Assembly: GCA_031459625.1 (NCBI GenBank)
Contig: JAVKIH010000015.1
Location: 1 to 55,186 of the forward strand
From: Candidatus Geohabitans tengchongensis
Lineage (GTDB): Bacteria > Sysuimicrobiota > Sysuimicrobiia > Sysuimicrobiales > Humicultoraceae
Reading direction: 5' to 3'
DNA length: 55,186 bases
Shown here: positions 1 through 55,186 of the stretch, one piece after another
How the letters are laid out: each line of letters opens with the position of its first letter
Numbering within the stretch: position 1 is the first letter of the stretch
Program-made: the position numbers and the translations under genes
Notes under the pieces: model-generated
The model's input: the letters and a program-made list of their open reading frames with translations, nothing else
Database searches by the model: none
Told to the model about the DNA's origin: nothing

Positions 1-123
1 CTCAAGCGGTCCTCAAGGCTGTCGGGCTGCCCCGCCTCACGCCCCCTGAGCCCTGTAGTGAAATTGCCTGAACAGGAATGGCTCAACCATGCGGGTTTCA
101 GCCCCGTCAATGTCAAACATGGG

Positions 124-270
124 CTAGTGCTCCTCGTTGGGCTCCTCTTTGAGGACGGTGCGGTCGAGGAGGCGGATGAGCCCGGGCGCCAGGACCGGCA
201 AGGCGGCCCCCACCACCACCATCGCGCCCAGCAGGATGACGAAGAGGACGATGGCCTCGCGCTCGCTCAT
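124..270 (-). CDS. Small single-pass membrane protein (48 aa)
   Basis: MSEREAIVLFVILLGAMVVVGAALPVLAPG...; hydrophobic helix; ATG overlaps the cca stop (ATGA). Confidence 0.6.
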   Translation of the reverse strand: MSEREAIVLFVILLGAMVVVGAALPVLAPGLIRLLDRTVLKEEPNEEH

Positions 271-1661
271 GGGGAGGAGACTTCCGAGCCGGGCCGACCT
301 TCTCCTCTTGCGCCCTGCGGGAAGCGCTCGCGCACCAGCGCCTCCGCCTCGGCGCGCGTGCGCACGCGCCCTTCGAGCTGGGCCTCCTCCACCGCCTCCA
401 GGATGACCCGGAAGCGCGGGCCGGGCCGGTAGCCGAGCGCGACCAGGTCGTCCCCGGTGAGCAGCCGCGGCGGCCGCCGCTCCTCCTCGGTCAGGCGGGC
501 CGCCGCCTCCCGCACCCATTGGTACGTCGTCAGGTCACCGTGACTGGCCAGCACGTCCGCCCGGTGGAGCGCCAGGAGGTCGGGGAGGTCCTCGCGGGCG
601 AGGAAGCGCTTCGCCCGCCCCGGCCGCATGCGGGGCACGTCCTGTAGCCGGAGGTGGTCGCGCACGAGGGTCACCACCCGGGCGGTCATGGCGCCGCTCA
701 GCCGCAGGCGCCGGCAGACGCGCTCCGCCAGCGCGGCGCCCACCACGTCGTGGCCGGGGAAGCGCAGGCGATCCGGACCGCGCTCGAGGGTGGGCGGCTT
801 GCCGACGTCGTGCAGCAGGGCGGCCAGGGCCAGGACCGGCGTCGGCTCCTCCAGGTGGTGCAGGGTGAGGACGGTGTGGGTGAAGACGTCCCCTTCGGGG
901 TGGTACTCCGGCGGCTGCGGCACCCCCACGGTGGCGGCGACCTCAGGGAGGAGCGGGGCGAGCAGGCCGCTCTCCTGCAGCAGCCGCACCCCGCGGGCGC
1001 GGCCCGGCGCGACCAGCAGGCGCAGCAGCTCGTCGCGCAGGCGCTCGGCGCTCACCTGGGTGATGGCGGCGGCCTGGCGGCGGATGGCCTCCAGCGTGGC
1101 GGTCTCGATGGTGAAGTCCAGCTCCGCGGCCAGGCGCACCGCCCGCAGCATCCGCAGGCGGTCTTCGGCGAAGCGCTCGGCGGGGTCGCCCACGGCGCGG
1201 ATGCGCCGCGCCTGCAGGTCCGCTCCTCCACCCACCAGGTCCACCACCGCGCCCGTGTGCAGGTCGAGCAGCAGGGCGTTCACGGTGAAGTCCCGGCGGC
1301 GCACGTCCTGCTCCAGGGTGGCGAACTCGACGAAGGCGGGCCGCCGCCCGTCCAGGTAGGGCCCCTCGCGGCGGAAGGTGGCCACGTCCACCTCGGCCCC
1401 CGCCTCCCGGACGCGCACGACCCCGAAGGCCGCCCCCACCATCACCGCGCCGGGGAAGAGGGCGGCCACCTCGTGCGGGCGGGCGTCGGTGACGATGTCC
1501 AGGTCGCGGGGCTCGCGGGCCATGAGCAGGTCGCGGACGGCTCCGCCCACCAGGTAGGCGGCAAACCCGGCCCGCTGCAGGCGGTCGGCCACGGCCCGCA
1601 CCGGGGCGGGCACCGCCGGGAGCGCCCCGGCGGCGGGGGGCTGGCGGGCCGGCTCGGTCAT
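267..1661 (-). CDS. cca: CCA tRNA nucleotidyltransferase with HD domain
   Basis: VGGAVRD..DLD, RRDFTVNA, EDRLRMLRAVR, HPEGDVFTHT, LLHDVGK motifs; start set at MTEPA. Confidence 0.92.
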   Translation of the reverse strand: MTEPARQPPAAGALPAVPAPVRAVADRLQRAGFAAYLVGGAVRDLLMAREPRDLDIVTDARPHEVAALFPGAVMVGAAFGVVRVREAGAEVDVATFRREGPYLDGRRPAFVEFATLEQDVRRRDFTVNALLLDLHTGAVVDLVGGGADLQARRIRAVGDPAERFAEDRLRMLRAVRLAAELDFTIETATLEAIRRQAAAITQVSAERLRDELLRLLVAPGRARGVRLLQESGLLAPLLPEVAATVGVPQPPEYHPEGDVFTHTVLTLHHLEEPTPVLALAALLHDVGKPPTLERGPDRLRFPGHDVVGAALAERVCRRLRLSGAMTARVVTLVRDHLRLQDVPRMRPGRAKRFLAREDLPDLLALHRADVLASHGDLTTYQWVREAAARLTEEERRPPRLLTGDDLVALGYRPGPRFRVILEAVEEAQLEGRVRTRAEAEALVRERFPQGARGEGRPGSEVSSP

Positions 1662-1674
1662 CGGGAGGAGGCGG

Positions 1675-2463
1675 TCAGCCCGTCGGCTCGCCCCGGGGCT
1701 CGTCACTCATGAGGGCGCGCAGACGGCGCAGCGCCTCGCGCTGGATCCGCGAGACGTGCATCTGGGAGACCCCCAGGCGCTCGGCGATCTCCACCTGGGA
1801 GAGGCCCTCGTAGAAGCGCAGGTGGGTGACCGTACGCTCCCGGGCGGGGAGGCGCTGCAGCGCCCCCTCCAGCGTGTGCCGGTCCTCCACCCGCTCCAGC
1901 TCCACGTCGTCCTCCCCCAGGTAGTCCATCAGGGAGGAGACCCGGTCGTCCGCGCCTTCGATGTCCGCGTCGAGTGACGCCGGGCCGTAGGCCCGGCCCA
2001 CCTCGAAGGCCTCGATGACCTCCTCGAAGGGCACGCCGGTGGCGTCGGCGATCTCCGGGATGGTCGGGGAACGGCCCAGGCGCTGGGTCATCTCCTCCAC
2101 CGACTTCATCAGGGCGTAGTTCAGCTCGCGCAGGCGCCGGGGGACCTTGATCGCCCACAGCTTGTCCCGGAAGTGGCGCTTGATCTCCCCCACGATGGTG
2201 GGGGTGGCGTAGGTGGTGAACTCGATCCCGCGCGAGAGGTCGTACCGGTCGATGGCCTTCAGCAGGCCGATGCGGGCCACCTGGAGGATGTCCTCGAAGG
2301 GCTCCCCGCGGTTGGCGAACTTGCGGGCCAGGTAGACGGCCAGGCTCTCGTGCGCCACCATGAGCGCCTCGCGCACGGCAGGCTCGCGCCGCTCGGCGTA
2401 GGCCTCGAAGAGCCGGCGCACCTCCGCCTTGTCCCAGGTCCTGCGCCGTGTGCGTCGGGGCAT
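1675..2463 (-). CDS. sigB: SigB/SigF/SigG-family RNA polymerase sigma factor
   Basis: GLLKAIDRYD, FTTYATPTIVGEIKRHFRD, GVSQMHVSR. Confidence 0.88.
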   Translation of the reverse strand: MPRRTRRRTWDKAEVRRLFEAYAERREPAVREALMVAHESLAVYLARKFANRGEPFEDILQVARIGLLKAIDRYDLSRGIEFTTYATPTIVGEIKRHFRDKLWAIKVPRRLRELNYALMKSVEEMTQRLGRSPTIPEIADATGVPFEEVIEAFEVGRAYGPASLDADIEGADDRVSSLMDYLGEDDVELERVEDRHTLEGALQRLPARERTVTHLRFYEGLSQVEIAERLGVSQMHVSRIQREALRRLRALMSDEPRGEPTG

Positions 2464-2478
2464 CGGGCCTGCGCGGCC

Positions 2479-2949
2479 TCAGTTGGCGTCGGTGGGGCTG
2501 GGGGCGGGGCCGGGGTCGGCCGGGCCGGCGTCGGCGGGGCCGAGGTGGGCGGGGGGCGCCGGCCCGACGCGCTTGGTCATGCGCATCCGCCGCCGACCTG
2601 CCTCCTCGTGGGTGACCACCTCGTCCATCAGGCAGCGGATGAGGAAGAGGCCCAGCTCGCGCTCCTCGGAGCGCACGGCGCGCGGCGCGGCGTAGTCGAC
2701 CTGGACCTCCAGGGCCTCGCTGTCGACCCCGAAGCGCACCTGGATCGGCCCCGCGCCCGCCAGGATGGCGTCGGTGCAGGCCTCGGCCACGGCGATCTTC
2801 AGGTCCTCCACCTCGTCGAAGGAGAACCCCATGCGCCCGGCGATCCCCGCCGCGGCCAGCCGCACCACGACGACATACTCCGGCCGGGCGGGGATGGTGA
2901 GCTCGATGGTCTCGCGGCTCGGCGTCGACGGACTCGGGCCCCGGCTCAC
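2479..2949 (-). CDS. rsbW: RsbW-like anti-sigma factor (HATPase_c_2 fold)
   Basis: IPARPEYVVVVRL, FDEVEDLKIAVAEAC, GLFLIRCLMDEV; directly upstream of the sigB-type gene. Confidence 0.82.
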   Translation of the reverse strand: MSRGPSPSTPSRETIELTIPARPEYVVVVRLAAAGIAGRMGFSFDEVEDLKIAVAEACTDAILAGAGPIQVRFGVDSEALEVQVDYAAPRAVRSEERELGLFLIRCLMDEVVTHEEAGRRRMRMTKRVGPAPPAHLGPADAGPADPGPAPSPTDAN

Positions 2950-3350
2950 CCGTCAGGCTCCTGCGACAGCGGGACGGAGCCGGCCTCGTCGCGCCCCGGG
3001 GGCACCGGCGCGGGCGCCTGCCGCGGCAGCAGCCCTTCCACCCGTTCCCGCAGCTCGCCGGCGCGCTCCCGCACCCGTTCCCGTACCTCCTCGGCCGCCT
3101 CCCGGGCCCGGTGGGCGACCTCGCCGACGCGCTCCCGCGTCCGCCGCCCCACCTCACCGGCCTGCTCGCGCGCCCGCTGGCTCATCGCCTCGGCCCGTTC
3201 CCGGGCCCGCGCCCGCGCCGCCTCCACTCGGGCGCGCACCTGGGCACGTGTCTCCCCGCCCGGGCGCGGCGCCAGCAGCACGCCCACCGCGGCGCCCACC
3301 ACGGCGCCGAGGACGAACCCCGCCAGGAACTCTCCTCCACGCTCCGACAC
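2946..3350 (-). CDS. YtxH-domain protein
   Basis: FLAGFVLGAVVGAAVGVLLAPRPGGETR followed by coiled coil; GTG start with GGAGG. Confidence 0.85.
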   Translation of the reverse strand: MSERGGEFLAGFVLGAVVGAAVGVLLAPRPGGETRAQVRARVEAARARARERAEAMSQRAREQAGEVGRRTRERVGEVAHRAREAAEEVRERVRERAGELRERVEGLLPRQAPAPVPPGRDEAGSVPLSQEPDG

Positions 3351-3355
3351 GTCCC

Positions 3356-4549
3356 TCACCTCCCGCCCGCGCCGGCGACGGCCGCCGGCCGCAGGGCCTC
3401 CACCCGTTCGATGATCCCCCCGCCCAGCACGACCTCCCCCGCGTAAAGCGTCACCGCCTGTCCGGGCGCCGGCGCCCGTTGGGGGACGGCGAAGCGCACG
3501 TGCAACACCCCCTCCCCGTCCACCCAGGCCCGCGCCGGCACCTCGCGGGCGCCGTGCCGCACCCGGGCCGTCACCTCGACCGGTCCCGGCGGCGGCGTGC
3601 CCGCCACCCACGTGACCTGACGGGCCTCCACACCGGCGGCGAGCAGGTCGGCACCCTCGCCCACGATCACCGCGTTGCGCGCGGCGTCGATGGCGGTGAC
3701 GTAGAGCGGCCGCCCGGCGCCCACGCCCAGCCCGCGCCGCTGCCCGACGGTGTACCGGGCGATGCCCCGGTGCGTGCCCAGGACCCGGCCCGTCCCGTCC
3801 AGGATCGGGCCCGGCCGCGCCGCGGCCGGGCGGCGGGACGCCACGAGCTCGGCGTAGGACCCGCGCGGCACGAAGCACAGCTCCTGGCTGTCCGGCTTGT
3901 CGGCCACCGGCAATCCCCGCGCCCGGGCCAGCGCCCGCACCTCCGCCTTGGTGTACTCCCCCACCGGGAAGCGCAACCGGGCGAGTTGCGCCTGCCCCAG
4001 CGCGAAGAGGACGTCGGACTGGTCCTTGGCCGCGTCGCGCCCGCGCAGGAGCAGGTAGCGGTCCGTCGCGGCGTCGTAGCGGATGCGCGCGTAGTGGCCC
4101 GTGGCCAACCCGTCCAGCCCCATCGCCCGCACCTTGCGCAGCAGCAGGGCGAACTTGATGGCCCGGTTGCAGGTGAGGCAGGGGTGGGGCGTCCGGCCGC
4201 GGGCGTACTCGTCTACGAACTCGTCGATGACGGCGCGCTCGAACGCTTCCCGCAGGTTGAGCACGTAGTGCCGGATGCCGAGGTGGGCGGCCACGGCGCG
4301 GGCGTCGGCCACGGCACCGACACCGCAGCAGGCGCGGAAGGGGTCGTCGGGCTCGGGGAGCCAGGCCGGCCAGAGGTGCATGGTCACCCCCACCACCTCG
4401 TAGCCCGCCTCCACCAGGAGGGCGGCGGCCACGGCGCTGTCGACGCCGCCGCTCATCGCCACGGCGATGCGGCGGATGTCCCCGCCCCCCGGTGTCGATG
4501 CGCTCCCCTGTGCCGACGCGCCCGGCCCCGGCGCCCGCTGCTCCACCAT
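3356..4549 (-). CDS. mnmA: tRNA 2-thiouridine(34) synthase
   Basis: AMSGGVDS PP-loop, PHPCLTCN, ATGHYAR, KDQS, YTVGQRRG, PGQ. Confidence 0.95.
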   Translation of the reverse strand: MVEQRAPGPGASAQGSASTPGGGDIRRIAVAMSGGVDSAVAAALLVEAGYEVVGVTMHLWPAWLPEPDDPFRACCGVGAVADARAVAAHLGIRHYVLNLREAFERAVIDEFVDEYARGRTPHPCLTCNRAIKFALLLRKVRAMGLDGLATGHYARIRYDAATDRYLLLRGRDAAKDQSDVLFALGQAQLARLRFPVGEYTKAEVRALARARGLPVADKPDSQELCFVPRGSYAELVASRRPAAARPGPILDGTGRVLGTHRGIARYTVGQRRGLGVGAGRPLYVTAIDAARNAVIVGEGADLLAAGVEARQVTWVAGTPPPGPVEVTARVRHGAREVPARAWVDGEGVLHVRFAVPQRAPAPGQAVTLYAGEVVLGGGIIERVEALRPAAVAGAGGR

Positions 4550-4559
4550 GGCCGTTTGA

Positions 4560-5942
4560 TTATATACCCTGGCCCTCCGCCGGCGGCCGGTCGCGCGCGC
4601 GGCGGGCCCGTTGCGCAAAGGCGTAGCGCTTCACCTCGCCCCACCAGCGCAGCAGGCGCGCCCGCACCTCCCGCTCCGCCCCGCTGTCGGAAGGCTCGTA
4701 GTAGACGCGGTCGGCCAGGTTGTCGGGGAGGTACTGCTGCACGACGAAGCGCCCCGGGGCGTCGTGCGGGTACCGGTAGTCGCGCCCGTGCCCCAGCCGG
4801 GCCGCCGCCTGGGGGTGGCTCGGGTCGCGCAGGTGGCGCGGCACCGGCGCCGTCTGCACCTGTTCCACGTCCCGGGCGGCCCGCCCCAGCGCCTCGACCA
4901 CGGTGTTGCTCTTGGGCGCGGTGGCGATGTAGAGGGCGGCTTCGGCCAGCGGGATGCGCGCCTCCGGCAGCCCCACGTACTCCACGGCGTGCGCCGCCGC
5001 CGTGGCCACCACGAGCGCCATCGGGTCGGCCAGCCCCACGTCCTCGGCGGCGTGCACCACCATCCGTCGGGCGATGTAGCGCGGGTCCTCGCCGGCGGCG
5101 AGCATGCGCGCCAGCCAGTAGACGGCGGCGTCGGGGTCGGAGCCGCGCAGGCTCTTGATGAAGGCGGAGATGGTGTCGTAGTGCGCGTCCCCCTCCCGGT
5201 CGTAGAGGAGGGCCCGGCGCTGGCTCGCCTCCTCGGCGAGGGGCAGCGTGATCCGCCGCACCCCGTCGGGCCCGGGGACGGCCAGCGCCGCGGCGGTCTC
5301 CAGGGCGTTGAGGGCGGCGCGGGCATCCCCGTTGGCCACGTCCACCAGGTGGCGCAGGGCCTCCTCGTCCACCTCGACCCCCTGGCCCCCCAGCCCGCGC
5401 GGGTCGACGAGCGCCCGCTCCAGGATCTGGCGCAGCTCGTCGGTGGAGAGCGGCTCGAGCTGCAGCACCCGGGAGCGGGAGACGAGGGTGGCGTTCACCT
5501 CATAGAAGGGGTTCTCGGTGGTGGCGCCGATCAGCACCAGGGTGCCGTCCTCCACCACCGGGAGGAGGACGTCCTGCTGGGCGCGGTTGAAGCGGTGGAT
5601 CTCGTCGATGAAGAGGATGGTTCGCTGCTGGTAGTAAGCGCGCCGGTCCTGGGCCTCCTGGATGATGCGCTTAAGGTCGGCCACGCCGGCGGTGACCGCG
5701 TTCACCTGCTCGAAGTGGGCGCGGGTGAGGTTGGCGATGATGCGCGCCAGCGAGGTCTTTCCCGTCCCCGGCGGGCCGTAGAGGATGAGGCTGGTGAGCT
5801 GGTCGGCCTCGATGGCCTGGCGCAGCAGCCGGCCCGGGCCGACGATGTGCGCCTGCCCGACGAACTCCTCCAGGGTGCGCGGGCGCATCCGGGCCGCCAG
5901 GGGCGCATCGCCCGGGGGCCGGTCGCCGGCGAAGAGGGTCAT
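4560..5942 (-). CDS. rarA: Replication-associated recombination protein A (MgsA/RarA)
   Basis: [46 protein letters not shown]. Confidence 0.95.
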
Positions 5943-5958
5943 GGTCGGCCGGGATACA

Positions 5959-6156
5959 CAGAATCCCCGCCGTACCGATTGTGCCAGAGTTCCCGAACCT
6001 GTCCTCGGACAGGTGGGTGCCCTCCCGAACGCTTCCGGCGTCCTCCTCCCGGCGGACCGTTCAGAGGCGTGCCGTCCACGCCCGGAGCCCGGGCTCCCCG
6101 GTCATGGGTGTTGGCTCGGAACTTCTGGCGCGCCCGAATACAGCAGGGATTCCGCG
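5959..6156 (-). ncRNA. ssrS: 6S RNA
   Basis: ~190-nt rod: GAATCCC (5961-67) pairs with GGGATTC (6146-52) and GCCAGAGTTCC with GGAACTTCTGGC; GGGCACCCACCT motif; aspS-ssrS-rarA synteny; extended -10 TGcTAGCAT at ~6166-6174. Confidence 0.85.
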
Positions 6157-6214
6157 CTCAACATGATGCTAGCATTCACGCGACCGGGCGACAACACCGG
6201 ATCGCCTGCCATTC

Positions 6215-8044
6215 TCATCCCTCCAGCCCGTCCTCCAACCCCTGCAGGGTGTCGTGCAGGAGGGCGATGTGGACTTCGGCCAGCTGCCGCGGGTCGACCG
6301 GCGCGGGCGCGCCCGTCATCAGGTCCGTTCCCGCGGCGGTCTTGGGGAAGGCGATGACGTCGCGGATCGTCTCCTCCCCGGCCAGCAGCATCACCAGCCG
6401 GTCAAACCCCAGCGCGATCCCTCCGTGCGGCGGGGCGCCGAAGCGCAGCGCATCCAGCAGGAAGCCGAAACGCTCCTGGGCCGCCGCCTCGTCCAGGCCG
6501 ATCAGGCGGAAGACCTCCCGCTGCAGCGCGGGGTCGGCGATGCGGATGCTCCCCCCGCCCACCTCCACGCCGTTCAGCACCAGGTCGTAGGCGCGCGCCC
6601 GCACCCGCAGCGGCTCGGTGGCCATGAGCGGCCGGTCCGCCTCCACCGGCGCAGTGAAGGGGTGGTGGACGGCCACCAGTCGGCCCTCTTCGGGATCCCA
6701 CTCCACCAGCGGGAACTCCGTCACCCAGCAGAAGGCCAGCCGGTCCGGGGGAAGCCACCCCTCGCGCCGGGCCACCTCCAGGCGCAGCCGCCCCAGGGCG
6801 GACCCCACACGGTCGGCCGGTCCCCAGGCCAGGAGCACCAGGTCACCGGGGCCGGCACCGAAGTGCGTGCGCACCTCTTCCACCTCGGCCGGTGGCACCG
6901 TCCGCGCCAGGGAGCCGCGCACCCCTGCGCCGGTGAAGGCCAGCGTGGCGGGCCCGCCGACCCCTTCGGCGCGCAGCCGCTCCCCCAACGCGTCCACCTC
7001 CCGGCGCGAGTAGCGCGCCCCGCCGGGGAGACACAGCCCCCGCACCACCTCGCCGCGCGCCCGGGCGGACGCCAGCGGCGGCACCCGGGCGAGGCTGCTC
7101 TCCGTCACGTCCACGATGGGCAGGTCGACGCGCAGGTCGGGCGTGTCGGTGCCGTACCGCAGCAGCGCCTCCCCGTAGGTGAGGCGCGGGAAGGGGCGGG
7201 CCACCGTCACCCCCAGGACCTCCTGGATCGCCTCGGCCAGCACCGCCTCCGTGACCGCCTGCACCTGGGCCTCGTCGGTGAAGGTCAGTTCCACGTCCAC
7301 CTGGGTGAACTCGGGCTGCCGGTCGGCGCGCAGGTCCTCGTCGCGGAAGCAGCGCACGATCTGCACGTAGCGGTCCACCCCCGCCACCATGAGGATCTGC
7401 TTGAAGAGCTGCGGGGACTGGGGCAGGACGTAGAAGCGCCCGGGGTGGAGCCGGCTCGGCACGAGGAAGTCGCGCGCGCCTTCCGGGGTGGAGCGGATGA
7501 GCATAGGGGTCTCCACCTCGACGAAGCCGCGGGCGTCGAAGGCGCGGCGCAGCGCCAGGGCCAGGCGGTGGCGCAGGAGGAGGTTGCGGGTCATGCGGGG
7601 CCGGCGCAGGTCGAGGTAGCGGTAGCGCAGGCGCAACGCCTCCTCCACCGGCTGCTCCTCGGCGATGGGGAACGGCGGCGTCTCCGACGCGGCCAGCACG
7701 GTGCACCGCTCGGCGCGCACCTCCACCGCCCCGGTGGCCAGGCGGGGGTTCTCGGTGCCCGGCGGGCGCCGTCGCACCTCTCCCTCCACCTGCAGGACGT
7801 ACTCGGCGCGGCAGGCGTCGGCGGCCCGGTAGGCCTCTCCGGCGTCCGGCGTGACCACCACCTGGACGATCCCCTCGCGGTCGCGCAGGTCGAGGAAGAT
7901 CACCCCGCCCAGGTCGCGCCGCCGGTGGACCCACCCGGCCAGCCGCACGTGCTGCCCGGCGTGCTCCGGGCGCAGGGCGCCGCAGTAGTGGGTGCGGTAG
8001 GGGCCGCCGGGTCCCCTGTCAGGCGTGCTCGCGCCCACGGTCAC
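6215..8044 (-). CDS. aspS: Aspartate--tRNA ligase, bacterial type
   Basis: RTHYCG, HRRRDLGG, LPQSPQLFKQ, CFRDEDLRADRQPEFTQ, GAPPHGGIALG; GAD-length insertion. Confidence 0.95.
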   Translation of the reverse strand: MTVGASTPDRGPGGPYRTHYCGALRPEHAGQHVRLAGWVHRRRDLGGVIFLDLRDREGIVQVVVTPDAGEAYRAADACRAEYVLQVEGEVRRRPPGTENPRLATGAVEVRAERCTVLAASETPPFPIAEEQPVEEALRLRYRYLDLRRPRMTRNLLLRHRLALALRRAFDARGFVEVETPMLIRSTPEGARDFLVPSRLHPGRFYVLPQSPQLFKQILMVAGVDRYVQIVRCFRDEDLRADRQPEFTQVDVELTFTDEAQVQAVTEAVLAEAIQEVLGVTVARPFPRLTYGEALLRYGTDTPDLRVDLPIVDVTESSLARVPPLASARARGEVVRGLCLPGGARYSRREVDALGERLRAEGVGGPATLAFTGAGVRGSLARTVPPAEVEEVRTHFGAGPGDLVLLAWGPADRVGSALGRLRLEVARREGWLPPDRLAFCWVTEFPLVEWDPEEGRLVAVHHPFTAPVEADRPLMATEPLRVRARAYDLVLNGVEVGGGSIRIADPALQREVFRLIGLDEAAAQERFGFLLDALRFGAPPHGGIALGFDRLVMLLAGEETIRDVIAFPKTAAGTDLMTGAPAPVDPRQLAEVHIALLHDTLQGLEDGLEG

Positions 8045-9399
8045 GGCTCCACCCGGCGGCGGTCGCGGGGGAAGAGGGCCGCCGCCCGCAGGTTGGCGAG
8101 GCCGCAGAGCTGTGCGGTGAAGCGCTCCAGCCCGATGGCGAACCCACCATGAGGCGGCATCCCGGCGGCGAAGGCCTCCAGGTAGCCACGGAAGGCCCCC
8201 GGGTCGAGCCCGCGCTCCCGCAGGCGGCGCCGCAGCCGGCGGGCGTCGTGGATGCGCAGGCCGCCGGTCGTCACCTCCAGGCCGCGGAAAAGCAGGTCGA
8301 AGGAGAGGGAGCGCGCCGGCCGCTCGGGGTCGGGGAGGGCGTAGAAGGGACGGCTGGCGGCGGGAAAGTGGGTGACGAAGAGGAAGTCGCTGCCCGCCCG
8401 CGCGGCGTGCTCCCCCAGACGCCGCTCCGCCTCCGGGGTCAGGTCGTCCGCCACGGCCGCGCCCGCCGTGCCGCGCCCGGCCCCGCCCTGAGGTGCTCCC
8501 GCCCGGCCGGCCCCGGCTGCGAGCACCTCCGTGGCTTGCTCGAAGGTCATGCGGGGGATGCGGTCCACCGACGGGATGCGGACCCCGAGCAGCCGCACCG
8601 CGTCGGCCGCGGTGCGGCGTACCTCCTCGAGCATCGCCCGCACCAGGCGCGTCTCCAGGTCGAGCAGGTCCTCCAGGGTGACGAAGGCCGCCTCGACATC
8701 CAGGCTCGTGTACTCGGCCAGGTGGCGCGTGGTCTCGTGGGGCTCGTTGCGGAAGGCGGGGCCGACCTCGTAGACGCGCTCGAAGGCGCCCACGCAGATC
8801 TGCTTGTAGAGTTGCGGGCTCTGCGCCAGGTAGGCCTGCCGCTCGCCGTAGACCACCGGGAAGAGGTGGGCCCCGCCCTCCGTGGCCGTCCCCACCAGCT
8901 TGCTCGTGTGGATCTCCAGGAACCCCTCGGCCTCCAGCGCCTGCCGGAACCCACGCACCAGCGCGGCAGCGATGCGGAAGGTGGCGGCCACGCGCGGGTG
9001 GCGCAGGCTGAGGGCGCGGTGGTCGAGCTGCGTCTCCAGGGTCGCGCGCAGCACCGGCTTGCTGATGTCGAAGGCGGGGCGCCCGGCGGGCCGCGCCAGC
9101 ACGGCGATGCGCTCCGCCTGCACCTCCACGCCGCCCGGGGCGCGGGGGTCGGCCCGGCCGCGACCCAGGACTTCCAGCACGCTCTCGCGGGGCAGGTCCA
9201 CGCGCCCGGGAGCCACCACCTGCACCGTCCCGGAGCGGTCGCGCAGGACGAGGAAGGTCACGCCGCCGAGCCGCCGCACCAGGTGGAGGTGGCCCAGCAG
9301 CCGCACCGGGGTGCCGGGCCGCACCTCACCGGTCAAGGTGCGCGGGCGCGGACCCCCCGCGCTGATCATGACCGCCGGGACCTCGCTGACCTCGATCAC
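8041..9399 (-). CDS. aspS2: Second, short archaeal-type (probably non-discriminating) aspartate--tRNA ligase
   Basis: ATEGGAHLF, YLAQSPQLYKQ, RHLAEYTSLD, GMPPHGGFAIGLER; no GAD domain. Confidence 0.85.
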   Translation of the reverse strand: MIEVSEVPAVMISAGGPRPRTLTGEVRPGTPVRLLGHLHLVRRLGGVTFLVLRDRSGTVQVVAPGRVDLPRESVLEVLGRGRADPRAPGGVEVQAERIAVLARPAGRPAFDISKPVLRATLETQLDHRALSLRHPRVAATFRIAAALVRGFRQALEAEGFLEIHTSKLVGTATEGGAHLFPVVYGERQAYLAQSPQLYKQICVGAFERVYEVGPAFRNEPHETTRHLAEYTSLDVEAAFVTLEDLLDLETRLVRAMLEEVRRTAADAVRLLGVRIPSVDRIPRMTFEQATEVLAAGAGRAGAPQGGAGRGTAGAAVADDLTPEAERRLGEHAARAGSDFLFVTHFPAASRPFYALPDPERPARSLSFDLLFRGLEVTTGGLRIHDARRLRRRLRERGLDPGAFRGYLEAFAAGMPPHGGFAIGLERFTAQLCGLANLRAAALFPRDRRRVEP

Positions 9400-10757
9400 G
9401 GTGCACCGCTCCCCTCAACGGGCCCCCCGCGGTCTCCGAGCCAGGCGCGGATGGCCGCGGCGGCCTCCGCCCGGGCGACGGTGCGCTGCTCGCCGCGCTC
9501 CAGGTGGCGCACCTGCACCGTCCCGGTGCGGACCTCCTCCGGCCCCACCACCACCGCGGCCGGGATGCGCCGCCGGTTGGCGTAGCGGAGCTGGTCGGTC
9601 AGGCTGCGGGGCTCCAGGACGACCTCGCAGCGCAGCCCGCCGGCGCGCAGCGCCTGCGCCAGGCGCAGCGACTCCCCGCGCAGCTCCGGCTGGAAGACCG
9701 TCACCAGGACCTCCACCGTGGTAGGACGCAGGGCTGGCGGGAACATCCCGTGCGCCTGCATCACCTCGAGGATGCGCTCGATGCCGATGGTCGTCCCCGT
9801 GGCCGGGATCTCCCGGCCGGCGAAGAGGCCCACCAGGCGGTCGTACCGCCCGCCGCCGGTGAGGCTGCCGATGCGCGGCCGCTCCACCACGGTCTCGTAG
9901 ATGGGCCCCGTGTAGTACTCCAGCCCGCGCACCATGGAGGGGTCGACGCGCAGCCGTGCCCGGGGCACCCCCGCCTCGTCCAGGGTGGCCAGGATCTCCT
10001 CGAGCTCGGCGACCCCCTCGAGCGCCTCGGCCTCCCTGTCCAGGTGGCGGCGCAGGTCGGCCAGCACGGTGGCGGGGTCGCCCGAGACCTCGAGCAGCGC
10101 GAGGAGGCGCCGGATGGCCTCGGGCGGGACCTGCTGCCGCTGCAGCTCCGCCTCCACGCCCGGCAGCCCGACGCGCTCCAGCTTGTCGATGGCCCGGTAC
10201 AGCCCGCCCAGCTGGGAGGCGGGGACGCCGGCGTAGGCGCCCAGGCCGTTGAGGATCTTGCGGTTGTTCAGCCGCACGACGAAGTGCTCGAAGCCGAGCC
10301 GCCCCAGCACCTCGCAGATCACCTGGAGGATCTCGGCGTCGGCCTGGACGCTGGCCGTCCCCACGATGTCGGCGTCGCACTGGACGAACTCGCGGAAGCG
10401 GCCCCGCTGCGGGCGCTCCGCGCGCCACACCGGCGCGATCTGGTAGCGCCGGAAGGGGCGCGGCAGCTCCTGGTGCATGGCCACCACGCGCGCCAGCGGC
10501 ACCGAGAGGTCGTAGCGCAGCGCCAGGCGCTCCCGCCCCGCCGGGTGCTGGCAGTGGTAGATGAGCTTCTCGGCATCGGGACCGTACTTGCCCATGAGCG
10601 TCTCCCACAGCTCGAGCGCCGGGGTGCCGAGGGGCTCGAAGCCGTAGGCGGCGAAGACCGCCTCCACCTGCTCGATCACGTAGCGGCGGCGGATCATCTC
10701 CTCGGGCAGCAGGTCTCGCATGCCCTTCGGGAGCCGCGGCTCCACCTTCGTCACCAT
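9396..10757 (-). CDS. hisS: Histidine--tRNA ligase
   Basis: PKGMRD, LRYDLSVP, RAERPQRGRFREFVQCDAD, RGLEYYTG, GGGRYD. Confidence 0.95.
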   Translation of the reverse strand: MVTKVEPRLPKGMRDLLPEEMIRRRYVIEQVEAVFAAYGFEPLGTPALELWETLMGKYGPDAEKLIYHCQHPAGRERLALRYDLSVPLARVVAMHQELPRPFRRYQIAPVWRAERPQRGRFREFVQCDADIVGTASVQADAEILQVICEVLGRLGFEHFVVRLNNRKILNGLGAYAGVPASQLGGLYRAIDKLERVGLPGVEAELQRQQVPPEAIRRLLALLEVSGDPATVLADLRRHLDREAEALEGVAELEEILATLDEAGVPRARLRVDPSMVRGLEYYTGPIYETVVERPRIGSLTGGGRYDRLVGLFAGREIPATGTTIGIERILEVMQAHGMFPPALRPTTVEVLVTVFQPELRGESLRLAQALRAGGLRCEVVLEPRSLTDQLRYANRRRIPAAVVVGPEEVRTGTVQVRHLERGEQRTVARAEAAAAIRAWLGDRGGPVEGSGAP

Positions 10758-10811
10758 GGTGTGGCCTCCGTCCTGTCACCGCGCCCGCCGCCGTGGCCGC
10801 CCGGCGGGCGC

Positions 10812-11162
10812 AAATCGAAACGCTCCCGTCCTCAGGGACGGGAGCGTCTGCCCGTGGTGCCACCCTGCTTCGCCGTCGGGCGCCGGTCAGGCCCGGGCCG
10901 CTGCCGAACCGCCAGACCGGCTGCCGGACCGCACTGGCTCCGGACCCGGCCGCGTTCGGTCCCGTGCGTCATTGGACGCCGACGGCGCGCTCAGGCCGCG
11001 GTCACGGGCGGCGCCCGGCGGGCGGTGTCCACCCGCCGCTTGGGGGCGTCTTCAACGGCGCGGACCCCGGCGGTGCATCCCACCCCAGCCGCCGCCCATG
11101 GCGCCGGCCGGCACCGCCTCTCTCCATGGGGAGCGTCGCCTACTCCTCCCCCGCATCGCGTT
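10812..11162 (-). promoter_or_regulatory. T-box riboswitch, Asp (GAC) specifier
   Basis: T-box AAGCAGGGTGGCACCACG (10853-10870); terminator hairpin GACGCTCCCGTCC/GGACGGGAGCGTTT; stem I with GAGTA, AGAGAG, GGTGGGA and GAA-GAC-G (codon at 11048-11050). Confidence 0.9.
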
Positions 11163-11168
11163 TGGCTC

Positions 11169-11198
11169 ATTGTAGGGAGGCCGGTTGCAGGGGGTCAA
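11169..11198 (-). promoter_or_regulatory. Sigma70-type promoter of the T-box/hisS operon
   Basis: TTGACC-N18-TACAAT. Confidence 0.7.
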
Positions 11199-11226
11199 GG
11201 CGGCGTTTAGGGTGGTCGGGTCCTGC

Positions 11227-12399
11227 TCACCGGGATGCGCCACGCATGATGAGGGCGCCGAAGCCCATGAGGCCCACCGCCGCCAGCAGCACCAATGCCG
11301 TCCCCGCCCGGGGCAGCAGCGCCCCGGCCAGAAGCGGTGCCGCCACCCCGCGGACCCCCAGCAGCGTGTTGTAGATCGCCACGTAGGTCCGCACCTGGTC
11401 GGTCGGGGCGTGGCGCAGCACCGCGCTCAGCCACCCCAGGTCCAGCCCGGCCGAGGCCACCCCGTCGGCGGCGCCGGCGACCAGCACCACCCAGGGGTTC
11501 CGGGCCAGCAGGTAGACCACGGGGGCCAGGGCGCCGATGAGGAAGATGCCCGCGAGCGCCACCGGCACCGGCCGGCGGTCGAGCACCCGCCCCCAGAGGG
11601 CGTAGGCGGCCACCCACGCGGCCGAGGTGACCGCGCCCAGCAGGCCCACCTGGAAGGCCGAGGCCCGCAGCCGGTCCACCAGCAGGATGGGGATGGCCGG
11701 GGCGGCCAGCCACGCGCCGAACCCGAAGACGAAGAACCCGGCCAGGAAGCGGCGGTAGGCCGGGTCGCGGCGCAGGAGGTCGGGGACGGCGCGCACGGCG
11801 ACCGGCGGCTCGACCGTGTGGGGAGCCCCCAGGCGGATCCGGCCGAAGACCAGCCCGGAGGCGACACCGAAGAGGGCGGCGGCGGCGAAGATCCACTGGA
11901 AGGGCACGGCCTGCATGACGCGTCCGCCCACGGTCGCGGCGACGACCCAGGCGAGGGCCATCCACACCCGCACGAGCCCCAGGATGCGCGCACGCACCTC
12001 CGCCGGATACGCCTCGCGCACCACCTGGGCGTACCCCAGGCCGCCCACCGAGGCAAGCGCATGGTAGAGGAGCACCAGCGCCACGTAGGGGGCCGGCGCG
12101 TGCACCAGCGGCATGGCCAGGAGGACCGCCCGCCCCAGCGCGTGCGCCCAGACCACCAGCCGGACCGCCGGCGCACGCCGGATGAGGTTCACCCAGCCGA
12201 GGGAGGCCAGCATCACCGCCGCCGGGGCGGCCACGAGGAGGGAGACCTGCAGCGCCGAGGCGCCGAGCCGCCGCCCCATGACGGCGACGAACGGCAGGGT
12301 CAGCCCGCCGAAGAGGCCGTAGAGGATGGCCGCCGCCAGGTCGACGCGCACGGTGGGGCGGACCGGCGCCGGCACCCAGAGGAGCGTGGCGCGTCCCAT
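11227..12399 (-). CDS. MFS transporter
   Basis: About 12 hydrophobic segments; WGRVLDRR motif-A-like segment. Confidence 0.85.
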   Translation of the reverse strand: MGRATLLWVPAPVRPTVRVDLAAAILYGLFGGLTLPFVAVMGRRLGASALQVSLLVAAPAAVMLASLGWVNLIRRAPAVRLVVWAHALGRAVLLAMPLVHAPAPYVALVLLYHALASVGGLGYAQVVREAYPAEVRARILGLVRVWMALAWVVAATVGGRVMQAVPFQWIFAAAALFGVASGLVFGRIRLGAPHTVEPPVAVRAVPDLLRRDPAYRRFLAGFFVFGFGAWLAAPAIPILLVDRLRASAFQVGLLGAVTSAAWVAAYALWGRVLDRRPVPVALAGIFLIGALAPVVYLLARNPWVVLVAGAADGVASAGLDLGWLSAVLRHAPTDQVRTYVAIYNTLLGVRGVAAPLLAGALLPRAGTALVLLAAVGLMGFGALIMRGASR

Positions 12400-12546
12400 C
12401 TGCGGAGCATGCTACCCGACGGCGGGTAGGGTGTGGAGGCGCCCCGGTAGAATCAGAGCGGCTGAGGCCTCGCCGCCTGAGGCCCTCGCCGCCGGTGGCC
12501 GCCGCGGGCGGTGCGCCACCGGACGTCAGCGGACCGGAGGACGCGC

Positions 12547-13251
12547 ATGCAGGCCGTGATCCTCGCGGGCGGCAAGGGCGAGCGGCTGCGCCCCTTCACG
12601 CAGGACCGCCCCAAGGCCATGGTGGAGATCCGCGGCGTCCCGCTGCTGGAGTACCAGCTGCGCTGGCTGCGCCGCGAGGGGGTCGACCGCGCCGTCATCG
12701 CCTGCGGCTACCGGCACGAGGTGATCCAGGAGTACTTCGGGGACGGCGGGCGCGTGGGCGTGGCCCTCGAGTACGCGGTGGAGGCGGAACCGCTGGGCCG
12801 CGGCGGCGGGCTCAAGCACGGCCTGGGCCGCCTGCCGCTCGGGCCGGACGAACCGTGCGTGGCCACCAACGGCGACGTCATCACCGACCTGCGCCTGGCC
12901 GACGCCGTCGCCGCCCACCGCCGGGCGGGGCTGCCGGCCACCGTCGTCGTCGTCCCCTTCGTCAGCCCCTACGGCATCGTCGAGGTGGACGGGGAGGAGC
13001 GGGTGGCCGGCTTCCGGGAGAAGCCGCAGCTGCCCTACTGGATCAACGCCGGCATCTACATCCTCACCCCGGAGGTGATCCCGCTCCTGCCCGACCGCGG
13101 GGACCACGAGGTCACCACCTTCCCGCAGCTCAGCGCGCAGCGCCGCCTGGGCGCCTTCCGTGCGCGAGCCTTCTGGCGCGGCGTCGACACCGTGAAGGAC
13201 CTCTCCGAGGTGGCCGAGGCGATCGACCGAGGGCTGGTGCTGACCGCCTAG
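12547..13251 (+). CDS. Sugar-phosphate nucleotidyltransferase (NTP_transferase family)
   Basis: AVILAGGKGERLRP..PKAM, EPLGRGG, NGD, FREKP, INAGIY. Confidence 0.88.
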   Translation: MQAVILAGGKGERLRPFTQDRPKAMVEIRGVPLLEYQLRWLRREGVDRAVIACGYRHEVIQEYFGDGGRVGVALEYAVEAEPLGRGGGLKHGLGRLPLGPDEPCVATNGDVITDLRLADAVAAHRRAGLPATVVVVPFVSPYGIVEVDGEERVAGFREKPQLPYWINAGIYILTPEVIPLLPDRGDHEVTTFPQLSAQRRLGAFRARAFWRGVDTVKDLSEVAEAIDRGLVLTA

Positions 13252-13709
13252 CCGGCGGGCCCGCCCCCCGCCTCGCGCTCTAGCAGGATCGTCACCGGCC
13301 CCTCGTTGTGGATCTCCACCAGCATCACCGCCCCAAACCGCCCCGTGGCCACGGGGACACCGTGCGCGCGCAGGGCGTCGTTGAAGACCTCGTAGAGCGC
13401 CTCGGCGGCGGCGGGCTCGGCCGCCTCGAGGAAGGACGGCCGCCGCCCGCGGGTGGTGTCGGCGTAGAGGGTGAACTGGGAGACGCTCAGCACCGCGCCC
13501 CCCACCTCCAGCAGGGAGCGGTTCATCTTCCCGGCGTCGTCCTCGAAGATGCGCAGGTGGACGAGCTTGGCCGCCAGCTCGCGCGCCACCGCCGCTGTGT
13601 CGCCGCGGCGCACCCCCACGAACGCGACGACCCCGCGGCCGATCTCCCCCACCACCGCCCCGTCCACGCGCACCGCCGCCCGGCGCACGCGCTGGACGAC
13701 CAGGCGCAT
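13248..13709 (-). CDS. dtd: D-aminoacyl-tRNA deacylase
   Basis: MRLVVQRV, SQFTL, GRRPSF, NEGPVT. Confidence 0.95.
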   Translation of the reverse strand: MRLVVQRVRRAAVRVDGAVVGEIGRGVVAFVGVRRGDTAAVARELAAKLVHLRIFEDDAGKMNRSLLEVGGAVLSVSQFTLYADTTRGRRPSFLEAAEPAAAEALYEVFNDALRAHGVPVATGRFGAVMLVEIHNEGPVTILLEREAGGGPAG

Positions 13710-14914
13710 CAGCCGCCGACCCGCTCCCGCACCTGCCCGAGCCGCGTCGCCACCGCCTCCAGCGTCTCCGCGCGCTTGGGGAAGGCGAAGCGCACGTACC
13801 GGCGCCCCAGCGCGGGGTCGTGGAAGAAGGAGGAGCCAGGCACCGTCGCCACCCCGCCCTCGGCGGCCAGCCGGTGGGCGAAGGCCACGTCGTCCTCGCC
13901 GCCGAGCGCCGTGAAGTCGGCCATCACGTAGTAGGCGCCCTGCGGGACCACGGGACGAAAGCCGGCCTGCCGCAGGATCGCCACCAGGCGGTCGCGCCGG
14001 GCCTGGTAGGCGGCGGCCAGCTCCGCGTAGTAGGAGCGCGGGAAGCGCAGTGCCACCGCCCCCGCCTCCTGCAGCGGCGCCGCCGCCCCCACGGTGAGGA
14101 AGTCGTGCGCCCGCCGGATGCCGTCGGTCACCGCGGCGTCGCGGACGATGCACCACCCCACCCGCCATCCGGTGACGCTGTAGGTCTTGGAGAGGCTGTT
14201 CACCGTGATGGTGCGCTCGGCCATGCCCGGCAGCGCCGCCAGCGAGCAGTGCGCGGCGCCGTCGTAGAGGAGGTGCTCGTAGACCTCGTCGGTGATGGCG
14301 AAGGCGTCGACGGTGCGGCACAGGTCGGCGATGAGCTCGAGCTCCGGGCGGGTGAAGACCTTGCCGCTGGGGTTGTGCGGCGTGTTCACGATGATGGCGC
14401 GGGTGCGCCGGGTGACGGCAGCGCGGAGCTCGTCCGGGTCGAAGGGGATGCCCGGCCGGTCCAGGTCCAGCCGCACGTACCGCGGCACCGCTCCCGACAG
14501 CAGCGCGTCGGGCCCGTAGTTCTCGTAGAAGGGCTCGAAGACGACCACCTCGTCCCCGGGGTCGACCACCGCCAGCAGCGCCGCCATCATCGCCTCGGTG
14601 GCGCCGCAGGTCACGGTGACGTGGCGGTCGGGGTCCACCTCCACGCTGTTGTACCAGGCGAACTTCTCGGCGATGGCCGCCCGCAGGCGCGGCGAGCCCC
14701 AGGTGATGGCGTACTGGTTGTAGCCCTCCCGCAGCGCCGCCACGGCCGCCTCCAGGAGCTCGGCGGGCGGGTCGAAGTCGGGGAACCCCTGGGCCAGGTT
14801 GATGGCCCCGTGGAGGGTGGCCACCCGGGTCATCTCCCGGATGACCGACTCGGTGAACAGGCTGACGCGCTGCGCGGTGCGGCCCCGCGTCCGGGGCCCC
14901 TCGCCGAGGGACAT
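13709..14914 (-). CDS. PLP-dependent aminotransferase class I/II
   Basis: INLAQGFPD, NTPHNPSG, DEVY, SLSKTYSVTGWRVG. Confidence 0.9.
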   Translation of the reverse strand: MSLGEGPRTRGRTAQRVSLFTESVIREMTRVATLHGAINLAQGFPDFDPPAELLEAAVAALREGYNQYAITWGSPRLRAAIAEKFAWYNSVEVDPDRHVTVTCGATEAMMAALLAVVDPGDEVVVFEPFYENYGPDALLSGAVPRYVRLDLDRPGIPFDPDELRAAVTRRTRAIIVNTPHNPSGKVFTRPELELIADLCRTVDAFAITDEVYEHLLYDGAAHCSLAALPGMAERTITVNSLSKTYSVTGWRVGWCIVRDAAVTDGIRRAHDFLTVGAAAPLQEAGAVALRFPRSYYAELAAAYQARRDRLVAILRQAGFRPVVPQGAYYVMADFTALGGEDDVAFAHRLAAEGGVATVPGSSFFHDPALGRRYVRFAFPKRAETLEAVATRLGQVRERVGG

Positions 14915-14940
14915 CCGCTCCCTCCCCTGCGGCGCCCGCC

Positions 14941-15393
14941 CTACCCGTGGAGGAGCTGGCGGACCAGCTCGCGGGCGTCGTAATAGACGCGGTGGCGGGT
15001 GATCCGCCCGTCCCGCACCTCCCAGAAGGCCGCGAAGGGGTGGCGGTAGGCGCGCGGGGCGGCGGGGACGCGGCCCGGGAGGCGCAGGTGGATGGTGCGG
15101 TGGCGCCCCGTCACCGTCCCCTCGGCGGAGACCCGGTCCCCGTCCACCAGGAGCGCGTCCAGCGTCACCACCTCCTCCCACTCGCGGAAGAAGCCCTCGA
15201 AAGCCCGCCGGATGTGCTCGCGGCCGCGCACGGCCGGGCTCGAGGGAAACTCCAGCACCGCGTCCTCGGCGTAGAGCGCCACGAGGGCCTCCAGGTCGCG
15301 GCGGTTGAGCGCCTCCACCTGGCGGCGCACCACCGCGGCCGCCGCGCGGCCGCCGGCCGCCCCCGCGGGCCGCCGGCCGGGGCGCCCCCGCAC
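14941..15393 (-). CDS. NTF2/SnoaL-like protein
   Basis: ALNRRDLEALVALYAEDA..GREHI..DGRITRHRVYYD; start approximate. Confidence 0.8.
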   Translation of the reverse strand: MRGRPGRRPAGAAGGRAAAAVVRRQVEALNRRDLEALVALYAEDAVLEFPSSPAVRGREHIRRAFEGFFREWEEVVTLDALLVDGDRVSAEGTVTGRHRTIHLRLPGRVPAAPRAYRHPFAAFWEVRDGRITRHRVYYDARELVRQLLHG

Positions 15394-15406
15394 CGCGGGC
15401 CGCTCC

Positions 15407-17626
15407 CTACTCCGGGAGGACCCGCTCGACATTGAAGACATCGCTGACCTGGCTGACCCTCTGGACCACGGAGCGGAGCTGCTCCAGGTTGTGCACGTCC
15501 AGCACAATGTTCACGATGGCCACCTTGTCCTTGCGCACCCGCGCGTTCACCGAGACGACATTGGTGCGGGACTCGGCGATGGCCGCCAGCACGTCCTTGA
15601 GCAGGCCCACCCGGTCGAAGGCCTCCACCTCCACCTCGACCGGGTAGCTGCCGTTCTGCAGGCTCTCCCACTCCACCTCCAGGAGGCGCTCGGGGTGGCT
15701 GCGCAGGAAGGCCATGTTCGGGCAGTCGGCCCGGTGGACGGCGACCCCGCGCCCGCGCGTCACGTACCCGACGATGCGGTCCCCCGGCAGCGGGGTGCAG
15801 CAGCGGGAGAAGCGCACGAGCGCGTTGTCGACGCCGCGCACGCGCACGCCCCCCCGCGCCCCCCGGGCCGCCGGAGGGGCGGCGCCGTCGGGCGGCGCCG
15901 GCTCGGCCGCCGCCGGGGTCTCTCCCCGCAGCGCCTGGACGACGGAGAGGATCGAGACGTCGCCGTTGCCCACCGCCGCCAGGAGCTCCTCCTCCGAGGG
16001 CAGCCCGAGGGTGCGGGCCACCTCCCGCAGGCGCTCCGTCCGCAGGGCCGCCACCCCTCCGCCGGTGCGCCGCAGCTCCTTCTCCAGCAGCTCCCGCCCC
16101 CGCTGGATGTTCTCCTCGCGCCGCTCCCGCTTGAACCACTGCTTGATCTTCGTGCGGGCGTTGCTGGTGGCGACGAAGGTCAGCCAGTCGCGGCTGGGTC
16201 CGCTGGCGGTCTTACTGGTGATGATCTCGACGATGTCCCCCGTGCGCAGCCGGTAGGAGAGAGGGACGAGCCGCCCGTTCACCCGGGCGCCGGTGGCCCG
16301 GTGCCCCACCTCGGTGTGGATGCGGTAGGCGAAGTCGATGGGGGTGGCGCCGGCCGGCAGGTCGACCACGTCGCCCTTGGGGGTGAAGACGAAGACCTCG
16401 TTCTGGAAGAGGTCGAGCCGCACCGACTGGACGAAGGCGCGGGCGTCCTGCACCTCCTGGTGCCACTCCAGGAGCTGGCGCAGCCAGGAGAGCTTCTGCT
16501 CCAGGGCGCGCTCGGCCGGCTTCCCCTCCTTGTACTTCCAGTGGGCGGCGATGCCGTACTCCGCCTCGTGGTGCATCTGGGCGGTGCGGATCTGGATCTC
16601 CAGCGGCTCCCCCTCGTAGAGGACCGCGGTGTGCAGGGACTGGTAGCCGGTGGTCTTCGGGTTGGCGATGTAGTCGTCGAACTCGCCGGGGATGGGCCGC
16701 CACAGCGAGTGGACCACGCCCAGCGCCGCGTAGCACTCCGGCACCGTGTCGACGATGATGCGCACGCCCAGCCGGTCGTAGATGCGGGCCACCGAGGCCC
16801 CCGCATACTTGGGCCGCTGCATCTTCCGCCAGATGGAGTAGATGTGCTTCGGCCGGGCGCTGATGCTGTAGCGCTCCACCCGGATCCCCGCGCGGTTGAG
16901 CTCCCGGTGCAGCACGTCGATCACCCGGTCGAGGAAGGCCGTGCGCTGCTCCTCCGCCTGGGCCAGCTGGGTGGCGATGTCCTGGTAGGCCTCGGGGTTG
17001 AGCTCGCGGAAGGCCAGGTCCTCCAGCTCCGACTGGAGCTGCCCGATGCCCAGCCGCTCGGCCAGCGGTGCGTAGATGTCCAGGGTCTCCTGGGCGGTGC
17101 GCTTGCGCTTCCACTCGGGCAGGGGGGCCAGGGTGCGCATGTTGTGCAGCCGGTCGGCCAGCTTGATGAGCACGATGCGGATGTCGTTGGCCATGGCGAG
17201 GAACATCTTGCGCAGGCTCTCCGCCTGCCGCTCCTCGCGCGTCTGCCACTGGATGCGGCCCAGCTTGGTGACGCCGTCGACCAGCCCGGCGATCTCCGCG
17301 CCGAAGCGCTCCTCCACCTGCTGGAGGGTGACCCCCGTGTCCTCGGCCACGTCGTGCAGCAACGCCGCGGCGAGGGTCACCGGGTCCAGCCGCAGGTCGG
17401 CCAGGATGCGGGCCACGGCCAGGGAGTGCTGGACGTAGGGTTCGCCGGAGGCGCGGGTCTGGCCGCGGTGGGCCTCCTCAGCGAAGAGGTAGGCGTCGCG
17501 CAGGACGTCCAGGTCGGCGCGGGGGAAGTGCGCCCGGACCCGGGCGATGAGCTCCTGCACGTCCCGGGGCAGGTCCTGAAACGCGCTCTGATGGCGGCGC
17601 TGCTCGAGCCACTTCACCGTGGTCAC
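15407..17626 (-). CDS. relA: Bifunctional (p)ppGpp synthetase/hydrolase Rel
   Basis: HRGQTRASGEPY, LLHDVAED, KLADRLHNMRT, GYQSLHT, TGS and ACT domains. Confidence 0.96.
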   Translation of the reverse strand: MTTVKWLEQRRHQSAFQDLPRDVQELIARVRAHFPRADLDVLRDAYLFAEEAHRGQTRASGEPYVQHSLAVARILADLRLDPVTLAAALLHDVAEDTGVTLQQVEERFGAEIAGLVDGVTKLGRIQWQTREERQAESLRKMFLAMANDIRIVLIKLADRLHNMRTLAPLPEWKRKRTAQETLDIYAPLAERLGIGQLQSELEDLAFRELNPEAYQDIATQLAQAEEQRTAFLDRVIDVLHRELNRAGIRVERYSISARPKHIYSIWRKMQRPKYAGASVARIYDRLGVRIIVDTVPECYAALGVVHSLWRPIPGEFDDYIANPKTTGYQSLHTAVLYEGEPLEIQIRTAQMHHEAEYGIAAHWKYKEGKPAERALEQKLSWLRQLLEWHQEVQDARAFVQSVRLDLFQNEVFVFTPKGDVVDLPAGATPIDFAYRIHTEVGHRATGARVNGRLVPLSYRLRTGDIVEIITSKTASGPSRDWLTFVATSNARTKIKQWFKRERREENIQRGRELLEKELRRTGGGVAALRTERLREVARTLGLPSEEELLAAVGNGDVSILSVVQALRGETPAAAEPAPPDGAAPPAARGARGGVRVRGVDNALVRFSRCCTPLPGDRIVGYVTRGRGVAVHRADCPNMAFLRSHPERLLEVEWESLQNGSYPVEVEVEAFDRVGLLKDVLAAIAESRTNVVSVNARVRKDKVAIVNIVLDVHNLEQLRSVVQRVSQVSDVFNVERVLPE

Positions 17627-17737
17627 CGGCGGCCGGCGCTGTCGCCGCTGCGGGCCCTCGACGGTGGCCGGCCGGGGGCCGACAAGGCTTTCCTCTTAGG
17701 GTAACACGAACGGGCCGTCTGCGCGACGGCAAGGGCC

Positions 17738-18790
17738 TCAGGGCGTGGTCTGGATCAGCTCCCGATAGGCGTCGTAGGCGGGCTTGGGCCGGGCCGCCCC
17801 GTCCAGGACGCCGTAGCTGCGCGCCTCCGGGTTGGCGTCGGAGTCGTGCAGCTTGAACCAGAAGACCTTGGCCGCCCCCAGCGAGCGCAGGACCGGCAGG
17901 TGGTCCCGCAGCCACTGCGCCTGGCCTTGCGGTCCCTGGTAGCGCGGGTCGGTGAACCCCTTGGCGGCCTGCTCGGCCGGGTCGCTGGGGTAGTCGGTCT
18001 CCGTGACCCAGATCGGCCTGTCTCCGACCCCGAAGCGGGTCAGGGTGGACCGCACGTAGTCCATCTTCGCCTGCATCCACTCCGGGCGGTAGACGTGGGC
18101 GGTCATCACGTCGAAGTTCGGCCCCGCCGGGTACTGCGGGTCGCTCAGGATGTCTTCCAGGAAGTCCGGGTCGAGCAGCCTGCCGCCCAGGGCCAGCCCG
18201 CCCAGCACCACCCGGGCGCGCGGGTTGGCGCTGCGGACGGCCTGGGCGGTCACCTGGAGCCAGTAGGCGTACTGCTGCGGCGTGCCCCGCCAGGCGCCCA
18301 GCAGGTCCGGCTCGTTCCAGACCTCCCAGTCCAGCACCTGCGGGTATTGCCCGACGAAGCGGGCCACGAACTCCCGCCAGGCCCGCTCGTCCCGGGGCGG
18401 GTAGAAGATCACCTCTTCTGCGGGAGTGCCCGGCGGCGCGGAGGAGTTCCACGCCGGCGGCCAGCCCAGCTGCACGAGCAGCCGCAGCCCCAGGCCGGCA
18501 GCCTCTGAGACCACCTGCGTCCAGATGGCGTCGTTCCAGTCCACCGGCCCGGTGGGCTGGACGCGGCTCTGCCCGACGGCGAAGCGCACGTACCCGATGC
18601 CGGCCTGACTGGCCAGCTGGAACGCCTGGGGGGTCACCGGAGCCGGGAAGCCGGCGCCGGTGGAGACCCCCCAGACGGGATCCCCTGGCGGCTGCGGGAG
18701 CGCGCCGGCGCTCCCGCAGCCGCCCGCCATCAGCGTGGCCATCACCAGCAGACCGGTGCGAATGCCGTCCGCCGTCAGACGCCAACCCAC
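17738..18790 (-). CDS. Lipoprotein glycoside hydrolase, clan GH-A (GH39/GH5-like)
   Basis: Lipobox-like MAGGC; WEVWNEPD acid/base and PIWVTE nucleophile motifs; PKPAY C-terminus; GTG start with GAGGAG. Confidence 0.75.
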   Translation of the reverse strand: MGWRLTADGIRTGLLVMATLMAGGCGSAGALPQPPGDPVWGVSTGAGFPAPVTPQAFQLASQAGIGYVRFAVGQSRVQPTGPVDWNDAIWTQVVSEAAGLGLRLLVQLGWPPAWNSSAPPGTPAEEVIFYPPRDERAWREFVARFVGQYPQVLDWEVWNEPDLLGAWRGTPQQYAYWLQVTAQAVRSANPRARVVLGGLALGGRLLDPDFLEDILSDPQYPAGPNFDVMTAHVYRPEWMQAKMDYVRSTLTRFGVGDRPIWVTETDYPSDPAEQAAKGFTDPRYQGPQGQAQWLRDHLPVLRSLGAAKVFWFKLHDSDANPEARSYGVLDGAARPKPAYDAYRELIQTTP

Positions 18791-18906
18791 CGCTCTCCTC
18801 CGTCGTGTACCGGCCCGACCTCCCTGTCCGAGACGTCCGAGGGACGGGCAGGGTTTAGGGCGGAGAGGCTGAAAGGCCGGACGGGCCTCGACCGGAGGGA
18901 ATCCCG

Positions 18907-21900
18907 TCAGGAGGGTTTGTCGGCCGGAGGGACCGGGCCCACCACCCGGCGCAGCAGCGAGGAGGCCGGACCGAAAGCCTCGGCCAGCAGCTGCTCCAGG
19001 GCGTGCCGCTCGCGCTCGCCCTCCGCGTGGCGCGCCGAGGTCAGCAGGTCGCGCCGGCCGCCGTTGCCGGGCTCGAGCAGCCACCGCCCCTCCACCACTT
19101 CCCGCTGCACCACGCCCGCCTCGACCAGGGTCTCGAGCGCCGCCTCCACGGCGGGCAGGTCGAACCCGGCCGCCTGGAACGCCGCCGCGACCCCCTCGTC
19201 CGGCCAGCGCAGCGGGCCGGGGAGGTCGCGCAGGACCCGGTAGGCGGTGGCCAGGCGGGCGCGGGAGGGGAAGCGCGTCTCGAGCTGCGCGCGCCGCCGG
19301 GCGGCGTCGTCGAGGTGGTAGGCCAAGACGACGGTGGCCACACCGCCGTCGAGACCGGCGAGCGCGGCCGCCTCGGCGAGGCCCGCGCGGGTGAAGGGGA
19401 GGGTAGCCACGACGACCTGGCGGACGTCGGCGGGGGCAAGCGCTTCCGCAAGTCCCGCGGCCACGAGCACGGCCACCTTGCCATCCTGGAAGAGCTGGGC
19501 CACCACGCGGCGCACCCGCGGCGGGAGCCCCGGGTGGACGTAGGCGACGGACCGTCCCGCCTCGCGAAGGCGCCGGGCCAGCGCGACCGCTTCCTCAGGC
19601 GTGGCGGCCGCCACGACGGTCGGCCCTCCCCGCTCCGGGAGGGCAGCCAGCAGCGCCTCCCGGTCCGCACCGCGCCGGTCCACCAGCCGCAGGTTGGTAC
19701 GCCGGTAGCCGTCGTCGAGGAGGACCGCCTCCGGGCCCCCCGGGACCGGCGCCTGCGCCCACCAGAAGGTGAGGACCGGGGGAGACGCCCTGCCGGGCGA
19801 CAGCGGCAGCGGGGCAGCGGCGTCGTCGTCCACCACCTGGACCACGCCCCGCGGCGGCAGCAGGTCTCCCTCCCGGGCGACCCACTCGGCGCTCGCCACC
19901 ACGATCTCCGCCGTGCCGCGGGCCAGCGCCCGGGCCAGCCGCTGCCGCGCCCGGAACGACAGCGCCCCGTGCGCCGCGTCCACGCGCAATCCCACATCGC
20001 GCAGCACCGGCCGGTACATCTCCACCCAGGCGTCTACCTGGCTGGCCAGCGGCAGCACCAGCAGGACAGGCGTCCCCTGCCGCGCCGCCAGGGCCGCCGC
20101 CGCGGCGACCGCGGTGAGAGCGCCCCGCCGGCCCGGGCCGAGCGTCGTGACGGCCGGCCGCCCGGCCAGGGCGGCGGCCACCACCTGGCGCTGCAGGTCG
20201 CGGAAGGGGCGGCCGCCCTGAAGGTGGATGCGCAACTGCTCGAGCACGGCCCCCTCGTCGAGCTCCGCCCACCCCTTCCACAGCGGTGCGTCCGCCGGCG
20301 ACGGGTCCTCGCGCTGGATGTAGATGTTGAGGCCGAAGGGCCGGTCGCCGCCGCCGGTGCGCTGGGCGGCGGTGGCAGTGTAGCGCGCACCGGCGTCTAT
20401 CGACGGGGCCAGGCGGGCGGCCAGCGCGGCGCTGACGTACCCCAGGCGCTCCCCTCCGTCACGGCAGACCGCCACGGCGTGCGGGTCGTGCGGGTTGGCC
20501 GGCTCCCGGACCAGGCGCAACGGCTCGCCGGGGCGCACCTGCGCCACGAGCGCCTGCCGCCCCTCGAAGGTGACCCCCGCCACCTTGGTGTAGAAGGCTC
20601 CGGCGTCCTCGATCCCCCGCAGCGCCGGCCCCAGGTAGTCGTCGGCCCGGGCGAAGAGGCGCTCCAGGAGCAGCCGGCCGTCGGCCAGCACCGCCTCCAG
20701 GTCGAGGCCCGGGATGGCCAGGTCGCGCACCACCAGCGCCGCCCGCTCCTCCTCCCCCCAGCGGTCCACCTCCACCGTGCAGGCCAGGTCGAGCGGCGTG
20801 CCCGTGAAGGCCAGCACCTCGGCGGCATCGCCGCGGGCAAAGCCGATGGCCTCGACCGCGTGGCGGCCGTCGGTGAGGGTGAGGCGCAGGTGCCCCTCCC
20901 CCACCACCCGGGTGGCCAGGGGCCGGGCGCCGCGGACCACGAAGAGCGGCTCGGGGTGGCCGGCGCCGAAGGGGCCGAGGCGCTCCACCTCGCGCGCCAG
21001 CTGCGGGGTCACGTCCGCCAGCGCCACCTCCGCGTCGACGACGAGCTGGGGCAGGAGGTCCTCCGGGCGCAGGCGACGCCCGGCTTCCCGGAGGAAGCGC
21101 TCGCGGAAGGCGGGGATGCGCTCCGCGTCCACGGTGAGGCCCGCTGCCAGCGCGTGGCCGCCGTAGCGGGCCAGGAGGTCGGCGCACGCGCCCAGCGCCT
21201 CCACCATGGAGAGGGCCTCCACGCTGCGGGCGGAGCCGCGTCCTACGCCCTCCTCCACCGCAATCATCACCACCGGCCGGAGGTACCGCTCGCGCAGGTG
21301 CGCGGCGACGATGCCGACGACCCCTGGGTGCCACCCATCCGCGGCCAGCACGAGGGCGGGTGCCTGGGTCAGCCCTTCCGCCTCGACCCGCGCCACCGCC
21401 TCGGCCAGGACGCGGTCGCACAGCTCCTGCCGTCGCCGGTTTTCAGCGTCGAGCGCCGCCGCCAGCGCCGCGGCCTCCTCCGGGTCCTCCGTGGTGAGCA
21501 GGCGCACCGCCACCGCGGCGTCGGCCAGCCGCCCGGCGGCGTTGAGCCGCGGGGCCACCGCGAAGGCTACGTCGCGCGGCCGCACCGGGGCGCTCAAGCC
21601 GGCCTGGCGCAGCAGCGCGGCCAGCCCCAGCGTCGGCGCCGTCCCCAGCCGGGCCAGGCCGTGGCGCGCCAGCAGCCGGTTGTCTCCCACCAGAGGCACG
21701 ACGTCGGCGATGGTCCCCACCGCGGCCAGGTCGAGGAGATCCCAGGGTTCGTCCGCGCCCAGCAGGTGCGCCACCGCGCGGACCGCCTGGAAGGCCAGAC
21801 CGCAGGCGGCGTACGGGGTGACCGGGGGCTGGTCGCGCCGCTTCGGGTCGACCACCGCCAGCGCCTCGGGGAGGGCGGGTCCGGGCTCGTGGTGGTCCAG

Positions 21901-22398
21901 GACGATCACGTCGAGCCCTACCTGGCGGGCCAGCGCCACCTCGGCCAGCGCGGTGACGCCGCAGTCGACGGCCACCAGCACCCCCGGCCCGCCCAGCCGG
22001 GCGATGGCCCCGGCGTGCAGGCCGTACCCCTCCACCGCCCGTCGGGGGACGAAGGCCTCGACCGCGCCACCCAGACGGTGCAGGCCACGCACCAGGATGG
22101 CCGTGGCGGTGACCCCGTCGGCGTCGTAGTCGCCGTAGACGATCAGGCGCTCTCCCGCGCGCACGGCGCGGGCCAGGCGCGCGGCGGCGACCTCCAGGTC
22201 GCGCAGCGCCGCGGGGGGCGCGAGGTCCGCGAGCGGAGCGGCCAGCCACCGTTCCGCCGCCGCCGGGTCGGTGATGCCACGGGCCACCAGCACGCGCGCG
22301 GTGGGGAGGGTCAGGCCGAGGGTCTCGGCCAAGCGTGCGGCCGCCGCCGGGTCTCCCGGCCGGAGGATCCAGCGGGCGGGAGGGCGGAGCGCCGGCAC
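18907..22398 (-). CDS. recJ: RecJ exonuclease fused to HIRAN and degenerate SF2 helicase-like domains
   Basis: GDYDADG, DHH, PRLNAAGR, GGH; FYTKVAGVTF..REPANPHDPHAV (HIRAN); HPGLP..LFQDGKVAVLVA (helicase C-like). Confidence 0.9.
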   Translation of the reverse strand: MPALRPPARWILRPGDPAAAARLAETLGLTLPTARVLVARGITDPAAAERWLAAPLADLAPPAALRDLEVAAARLARAVRAGERLIVYGDYDADGVTATAILVRGLHRLGGAVEAFVPRRAVEGYGLHAGAIARLGGPGVLVAVDCGVTALAEVALARQVGLDVIVLDHHEPGPALPEALAVVDPKRRDQPPVTPYAACGLAFQAVRAVAHLLGADEPWDLLDLAAVGTIADVVPLVGDNRLLARHGLARLGTAPTLGLAALLRQAGLSAPVRPRDVAFAVAPRLNAAGRLADAAVAVRLLTTEDPEEAAALAAALDAENRRRQELCDRVLAEAVARVEAEGLTQAPALVLAADGWHPGVVGIVAAHLRERYLRPVVMIAVEEGVGRGSARSVEALSMVEALGACADLLARYGGHALAAGLTVDAERIPAFRERFLREAGRRLRPEDLLPQLVVDAEVALADVTPQLAREVERLGPFGAGHPEPLFVVRGARPLATRVVGEGHLRLTLTDGRHAVEAIGFARGDAAEVLAFTGTPLDLACTVEVDRWGEEERAALVVRDLAIPGLDLEAVLADGRLLLERLFARADDYLGPALRGIEDAGAFYTKVAGVTFEGRQALVAQVRPGEPLRLVREPANPHDPHAVAVCRDGGERLGYVSAALAARLAPSIDAGARYTATAAQRTGGGDRPFGLNIYIQREDPSPADAPLWKGWAELDEGAVLEQLRIHLQGGRPFRDLQRQVVAAALAGRPAVTTLGPGRRGALTAVAAAAALAARQGTPVLLVLPLASQVDAWVEMYRPVLRDVGLRVDAAHGALSFRARQRLARALARGTAEIVVASAEWVAREGDLLPPRGVVQVVDDDAAAPLPLSPGRASPPVLTFWWAQAPVPGGPEAVLLDDGYRRTNLRLVDRRGADREALLAALPERGGPTVVAAATPEEAVALARRLREAGRSVAYVHPGLPPRVRRVVAQLFQDGKVAVLVAAGLAEALAPADVRQVVVATLPFTRAGLAEAAALAGLDGGVATVVLAYHLDDAARRRAQLETRFPSRARLATAYRVLRDLPGPLRWPDEGVAAAFQAAGFDLPAVEAALETLVEAGVVQREVVEGRWLLEPGNGGRRDLLTSARHAEGERERHALEQLLAEAFGPASSLLRRVVGPVPPADKPS

Positions 22399-22403
22399 GC
22401 CGG

Positions 22404-22718
22404 TCAGGAGCGGGGCAGGCGCTGGGTCTCGTCCGCCGGGGCGGCCATGGCGGGGCGCTCGCGTTCCCCCTCGCGCCGCTCCAGCTCGCGCAGTCGCGCC
22501 TCGGCGGCGCGCAGGCGGCGGCGCAGGTCGCGCTGCGCCAGCAGGCTGACGACGTAGACCACCAACCCTCCGACCACGGCGGCGACGATGGTGGCCAGGG
22601 CCAGCGAGGTCCCGGCGGACCAGAACAGGAAGGTGAGCACGACCGGCTGCGGGTTCTGCACGGCGAAGACCGTGACCGCCACCATGAGCAGGAGGGCCAC
22701 GATCAGCAGACCCTGCAC
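22404..22718 (-). CDS. LapA-family (DUF1049) membrane protein
   Basis: FAVQNPQPVVLTFLFW, two TM helices plus coiled coil. Confidence 0.8.
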   Translation of the reverse strand: MQGLLIVALLLMVAVTVFAVQNPQPVVLTFLFWSAGTSLALATIVAAVVGGLVVYVVSLLAQRDLRRRLRAAEARLRELERREGERERPAMAAPADETQRLPRS

Positions 22719-22778
22719 GCCCTCACCTCCCTCCACGGCGGCGCGTCCCGGCCGGTGTCCCGGCGCGGCGGCATGCCC

Positions 22779-23780
22779 TCACCGGCGCCGCCGTCGGCGC
22801 TGCCGCGCCGGTTCCGTGTGCAGGCGGGCGGGCGCAGGCGCCGCCCCCACCGCCGCCGCCTTCGCCGCTGGGGGCGTCTCCACGGCGGGCCGGGCCGCCG
22901 GAGACCGCCCGGCCCGCCGCTCCGCCCACAGGTGCCACTCCACCAGCAGCGGGCTGGCCACGAAGATGGAGGAGTACGTGCCCGTGACCACGCCGGCCCC
23001 CAGCCCGAAGATGAAGTCCCGCAGCGTCGGCCCACCGTAGAAGTACAGGATGAGCAGGGCGATGATGGCGCCGAAGCCGGTGGTCAGCGAGCGGACCAGC
23101 ACCTCCAGGATCGACCGGTTCACCAGGCGCGGGAACGGCTCCCGCGTGCGCAGCTGCTGGTTCTCGCGGATGCGGTCCAGGATGACCACCGTGTCGTTGA
23201 TGGAGTAGCCCACCACCGTGAGCAGCACGGCCACGAAGGAGGAGTCCACCGTGCGGCGCGTGAGGGCGTACAGCCCCAGGACGATGAGCAGGTCGTGGAC
23301 CAGCGCCACGTCGGCGGCCAGGGCGAAGCGCACCGACCGGAAGCGCCAGGTGATGTAGAGGACCTGCAGGGCCAGCCCGACCAGGACCGCCACCACCGCC
23401 TGCCGCCGCAGCTCCTGGCCGATGCGGGGGCCGACGCGCTCCGCCCGCAACACCTGCGCGCCGCCGTACTGGGCGGAGAAGGCGCGCTGGAGGCGGGCCA
23501 CCTCGGCCTCCTCCAGGACGCGGGTGCGGATGAGCACCTCGCGGGGCCGGTCCCCGGCCTTCTGGATCTGCGCCTCCTCCAGCCCGAACCCACCCAGGGT
23601 GGCGCGCACCTCCGCCAGCGATGCCTCGCGCCCCAGCTGGAGGTCGAGCAGGGTCCCGCCGGTGAAATCGATGCCGAAGTCGATCCCCCAGGCGGCGATG
23701 CCCACTAGCCCCGCGACGATGACGAGCGCGGAGAGGAGGTAGCCCCAGCGCCGGTTGCCGATGAGGTCCCAGGTGCGCAC
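22779..23780 (-). CDS. secF: Protein translocase subunit SecF
   Basis: GIDFTGG, HD, GYSINDTVVILDRIREN, GTYSSIFVA. Confidence 0.95.
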   Translation of the reverse strand: MRTWDLIGNRRWGYLLSALVIVAGLVGIAAWGIDFGIDFTGGTLLDLQLGREASLAEVRATLGGFGLEEAQIQKAGDRPREVLIRTRVLEEAEVARLQRAFSAQYGGAQVLRAERVGPRIGQELRRQAVVAVLVGLALQVLYITWRFRSVRFALAADVALVHDLLIVLGLYALTRRTVDSSFVAVLLTVVGYSINDTVVILDRIRENQQLRTREPFPRLVNRSILEVLVRSLTTGFGAIIALLILYFYGGPTLRDFIFGLGAGVVTGTYSSIFVASPLLVEWHLWAERRAGRSPAARPAVETPPAAKAAAVGAAPAPARLHTEPARQRRRRRR

Positions 23781-23789
23781 GGTCCTCCC

Positions 23790-25121
23790 CTACAGCCCGA
23801 AGCGCAGGTATCGGTCGAGCGGCGGGCGCGCCGCCGTGTCGACCAGCACCCGGGTGACCAGGATGGCGGTGACCATGCTGATGAGCACGCCCAGGAAGAG
23901 CGTGGTGGCGAAGCCCTTGATCGGGCCGGTGCCGAGCGCGAAGAGCACGGCCGCCCCCACGAGCGTCGTGACGTTGGAGTCGAGGATGGCCGACCAGGCC
24001 CGGCTCCACCCCGACTGGATGGCGGCGCGCAGGGTCTTGCCGCTGCGCAGCTCCTCCTTCACCCGCTCGAAGATCAGAACGTTGGCGTCGATGGCCATCC
24101 CCACCGAGATGACGAAGGCGGCGATCCCCGGCAGGGTCATGGTGGCGTTGAGCGCGGTCAGGGCGGCGAAGAGGAAGAGGGCGTAGAGCAGCAAGGCCAG
24201 GTCGGCCAGCGCTCCCGGGAGACGGTAGAGGACCACCATGAAGGTGACCACCAGCACCACGGCCACCGCGCCGGCGCGCAGGCTCAGGTCGAGGGAGTCC
24301 CGCCCCAGCGTGGGCCCGACCGTGCGCCGCTCCACGACCTCCACCGGCACAGGGAGGGCCCCGGCGCGCAACAGAACGGCCAGGTCGCGCGCCTCGGTGA
24401 TGTCGGCGAACCCGCCGCTGATTTGCCCCTGCCCGCCGGGGATGCGGTCGCGGATCACCGGGGAGGAGATGACCCGGTTGTCCAGCACGATGGTGAGGTA
24501 GCGGCCGATGTTCCGCGCCGTGTGCTCCTCGAAGGTGCGGGCGGCCGAGCTCTTGAACCGGAAGTTCACCACCGGCTCCCCGGTGGCCACCTGCCCCTCG
24601 GCGAAGCCCGCCTGGGCGTCGGCCAGGTCGGCCCCGGTGAGGATGACCCGCTTGCGCAGCGGCAGGGTCCGCCCGTCCGGCAGCGTCACCACCGTCCCGG
24701 CGGCGTTCCAGCGGGCCCCCTCCGGGAGGGAGCGGTCACCGGTGTCCACGAACTCCAGGAGGGCCGTCTGGCCGATCAGGCGGATGGCCCGCTCGGGGTC
24801 CCCGACCCCCGGCAGCTCGACGATGATCCGCCGGTCACCCACGCGCTGGATGGTCGGCTCGACCACGCCCAGCTGGTCGATGCGCGCCTCGATGCGCCGC
24901 ATGGCCGCGTCGACCACCTCGGGCGTGGCCCGGACCTGCGGCGTGTCGCGGGCCTCCAGGACGAGGCGGCTGCCGCCCTGCAGGTCCAGGCCCAGGTTCA
25001 CGCGCAACGCCGGCGGGCGCAGGCGCGGGCGGTACCCCTGGAGCTCCAGGGGGGCAAAGGCGACCTGGAAGGCCAGCAGGGCCAGGGCGAGGACGATGAG
25101 GAGACGCCACGTCCGGGACAC
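23790..25121 (-). CDS. secD: Protein translocase subunit SecD
   Basis: LGLDLQGG, AGALP, GMAIDANVLIFER, DSNVTT; GTG start with AAGGAG. Confidence 0.95.
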   Translation of the reverse strand: MSRTWRLLIVLALALLAFQVAFAPLELQGYRPRLRPPALRVNLGLDLQGGSRLVLEARDTPQVRATPEVVDAAMRRIEARIDQLGVVEPTIQRVGDRRIIVELPGVGDPERAIRLIGQTALLEFVDTGDRSLPEGARWNAAGTVVTLPDGRTLPLRKRVILTGADLADAQAGFAEGQVATGEPVVNFRFKSSAARTFEEHTARNIGRYLTIVLDNRVISSPVIRDRIPGGQGQISGGFADITEARDLAVLLRAGALPVPVEVVERRTVGPTLGRDSLDLSLRAGAVAVVLVVTFMVVLYRLPGALADLALLLYALFLFAALTALNATMTLPGIAAFVISVGMAIDANVLIFERVKEELRSGKTLRAAIQSGWSRAWSAILDSNVTTLVGAAVLFALGTGPIKGFATTLFLGVLISMVTAILVTRVLVDTAARPPLDRYLRFGL

Positions 25122-25315
25122 GTCACCGGCTCCTTTGTCTGCATGTGACCGGCTCGCGGGCCCGCTGCCGGGCGCAAAAAAGCGGACGTCGTGGCGGCGA
25201 CCGGCGTCCCTCCGGCGGGGACCGAGGACCCCGCCGGGCGCCGAAGGCCCCACGCGGGTCCGCGCGACCACTCGTCCGGCCGTCCCGGGACATCCCTGGA
25301 CGGCAATCCGGCTGC

Positions 25316-25325
25316 ATTATACCAT
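25316..25325. promoter_or_regulatory. Overlapping divergent -10 elements (secD and DUF72)
   Basis: TGgTATAAT on minus (core 25316-21) overlaps TACCAT on plus (25320-25), which lies 9 nt before the DUF72 ATG. Confidence 0.6.
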
Positions 25326-25334
25326 GGCGGTGAC

Positions 25335-26360
25335 ATGACGCTCTTCCCCGAGGTCGACGGCGCGCCGGCCTCTCCCCTCCGCCTCGGCGACTGCGCGGTG
25401 TACACCGGGACCTGCTCCTGGGCCGATCCCAGCTTCGTGCAGAGCGACTTCTACCCGGAGGCGGTGCGGACCCGGCCGCGCGCCCGGCTGCAGTACTACG
25501 CCTCGGTCTTCCCCACGGTGGAGGTGGACGCCACCTACCACGCGCTGCAGCCGGCGGAGCGGGCGGTGCAGTGGGTGGAGACGGTGCCGGAGCCCTTCCT
25601 CTTCAACATCAAGGCCTTCGCCTGGCTCACCTGGCACGACAGTGACCCGGCGCGGCTGCCACGGGAGATCTTCGTGCTGCTGCCGCGGCCGCTCCAGGTG
25701 GAGAAGCGCCTGGCGCCGAGCCGCCTCCCCGAGGAGATCGTCACCAGCGTGTGGGACTACTTCGCCGCCTTCATCGACGCCCTGCGGTTGCGCGAGCGGC
25801 TGGGCTACGTCCTCTTCCAGTTCCCCAAGGGGTTGGGCTACACGCCGGAGCTCTTCACCTACCTGGACGCCTGGGAGCTGTACCTGCAGAACTGGCCGGT
25901 GGCGATCGAGGTGCGGCACCGCGAGTGGTACCAGGGCAAGGCCCGCGCCATGCTGCTGGGCTACCTGCGCGAGCACGGCTTCGCCCACGTCATCGCCGAC
26001 ATGGCCCCGGTGCGCTACCTCCCCGAGCCGCTGGTCGAGGTGACCGCCGACTGGTCGGTGGTGCGCTTCCACGGGCGCAACCCGGCCCTGGCCGAGAAGG
26101 GGGTCTCCACCCAGCAGGCCTACGACTACCTGTACACGCCCGAGGAGCTCCGCCCCTGGGCGGAGACGGCCGAGCGGCTGGCTGCGGACGTGCGGCGGCT
26201 CTACCTGATGTTCAACAACCACGCGCGGGGCCAGTCCGCCCGCAACGCGCGGGAGCTGCAGCTCCTGCTGCAGGAGCGTGCGGCCGGGGCGCGCCCGCGC
26301 TCGGAGGTCGGCGAGCCCACCCAGCCCGGCCTCACCCCGTCGCTCGGCGATCCCGCCTGA
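25335..26360 (+). CDS. DUF72 (YecE-like) protein
   Basis: GTCSW, TVEVDATYH, LFQFP, AIEVRH, VRFHGRN, YDYLY, FNNH. Confidence 0.9.
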   Translation: MTLFPEVDGAPASPLRLGDCAVYTGTCSWADPSFVQSDFYPEAVRTRPRARLQYYASVFPTVEVDATYHALQPAERAVQWVETVPEPFLFNIKAFAWLTWHDSDPARLPREIFVLLPRPLQVEKRLAPSRLPEEIVTSVWDYFAAFIDALRLRERLGYVLFQFPKGLGYTPELFTYLDAWELYLQNWPVAIEVRHREWYQGKARAMLLGYLREHGFAHVIADMAPVRYLPEPLVEVTADWSVVRFHGRNPALAEKGVSTQQAYDYLYTPEELRPWAETAERLAADVRRLYLMFNNHARGQSARNARELQLLLQERAAGARPRSEVGEPTQPGLTPSLGDPA

Positions 26361-28584
26361 GCGGCGCCCAGACCTCCCGGCGCAGCCGGGCCCGGTCATA
26401 GCCGAGCGGCTCCAGCACCGTCTCCGCCGCCCGGAGCAGCAGGTCGGCGTAGTACTCCACGTCCGGGCTCCAGTCCGTCCCCACCAGCGCCAGCGGCCGC
26501 ACCCGCTCCTCCGGGATCCGGGCGCGACGGTCTACCACGACGTACCGGACCGCCTCGCCGGGGTGGAGGCGGACCCGGCTGCGGGCCAGCGCCCGCGCCG
26601 CCAGGGCCACGGGGTGGTGGCTGCGGTAGGCCTCCGGTGCCTGGGAGAGGGTGGTGGTGAGGGCCAGGGCGGATGCGGGGACCGACCCCTCGCGCAGCTG
26701 CACCAGCGCCTCCGCCAGCACTGCCAGGGCCCGGGGGACGAGCCGGCGCAGCTCCGCCAGGTCGCGGGCCTGGACGAGCACCTGCAGGAGGGCCTCCTGG
26801 GTCTCGACGACCAGCGGGGGGACGTCCGAGCGGCGCACCTCGATCCCGCGCACCTTCGTGGTCCCGTCGGTGAAGACCCCCAGGTACCGGTTGGGCACCC
26901 CGACCCCGGGGTGGGTGCGCGCGGGGAGGAAGGCGATCCAGCGGTAGAGCCCCTCGACGAAGATGGGGAGCCCGGTGGCGCGCTCGACCTCCCGGGCGAG
27001 CGCCGCGTACGCCTCGGGACCGGCCCCGGGACGCTGCAGCCACATCGCGTCCACCAGGGCGTGGAGCAGGCGGAAGCCTTGTGCCTCAGCCACCTCCTTG
27101 GCCCGCAGCAGCATCTCCCGGGCGAAGGCGGTCGTCGCCTCGTGCGCCTCGATCCGCCCGAAGCGGGCGTTGCGGTAGCCGAGGTAACCGAAGCTGCAGA
27201 CCAGGCACCACTTCAGGGCCGTCTGCCGCTGGTCGTACAGCGCCCGCGCGGGACCGGTGGTCTCGGCGCGCCGCCGCTTGTAGTAAGCGCGCCGCGCCAG
27301 CAGCGGCTCCAGCACGGCCGGCACGAGCCCCTGCCGCCGCCGGCAGACCCGGTGCCCGATCTCCGGCACGGGGCGCCCCGCCGCCCCGCAGCAGGCGCAG
27401 TTCACCGTCTCGGGGGAGAGGTTAAAGCGCGCCATCATCGTCGGGTACATCGAGGCGAAGTCCAGCTCGCCCACCCCCTCGAAGACGCCCACGAGCGGCT
27501 GGTAGGCCAGACCGCCCTTGTCGGTGGTGAGCAGCTCGGCGGCGGTCTTGAACGCCTCCGGCTCGCGCTTGTGCCAGGGGACGAGCACGCCCTGCGCCAC
27601 CGCCCGGTCGACCTGCATCGAGGAGATGGCCGTCCCCACCGAGGTCCGGGCCAGAGACTGGACGGGCAGGCGCGCCAGACGGGCGATCTCCAACAGGCCC
27701 CCCAGCTCGGATTCGCTGAACAGGAAGGAGTTCTGCAGGTCGATGTGCCACCGCCCGGCCAGCATCTGTGCGCCGGCGGTGTGTACCGTCTGGCCGTAGG
27801 TGACGTAGGAGCGGGCGCGCCGCGTGCGCACGGCGGCGTGCGGGTCGCGGTTGAGCGCCAGGGGGATGCCGATGGCCCGGCTCAGCCGCCGCAGGCGCGG
27901 CAGCAGGAAGGCGTCCCCCCACTCGGTCAGGAGCAGGTCGGGGTCGTAGCGCTGCAGCATCCGGTTGAGGCTGTGCAGCAGGTCCTCCGGCCGCTCGCCG
28001 CTCACCACCACGTGCTCGCCCGGGACGGCGATCTCCAGCTCCCCTGGACGGCCGTGCCCCGGGTGGACCGGGTCCCCACTCAGGCGGAGGTGCATGGTGA
28101 CCAGCGGCGGCACCGCGTACTCCAGGTCCTCGGGGCTGTCCAGGGGGTGGATCGCCCGCAGGCGGCCGTCGGCCACCTCGACCTCGTAGCGGCCCAGCGG
28201 GAAGAGCCGCGTCTCGTAGAGGTAGAGCTGCGGGAGCCCGATGTCGCAGGAGAAGAGGGTGAGGCCCGGCAGGCGGCCGGCCACCTCCACGGCCCGCGGC
28301 AGGAGGAGCGGGCGGTGGACGGCCACCCGCACCACAGGGAGCTCCGCCCCGGAGAGGAGCTCCTGGCGCCGGGTGGGCTCCAGGTCGGCGGCGATCCCGG
28401 CCCGGGCGAGCGTCGGCCCCAGGTGGGCCAGGCGGGCGCGGGGCCCGGTCACGTAGAAGGCCGGCCGGTAGAGGGTCCGGGCGACGTGCGGGTGGCCCGC
28501 TTCGTCGAGGAACCACAGCACCATCCCCGCGGCGTCAGGGTAGACGTCGAAGAGCCAGCCGCGGAACGCCCGGCGGCCGGTCAC
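26332..28584 (-). CDS. B-family DNA polymerase, PolB2 (Dpo2-like) group
   Basis: Motif A DFASMYP, motif B KWCLVCSFGYLG, variant motif C HALVDAMW, NRYLG, KVRGIEVRRSD; exonuclease motifs degenerate. Confidence 0.88.
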   Translation of the reverse strand: MTGRRAFRGWLFDVYPDAAGMVLWFLDEAGHPHVARTLYRPAFYVTGPRARLAHLGPTLARAGIAADLEPTRRQELLSGAELPVVRVAVHRPLLLPRAVEVAGRLPGLTLFSCDIGLPQLYLYETRLFPLGRYEVEVADGRLRAIHPLDSPEDLEYAVPPLVTMHLRLSGDPVHPGHGRPGELEIAVPGEHVVVSGERPEDLLHSLNRMLQRYDPDLLLTEWGDAFLLPRLRRLSRAIGIPLALNRDPHAAVRTRRARSYVTYGQTVHTAGAQMLAGRWHIDLQNSFLFSESELGGLLEIARLARLPVQSLARTSVGTAISSMQVDRAVAQGVLVPWHKREPEAFKTAAELLTTDKGGLAYQPLVGVFEGVGELDFASMYPTMMARFNLSPETVNCACCGAAGRPVPEIGHRVCRRRQGLVPAVLEPLLARRAYYKRRRAETTGPARALYDQRQTALKWCLVCSFGYLGYRNARFGRIEAHEATTAFAREMLLRAKEVAEAQGFRLLHALVDAMWLQRPGAGPEAYAALAREVERATGLPIFVEGLYRWIAFLPARTHPGVGVPNRYLGVFTDGTTKVRGIEVRRSDVPPLVVETQEALLQVLVQARDLAELRRLVPRALAVLAEALVQLREGSVPASALALTTTLSQAPEAYRSHHPVALAARALARSRVRLHPGEAVRYVVVDRRARIPEERVRPLALVGTDWSPDVEYYADLLLRAAETVLEPLGYDRARLRREVWAPLRRDRRATG

Positions 28585-28590
28585 GCCGTT

Positions 28591-28929
28591 TCACCCGTCC
28601 GCGCCGATGGGCAGGGCCACCTGCTCGCCGGCAGGCGGGCGCAGCGCCTCCGCCTCCTTGTCGTGCGCGGCCAGCAGCTCCGCCAGGTCGGCCAGGCGGC
28701 GCTCGTGGCTCACCACGGCCTTCGCCACCTCGAGGAGCATCGCCAGCAGGATGGTCTCGAAAGGGGAGGCGTGCGACTGGTAGGCGCCGGCGGCGGCGTG
28801 GTGCCGGGCGGCGCTGAAGAGGCGGTCCAGGACCTCCTGGTCTTCCCGCCGGAGGGCCCGGCGGAACCGGCTGAAGGCGGCCAGCTCCTGGTCGACCAGC
28901 TGGGTCATCGTGGCCACGGTGCGTCCCAT
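28591..28929 (-). CDS. PolB2-associated small protein (PPB2/arCOG07300-like)
   Basis: MGRTVAT..FRRALRREDQ..PFETILLAMLLE; lies between the iRadA-like gene and polB2. Confidence 0.8.
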   Translation of the reverse strand: MGRTVATMTQLVDQELAAFSRFRRALRREDQEVLDRLFSAARHHAAAGAYQSHASPFETILLAMLLEVAKAVVSHERRLADLAELLAAHDKEAEALRPPAGEQVALPIGADG

Positions 28930-28950
28930 CGATCCTCCTCCCACCACCGT

Positions 28951-29613
28951 CTACCACCACCGTCGGGCGTGCAGGACCGGGATGGCCGGCTGCCAGAGGG
29001 CTTCCCGCCCGCTCCCCTCCTCACGGATCCGCCATCCCTCCTCCCCCACCGTCACCCGGACTCGCCGCACCGCCCGCTCCTCCAGGCGTCCCAGGAACCA
29101 CTCCCGCCCCGGCGGAGTGGCCAGGTCCGGGCAGGCCGCCACCACCGTCCAGGGGAGGGCCAGCAGGCGGTCCAAGGCGTCCAGCACCCGGCGGAAGACC
29201 CGCACCGCCTCGCTGCGGTGGAGGTTCTCGTCCAGGAGGGCGTCCAGCGGGCCTGAGAGGAACAGGGCGCTGGGACCTCCTGCCGCGGCGATTCTGGGCA
29301 GGTGTTCCTTCAGGAGCGCCTCCAGCTGGTAGGCCGTGAAGGCCCTGGAGACGCGGATCCGCTCCAGGAACCACCGGGAGGAACGGTGGAGGCGGCGGGC
29401 CAGGTGGCCCACCAGGTAGGGGTCGAAGGCGTTGGCGCCGTCCACCACCAGCAGGGTGCGGTCTTCCCCTACCGTCCGGAGCGCCAGGAGGAGGCCCACG
29501 GTCAGACAGGCATCCGGCCCCCTCACGAGGATCAGCCCGCGCGCCGGCGGCGGCAGGAGTGGGGCATCCGGCAGGGCAAGGGTCATGGCTACCTGTCCCG
29601 TGGTGGAGTTCAC
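28951..29613 (-). CDS. Inactivated RecA/RadA-like protein (iRadA)
   Basis: VVDGANAFDPY, IRVSRAFTAYQL; no Walker A; probable leaderless GTG. Confidence 0.8.
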   Translation of the reverse strand: MNSTTGQVAMTLALPDAPLLPPPARGLILVRGPDACLTVGLLLALRTVGEDRTLLVVDGANAFDPYLVGHLARRLHRSSRWFLERIRVSRAFTAYQLEALLKEHLPRIAAAGGPSALFLSGPLDALLDENLHRSEAVRVFRRVLDALDRLLALPWTVVAACPDLATPPGREWFLGRLEERAVRRVRVTVGEEGWRIREEGSGREALWQPAIPVLHARRWW

Positions 29614-29619
29614 CTAGCA

Positions 29620-29647
29620 AGTATACGAACTGATGTTCGTATGTCAA
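29620..29647 (-). promoter_or_regulatory. SOS promoter with Gram-positive-type LexA box
   Basis: TTGACA-N16-TATACT with CGAAC-TGAT-GTTCG (29626-29639) in the spacer. Confidence 0.88.
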
Positions 29648-29664
29648 GTCGGAACGACCCAGGG

Positions 29665-29700
29665 AAAAAAGGCCGGCGCCCCGGCAATTGCCGGGGCGCC
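29665..29700 (-). terminator. Intrinsic terminator after the peptide gene
   Basis: Perfect palindrome GGCGCCCCGGC-AATT-GCCGGGGCGCC followed on minus by GGCC-T6. Confidence 0.75.
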
Positions 29701-29730
29701 TAGATCCGGCTCCAGCCCGGAACGGGAGGG

Positions 29731-29937
29731 CTACTCTACCACCGGGTCAGAGGGTCCCTGACTCCCTGCACCCCCTTCCCGTGGGCCCCCTTGCCCGCCC
29801 CGATCCACGTCGGCACCCCCACGCTCGCCAGCGCGGCCTCCCCGCTCGTCCCGACCCGCCAGCGCGGGACCGGCGGCAACTCCGACCACTATCACCACCA
29901 GCAGCAGGGCTGCCAGGATGATCCAGGCTCGCTTCAT
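29731..29937 (-). CDS. Secreted 68-aa pro-peptide with tandem RGG-ending heptads (putative signalling peptide)
   Basis: MKR + hydrophobic core + ALA cleavage site, then GRDERGG/RAGERGG/ADVDRGG; purine-rich RBS. Confidence 0.7.
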   Translation of the reverse strand: MKRAWIILAALLLVVIVVGVAAGPALAGRDERGGRAGERGGADVDRGGQGGPREGGAGSQGPSDPVVE

Positions 29938-29955
29938 CGTCCCTCTCCCCTCTCC

Positions 29956-30954
29956 TCAGTCAGAGTGCGCCCCACCACTGATGGCGAAGGCGTCCACACC
30001 ATTGCGGCGCTGGTAGAGCTCCCGTGCCAGGTCCTGCTCGCGCTCGCTGAGCGCCAGCCCGGCGGTGTGGTGCAGCCGGATGACCAGGGGCACGAAGTCG
30101 AGCAGGATGGGGTGCTTCCCCAGGCTGAGGGCCAGGTCCACCCCCACGTCGGCGTAGTGCAGGGCCGTCGGCAGGCTCTCGTGCTGGGTGGTCTCGGCAG
30201 CCAGCAGCAGGGCCTGGGCGTGGGTGATCGGGTCGGTGATCTCCTCCGGCGACTCCATGATCGCCAGCGCCGTCGACCGGCCCCCTCGCCAGTTGCCGCG
30301 CAGCGCCTCCAACCGGCCCAGCTCCAGGTCGATGCGGGCGGTGGGTTCGCCGAGCCGCCGCTTGTGCGCCCGCGCCTCCACCAGCGCCTCCTCGCCCTCG
30401 GCGAAGGCCTGGCGGTCCAGGTAGACCCACCCGAGGTTGTGGAGGGCGTCGGCCACGTGGGTGAGAGCGCCGGCTTCGGCGTAGCGGTCCCGGGCCCGGG
30501 CGAAGTGGCGCAGGGCGTCCGAGAACATCCCCAGGTAGCGCTCGGCCAGCCCCAGGTTGAGGAGGGCGTTGCCCGCCTGGCGCGGGTCGCCGATGTCCTC
30601 GGCCAGGAGGAGCGCCTGCCGGCCGGCCTCCCAGGCTTCGCGGATGCGCGAGCCCTGGTAGCAGGCCGCCGTGAGGTTGGCGTAGAGCCGAGCCAGCCAG
30701 CGGCCGCGGTCGAGGTGCTGCAGGGTGGTGAGGGCGATAGCCTTGCGGAAGGCGGTGACCGCACGGTCGGCGTCCCCGAGCCGGAAGGCGCAGACCCCGG
30801 CGTGGTTCCACAACGTGGAGGCTTCGTCCGCGTCGAGGAACTCGGTGAGCTCCGCCGCCTGGACGAACAGCGCGCAGGCCTGCGGGTAGCGGCCCGACTC
30901 CTGGTACCGGCGTGCCGCCTGCTTGAGGAGTTCGACGTGGCCCAGCGCCGACAT
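29956..30954 (-). CDS. Tetratricopeptide repeat protein (putative RRNPP-like receptor)
   Basis: TPR helices LWNHAG, LYANL, ALLNLG, ALHNLG; ATG with GGGAGG. Confidence 0.8.
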   Translation of the reverse strand: MSALGHVELLKQAARRYQESGRYPQACALFVQAAELTEFLDADEASTLWNHAGVCAFRLGDADRAVTAFRKAIALTTLQHLDRGRWLARLYANLTAACYQGSRIREAWEAGRQALLLAEDIGDPRQAGNALLNLGLAERYLGMFSDALRHFARARDRYAEAGALTHVADALHNLGWVYLDRQAFAEGEEALVEARAHKRRLGEPTARIDLELGRLEALRGNWRGGRSTALAIMESPEEITDPITHAQALLLAAETTQHESLPTALHYADVGVDLALSLGKHPILLDFVPLVIRLHHTAGLALSEREQDLARELYQRRNGVDAFAISGGAHSD

Positions 30955-31053
30955 ACCCGGCCCTCCCGGTCGTCTGCGTACCAGGCCCCTATGCCCCGCG
31001 GGGGGACCGGCTAGACCTCCGGCGGCCGCAGGCGGAACCGGCACCGAAGTTCC

Positions 31054-31084
31054 CTGCGGGTGGCCCTCGCTGCGGGTGGCCCTC
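31054..31084. repeat. 15-bp direct repeat, period 16
   Basis: CTGCGGGTGGCCCTC at 31054-68 and 31070-84. Confidence 0.7.
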
Positions 31085-31093
31085 CCCCGGCAG

Positions 31094-31516
31094 TCAATCC
31101 ACCCGCTCGGCCCGCAGGACCACGGGGAGGCGGCGCGTCTCCGCGTACCAGCTGCGCACCGCCTGCAGCCCGTACTTCTCCTCGAACTTCCGGGTGATCG
31201 CCTCGACGGCGGCCGCAGCCTCGCCCGGCGGCTCCCAGCGCACCCGGTAGCGCCGGCCGCCAACGAGGACCATCCCCTCGCCGGCGCGGCGCAGGTTGCG
31301 GTACCAGTCGGTCCCGCGGCCGTGGCGGCGGGCGTAGGCCATCAGGTAGATGCGCAGAGGCCCCGCCAGCTCCGAGGCGAACCACAGCTCGACGGTGTGC
31401 TCGCGTCCCGTGCGCCGGCCGCGGGTGACCAGGCGCAGCGCGCGCTGGCGGCGCAGGAAGCGGTCGTCGGGGAGCGCCGCAGGGTCGGAGCGTCCCCGGG
31501 GCGGGCGCGGGGCCAC
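31094..31516 (-). CDS. Deazaflavin (F420)-dependent nitroreductase-family oxidoreductase
   Basis: LVTRGRRTGREH, DWYRNL, FEEKY, RLPVVL. Confidence 0.75.
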   Translation of the reverse strand: MAPRPPRGRSDPAALPDDRFLRRQRALRLVTRGRRTGREHTVELWFASELAGPLRIYLMAYARRHGRGTDWYRNLRRAGEGMVLVGGRRYRVRWEPPGEAAAAVEAITRKFEEKYGLQAVRSWYAETRRLPVVLRAERVD

Positions 31517-31520
31517 GGCG

Positions 31521-32060
31521 CTAGTCGGCGGGCGGCTTGAAGCGCTCGACGGGGTTGCGACAGGCGCGACAGTAGGCGATGGCGCGGCACAGGGTCGGGC
31601 CGAAGGGCGTCTCCAGCACCACGTCGGTCGAGCCGCAGAAGGGGCAGGTGGCGGGTTCGCGGAAGGTGCGGCGCGGTACGCTGAGACCGTACGTGCGCAG
31701 CTGCTCGCGCCCGCGTGCGCTGAGGCGCGCCAGCGTCCAGGGCTCGTCGAAGGTCAGGTCCACCGTCACCTCCTCCACGCCCGGGAGGGCGGCCACCCGC
31801 TCGCGCACCGTGCGTCGGATCACCTCGATGGCCGGGCAGGCGGAGTAGGTGGGGACGAGCCGGACCATCACCCGGCCGCCGTCCCGCCGCACCTCCCGCA
31901 CGAGGCCCAGGTCGGTGATCGCCAGCGGCAGCTCGGGGTCCTCGATCTGCTCCAGCACCCGCCAGACTTCGGCCTCAGCGGGTGGGGCGTCCACGGGTCT
32001 GGCGTCCACGGGCGTGGCGTCCACAGGCCCGGTCAGCGGGAGGCGGTAGCCGCCGCTCAC
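31521..32060 (-). CDS. paaD: Phenylacetyl-CoA epoxidase subunit PaaD
   Basis: DPELP..DLGLVR, PTYSACPA, CPFCGS, FGPTLCRA..C..C. Confidence 0.92.
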   Translation of the reverse strand: MSGGYRLPLTGPVDATPVDARPVDAPPAEAEVWRVLEQIEDPELPLAITDLGLVREVRRDGGRVMVRLVPTYSACPAIEVIRRTVRERVAALPGVEEVTVDLTFDEPWTLARLSARGREQLRTYGLSVPRRTFREPATCPFCGSTDVVLETPFGPTLCRAIAYCRACRNPVERFKPPAD

Positions 32061-32899
32061 CACCGCGCCTCCGGATCGAGCCGCCACACCGACGTCATCT
32101 CCTCCAGCAGCGCCGTCAGGTCGGGGGTGTGCCGGCCGGCCCGCCCGCCGGTGGCCGCGGGGCCCCGTCCCGGTCGCAGGCCCATCCCCTCGAGCAGCGC
32201 AGCGACCTCGTCGCGCCACCGCTCCGCCTGCTCGGACGAGGAGCGGGCGAGGAGCCCGTGCGCCACCAGGACCGCCTCGCCGTCTGTGGCCTCGAACAGG
32301 CCGAGGGCCTCACCCCAGACGGCGTCCAGCACGCGCTGCAGGCGGGCGGCGGCGGCGGGCCCGCCGCCGGCCAGGCGCTCCAGCCAGGTCTCGGCGAAGA
32401 GGCGGTGGTAGCGCTCCTCGCGCGCCAGCGTGCGGGCGAGCGCGGCCAGCGGCGCGTGCCCGCCGCTGGCCCACGTCTCCAGGCGGATGGCGTCGGCGCG
32501 GTCGTAGAGGACCATGCGTACGATGGCGAACCCCCACTCTCCGCGCCAGGCGGGCTCCCCCTCGGGGGGCGGCTCGAGCCCCCCGTCGTTGGGGCGCTCG
32601 AGCAGGACCGCGTTGCGAAAGGCCTGCGGCGGCCGGCCGAAGGCCAGCCGGTCCACCTCCTCCTCGGACCGGCCCTGCAGCCCCAGCACCATCTGGTAGA
32701 GGAGGCGGGCGTGGCCGATCTCCTCCTGGGCCACGGACGACAGCGCGATGTCCGACTCGATGTCGGGGCCGAAGCCGGTCCACTCGGCGTGGCGGTGCCC
32801 CAGCACCAGCTCGTCGTCCGCCGCCGCCAGCAGGTGGTCCGCCAGCAGTGTCGCCACCTCGGGCGCCAGGCCGGGGGTAGCGGCCCGGGGCTGGGCCAT
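32057..32899 (-). CDS. paaC: Phenylacetyl-CoA epoxidase subunit PaaC
   Basis: ADDELVLGHR..EW, QEEIGHAR, EERYH, GGRAGRHT. Confidence 0.92.
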   Translation of the reverse strand: MAQPRAATPGLAPEVATLLADHLLAAADDELVLGHRHAEWTGFGPDIESDIALSSVAQEEIGHARLLYQMVLGLQGRSEEEVDRLAFGRPPQAFRNAVLLERPNDGGLEPPPEGEPAWRGEWGFAIVRMVLYDRADAIRLETWASGGHAPLAALARTLAREERYHRLFAETWLERLAGGGPAAAARLQRVLDAVWGEALGLFEATDGEAVLVAHGLLARSSSEQAERWRDEVAALLEGMGLRPGRGPAATGGRAGRHTPDLTALLEEMTSVWRLDPEARW

Positions 32900-33210
32900 C
32901 ACGCGCCCCGCCGCCGCCCGTAGACCCGTTGCTGCTCGCGGTAGCTGCCGCCGAAGCGGTAGCTCTTGTCCGTGGCCGGTTGGAACATCTCCGCGTCCTC
33001 GGGCGCGGTGGCCTCGATGGCCGTGTAGGGGACGACCCACAGGCTGACGCATGGATCCCGCCGGGCGAACTGCTCCTTCGCCAGGACGAGGGCCATCCGG
33101 GGATCGGGGGCGTGGACGTCGCCGACGTGCACGTGCGCCTCGCTCTTCGTCTCCTGACGGAAGACCGCGTAGACGCGCTCCGCCTCCGGGACGACGGCGG
33201 CGAGCTTCAC
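32899..33210 (-). CDS. paaB: Phenylacetyl-CoA epoxidase subunit PaaB
   Basis: HVHVGDVHAPD..FARR..SLWVV..DKSYR. Confidence 0.9.
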   Translation of the reverse strand: MKLAAVVPEAERVYAVFRQETKSEAHVHVGDVHAPDPRMALVLAKEQFARRDPCVSLWVVPYTAIEATAPEDAEMFQPATDKSYRFGGSYREQQRVYGRRRGA

Positions 33211-33752
33211 CGGCTGCTCCCCTCCGGGAGCGTCTCGGTGTGGAAGGCCAGCGCCGAATAGTCGATGGTCTCCACCGGGGCGCCGAGCTGGCGCAGCATG
33301 GCCATCGCCTGGGCCCGGTGGTGCACCTCGTGCAGGAGGAGCTGCGTGGCCACCCCCCCGGCCGTCGTGCGCACGCGGCGTGCCGGCCGGTCGGGCTGGC
33401 GCACGACGTACTCCACCGGCCGGGTCCAGTCCGCGATGCTGCGCAGGACCTGCCGGGTCACCTCGGCCTGCTCGCGCCAGGCGGCCTCGAGCGGGGGGAA
33501 GTCGGTCTCGTAGAAGCGCGCGAAGGGGTGCTCCCGCAAAGGCGGGACCGGCTCCCCCTGGAGGCGGCGCACGTAGTTGGACTCCGCCAGCGGGATCTCC
33601 ACCAGCGTGTGGCGCAGGGTGCGCTTGCCGAAGGGGAACTCCCGGGTGTACTGTTCGAACGTCAACCCGCGCGCGGCCGCCAGCACGCGCTCGCGGGCCA
33701 TCGCCAAGTACTCGTAGATCTCCGCCGGGTCAAGGCCCTCCGCCCGTGGCAT
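33207..33752 (-). CDS. DinB/YfiT-family four-helix-bundle protein
   Basis: TLRHTLVEI..AE, LLLHEVHHRAQ..LRQLG. Confidence 0.85.
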   Translation of the reverse strand: MPRAEGLDPAEIYEYLAMARERVLAAARGLTFEQYTREFPFGKRTLRHTLVEIPLAESNYVRRLQGEPVPPLREHPFARFYETDFPPLEAAWREQAEVTRQVLRSIADWTRPVEYVVRQPDRPARRVRTTAGGVATQLLLHEVHHRAQAMAMLRQLGAPVETIDYSALAFHTETLPEGSSR

Positions 33753-33851
33753 CGCCTGTGCGCCTCCTCGAACCCGTGACGTGTCGTCCGACCCCGCCGC
33801 CCGCGCCCCTGCGCCGGCCGCCCGGGCCGCCGCCCCTCGGGCCGCTGCCCC

Positions 33852-34787
33852 TCAGGCCGCCGCCGACCACCGCTCCAGCGCCTCGCGCACCCAGGCGTGG
33901 CGCCGCCACACCGCGTTGCGCAGGGCCAGGCGCTGCTGCGACTTCGGCCCCTCGCCGCGGATGACGTGCCGGAACTCCTCCCAGTCCGGCTCGGTGTAGA
34001 CGTACTCGCCCCTGGCCTCGTCCCAGCGCAGCCCCGGGTCGGGGACGCGCAGGCCGTACTCCTGGATGAGCGGGACGAACTGGCGGAGGAACTGCTGGCG
34101 CAGCTCGTCGTTGGTCTTCACCTTGATGCGCCAGCGCATCATCGTCCGGAGGTGCGGCGAGTCGGTGTCGTGGGGGCCGAAGAAGTGCATGATGGGCGTC
34201 CACCAGCGGTCCAGCGCGTCCTGCAGCATGGCGCGCTGGCGGGGGGTGCCCTCCGCCAGCGCCTTGAAGTTGTCGATGCCGAGCCGGATGTGGAAGTCCT
34301 CCTCGTAGCAGATGCGCTTGAGGACGCGCGCGTAGGGGGCGTAGGAGCAGGCCCGCAGCGACCCCTGGGTCTGCATGGCCGCGCCGTCCACGAAGACCTG
34401 GATGACGGCCACGTCCGCCCAGGTCTCCGCCGGGTAGTGGAAGACGTTGTGGAACTTGCTCCGCCCCGCCAGCAGGTCCTCGAGCATCTGGCGCCGGGGC
34501 TTGCCCAGATCCTCCGCCACCCGGTAGAGGAGCTGGCCGTGGCCGACCTCGTCCTGCACCTTGGCCACGAGCTGCATCTTGCGGGCGAGGGTGGGGGCGC
34601 GGGGGATCCACTCCCGCTCCGGCAGCGCCCCCATGATCTCGGAGTTGGCGTGCATCTGGATGAGGCGGAGGCACTCGGCGCGGTACTGGGCCGGCATCCA
34701 CTCCGTGGCCTCGATGCGCTCCCCGCGGGCGATGCGCGCCTCGAACTCGGCCAGCCGTTCCGGGTCCTCCTGGACCTGCGGCTCCAT
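33852..34787 (-). CDS. paaA: Phenylacetyl-CoA epoxidase catalytic subunit PaaA
   Basis: HANSEIMG, KVQDEVGHG, CYEEDFH diiron ligands, NDELRQ. Confidence 0.95.
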   Translation of the reverse strand: MEPQVQEDPERLAEFEARIARGERIEATEWMPAQYRAECLRLIQMHANSEIMGALPEREWIPRAPTLARKMQLVAKVQDEVGHGQLLYRVAEDLGKPRRQMLEDLLAGRSKFHNVFHYPAETWADVAVIQVFVDGAAMQTQGSLRACSYAPYARVLKRICYEEDFHIRLGIDNFKALAEGTPRQRAMLQDALDRWWTPIMHFFGPHDTDSPHLRTMMRWRIKVKTNDELRQQFLRQFVPLIQEYGLRVPDPGLRWDEARGEYVYTEPDWEEFRHVIRGEGPKSQQRLALRNAVWRRHAWVREALERWSAAA

Positions 34788-34860
34788 GGTCGCCTCCGGG
34801 CGGTGACCGCGCCGGCCGCCGCTCATCGCGGCGCGTGCGGCGCGGATCCGCGCGTGATCG

Positions 34861-34890
34861 ATTCTAGGCGCCGCGCCGTGGCGGGGTCAA
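34861..34890 (-). promoter_or_regulatory. Promoter of the paa operon
   Basis: TTGACC-N18-TAGAAT, with palindrome CGCGGATCCGCG (34841-52) just downstream. Confidence 0.6.
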
Positions 34891-34935
34891 TGCGCCGCGG
34901 CGGCGCCGGGACGCGTGCGCGCCACGCCGTGCCGG

Positions 34936-35793
34936 TCAGGGCGACCGCGTCCAGAAGAGCGGGTCGACGCGCACGCCGTGCACGCGCATCCCCCAGTGGA
35001 GGTGCGGGCCGGTGGCGAGCCCCGTGGCCCCCACCGTGCCCACGACCGCGCCCTGGCGCACGTGCTGTCCCGGGCTCACGGCGATGCGGTGGAGGTGCTG
35101 GTAGGTGGTGAAGACGCCGGCGCCGTGGTCGAGCACGACGGTGTTGCCGCTGAGCGGCAGCGTCTCCGCCAGCGTGACCAGCCCGTGGTGCGCCGCCCGC
35201 ACCGGCGTGCCCACCGCCCCGCGGAAGTCCACCCCCAGGTGGTAGCCGCGCGGGACGCCGTTGTAGATACTGCGCACGCCGTACCCCGAGGTCACCGGCC
35301 CGTCCACCGGGCGGATGAAGGGGCCGGTCCACTGCGGCTCGGGGAGGGGATGGGCGGTGGCAGCGGCCATGCGGGCGCGCTCGCGCGCCACCAGGGCCGG
35401 GTCGAGCAGCTGCGGCGGGACGCGCAGCCGGCGCAGGCCGAAGTCGCCGCGCCGGACGACCACGTAGGTGGCGGCGCGCACCAGGCCGTCGGGGCTGGGG
35501 GCCTGTACGGTCAGCGGCAACCGGCCCGGCGGGGTGAGGGGGCTGGTGCCGACGAAGGCGCGCAGCGTCCCCTCGAACCGGTGGAGGGGCACGGTCTGGG
35601 CTCCGGCGCGCAGCTCCGCCTGGGCCGGCGCGCCCCGCACCCTGACCTCGACGGTGGCTCCCTGGACGACCGCGGCAGGGGTGGCGGTGAGGAGGAGCGG
35701 CGTGCGGGCAACCACCGGGAGGTTCGCGGCGGGCAGGAGGAGCGCACAGAGCGTGGCCAGGGCGGCGAGGAGGACGACGGCAAGGCGCGACAT
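34936..35793 (-). CDS. M23-family metallopeptidase, secreted
   Basis: HLGVD and ATGPHLHW motifs; signal peptide. Confidence 0.9.
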   Translation of the reverse strand: MSRLAVVLLAALATLCALLLPAANLPVVARTPLLLTATPAAVVQGATVEVRVRGAPAQAELRAGAQTVPLHRFEGTLRAFVGTSPLTPPGRLPLTVQAPSPDGLVRAATYVVVRRGDFGLRRLRVPPQLLDPALVARERARMAAATAHPLPEPQWTGPFIRPVDGPVTSGYGVRSIYNGVPRGYHLGVDFRGAVGTPVRAAHHGLVTLAETLPLSGNTVVLDHGAGVFTTYQHLHRIAVSPGQHVRQGAVVGTVGATGLATGPHLHWGMRVHGVRVDPLFWTRSP

Positions 35794-35868
35794 CTCGCGC
35801 GCTGATCTTCGCGGTGCGGCCCGCCGGATCCTCGGGACCGGCCGGCAGCGGCCGGCGGGCGCGCCGGG

Positions 35869-37182
35869 CTACCGCCCCAGGTTGCCGGCGTCCAGGACGA
35901 TGGCGGCCGCCAGGCGGGCGGCCTGGGCCATCCGCTCCGGGTCGAGCCGGTCGACCGTGTCCTGCGGCGTGTGGATGGCCGGGTCGTTGCCGGTGTGCAG
36001 GAAGGCGGTGGGGATGCCGGCCTGCTCGAAGGGGACGTGGTCGCTCCCGTAGGCGCCGCCGGGCCGGAAGGGCTGCAGCGGCAGGCCCAGGCGCTGGGCG
36101 GCGCGGCGGGCGACGGCGCGCAGCCGGTCCGCTCCCGGGGTCTCGACGAGCAGGAGCGGGCCGCGCCCCACCATGTCCATGTTCACCAACCCCACCAGGC
36201 GCTCCCGCGTCGCCTGGACGTAGTGGCGCGACCCGTCGAGGCCCACCTCTTCCGCCCCGAACCCGACGATCTCCACCGAGAGGGGCAGGCGCACCCCGGC
36301 GAGCAGGCGCGCCGCCTCCAGGGCCGCGGCGATCCCCGAGGCGTTGTCGTTGGCCCCGGGACTCTGCGGGACCGTGTCGAGGTGCCCGCCGATGACCAGC
36401 GTGGCCGGGCTTTCTCCGGCGCGGCGGCCGACCACGTTCCAGCTCGTCACCTCCTCCACCCGCGCCTGGAGGCGCAGGTGCACCACCACCGGGCCGCGCG
36501 TCAGGAGCGCGCGCAGTCGGTCCCCTTCCTCGCCGGAGATCGTGACGGCCGGCAGCGCGGCGGGGACGCCCAGGGTGCCGGCGGGAATGGGACCGGACTC
36601 GTCGTTGTACACGATCACGGCCAGCGCCCCCGCTTCCGCCGCGTGCTCGACCTTCTCCCGGAAGGTCATGGGGTCCACACCCGCGCGCGGGCCGCGGCGC
36701 ACCAGCACGACCTTGCCGCGCGCGCCCGCCCGGGCCAGTTCGTCCGGCCGGCCCACGCCCGCCTCAACCAGTGGCGCGGTCACCCCCTCCGGCGGCGTCG
36801 AGCCCGCGAGCTGGAGGACGGACGGCCGCAGGGTCAGCGCCTCGGGCGCGGTCACCCGCAGCGCCACCTCCCGTACCTCGAAGCGCGGAACGGTGAAGGG
36901 CTGGCGGCGCACCTGGTACCCCAGGTCGCGCAGCTGCGCCTCCATGTACTCCACGGCGCGCAGGTACCCCGGCTCGCCCACTGCCCGGGGCCCGATGCGC
37001 CCGGCGAGCGCGGTGGCGTGGCGCCAGGTGGCCTCGGGGGAAGCCTCGGGCAGGACCCCAGGCGCCACCGCCGCAGCGGCCGGCGGCGCGCCGGGCGCCA
37101 CGGATGCCGCGGGGGCGACCGGCAGGGCCGGCGCCGGGAGGAGCAGGGCCAGGAGGAGCGGGAGGAACCGCGGGGCTCGCAT
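35869..37182 (-). CDS. M28-family aminopeptidase with PA domain, secreted
   Basis: GGHLDTV, GANDNASG, GAEEVGL, NMDM, SDH, IHTPQD. Confidence 0.9.
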   Translation of the reverse strand: MRAPRFLPLLLALLLPAPALPVAPAASVAPGAPPAAAAVAPGVLPEASPEATWRHATALAGRIGPRAVGEPGYLRAVEYMEAQLRDLGYQVRRQPFTVPRFEVREVALRVTAPEALTLRPSVLQLAGSTPPEGVTAPLVEAGVGRPDELARAGARGKVVLVRRGPRAGVDPMTFREKVEHAAEAGALAVIVYNDESGPIPAGTLGVPAALPAVTISGEEGDRLRALLTRGPVVVHLRLQARVEEVTSWNVVGRRAGESPATLVIGGHLDTVPQSPGANDNASGIAAALEAARLLAGVRLPLSVEIVGFGAEEVGLDGSRHYVQATRERLVGLVNMDMVGRGPLLLVETPGADRLRAVARRAAQRLGLPLQPFRPGGAYGSDHVPFEQAGIPTAFLHTGNDPAIHTPQDTVDRLDPERMAQAARLAAAIVLDAGNLGR

Positions 37183-37246
37183 CTACCGGAGAGACGTTCG
37201 CCCACCCCGCCCGGTTCCCCCGCGCGACGGGCGGAGCGGCGGACGG

Positions 37247-38521
37247 TCAGGCCGTGGCCAGCAGCCGGCCCAGCCGGCGGTTCACGGCCTTGAGCGTGGC
37301 CCGGATCACCGCGTCGGGGTGGTCGCGGTCGTAGGGAGCCGTGCCGACCAGGATCTCTTCGGCGCTCGGCGTGGCCAGCGCCAGGGCCACGCTCACCGCG
37401 TCCCCGGCCGGGAAGGCGGTGAAGGCGATCTCCTCGATGGCCAGGCGCCACCCCTCGGGGAGCAGCGCCGCCAGGGCGTTCACCGTGGCCTGCGCCATGG
37501 CACGCAGGGGCCCGTTGCCCACCGGGGCCCCTTCCGCTTCCCCGCGGAAGCGCTCGCCATCGCGCCCGAGCTCCACGGCGGCGGCGGCGCGGGCGGTTTC
37601 GACCGTGAGGTGCACGCCCAGCAGCCGCAGCCGCGTCACCTCCACCGGCGCGGGGGCTTCGGCCAGCCGCATCGCCTCCATCTCCCGGGCGTGCAGGATC
37701 CGGCGGTCGAGCTGCTTGGCGGCAGTCGAGGCCCGGCTGGCCAGCGTGATCAGGTCGTCGGCGGTGGCCGGCGGGTGGACCTCGGCCCGCTCGCCGGCCC
37801 GCCGGCCGCCGGCGAGGCCCACCGAGGCGGTGAGCCCGCGCACGCCGGCGACCTCGACGGCGGCGATGGCCTCGACCAGGCGCTCCGCCAGCGACTCGGC
37901 GGACTCCAGCCGGCGCGTGGTGACGATGGCGAACTCATCCCCGCCGTAGCGGGTCACGAGATCGGTGGCCGGGTCGGTCAGGCGGCGCAGCCGGTCGGCC
38001 ACCGCCACGATGCAGCGGTCGCCGACGACGTGCCCGTGCCGCTTGTTCACCAGGCGGAAGCCGTCCAGGTCGATGAAGCAGACGACGATCTCCTGCCCGG
38101 CCCGCAGCAGGTCGGCGGCGCGCTGCCGCAGCGTCCCCGGCCAGGGCAGGTCGGTGAGCGGGTCGGTGAGCTTGCCGAGTTCCTGCAGGACGTCGACGCG
38201 GGCGATGATGCCGACGAGCCGCCCGTCCTCCACGACCGGGAGGCGGCCCACCTGGCGTTCCTCCATGATCCGGTAGGCCGCGGTGACCGGCGCGTCGGGG
38301 CTCACCGTGGCCACGTCGGTGGTCATGATGTCCCCCACCAGGCGGTAGAGCGCCTGGCCCAGGAGGTCCCGCGGCGTGACGACCCCCACGACGGCGTCCC
38401 CCTCCACCACGGGCAGGCCCCCCACGCGGTGGCGCAGGATCGCCTGGATGGCGGCGGCCACGCTGGCGTCGGGGCGCAGCGTGATCACCTCACGCCGCAT
38501 GAGGTCGCGGACGGTCTTCAC
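37247..38521 (-). CDS. CBS-pair + GGDEF diguanylate cyclase with extra C-terminal domain
   Basis: Two CBS repeats; DPLTDL, FIDLDGFRLVNKRHGHVVGD, RYGGDEF. Confidence 0.88.
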   Translation of the reverse strand: MKTVRDLMRREVITLRPDASVAAAIQAILRHRVGGLPVVEGDAVVGVVTPRDLLGQALYRLVGDIMTTDVATVSPDAPVTAAYRIMEERQVGRLPVVEDGRLVGIIARVDVLQELGKLTDPLTDLPWPGTLRQRAADLLRAGQEIVVCFIDLDGFRLVNKRHGHVVGDRCIVAVADRLRRLTDPATDLVTRYGGDEFAIVTTRRLESAESLAERLVEAIAAVEVAGVRGLTASVGLAGGRRAGERAEVHPPATADDLITLASRASTAAKQLDRRILHAREMEAMRLAEAPAPVEVTRLRLLGVHLTVETARAAAAVELGRDGERFRGEAEGAPVGNGPLRAMAQATVNALAALLPEGWRLAIEEIAFTAFPAGDAVSVALALATPSAEEILVGTAPYDRDHPDAVIRATLKAVNRRLGRLLATA

Positions 38522-38617
38522 TTGTGCCCTCCGGGAAGGTGGCGTGCGTCCCCATCATAGGGCGGGGAGGGGCCGGGCAACATCCGTCGGTCGGGAGAGG
38601 CGGCGCCGATCCTGGGC

Positions 38618-39127
38618 TCAGGGCCGAGGCGGGCTTCCCGCAAAGGTCGCGCGAAGCTGCCGGTAGGTGACCTCGAGGTGGTCGGGGACCACCTTCACGG
38701 CGCCGAGCACGGGGAGGAAGTTCGTGTCCCCCTGCCAGCGCGGCACCACGTGGACGTGGAGGTGTCCCTCCAGCCCGGCCCCGGCCACCCGGCCCAGGTT
38801 GAGCCCGACGTTGAAGCCGTCCGGGTGCAGGGCCCGCCGCAGCGCCGCGATGCTCGCCCCCAGCGCGGCCATCAGGTCGGCCTGCTCCTCCCCGTCGAGC
38901 GCCTCCACCTCACCGACGTGGCGGTAGGGGGCCACCATCAGGTGGCCGGTGTTGTAGGGGAAGGTGTTCAGGACGACGAAGGTGCGGCGGCTGCGCCAGA
39001 CGACGAAGCGCGCGGCGTCGCCCTCCGGGGCCACCGCGGCCTCGCACAGGAAGCAGGTCTCCGCGCGCGGCGCCCGGACGTACGTCCCCCGCCAGGGGGC
39101 CCAGAGGACGTCCACGGGATCCGTCAC
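38618..39127 (-). CDS. HIT-family hydrolase (Ap4A phosphorylase-like)
   Basis: LWAPWR, CFLC, NTFPYNTGH, HLHVHVVPRW. Confidence 0.9.
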   Translation of the reverse strand: MTDPVDVLWAPWRGTYVRAPRAETCFLCEAAVAPEGDAARFVVWRSRRTFVVLNTFPYNTGHLMVAPYRHVGEVEALDGEEQADLMAALGASIAALRRALHPDGFNVGLNLGRVAGAGLEGHLHVHVVPRWQGDTNFLPVLGAVKVVPDHLEVTYRQLRATFAGSPPRP

Positions 39128-39945
39128 CGTCGCCGCCCGCGCAGGGGGCGGGCTTCCCGGTCGAGCCAGGCCAGCGCCTCGGCGGCCGCGGCCTGCTCCG
39201 CCTCCTTCTTGCTCCGCCCGTGGCCGCGGCCGATGACGCGCCCGTCCACCTGCACCTGGACGGTGAAGGCCTTGGCGTGGTCGGGGCCCTCCTCGCGGGC
39301 CACCCGGTAGCGGGGCACCAGGCGCTGCCGCTGCAGGCGCTCCTGGAGCTGGCTCTTGAAGTCCGCCCCGGCCCGCTCCAGCTCGTCGGTCAGCTCGCTC
39401 ACCCAACGCGTGGCCACGGCGTGGGCGACACCGTAGCCGGCGTCGACGTAGATCGCCCCGAGCACGCCCTCCACGGCGTCGGCCAGGAGGGCGGGCCGCT
39501 CCCGTCCGCCCGCCTTCTCCTCGCCGCGGCCGAGCAGCACGTACCGTCCGAGCCCCAGGCGCCGCCCCAGCTCGGCCAGGGCCGGCTCACTCACCAGGCG
39601 CGCCCGCTGCTTGGCCAGCTGCCCTTCGGTGTAGTCGGGATGGCGGCGGTACAGGTAGTCCGCCACGACCAGGCTCAGGACGGCGTCGCCCAGGAACTCC
39701 AGCCGCTCGTAGCTCTCCACCTCGCCGCGCTCGTGGGCGAAGGAGCCGTGGCGCAGCGCCAGGTCGAGGAGGGTGAGGTCGCGGAAGCGCACCCCCAGGC
39801 GCTCGGCCAGGGACGCGAGCTCGGCGCGGCGCGCTTCGCCCAGCGGCTCCGGGTCGGCAGCCTCCCCGAGCGGGACCGGCTCGGGCGCCACGGTCGGCGG
39901 GCGCGCGGGCGCCCGGGCGTGGCGGAGGCGGGACGGAGCGTCCAT
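39124..39945 (-). CDS. rnc: Ribonuclease III
   Basis: ERLEFLGDAVL signature; dsRBD SKKEAEQAAA. Confidence 0.95.
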   Translation of the reverse strand: MDAPSRLRHARAPARPPTVAPEPVPLGEAADPEPLGEARRAELASLAERLGVRFRDLTLLDLALRHGSFAHERGEVESYERLEFLGDAVLSLVVADYLYRRHPDYTEGQLAKQRARLVSEPALAELGRRLGLGRYVLLGRGEEKAGGRERPALLADAVEGVLGAIYVDAGYGVAHAVATRWVSELTDELERAGADFKSQLQERLQRQRLVPRYRVAREEGPDHAKAFTVQVQVDGRVIGRGHGRSKKEAEQAAAAEALAWLDREARPLRGRRR

Positions 39946-39948
39946 CGG

Positions 39949-41187
39949 TCAGGTCAGGCGGCGGACGATGAGGATGGCGTTGTGCCCTCCGAAGCCGAAC
40001 GCGTTGGACATGGCGACCTCCACCCGGGCCGGCCGGGCCCGGTTGGGGACGTAGTCGAGGTCGCACTCCGGGTCGGGGTGCTCGTAGTTGATGGTGGGCG
40101 GGATGACCCCGCGGTCGATGGCCAGCACGCAGGCGATGAACTCCACCCCGCCGGCGGCGCCCAGCAGGTGGCCGGTCATGGACTTGGTCGAGCTGACGGC
40201 CAGCCGGTAGGCGTGGTCGCCGAAGACGCGCCTGATGGCCAGTGTCTCGGTCTTGTCGTTGTAGGGGGTGCTGGTCCCGTGGGCGTTGATGTAGTCCACC
40301 TGCTCGGGGGCGAGCCCGGCGTCCTGGAGCGCGTTCCACATGCTGCGCGCCGCGCCGTCCGCCTCGGGGTCGGGCTGGGTGATGTGGTAGGCGTCGGCGC
40401 TCATGCCGTAGCCGACGAGCTCGGCGTAGATGCGCGCGCCGCGCCGCTCCGCCACCTCCAGCGCCTCCAGGACCACCACGCCGGCCCCCTCCCCCATGAC
40501 GAAGCCGTCGCGCGTGGCGTCGAAGGGGCGCACGGCCCGGGCGGGGTCGTCGTTCCGCGTGGACATGGCGCGCATGGCGCAGAACCCGGCCACGCTGAGG
40601 GGCGTGATGGCCGCCTCGGTGCCCCCGGCGATCATGGCGTCGGCCTCACCCCGCTGGATCACGCGCATGGCGTCCCCGATGGCGTTCCCCCCGGTGGCGC
40701 AGGCGGTGACGACGCAACTGTTCGGCCCCTTGGCCCCGGTGAGGATGGAGGTGATCCCCGAGGCCATGTTCATGATGATCATGGGGATGAAGAAGGGGCT
40801 GATCCGGTCGGGGCCGCGGGTCTGCAGGATGTGGTGCTGCTCCTCCCAGGTGATGGCCCCGCCGATGCCGGAGCCGATCATTACCCCCACGCGGGTGGCG
40901 TTCTGGGGCGTGATCACGAGCCCCGCGTCCTCCAGGGCCATGCGGGCGGCGGCGTAGCCGAACTGCACGAAGCGGTCGTTGCGCCGCGCCTCCTTGCGGT
41001 CCATGAAGTCGGTGGGGTCGAAGTCCACCACCTCGGCCGCGATCTGCGTGGGCAGCCCCGTGGGGTCGAAGCGGGAGATGCGGCGCACGCCCGGGCGGCC
41101 CTCCACGAGCGCTCCCCAGAACCGCTCCAGCCCGGTCCCCACCGGGCTCACCACCCCCAGGCCGGTCACCACGACGCGTCGGCGCAT
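39949..41187 (-). CDS. fabF: 3-oxoacyl-ACP synthase II
   Basis: [29 protein letters not shown]. Confidence 0.95.
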
Positions 41188-41223
41188 GCTCCGCTCTCCC
41201 GTCCTGAGGGCCCGACCGTCCCG

Positions 41224-41532
41224 CTACGAGGGGCGCTCCGGCTGCGCTTTGGTGGCGGGCTCCCCGCCCTCCTCGACCTCCAGGGGCTTGCCCGCGGCCA
41301 GCAGGTGCTCCTCGATGTAGCGCACCGCCTCGCCGACGGTGGCGATCTTCTCGGCGTCCTCGTCGGGGATCTCCGTCTCGAACTCCTCCTCCAGGGCCAT
41401 GACCAGCTCGACGACGTCGAGGGAGTCCGCGCCCAGGTCGTCGACGAAGGACGCCTCCGGCGTGACCTCGTTGGGGTCCACGCCCAGCTGGTCCACGACG
41501 ATGCTCTTCACACGGTCGAAGACGGTTGCCAT
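41224..41532 (-). CDS. acpP: Acyl carrier protein with C-terminal extension
   Basis: [15 protein letters not shown]. Confidence 0.95.
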
Positions 41533-41601
41533 CCCCTCTCGCCCCCCTTTGGTCGCGTGCCGTGGTCGGTGCCCGGACGGGCGGTGCGCCCGCGGGCGCC
41601 C

Positions 41602-42357
41602 TCAGCGCATCACCAGCCCGCCGTCCACGTTGAGGACGTGCCCGGTGATGTAGGCGGCGTCGTCCGACGCCAGGAAGGCCACCGCGGCGGCCACCTCGGC
41701 CGCGGTCCCCAGGCGTCCCAGCGGGATCTGGTCGAGGAAGCGCCGCACCTGCTCGGGACCGAGCGCCTCGGTCAGGCCCACGTCGATGAGCCCCGGCGCC
41801 ACCGCGTTCACCGTGATCCCGCGGGAGGCCACCTCGCGCGCCGTGGCTTTGGTCAGCCCGATCAGTCCGGCCTTCGCCGCCGCGTAGTTGGCCTGGCCCG
41901 CGTTGCCGATCTGGCCGGCGATCGAGACGACGTTGATGATCCGGCCGCTGCGCTGGCGCACCATCGGCCGCAGCACTGCCCGGATGCACCGGAACGCCGC
42001 CCCCAGGTTGGTCTCCAGGACGGCGTCCCAGTCCTCGTCCTTCATCCGCAGGATTAAGGTATCACGGGCGATGCCGGCGTTGTTCACGAGGATGTGCAGC
42101 CCGTCCCCCCACGCCTGCACCGCCTCCACCAGCCGCCCGGGCGTGGCCGGGTCGGTCAGGTCGCCGCCCAGCGCCACGGCGCGGCCGCCGCGCTCGCCGA
42201 TGGCCTGGACCACCGCCTCGGCAGCCTCGCGCCGGCGGCCGTAGTGTACCCCCACGGCCGCGCCCTGGCGGGCCAGCTCCAGCGCGATGGCCCGCCCCAG
42301 GCCGCCCGAGGCCCCGGTGACCAGCGCCACCCGCCCGGCCAGCCGCGCCTCAGCCAT
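41602..42357 (-). CDS. fabG: 3-oxoacyl-ACP reductase
   Basis: TGASGGLG, NNAG, GQANYAAAK. Confidence 0.93.
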   Translation of the reverse strand: MAEARLAGRVALVTGASGGLGRAIALELARQGAAVGVHYGRRREAAEAVVQAIGERGGRAVALGGDLTDPATPGRLVEAVQAWGDGLHILVNNAGIARDTLILRMKDEDWDAVLETNLGAAFRCIRAVLRPMVRQRSGRIINVVSIAGQIGNAGQANYAAAKAGLIGLTKATAREVASRGITVNAVAPGLIDVGLTEALGPEQVRRFLDQIPLGRLGTAAEVAAAVAFLASDDAAYITGHVLNVDGGLVMR

Positions 42358-43318
42358 CGCCGGGGCCGGCGGCGGCGCTGCGCGCGGGGGCGGCGCGGCC
42401 CAGCGCCGCCAGCGTGCGCTCCAGCGTGCCCAGGTCCTCCACGTTCAGCACCGCCACCCCCAGGGTCTTGCGCACCAGCCCAGCCAGCGTGGTCCCCGGC
42501 CCCACTTCGATGAAGGTACGCGCGCCCAGGTGCGCCAGCGCCTGCATCGTCGCCTCCCACTGCACCGGCGAGGCCACCTGGGCGATCAGGGCGCGCCGGA
42601 TCTCCTCGGCGCGCTGCCGGGGCCGCCCGTCGACGTTGGCCACCACGGGGATGCGGGCGTCGCGGAGCGGGACCTGCTCCAGCACGCTGGCCAGCCGCTC
42701 CGCGGCGGGCGCCATCAGGCTGGTGTGGAAGGGAGCGCTGACGGCCAGCAGCACGGCCCGCCGGGCCCCGGCGGCACGCGCCGCCGCCACCACCGCGCGC
42801 ACCGCGGCGGCGTCGCCGCCGACCACCACCTGCCCCGCCCCGTTGAAGTTGGCCGGCTCGACCACGCCGTGGGCGGCGTGGGCGCGGCACAGCGCCAGCA
42901 CCGCCTCGGCCTCGAGCCCGATGAGGGCGGCCATGGCCGTCTCGCGCCCCGCCGCCGCCTCCTGCATGAACCGGCCGCGCTGCCGCACCAGCGCCACCGC
43001 GTCCTCGTAGGCCAGCGCCCCGGCGGCCACCAGCGCCGAGTACTCGCCCAGGCTGAGCCCCGCCGCCAGGTCGGGGGAGACGCCGTGGTCGGCCAGCGCC
43101 GCCGCGCAGGCGCAGCTGGCCGCCAGGATGGCCGGCTGGGTGTTCTCGGTGGCGCGCAGCGCCTCCTCGGGCCCTTCCGCACAGAGCGCCAGCAGGTCGA
43201 AGCCCAGCACCGCGCTGGCGCGCGTGAAGCACGCGGCGGCCGACGGCGATGCCGCGGCGATCTCCACGCCCATGCCGACATACTGGGCGCCCTGGCCCGG
43301 GAAGAGGAAGGCCAGCAT
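42350..43318 (-). CDS. fabD: Malonyl-CoA:ACP transacylase
   Basis: FPGQG, GLSLGEY, VSAPFH. Confidence 0.93.
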   Translation of the reverse strand: MLAFLFPGQGAQYVGMGVEIAAASPSAAACFTRASAVLGFDLLALCAEGPEEALRATENTQPAILAASCACAAALADHGVSPDLAAGLSLGEYSALVAAGALAYEDAVALVRQRGRFMQEAAAGRETAMAALIGLEAEAVLALCRAHAAHGVVEPANFNGAGQVVVGGDAAAVRAVVAAARAAGARRAVLLAVSAPFHTSLMAPAAERLASVLEQVPLRDARIPVVANVDGRPRQRAEEIRRALIAQVASPVQWEATMQALAHLGARTFIEVGPGTTLAGLVRKTLGVAVLNVEDLGTLERTLAALGRAAPARSAAAGPGDG

Positions 43319-44340
43319 TACTCTGCGCGTCTGGCCGTCGCCCGCTCCCGGGTCCAGCGCACCGCGCACGACCCCCAGGTCAGCCCGCCCCCGAAGGCCA
43401 GGAGGATGAGGAGGTCGCCCCGGTCGAGGTACCCGCCGCGCCAGGCCTCGTAGAGCGCCACCGGCACCGAGGCGGACGAGGTGTTGCCGTAGCGCTCGAC
43501 GTTCACGAAGAACTTCTCGCGCGGCTGCCCCAGCCGCTCCGCCGCGGCGTCGATGATGCGGATGTTGGCCTGGTGGGGGATGAACCAGTCCACCGCCTCC
43601 AGCGGCACCCCGGCGCGCTCGGCCGCCTCCCGGATGGCCCGCGGGATCACCCGCACGGCGAACTTGTAGACCTCGCGGCCGTTCATGTGGATGTAGTGCA
43701 GCTGGCGCTCCACGGTCTCGAAGGAGGCCGGCAGCCGCGAGCCCCCCGCCGGCAGGCTGATGAGGGGCCCGCCGCGGCCGTCCGCCCCGAGCACGAAGGA
43801 GAGGAACCCTTCCCCCGCCGGCGCCGGGCGGAGCACGGCGGCGCCGGCCGAGTCCCCGAAGAGGACACAGGTGGCGCGGTCGCGCCAGTTGGTGATCCTG
43901 GAGAGGGTCTCCGCCCCCACGACCAGCACCGTCTCGGCCATCCCCGCGGCGATGGTGGCGTGGGCCATGGCGCAGCCGTACACCCAGGAGCTGCAGGCGG
44001 CGGAGGCGTCGAAGGCCGCGGCCCGGCGGGCCCCCAGGCGGTCCTGGAGCAGGCAGGCGGTGGCGGGGAAGATCATGTCCGGCGTGGCCGTCCCCACAAT
44101 GATCAGGTCGAGCGCGTCGGCGCTGACGCCGGCGTCGGCCAGCGCCTCCACCGCGGCCTCGTAGGCCAGGTCACTGGTGGCCACCCCGTCGGGGACGACG
44201 CGGCGCTCGCGGATGCCGGTGCGGGTGACGATCCACTCGTCCGTCGTGTCCACCAGCCGCTCCAGGTCGGCGTTGGTGACCACGCGCGGGGGGACGGCCC
44301 GCCCCAGCCCCACGATGGTGGAGCCGCGGAGAGCGGTCAC
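43318..44340 (-). CDS. fabH: 3-oxoacyl-ACP synthase III
   Basis: RTGIRERR, AAC, PHQAN, GNTSSAS, FGGG. Confidence 0.94.
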   Translation of the reverse strand: MTALRGSTIVGLGRAVPPRVVTNADLERLVDTTDEWIVTRTGIRERRVVPDGVATSDLAYEAAVEALADAGVSADALDLIIVGTATPDMIFPATACLLQDRLGARRAAAFDASAACSSWVYGCAMAHATIAAGMAETVLVVGAETLSRITNWRDRATCVLFGDSAGAAVLRPAPAGEGFLSFVLGADGRGGPLISLPAGGSRLPASFETVERQLHYIHMNGREVYKFAVRVIPRAIREAAERAGVPLEAVDWFIPHQANIRIIDAAAERLGQPREKFFVNVERYGNTSSASVPVALYEAWRGGYLDRGDLLILLAFGGGLTWGSCAVRWTRERATARRAE

Positions 44341-45398
44341 GCGCCCTCCCCCACGCCCGCCGACGGCGCTTCCGCCGCGCCGGCCAGCACGGAGGTGCGG
44401 GCGTCGAGCGCGGCCATCTCGGCGGCGATGGGCTCGACCACCCGGCGGGCCGCCGCGTCCGCGGCCACCCGGATGGCGTTGCGGATGGCCCAGGCGTTGC
44501 TGCGCCCGTGGGCGATGATGACGACGCCGTTCACCCCCAGCAGCGGCGCCCCGCCGTACTCGCGGTAGTCCAGCTTGCGCCACAGCGCCATGCCGCGCCG
44601 TTTGAGCGGGGCCAGGTAGAGGGCCAGCAGGCGCCCGGGAGTGCCGCGCAGCTCGTCGCGCAGGAGCTGGCGCAGCGCCAGCGCCAGCCCCTCCCCGAAC
44701 TTCAGCACGACGTTGCCGACGAAGCCGTCGCAGACCACGACGTCGGCCTGCCCGGTGAAGAAGTCGCGCCCCTCCACGTTCCCGACGAAGTGGAGCCCGG
44801 AGGCGCGCAGGAGCTCGGCGGTGCGGATGGTCAGGTCGTTGCCCTTCGTCGCCTCCTCCCCGTTGCTCAACAACCCCACCCGGGGCGTGCTCACCCCGAG
44901 CACGCGGCGGGCGTACACGCTGCCCATGAGGGCGAACTGGAGGAGGTGCTTGGGCTTGCAGTCGACGTTGGCGCCGACGTCGAGGAGGATGACCGGGGTC
45001 TTCTGTGCCGTGGGGAGGATGGCGGCGATGGCCGGTCGGTCGATGCCGGGGATGCGGCCGAGGGTGAGCAGCGCCGCCCCCATGGCCGCGCCGGTGTTGC
45101 CGGCGCTCACGGCGGCGTCCGCCCGGCCGTCGCGCACCTGCTCCAGCGTGACGACGACGGAGGCGCGGCGCTTGCGGCGCAGCGCCATCGCCGGCGCCTC
45201 GGACATCTCGATGACCTCGGGGGCGTCGACGACGGTGAGCGGCAGCCCCGCCCCGTGGCTGCGCACCAACGGCTCCAGCCGGTCGCGCGGGCCGACCAGG
45301 AGGATCTCGATCCCCAGCGTGCGCGCCGCCGCGGCGGCCCCGGCGACGACCTCCTCGGGGGCGTAGTCCCCGCCCATGCCGTCGACGGCGACGCGCAC
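44337..45398 (-). CDS. plsX: Phosphate acyltransferase
   Basis: DGMGGDYAP, SAGNTGA, DGFVGN, GGAPLLG. Confidence 0.95.
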   Translation of the reverse strand: MRVAVDGMGGDYAPEEVVAGAAAAARTLGIEILLVGPRDRLEPLVRSHGAGLPLTVVDAPEVIEMSEAPAMALRRKRRASVVVTLEQVRDGRADAAVSAGNTGAAMGAALLTLGRIPGIDRPAIAAILPTAQKTPVILLDVGANVDCKPKHLLQFALMGSVYARRVLGVSTPRVGLLSNGEEATKGNDLTIRTAELLRASGLHFVGNVEGRDFFTGQADVVVCDGFVGNVVLKFGEGLALALRQLLRDELRGTPGRLLALYLAPLKRRGMALWRKLDYREYGGAPLLGVNGVVIIAHGRSNAWAIRNAIRVAADAAARRVVEPIAAEMAALDARTSVLAGAAEAPSAGVGEGA

Positions 45399-45404
45399 CC
45401 GGCC

Positions 45405-45590
45405 CTACGCCTCCTCCTCGACCTGCACCACCTGGCGGCCAGCGTACCGGCCACAGTGGGGACAGGCGCGGTGGGGCACCATGGGCTGGTGACAGTGGGG
45501 GCAGGGCACCAGCGTCACCCGGGGCGCCCGCCACTGGCTACGCCGCCGCGCCGACCGGGCTTTGGAGTGCCGTCGCTTCTGGATGCCCAT
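45405..45590 (-). CDS. rpmF: 50S ribosomal protein L32 (Zn-ribbon form)
   Basis: KRRHSKAR..CPHC..PHRACPHCGRY. Confidence 0.93.
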   Translation of the reverse strand: MGIQKRRHSKARSARRRSQWRAPRVTLVPCPHCHQPMVPHRACPHCGRYAGRQVVQVEEEA

Positions 45591-45626
45591 CGGGTATCCG
45601 CTCCTCCCGCGCCCGGCGTCGTCGCC

Positions 45627-46136
45627 TCAGACCTTCAGGTGACGGAGCGGCGCCAGCCGCGGGTCGGGCGCCGTCTCACCGCAGGCGCAGGGCTCCGTGT
45701 TGCGGTCGGCCCCGCAGACCGGACAGAGGCCCCGGCACGCCTCCCGGCAGGTGACGACCATGGGGACGGCCAGGAGCAGGTGCTCCCGCACGAGCGCGCT
45801 CAGGTCCAGGACGCCGTCCGGCAGCGTCAGGACGAAATCCTCCGCGCCGAGCGCCCGCCGCGTCCCCGAGGCCGGCACCTCCGGGCCGGCGCGCACCGCC
45901 TCCTCGAAGGTGGCCACGAGGCGGTAGCGCACCGGGCGGAGGCAGCGGTCGCAGGTCAGCCCGGCTACGGTGGTGGCGCGGCCGGTCAGGCGGACCAGCG
46001 CCCCGGCGCGCGCCAGGCGCACCTCGCCGACGACGTCGGTGAGGAAGGGGATCTCCGTCTCACTCTGGAGCGCCTCGGCGAAGGGCACGGTCCGGGGCCC
46101 CTCCTCGAGCGCCAGCCGGGTCAGATCGATCTTCAT
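45627..46136 (-). CDS. YceD/DUF177 protein
   Basis: CDRCL, CRGLCPVCG, DPRLAPL; upstream of rpmF; TTGTGG-N17-TATAAT at 46175-46203. Confidence 0.9.
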   Translation of the reverse strand: MKIDLTRLALEEGPRTVPFAEALQSETEIPFLTDVVGEVRLARAGALVRLTGRATTVAGLTCDRCLRPVRYRLVATFEEAVRAGPEVPASGTRRALGAEDFVLTLPDGVLDLSALVREHLLLAVPMVVTCREACRGLCPVCGADRNTEPCACGETAPDPRLAPLRHLKV

Positions 46137-46222
46137 CGGCCTGGGATCCCTACCTGAATCGGCAAATCTTTTCCATTATAACCACCCCTCCCGAGCCCCA
46201 CAACCGGAGGGTCTGTCGCGGA

Positions 46223-46672
46223 CTACTCGGATCGGCGCAGGGCGGCGCGGCCGCGCTGGATTGTCCCGAGGATGCGCAGGACCTGCTCTTCCAGGTCGGC
46301 CAGGACCCCGGCCGCATAGGCGTCGGCGCCCGTGCGGATGCGGGCCGCCTCCGCTTCCGCCTCGGCCAGCAGGTGGGCGCGGGCCTGCTCCGCCTCCGCC
46401 AGCACCGCGCTCTCCTCCACCAGGCGCCGGGCGTGGCGCTCCGCCTCCAGCACGATGCGGCGCGCTTCGTCGGCGGCCCGCCGGTGCAGCTCCTCCGCCT
46501 CCTGGCGCAGGCGCTGCGCCCGGTGCAGCTCCTGGGGGAGCTGGGCGCGGATCATCCGCAGGATCCCCAGGGCCTCGCGCTCGTCGATCACCTTCTTGTC
46601 GGTGAGCGGCACGTGGCCCCCCCGGGTGAGGATCGCCTCCAGCCGGTCGAGCAGGGCCAGGATGGTGTCCAT
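46223..46672 (-). CDS. Conserved coiled-coil protein downstream of coaD
   Basis: LLDRLE..VPLTDKKVID..LPQEL..GADAYA. Confidence 0.75.
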   Translation of the reverse strand: MDTILALLDRLEAILTRGGHVPLTDKKVIDEREALGILRMIRAQLPQELHRAQRLRQEAEELHRRAADEARRIVLEAERHARRLVEESAVLAEAEQARAHLLAEAEAEAARIRTGADAYAAGVLADLEEQVLRILGTIQRGRAALRRSE

Positions 46673-47169
46673 CACCGCCGCGCCGCGGCCAGGGCGCCGG
46701 CCACCGCCGGCGGAACGAAGGCGGAGACGTCGCCGCCCAGGCGCGCCACCTCCCGGATGAGGGTCGAGCTGATCTGGGCGTAGGCCGGCGTGGTCATGAA
46801 GAAGACGGTGTCGAGCCCGGCGAGGTGGCGGTTCATCACCGCCTGGCGCAGCTCGTGCTCGACGTCCTCCACCCCCCGCAGCCCCTTCACCAGCAGCGTC
46901 GCCCCCGCGGCGCGGGCCGCCTCCACGGTCAGCCCCTCGTAGGCGCGCACCTCCACGCGGCGCAGCGCCGGCTCCGCCGCCACCAGCGCCGCCACCGCCT
47001 CCTGCAGCAGCCGCACCCGCACCTCCACGTCGAAGAGGGGAGCGGCCTTGTGGGTCTCGCGGGCGACCCCCACGACCACCCGCTCGAAGACGGCGGCGGC
47101 CCGGCGGATCACGTCGAGGTGGCCGTAGTGCACCGGGTCGAAACTCCCCGGGTAGAGGACGGTGGTCAT
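46672..47169 (-). CDS. coaD: Pantetheine-phosphate adenylyltransferase
   Basis: YPGSFDPVHYGHLD, KGLR, ISSTLIRE. Confidence 0.93.
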   Translation of the reverse strand: MTTVLYPGSFDPVHYGHLDVIRRAAAVFERVVVGVARETHKAAPLFDVEVRVRLLQEAVAALVAAEPALRRVEVRAYEGLTVEAARAAGATLLVKGLRGVEDVEHELRQAVMNRHLAGLDTVFFMTTPAYAQISSTLIREVARLGGDVSAFVPPAVAGALAAARR

Positions 47170-47777
47170 GCCCTCCCCTCCTCGGCGTCGTCCGCCGCCT
47201 GGGTGAAGAACCACAGCCCGGTCTCGCCGTAGCGGGCTTCGCGCACCAGCCGCCACCCCGGCGGGGTGCGCGGAGTCTCGCGCCAGTGCCCCTCCGCCAC
47301 CACCCGCCCGCCCGGACGCAGCAGCGGCCCGGCGGCCAGCGCATCGAGCGTGGCCTGGAGGGCGCCGGTCCCGTAGGGCGGGTCGAGCAGGATCAGGTCG
47401 AACGCCCGCCCGGCGGCGGCCAGCCGCCCCAGGGCGGCGGCCACGTCGGCCCGCCACACCTCCACCGCCGCCTCAGGGAAGGCGCGCGCCGCCGCGCGGA
47501 TCTGATCGGCCAATCGCGCGTCCCGCTCGACGAAGACGGCGGACGCCGCGCCGCGGCGGAGGGCCTCCAGGCCGAGGGCGCCCGTGCCGGCGAAGAGGTC
47601 GAGGACATCAGCCCCCACCGTGCGCGCCCCCAGGCTGTTGAAGAGCGCCTCCCGCACCCGCGCCGCGGTCGGACGCACGCCCGCTGACCCGCGGCCCGTC
47701 CGGCGCCCGCCTGGCGCGCCGCCCCGGGCGCCCGGCAGCGCCCGCCGACCGCCCGGCGACCCGCGGCGACCTCTCAC
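47166..47777 (-). CDS. rsmD: 16S rRNA m2G966 methyltransferase
   Basis: RPT..VREALFN, LDLFAGTGALGLEA, DPPY. Confidence 0.9.
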   Translation of the reverse strand: MRGRRGSPGGRRALPGARGGAPGGRRTGRGSAGVRPTAARVREALFNSLGARTVGADVLDLFAGTGALGLEALRRGAASAVFVERDARLADQIRAAARAFPEAAVEVWRADVAAALGRLAAAGRAFDLILLDPPYGTGALQATLDALAAGPLLRPGGRVVAEGHWRETPRTPPGWRLVREARYGETGLWFFTQAADDAEEGRA

Positions 47778-47780
47778 CGC

Positions 47781-49895
47781 CTACCCCACGGCGACCAGCC
47801 CGGCGCCGGCGAAGCGGCGGCGCACCGCCTCGCGCAGGGCCCGGTGCTCCGCGGCGCGCAGCGGGGGGTCGGCCCGCACGATGGCCTCGGCGGCGGCGCG
47901 CGCCGCCTCCAGGAGGGGCAGGTCGCGCTGCAGGTCGGCCACGCGCAGGTCCGGCAGCCCGTGCTGGCGCGTCCCCAGGATCTCCCCCGGCCCGCGCAGC
48001 AGCAGGTCCTCCTGGGCGATGCGGAAGCCGTCGGTCGTCTCCGTCATCACCTGCAGCCGCCGCCGCCCCTCCTCGCCGGCGGGCGAGGCGATGAGGATGC
48101 AGTAGGCGCGCTCCGCACCCCGCCCCACGCGGCCGCGCAGCTGGTGGAGCTGGGCCAACCCGAAGCGGTCCGCGTCCTCCACCACCATCACCGTGGCGTT
48201 GGGGATGTCGATGCCCACCTCGATCACCGAGGTGGCCACCAGCACCGCCACCTCGCCGCGGCGCATCGCCTCCATGATGCGCTCGCGCTCCTCCGCGCGC
48301 ATCCGGCCGTGGAGGAGCCTCACCGGCAGGCCGCGCAGGTACCCCCCGCGCAGCTCCTCGGCCAGGCGCTCCGCCGCCTGCACCTGCAGCTTCTCCGACT
48401 CGCCGATGAGCGGGCAGACGACGAAGGCCTGCCGCCCCGCCGCCACCTGCTCGCGGACGAAGGCGTAGACCTTCGGCCGCGCGGCGGCCGACCGCCAGTA
48501 GGTGGCGACGGGATGGCGCCCCGGCGGCAGCTCGTCCAGCACCGAGACGTCCAGGTCGCCGTACAGCGTGAGGGCCAGCGTGCGCGGGATGGGCGTGGCG
48601 GTCATCACCAGCACGTCGGGCGCGGCGCCCTTGCGCCGCAGGCGGGCCCGCTGCAGCACGCCGAAGCGGTGCTGCTCGTCCACCACCACGAGGCCCAGCC
48701 GCGAGAAGACCACCGTCTCCTCGATGAGGGCGTGGGTGCCGACGACGACGTCGCCGTGCCCCTCGCGGGCCGCCTCGCGGGCGGCGGCGCGCTCGGCCGC
48801 GGTACGGCCGCCCGTGAGCAGCACCACCTCCACCCCGAGGGGCCCGAGGAGCCGGCGCAGCGTCAGGGCGTGCTGCTCGGCCAGGATCTCGGTGGGCGCC
48901 ATCAGCGCCCCCTGCCGGCCGCCCTGCACGGCCACGAGGAGCGCGGCGGCGGCCACCACCGTCTTGCCCGAGCCGACGTCCCCGTGGAGGAGCCGGTTCA
49001 TCGGCGCCGGCGCGTGCATGTCGGCGGTGATCTCCCGGATGGCCCGCTGCTGCGCCCGGGTCAGGGGGAAGGGCAGGCCGCGCAGGAAGCGCTCCACCAG
49101 GTCGCCCGTCCCGTAGCGGAAGGGCTTGGCCTCCCGGGCGAGCCGGTGCCGGCGCAGCGCCAGCCCGAGCTGCAGGACGAGCAGCTCCTCGAAGGCCAGC
49201 CGCGCCCGGGCGGCGGCATGGGCCTCCGGCGTCTCCGGGTAGTGGAGCGCCCACAGCGCCTCGCGGATGCCCAACAGCCCCCGGGCCGCGCGCAGGGCCT
49301 CGGGCAGGATTTCGGGGACGCGATCGGCGTGCGCCTCGAGCGCGCTGCGCACCAGGGTGCGCAGGACGCGCTGGCTCAGCCCTTCCGTGGCCGGGTAGAT
49401 GGGGACGAGGCGCCCGGTGTGCCAGGTCTCCTCGGCGTCGTCCTCCAGGACCTCGAACTCCGGCGCGCGCAGCCGCACCTCCCCGCCCCAGCGCTCCACC
49501 TTGCCCGAGAAGAGCGCCCGCACGCCGCGGCGGAGCTGCCCCTTGAGGAAGGCCTGGTTGTACCAGACGGCGTAGGCCACCCCGGTGGCGTCGACCAGGG
49601 CGGCCTTGAGGAGGACGAGGCCGCGGCGCACCCGCCGCTCGCTCACGGCGGCCACGGTGGCCTCCACGGTCTGCACCGCGCCGTGTACCAGGTCGCGCAG
49701 GGGGACGAGGTGGCGGCGGTCCTCCAGGCGCCGGGGGGCGTGCAGGAGGAGGTCCTCGACCGTGACGATGCCCAGGCGGGCCAGCGCGTCGGCCCGGGCG
49801 GGGCCGACGCCCTTGAGGTACTGGACCGGAGCGGCGAGCGGGTCGGTGGAGCGCGCCGGTGGTGGGGAGACGGGCAGGATCGGCGTTCCGCTCAC
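47781..49895 (-). CDS. recG: ATP-dependent DNA helicase RecG
   Basis: GDVGSGKT, DEQHRFG, MTATPIPRTL, QLRGRVGRG. Confidence 0.96.
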   Translation of the reverse strand: MSGTPILPVSPPPARSTDPLAAPVQYLKGVGPARADALARLGIVTVEDLLLHAPRRLEDRRHLVPLRDLVHGAVQTVEATVAAVSERRVRRGLVLLKAALVDATGVAYAVWYNQAFLKGQLRRGVRALFSGKVERWGGEVRLRAPEFEVLEDDAEETWHTGRLVPIYPATEGLSQRVLRTLVRSALEAHADRVPEILPEALRAARGLLGIREALWALHYPETPEAHAAARARLAFEELLVLQLGLALRRHRLAREAKPFRYGTGDLVERFLRGLPFPLTRAQQRAIREITADMHAPAPMNRLLHGDVGSGKTVVAAAALLVAVQGGRQGALMAPTEILAEQHALTLRRLLGPLGVEVVLLTGGRTAAERAAAREAAREGHGDVVVGTHALIEETVVFSRLGLVVVDEQHRFGVLQRARLRRKGAAPDVLVMTATPIPRTLALTLYGDLDVSVLDELPPGRHPVATYWRSAAARPKVYAFVREQVAAGRQAFVVCPLIGESEKLQVQAAERLAEELRGGYLRGLPVRLLHGRMRAEERERIMEAMRRGEVAVLVATSVIEVGIDIPNATVMVVEDADRFGLAQLHQLRGRVGRGAERAYCILIASPAGEEGRRRLQVMTETTDGFRIAQEDLLLRGPGEILGTRQHGLPDLRVADLQRDLPLLEAARAAAEAIVRADPPLRAAEHRALREAVRRRFAGAGLVAVG

Positions 49896-49973
49896 GTCAG
49901 CCCCTCCACTTCGACCCCCGTGCGCCGCGGCCCTCTCGCCGGCCGCGGCGCCGCCCCAGGGGAGCCGAAACGC

Positions 49974-50843
49974 TCACCCGTCCGATGGGAGCGGGCGCAG
50001 GCCCCACCGCCCGTCCTCCAGCATCGCCACCGACGTGTACCCCGCCGCGCGCACCAGCGCGCGGGCCTCCACGAAGTGGGCCGCCACGTCCTCGGGCCGG
50101 TGGGCGTCGGAGGAGAGCGTGACGGGAATCCCCAGGGCGCGGCAGCGCCGCAGGAGCCACGGCGCCGGGTAGGCCTCGCGGCAGGGGGCGCGCAGCCCGG
50201 CGGTGTTCACCTCTACCACCAGCCCGGCGGCGCGGACCGCCTCGAGGGCCTGCTCGGCTGCCTCGACGTACCAGGGCGCGGCTGCGGGGAAGTAGCGCTC
50301 GGCCACGTTCCACATCTTCACCTTGTCGAGGTGGCCGAGGATCACCGGGCAGGGCCAGTGCCGCGCCTGCGCGGCCAGGGCGGCGGTGGCGGCGTAGTAG
50401 GCCTCCACCAGGGGGCGGGCGTCCCCGCCGTAGACCTCGGTCACCTGCCGGTGGAACGCCTCCGCGGACTCGTCGATGGCAAACGGCCTCCCCGAGGGAT
50501 CCCGGCCGATGTAGTGGACGCTCGCCACGGCGTACTCAAGGGGTGCGGCGAAGAGGTGCTCGCGCTGGAAGGCCTCCCCCTCGGGGACGAGCTCCGGCGG
50601 CAGGTAGTCCACCTCCAGGCCGAGGCGGACGGCCAGGCGTCCGCGGAACGCCTCGCGCACCGCCCGCACCTCGGCGGCGTACGCCGGGAGCGCCTCCAGG
50701 GGCATGTGCCAGACCGAGGCCACCGGCACCGGGGCGTGGCTGGAGAGGCCGAGGTCGGTCAGGGCGGCGGCCAGGGCCGCCCGGGCGTAGGCCTCCACCG
50801 TGCCGCTCCCGTCGCAGTAGTGCGGGTGGTTGTGGTAGCTCAT
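49974..50843 (-). CDS. PHP-family histidinol-phosphatase (HisJ-like)
   Basis: HNHPHYCDG, SSHAP, GLEVDY, GHLD, SSDAH. Confidence 0.85.
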   Translation of the reverse strand: MSYHNHPHYCDGSGTVEAYARAALAAALTDLGLSSHAPVPVASVWHMPLEALPAYAAEVRAVREAFRGRLAVRLGLEVDYLPPELVPEGEAFQREHLFAAPLEYAVASVHYIGRDPSGRPFAIDESAEAFHRQVTEVYGGDARPLVEAYYAATAALAAQARHWPCPVILGHLDKVKMWNVAERYFPAAAPWYVEAAEQALEAVRAAGLVVEVNTAGLRAPCREAYPAPWLLRRCRALGIPVTLSSDAHRPEDVAAHFVEARALVRAAGYTSVAMLEDGRWGLRPLPSDG

Positions 50844-50953
50844 CCCCCTGTCCTCCCGACCGGCTTCATGGTAGGATCGGCCGGTGTGACCGGCCCGGGT
50901 GCGCCAGGGGCCCCTGAGACGGCCCGGGTCGACGGTCCGGCAGGAGGAGGACG

Positions 50954-51145
50954 ATGGCCAGGCGGTGCGAGATCTGCGGCAAGGGGACGGCGACGGGCTA
51001 CTCCATCAGCCACTCCCACGTGCGGAGCAAGCGCCGGTTCCGGGCGAACCTGCAGCGCATCCGCGGCGTGGTCGACGGGCGGGTGCGCCGCATCACCGTC
51101 TGCACCTCGTGCCTGACCGCCGGCAAGGTCAGGCGGGCCGGCTGA
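50954..51145 (+). CDS. rpmB: 50S ribosomal protein L28
   Basis: CEICGK..SHSH..NLQ..VCTSCL; TGgTAGGAT at ~50869-77. Confidence 0.95.
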   Translation: MARRCEICGKGTATGYSISHSHVRSKRRFRANLQRIRGVVDGRVRRITVCTSCLTAGKVRRAG

Positions 51146-52004
51146 AGAGGTCCTCCACCTCGTCCGGCTCGAGGACGTAGCGCTCGCCGCAGAAGCGACA
51201 GGTCACCTCGGCCCGCCCTTCCTCTGCCACCAGCCGCGACAGCTCCTCCCGACCCAGCGCCACCAGCACGGCCTCGACGCGCTCCCGCGAGCAGCCGCAG
51301 CGGAAGGCCACGGTCTTCTCCTCCAGGACGCGCCCCCCGAGGTCGCCCAGGGCCAGCCGCAGGATCTCCTCGGCGCTGCGCCCCCGGTGGACGAGCTGCG
51401 TCACCGGCGGGAGGGCCGCCACCCGCTCCTCCAGGTAGTGCGTCACCGCGGGGTCGGCCCCCGGCAGGACCTGCAGGATGTAGCCGCCGGCAGCCAACAC
51501 GCGGCCGTCGGGGGCCACCAGCACCCCCAGCGCCACCACAGAGGGCACCTGGTCGGAGACGAGCAGGAAGTGGGCCACGTCCTCGCCGATCTCCCCGGAG
51601 ACCAGCGGCACGCTGCCGTGGTAGGGGTAGCGCATCCCCAGGTCGCGCGTGACGTGCAGGGTGCCCCGGCCGACCGCCCGGCCCACGTCGAGCTTCTTGC
51701 GCGCCGTCAGCGGCAGGTCGACGTGCGGGTTGGCCACGTAGCCCCGCACCTCGCCCCGGGCGTTCCCGTCGGAGAGGATGCCGCCGAGCGGCCCGTCCCC
51801 CAGCACCCGCACGGTCAGGCGCTGGCCGTCCTTCAGCGCCGCACCGAGCATGGCGGTGGCGGCGAGGGTGCGGCCGAGCGCGGCCGTGGCGGTGGGGGCG
51901 GTGCGGTGGCGCCGGCGGGCCTCCTCCACGGTCTCGGTGGTGACCGCGGCGAAGCCCAGCACGGTCCCCTCATGGGCGATGGCGCGGACCAGCCGGTCGG
52001 GCAT
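51129..52004 (-). CDS. hslO: Hsp33 redox chaperone
   Basis: AALGR, GDGPLG, GEIGED, CGCSRER..CRFC. Confidence 0.93.
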   Translation of the reverse strand: MPDRLVRAIAHEGTVLGFAAVTTETVEEARRRHRTAPTATAALGRTLAATAMLGAALKDGQRLTVRVLGDGPLGGILSDGNARGEVRGYVANPHVDLPLTARKKLDVGRAVGRGTLHVTRDLGMRYPYHGSVPLVSGEIGEDVAHFLLVSDQVPSVVALGVLVAPDGRVLAAGGYILQVLPGADPAVTHYLEERVAALPPVTQLVHRGRSAEEILRLALGDLGGRVLEEKTVAFRCGCSRERVEAVLVALGREELSRLVAEEGRAEVTCRFCGERYVLEPDEVEDLFSRPA

Positions 52005-52701
52005 GGTATGGGCTATTGTAGCCCATTGGCGACGCGGGGCGGGCGGGGAAGTGGACCACGAGCAGCTCGCCGCGGCGCACCGCCACGCGTGCCGGCGGAG
52101 CGACGAGCTCGTTGCTGAGGGCGCGCGTCGTGCCGGCGCGCAGCGTCGCCCCCCGCAGGGACCAGCGCAGGCCGCGCAGGCGGACGCCGTCCACCTGGGG
52201 CGTGAGCGGGATGAGGGAGACGACCTCTCCCGGCCGCCCCGCGACCTCCGTCGCCCCGTCCACCAGCCAGGCCACGGCGCGGCCATCGTAGAGCCGCGCC
52301 CGGACGCCCAGCGCGCGCGCCGTCCGCAGAAGGAAGACGTTGGCCAACAGCTGGTCGAGGCGGCCGCCGGCCGGGCTGAAGATGGCCACCTCGGCGGCAC
52401 CGCGCCGGACCGCCTCGCGCACCGCCACCTCCCCGTCCGTCATGTCCTTGGCCTGGGGGAGGACCCGGCGCGGGACGCCCTGCGCGGCCAGCCACCGGTC
52501 GGTGGCCCGGTCGAGCGAGTCCAGGTCGCCCACCACCAGATCCGGACGCACGCCCGCCTGCCGGGCCAGCCGGGCGCCGCCGTCCGCCGCGATGACCTGG
52601 GCGGCCCGGGCTGCCAGTGTGCGCAGGACCCGACGGTGGCGCCCCGGGCCGTGGGTCACCACGAGGGCCACTCCCCCCGTGCGGCGGGCCGCGGCCATCA
52701 C
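51970..52701 (-). CDS. thiN: Thiamine diphosphokinase
   Basis: AADGGA, GDLDS, KDMTD, GGRLDQ, SNE. Confidence 0.88.
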   Translation of the reverse strand: MMAAARRTGGVALVVTHGPGRHRRVLRTLAARAAQVIAADGGARLARQAGVRPDLVVGDLDSLDRATDRWLAAQGVPRRVLPQAKDMTDGEVAVREAVRRGAAEVAIFSPAGGRLDQLLANVFLLRTARALGVRARLYDGRAVAWLVDGATEVAGRPGEVVSLIPLTPQVDGVRLRGLRWSLRGATLRAGTTRALSNELVAPPARVAVRRGELLVVHFPARPASPMGYNSPYHARPAGPRHRP

Positions 52702-52764
52702 GCGCCCGGGCGCCGGCGCGCGGCGCGGCTCACCGGACGGCGGGGGCGGAGGCCGCGCGGCCCG

Positions 52765-53283
52765 TCAGCGGGCAACCGGTTCCAACCGCGGCAGGCTCCG
52801 CAGCAGCAGCAACGTGAGGACGATGCTGATCACGACCTCCGGGAGCATGTAGCTGCCGTTGTAGACCAGGGAGTAGACCAGCGGCGAGGTCCCCTTGGGC
52901 GCGAAGGAAGCGAAGAAGACCACGCCGGAGAGGACGTGGCTGAGGAAGCGGCTGGCCCCGCCGACCACCACGCCCACCGCCGGCCAGCGCTGCAGGAGCC
53001 CCGCCAGCCCGAGCGCCCCGAAGGCCACCGGGTAGTCGAGCAGCACCTGCACCGGGTGGACGAAGTACGGGTCGGTCAGGTAGTTGACCACCCCGGCGAG
53101 CGCCCCGGCGAGCATCCCCCAGGGAGCCCCCCACCGCAGCGCGATGTAGAAGACCGGCACCATGCTCCCCGCCGTGATCGACCCGCCCTGGGGCATCTGA
53201 TAGACCTTGATGTTGCTGAGGACGGCCACCAGCGCGACGGCGATGGCCGTCTCCGTCAGCCGCAGGATCCGCTCCCGCGCCAT
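52765..53283 (-). CDS. thiT: ECF thiamine transporter S component
   Basis: PQGGSI, HPVQVLLDY, YSLVYNGSY; preceded by a TPP riboswitch. Confidence 0.92.
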   Translation of the reverse strand: MARERILRLTETAIAVALVAVLSNIKVYQMPQGGSITAGSMVPVFYIALRWGAPWGMLAGALAGVVNYLTDPYFVHPVQVLLDYPVAFGALGLAGLLQRWPAVGVVVGGASRFLSHVLSGVVFFASFAPKGTSPLVYSLVYNGSYMLPEVVISIVLTLLLLRSLPRLEPVAR

Positions 53284-53410
53284 GCTTGCTCCTCCTCGGG
53301 ATCCCGGACCGGCACCCCGGGGACGCCGGTCCGGGAGGGTCTTCTTCGCTAGGAGGCTCCAGACGAGCGCGCCGCCGGCCCGTGACCAGGCCGGCGGCGC
53401 GCACCATGCC

Positions 53411-53551
53411 TCGCCTTCCCCACGCCAGCATTACCTGGTTCGGGTCCGAAGGGTCTGCGGCAGTGTCCCGCTGCCCCCACCGCGCCCCCGCCGCGCGGGC
53501 AGGGGACAGGGCCGCACTCTCAGCCCGGCTCGACCGAGCTCCCCCAGCGAA
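53411..53551 (-). promoter_or_regulatory. TPP riboswitch
   Basis: GGGGAGC..GCTGAGA..GACCC..GACCCGAACCAGGTAATGCTGGCGTGGGGA; extended -10 TGgTACAGT at ~53572-80. Confidence 0.93.
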
Positions 53552-53647
53552 CGTATGGAATTGCCACATCTACTGTACCACACGCAGGCTGCACCCCAGC
53601 GCGCGGCGGTCCGGCCGGCCTCGGCCGGACTCGACCCCGCGCGCTGC

Positions 53648-53733
53648 TTCAAACGACGTACGTCGATTGAACTTACGCCGGACCCAGTTGTGTTCGGTAT
53701 GCCCCGGGCCCAGTTGTGTTCGGTAGTCGTTTG
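53648..53733. repeat. 24-bp palindrome plus 22-bp direct repeat pair
   Basis: TTCAAACGACGTACGTCGATTGAA (53648-71); CCGG[A/G]CCCAGTTGTGTTCGGTA at 53678-99 and 53704-25. Confidence 0.8.
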
Positions 53734-53781
53734 GTGGCGTCCGGTCGCGTCTCCGCCGACCGGTTGCGCTCCATCGCCCCT

Positions 53782-54765
53782 TCAGGGATCCCCGAGCAGC
53801 CGCCACAGCTCGTCGCGCGCAGGGGGCTCGAGCGGCCCTGTGCGGCCGCCGCGGTGCAGCACCCGCTCCCTGGCGCGGAAGACGCCGATCTCCGCGGCCT
53901 CGATGCCGGCTCTCCGCAGGGCCGCCAGGGTCCGGTCCGGGGCCGGGGCAGCCACCAGCAGGGCGCCGCTGCCGATCAGCGCCAGCGGGTCCGCGTCGAG
54001 CGCCCGGCACACCGCCAGCGTCTCCTCGCGCACCGGCACCCGTTCCGCCCACACCTCCACGCCCAGCCCGGCCGCTTCGGCGAACTCCCAGGCGGCGGTC
54101 AGCACGCCTCCTTCCGTGACGTCGTGCATCGCTACGGCACCGTGGGCGGCCGCCACCCGGCTCTCCGGGAGGACGCTGAGCTCCTCCACGAAGCTCCGGG
54201 CCCGCGCCAGCACGGCCTCGGGCACCCGCTCCCGCAGGCGGCCGGCCAGGTCGCTGGCCAATATGGCCGTCCCTTCCAGCCCCGCCCCCTTGGTGAGGAG
54301 GAGGCCGTGCCCCGGACGCACGGCGTCGGGCCGGAGCACGCCGTCCTGCGGGGCCCGGCCGATGGCGGCCACGATGGCGACGGGATGGGTGACACGATCG
54401 GTGACCTCGCTGTGGCCGCCGGCGATGGCCACGCCCAGCCGTGCCGCCACCGCGCCCGCCTCCCGCATGATCGCCTCCAGCTCCTCCTCCCCGGTGCCCT
54501 CGGGGAGGAGGAGGGCCAGGAGCAGCGCCACCGGCTCGGCGCCCATGGCGGCCACGTCGTTGCAGGCGACGTGGACGGCCAGGCGGCCCAGGTGGGCCCC
54601 GGCGCCGGTGATGGGGTCGATGGTGACGACGCAGGCGTGGGGGGCGAAGTCCAGCACGGCGCTGTCCCGTCCGATCCCCGCGGAGACCAGGACCTCGGGA
54701 CGGGTGGGCAGGTGGGGGAAGACGAGCCGCCGGAGCAGGTCGGGCGGCACCTTCCCCACGACCAT
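53782..54765 (-). CDS. AIR synthase-related (PurM/ThiL/HypE superfamily) protein
   Basis: GKVP, DPIT, NDVAAMG, GGHSE, MHDVTEGG, LIGSG. Confidence 0.85.
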   Translation of the reverse strand: MVVGKVPPDLLRRLVFPHLPTRPEVLVSAGIGRDSAVLDFAPHACVVTIDPITGAGAHLGRLAVHVACNDVAAMGAEPVALLLALLLPEGTGEEELEAIMREAGAVAARLGVAIAGGHSEVTDRVTHPVAIVAAIGRAPQDGVLRPDAVRPGHGLLLTKGAGLEGTAILASDLAGRLRERVPEAVLARARSFVEELSVLPESRVAAAHGAVAMHDVTEGGVLTAAWEFAEAAGLGVEVWAERVPVREETLAVCRALDADPLALIGSGALLVAAPAPDRTLAALRRAGIEAAEIGVFRARERVLHRGGRTGPLEPPARDELWRLLGDP

Positions 54766-54831
54766 GGCGGTACGCTCATGGCGCGGCTGCGCAGGCTCCA
54801 TGGGACCGGGACCTCCCCTACAATGGGAGCG

Positions 54832-55065
54832 GTGCTGGAGACCGCCTACTTCCTCATCCGCCTGGACCGGCGTACCCCCGCCGAGGTGGCGCGGGCGGTC
54901 CGGCGCGTCCCGGGGATCGCCGAGGCGGCGGTCACCATGGGGGAGTTCGACATCATCGCCATCGCCCACCTGGAGGGCACCCGCGGCTTCCCCGAGATCA
55001 GCCAGGCGCTGGAGCAGATCGAAGGCGTCCAGCGCGTCACCACCTGCGTCGTCGTCCGGCCCTAG
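54832..55065 (+). CDS. Stand-alone Lrp/AsnC ligand-binding domain protein
   Basis: AYFLI..VTMGEFDIIA..IEGVQRVTT; TACAAT 7 nt before GTG. Confidence 0.8.
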   Translation: MLETAYFLIRLDRRTPAEVARAVRRVPGIAEAAVTMGEFDIIAIAHLEGTRGFPEISQALEQIEGVQRVTTCVVVRP

Positions 55066-55068
55066 GCG

Positions 55069-55186
55069 TCACACGAGGCGGACCAGCACCTCCCGCGTGC
55101 GCGGGCCGTCCAGCTCGGCCAGGAAGAGGCGCTGCCAGGTCCCCAGGTGCAGCCGGCCACCCGCCACCGGCACCAGGAGGGACGGG
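55069..55186 (-). CDS. YjbQ/UPF0047 protein, 3' fragment cut by the window edge
   Basis: Translated by hand: ..[29 protein letters not shown]. Confidence 0.85.

Follow-up and report, generated by a model that had tools for sequence, protein, structure and literature searches.

Organisation of the locus

In the stretch of 55,186 nt analysed here (the window), a gene encoding a 332-aa TPR protein is followed on the minus strand by a small gene encoding a predicted secreted peptide. A terminator-like hairpin closes this cassette, and a three-gene operon lies beyond it. The features, in the order in which they are read, are the following:

31051 to 31082, no strand assigned: a 16-nt G+C-rich repeat, present twice, upstream of the receptor gene
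29956 to 30954, minus strand: stand-alone TPR protein of 332 aa, predicted peptide receptor, with 18 helices and no HTH (ORF 30954-29956)
within 29956 to 30954, minus strand: groove-type residues of the receptor, Asn93, Asn133, Asn173 and Trp176
29731 to 29937, minus strand: predicted Sec propeptide of 68 aa (ORF 29937-29731), after an 18-nt gap behind the receptor gene
29734 to 29757, minus strand: codons for GPSDPVVE, the C-terminal motif conserved across the family and candidate mature signal
29665 to 29700, minus strand: intrinsic-terminator-like hairpin and T6 run ending the cassette (11 G-C pairs, hairpin 29700-29675)
29620 to 29647, minus strand: sigma70-type promoter of the polymerase operon, outside the cassette (TTGACA-16-TATACT)
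29626 to 29639, no strand assigned: LexA-type box CGAAC-N4-GTTCG between -35 and -10, filling the promoter spacer
28951 to 29586, minus strand: iRadA-like gene, a neighbour named by gene order (start probably the ATG at 29586, with the GTG at 29613 as a possible alternative)
28591 to 28947, minus strand: small PPB2-like gene, a neighbour named by gene order
26332 to 28584, minus strand: family-B DNA polymerase, PolB2-like, a neighbour

The original prediction had described this locus as a TPR receptor and its secreted peptide, placed ahead of a damage-inducible polymerase operon that they might control. Its description of the genes was accurate. The translation of the 332-aa ORF contains both ALLNLG and ALHNLG, and the 68-aa ORF begins with a predicted Sec-type signal peptide made of a basic N-region, a hydrophobic core and a PALA cleavage motif, recognised by eye and by a heuristic. 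The strong terminator and the LexA-box promoter were also found: the 81-nt segment with the hairpin folds with z = -2.43, and the promoter scores 11/12, the mean of 50 shuffled sequences being 0.0. In L050, a metagenome contig with a receptor copy 98% identical to this one, the stem of the terminator is kept and its loop is different, and the 16-nt repeat is present in about six copies. The 5' region of the receptor gene folds no better than its shuffles (z = +1.45), and no riboswitch was found by Rfam between 28900 and 31600, the five matches being all at chance level. The DUF2255/nitroreductase-like gene upstream of the receptor gene is not conserved as a neighbour; in relatives it lies on other contigs or was not found.

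The TPR protein is a predicted peptide receptor without HTH

Generic TPR families were the sole Pfam matches of the TPR protein (TPR_12, E = 2.7e-16). No HTH family matched it in Pfam, and no RRNPP-specific model matched it in NCBIfam. TPR_12 is found in 13/13 stand-alone receptors, and among the 23 Pfam families matched by these proteins at E ≤ 0.1 there is neither RNPP_C nor any other RRNPP-specific model. The AF2 model is an all-hairpin superhelix of 18 helices (pLDDT 92) with no separate HTH, which agrees with the earlier remark that no HTH was evident.

A Foldseek comparison with Rap, NprR and AimR had been proposed, and its outcome was mixed: LGN was ranked first and Rap only 29th, but on realignment with VIA-align the peptide-bound Rap structures reached Z scores of 24.4-25.0 (rmsd 4.7-5.0 over 303-310 residues). 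The corresponding values were 25.0-25.2 for LGN (rmsd 6.5-7.3) and 25.8 over 278 residues for TONSOKU. As judged from the model, Rap is thus tied with LGN and TONSOKU as the best fold match and does not stand above them. NprR (Z = 21.9, aligned over its residues 106-418) and the TPR part of AimR (Z = 21.5, the alignment beginning at residue 108) came lower.

By sequence, the nearest relatives of the receptor are LGN, kinesin light chain (KLC) and the generic TPRs of STAND/CHAT proteins. RapF appeared in the profile search with E = 2e-4, ranked below LGN and KLC; phi3T AimR gave no match (E = 0.88), and a search of the ESM Atlas returned generic TPR clusters only. When the 13 receptors were compared with four plasmid Raps by hhalign (probability 87.9, E = 3.3e-6, 86 columns), Asn133 was aligned onto the invariant Asn219 of these Raps. 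The latter sits 33 residues after an invariant Asp186, which is the spacing of Asp192 and Asn225 in RapJ, where Asn225 contacts the peptide backbone and is kept in all B. subtilis Raps (as reported in PMC3601965). In the part of PMC7430634 available to us no residue-level peptide contacts were found.

The equivalent of Rap Asp192, extrapolated three residues past the aligned block, is Gln100; across the 13 stand-alone receptors this position is Glu in seven, Gln in five and His in one. In Rap, Asp192 pairs with a basic residue of the peptide, and the C-terminal peptide motif of this locus has no basic residue. In addition, residue 1 of the receptor model aligns to Rap residues 41-46 in the peptide-bound structures, as read from the aligned ranges only. 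Since the Asp192 position is occupied by Gln and the Rap output bundle's first two helices are missing, we conclude that the protein is not a Rap phosphatase.

Helix-A asparagines are a common feature of peptide-binding TPRs in general. In the alignment, Asn133, Asn173 and Trp176 are invariant in all 13 stand-alone receptors. All three are changed in both of the peptide-less fused forms that we tested, so that the two Asn are lost there. Although the HTH-fused forms are more diverged overall, this loss appears to be the best internal sign that the groove and the peptide belong together.

The propeptide gene and its candidate signal

The signal peptide is likely cleaved after Ala27 (PALA). Across the family, the conserved part of the peptide is the C-terminal GP[SA][DR]Px[VI]; the C-termini are QGPSDPVVE (this locus and L050), NGPADPIIGDLP, DGPARPHVEW[ED] and DGPADPRVDFD. 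In 5/5 pairs of peptide groups the best ungapped 7-mer is this C-terminal GPxxP motif. Its score was equalled by 3, 15, 9 and 1 of 2000 shuffles for four of the pairs, and the match between this locus and G031, taken alone, is not significant (509/2000 shuffles). Based on this conservation, GPSDPVVE would be the best candidate for the mature signal.

The original prediction had instead taken as peptides the four xxx[ED]RGG/REGG heptads of the propeptide, and here it needs correction. These heptads could be tandem pheromone copies released by several cuts, in the manner of AloP13 or of multi-copy AimP. They follow each other with a spacing of about seven residues and their RGG endings persist in L050; moreover, AloP13 is SHGRGG (PMC7425212) and examples of propeptides carrying repeated pheromones have been described (PMC9765709). 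However, the RGG heptads occur in 2/6 peptides, those of two near-identical strains, and in none of the four distant ones, although the groove residues of the receptor are unchanged. Between the two strains, whose receptors are 98% identical, 8/39 mature positions differ and the heptads drift, while the C-terminal nonapeptide QGPSDPVVE is fixed. We therefore regard the heptads as improbable signals; the conserved signal is probably the C-terminal motif.

We also considered a longer ligand. The mature chain of about 40 residues might occupy the length of the TPR groove in the way of LGN ligands; alternatively, the precursor might be bound in the cytoplasm before export. Between two f2 genera, identity is 68-71% in the whole mature region and 52-53% in the receptors; the former exceeds what a signal of 7-9 residues needs, and the ancestral ligand may thus have been longer. 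LGN-peptide complexes also tie as the best fold match. Furthermore, the genome of this locus (G000) encodes Omp85/BamA and LpxC, so that an LPS outer membrane is likely in the host and release into the medium would be harder. Against this, between families the peptides are 23-34% identical overall and the C-terminal motif alone survives, this lineage has swapped the remainder for RGG repeats of low complexity, which vary among close strains, and 6/6 peptides retain a cleavage site of the AxA type (by the heuristic). A long ligand is in our opinion unlikely, though a good deal less so than the heptads. In either version the pair would be functional but would not serve quorum sensing; with cytoplasmic binding it would act as a chaperone or a self-timer.

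Two further ideas were dropped. Receptor position 209 is Gln or Arg in the two cassettes with an Arg motif and Asp in the other receptors of known context, but this apparent co-variation was not used because the two Arg-motif cassettes come from one genus and the charges are not complementary. A RiPP reading was rejected: no modifying enzyme was seen beside any cassette, and the best NCBIfam match behind it was HaaT, which scored 31 bits where 1125 is the cut-off.

The receptor and propeptide genes are conserved as a pair

The genomes that carry orthologues belong to Sysuimicrobiota (CSP1-3), not to Bacillota. Full-length stand-alone orthologues of the receptor (48-59% identity) were found in 5/94 genomes (G000, G024, G025, G031 and G061), TPR-HTH-TPR fusions in four further ones (G005, G007, G016 and G023), and one more match ends at a contig end. 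The class-level and phylum-level searches covered the same 94 genomes, and the tallies include the unpublished G008 and G018, on whose sequences none of the conclusions depends. In a protein collection we found ten receptor clusters, most of them without readable context. Distant matches taken to be generic TPRs, namely L051, L052 and L057-L059 (short stretches of 26-38% identity), were removed ahead of the tally. No receptor was found in viral contigs or phage records, hence no sign of a mobile origin in those collections.

The proposal that homologues should keep a signal-peptide ORF downstream was borne out. Such an ORF, of 67-75 aa, follows 6/6 stand-alone orthologues with readable flanks, with its start at -4 to +18 nt from the receptor stop; these six represent about four lineages and three peptide types. 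For comparison, the same heuristic, which was devised after the peptides had been seen, fires after 4/1542 long ORFs in G000, namely after this receptor and in three cases at 93-398 nt. The gap between the pairing rate and the background is large. Behind the HTH-fused relatives no signal-peptide ORF was detected (0/3 tested; the G023 fusion and the truncated G019 form were left out of this small-ORF test). With a profile of the peptides, strong matches were limited to the five genomes that have the receptor, as expected from its construction, and there were weak ones (E of at least 1.5e-4) in eight others. In the other 89/94 genomes there is no strong orphan peptide, about 65 candidates having been scored per genome. 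A single-sequence scan of genome contigs gave no match.

These data bear on a possible absence of any ligand relation, in which the TPR protein would be a generic adaptor, simply co-transcribed with a small secreted protein under c-di-GMP control. Generic TPRs are indeed the nearest sequence relatives, and other small secreted proteins lie behind riboswitches in the same loci. Against such a reading stand the perfect co-occurrence, the overlapping or tight spacing, the lack of strong orphan peptides and the fact that, of the forms tested, exactly those without a peptide gene have lost the groove Asn; we give it hardly any credence. Taken together, the pairing, the Rap-like fold and the groove Asn support the receptor/propeptide relation proposed originally, and we consider that the locus likely encodes an RRNPP-like pair of peptide signal and receptor in Sysuimicrobiota, with predicted binding.

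In one RNA run, X1, the whole 3.2-kb stretch lies within a single 8.3-kb contig. The library has contigs of up to 97 kb and may thus be DNA; it is therefore silent on expression.

The cassette and the polymerase operon

The three co-oriented genes downstream of the cassette have the order iRadA-PPB2-PolB2, the only one reported for bacteria in the part of PMC11791011 consulted, where lexA is also described as enriched nearby. The identification made earlier holds for a unit of three genes with a family-B polymerase at its end; the best NCBIfam match of the polymerase is NF004416 (415 bits, below the cut-off of 516). It is weaker for the first two: the iRadA-like and PPB2-like proteins have no relevant match in Pfam or NCBIfam, and their names are based on gene order and conservation, not on HMM support. 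All upstream members of the operon were present in 19/20 loci of relatives, one being interrupted by a contig end. As for the box, there are 8 strict CGAAC-N4-GTTCG sites in the genome versus 1.6 expected, which lends credibility to its being a LexA site. Two LexA-like genes are present in the genome, with a match to the pattern upstream of one and looser box-like sites, seen by eye, at the other.

It had been suggested that the cassette gates damage-induced mutagenesis, that is, that the receptor controls the iRadA-PPB2-PolB2 operon together with LexA. At phi106 aimX, AimR activation is combined with LexA repression at a conserved box downstream of the peptide gene (reported in 10.1101/2021.09.20.460909), and Alo systems offer a precedent for downstream targets (in PMC7425212). 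Here the two modules are co-oriented and adjacent, and the adjacency is kept in close strains, L050 and bridging contigs of runs X5 and X7, and in these only. Both precedents, however, depend on an HTH, and this receptor has none.

Comparison of genomes did not support the suggestion. PolB2-like genes are present in 47/94 genomes and the stand-alone receptor in only 5/94. In 4/4 other genomes having both, the cassette and the operon are on separate contigs, next to other genes. For G024 the evidence comes from the iRadA side, with an antitoxin and an ATPase gene as neighbours, since the contig with the cassette ends 299 nt past the peptide gene. The DNA upstream of iRadA was read for 20/46 relatives, and in one of them a contig end interrupts it. 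Over the 1.4-3 kb covered, 0/19 of the remaining regions have a receptor, and a LexA-type box precedes iRadA in 18/19. The neighbours there are PAS and HD proteins, UDG/RibD, a thiolase, an enoyl-CoA hydratase, a PilT-type ATPase and others. Conversely, no LexA box lies behind the peptide gene in the four distant cassettes (up to 1 kb read; 299 nt in one). At this locus the promoter is entirely downstream of the terminator, and in L050 the distance between the two differs by about 69 nt.

The expected conservation of a polB2 neighbour was thus not found, and on the comparative side this speaks against the coupling. From the sequences available, the adjacency seems confined to one species-level lineage, and the LexA-box polymerase operon is likely independent of the cassette. 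Gating is unsupported because the adjacency is limited to that lineage, the LexA promoter is self-contained, as in the relatives without cassette, and a terminator intervenes. This copy of the operon is an ordinary one, with highly variable upstream neighbours among relatives, and we conclude that the cassette came to stand beside it through local rearrangement. Joint control by the receptor and LexA is accordingly very improbable, and population control of mutagenesis is not supported.

Genomic context in relatives suggests a link to c-di-GMP

In 5/5 relatives scanned (three stand-alone, one fused and one truncated form), the receptor gene or the gene preceding it has a c-di-GMP-I riboswitch upstream, and G031 and G025 have additional ones behind the peptide gene. 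A Cache-GAF-HD protein is among the neighbours of the cassette in relatives, and genes for REC-HD, histidine kinase and REC-MshEN-ATPase proteins surround the G005 fusion. Three f2 cassettes are followed by a protein of 146-165 aa with no Pfam match. A CBS-GGDEF protein encoded elsewhere in the window has a C-terminal domain similar to it (29%, E = 2e-8). Because of this context, our best guess for the output is a c-di-GMP network controlling surface or lifestyle; for the genome studied here the guess is weak, since its copy has no riboswitch.

Discussion

We propose that the TPR gene and the small gene form a conserved pair that works like Rap-Phr, with a GPSDPVVE-bearing signal and a partner protein as output; we would put the probability of this reading at about 60%. 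The propeptide would be exported by Sec and cleaved after Ala27, then trimmed in the periplasm. A fragment bearing GPSDPVVE would be re-imported and bind the TPR groove of the receptor, and its binding would switch the contact of the receptor with a partner protein. What the data show is the anatomy of the genes, their conservation and the modelled fold; the biochemical steps, from export to output, we infer. Peptide uptake is plausible, since G000 has 21 matches to family-5 ABC solute-binding proteins (SBP_bac_5). With an outer membrane likely in the host, such a loop may reflect peptide levels in the periplasm or in the very close surroundings and not bulk cell density.

A broader version of this proposal would see here an intracellular peptide-signalling family of an LPS-bearing phylum's own, with an HTH-less TPR receptor, a GPxxPxV peptide recycled through the periplasm, wiring to c-di-GMP and peptide-blind TPR-HTH-TPR derivatives. 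This is possible, if rather doubtful as a whole. That, within such a family, this lineage has also been rewired to SOS mutagenesis is highly unlikely. In that family the receptor might have been built from a generic TPR, independently of the RRNPP line of Bacillota.

The RRNPP family is treated as bound to Bacillota in the consulted parts of PMC9765709 and 10.1101/2023.09.19.558401. A full-text literature search for RRNPP and Armatimonad had no match, and one for RRNPP outside Firmicutes gave nothing on such a pair among the matches listed. The word quorum does not occur in the available portion of PMC11604079, which includes Ca. Calidihabitans tengchongensis among Sysuimicrobiota (CSP1-3) genomes. 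If the proposal is true, a receptor-propeptide pair in an uncultured, widespread and likely diderm phylum extends peptide signalling across the outer membrane; the peptide and the groove residues named here can be tested in vitro without culture.

When compared with known systems, the pair shows the five-point genomic signature of RRNPP_detector as given in PMC10075063, which includes a propeptide of 10-100 aa as search range (21-50 aa in validated systems), a receptor of 250-500 aa with TPRs and a gene distance of -60 to 400 bp. The propeptide, with 68 aa, is inside the search range and longer than the validated ones. We do not file the pair as an RRNPP member, because shared descent with the receptors of Bacillota is no more than possible, no family model matches and the host lies outside the range of that family.

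LGN/Pins and TONSOKU, eukaryotic TPR domains that bind extended peptides, are top or tied matches by fold and sequence, but they have no secreted-propeptide gene, and the rmsd of LGN is worse than that of Rap. With NprR-NprX, the TPR domain can be aligned, but the N-terminal HTH of NprR is absent here, and the HTH-bearing relatives of this receptor are TPR-HTH-TPR fusions without a peptide gene. The layout of receptor, peptide gene and downstream unit with a LexA box is the same as in phi106-type AimR-AimP-AimX, and receptor, peptide and downstream unit also follow each other in AloR-AloP-Spo0E-like loci of Paenibacillus, where, according to the part of PMC7425212 consulted, all AloR have an HTH. 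AimR and AloR are, however, transcription regulators with a conserved downstream arrangement, whereas this receptor has no HTH and its downstream unit is not conserved.

The closest counterpart is Rap-Phr (RapJ-PhrC, RapF-PhrF, and the Raps of pLS20 and phi3T). Rap has an intact N-terminal 3-helix bundle (residues 1-70, with the catalytic Gln47), of which the first two helices are missing here, and the pairing of Asp192 with a basic peptide residue is a Rap feature that is absent from this locus. In both systems, nevertheless, an HTH-less TPR gene is followed closely by a gene for a Sec-type propeptide, the C-terminus of the propeptide is conserved, and Asn133 of the receptor aligns to the peptide-binding Asn of Rap.

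Receptor relatives with a fused HTH domain and c-di-GMP riboswitches

Receptor relatives from four genomes (G005, G016, G007 and G023) have a TPR-HTH_3-TPR architecture of 630-700 aa, two of them being:

L036:5906-7810, TPR-HTH_3-TPR fusion, G005
L038:8079-10190, TPR-HTH_3-TPR fusion, G016

We did not detect a peptide ORF downstream of these fusions (0/3 tested), and the candidate peptide-binding asparagines of the groove are absent from both fusions aligned. In G005, the fusion gene is preceded by a c-di-GMP riboswitch and surrounded by two-component, HD and MshEN genes. Further riboswitches, of the c-di-GMP-I-GGC type, were found at two loci from relatives:

L033:8601-9026 and 10484-10623, c-di-GMP-I-GGC riboswitches
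L034:8700-8856 and 10262-10426, c-di-GMP-I-GGC riboswitches

They contain long insertions, which bring them to 140-165 nt versus 80 nt in the model, and lie upstream of a gene for a 131-aa secreted protein, which has no Pfam match; G031 has two such riboswitches in tandem. In the genome of the window (G000), a regular expression gave three c-di-GMP-I-like motifs (C1:250144, C30:1913 and C45:88805), followed by genes that we read by eye as prepilin-like, ABC binding protein and sigma-B/F-like factor.

Surroundings of the cassette and of polB2

window 31051-31082; L050:5808-5901, G+C-rich tandem repeat with a 16-nt unit, 5' of the receptor gene
L055:3751-3997, second signal-peptide ORF of G024, 81 aa, two Cys, C-terminal end ADPGQGYNPPGNGTSK, downstream of the first peptide gene
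C23:85902-86243 and C1:69442-69780, two LexA-like genes of G000
window 25191-26360 (+), DUF72 gene, convergent with polB2

The repeat has 2 copies in the window versus about 6 in the close strain L050, and the second ORF of G024 could be a second signal. Box-like sites stand upstream of each LexA-like gene. A DUF72 gene likewise adjoins polB2 in G012 (L093); PMC11791011 names DUF72 three times. Several PolB2 homologues (e.g. G017:C8, G013:C12, G065:C81 and G032:C34), with open frames of 940-1280 aa, contain a long in-frame insertion at residue ~464-466, which is suggestive of inteins.

A domain in three settings

L056:1163-1603, ~120-residue domain, stand-alone after f2-family cassettes
window 37247-38521, CBS-GGDEF protein with the domain at its C-terminus
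G000:C28:9961-10275, in another G000 protein

This domain has no sequence match in Pfam or PDB; it may resemble the LeuA allosteric domain.
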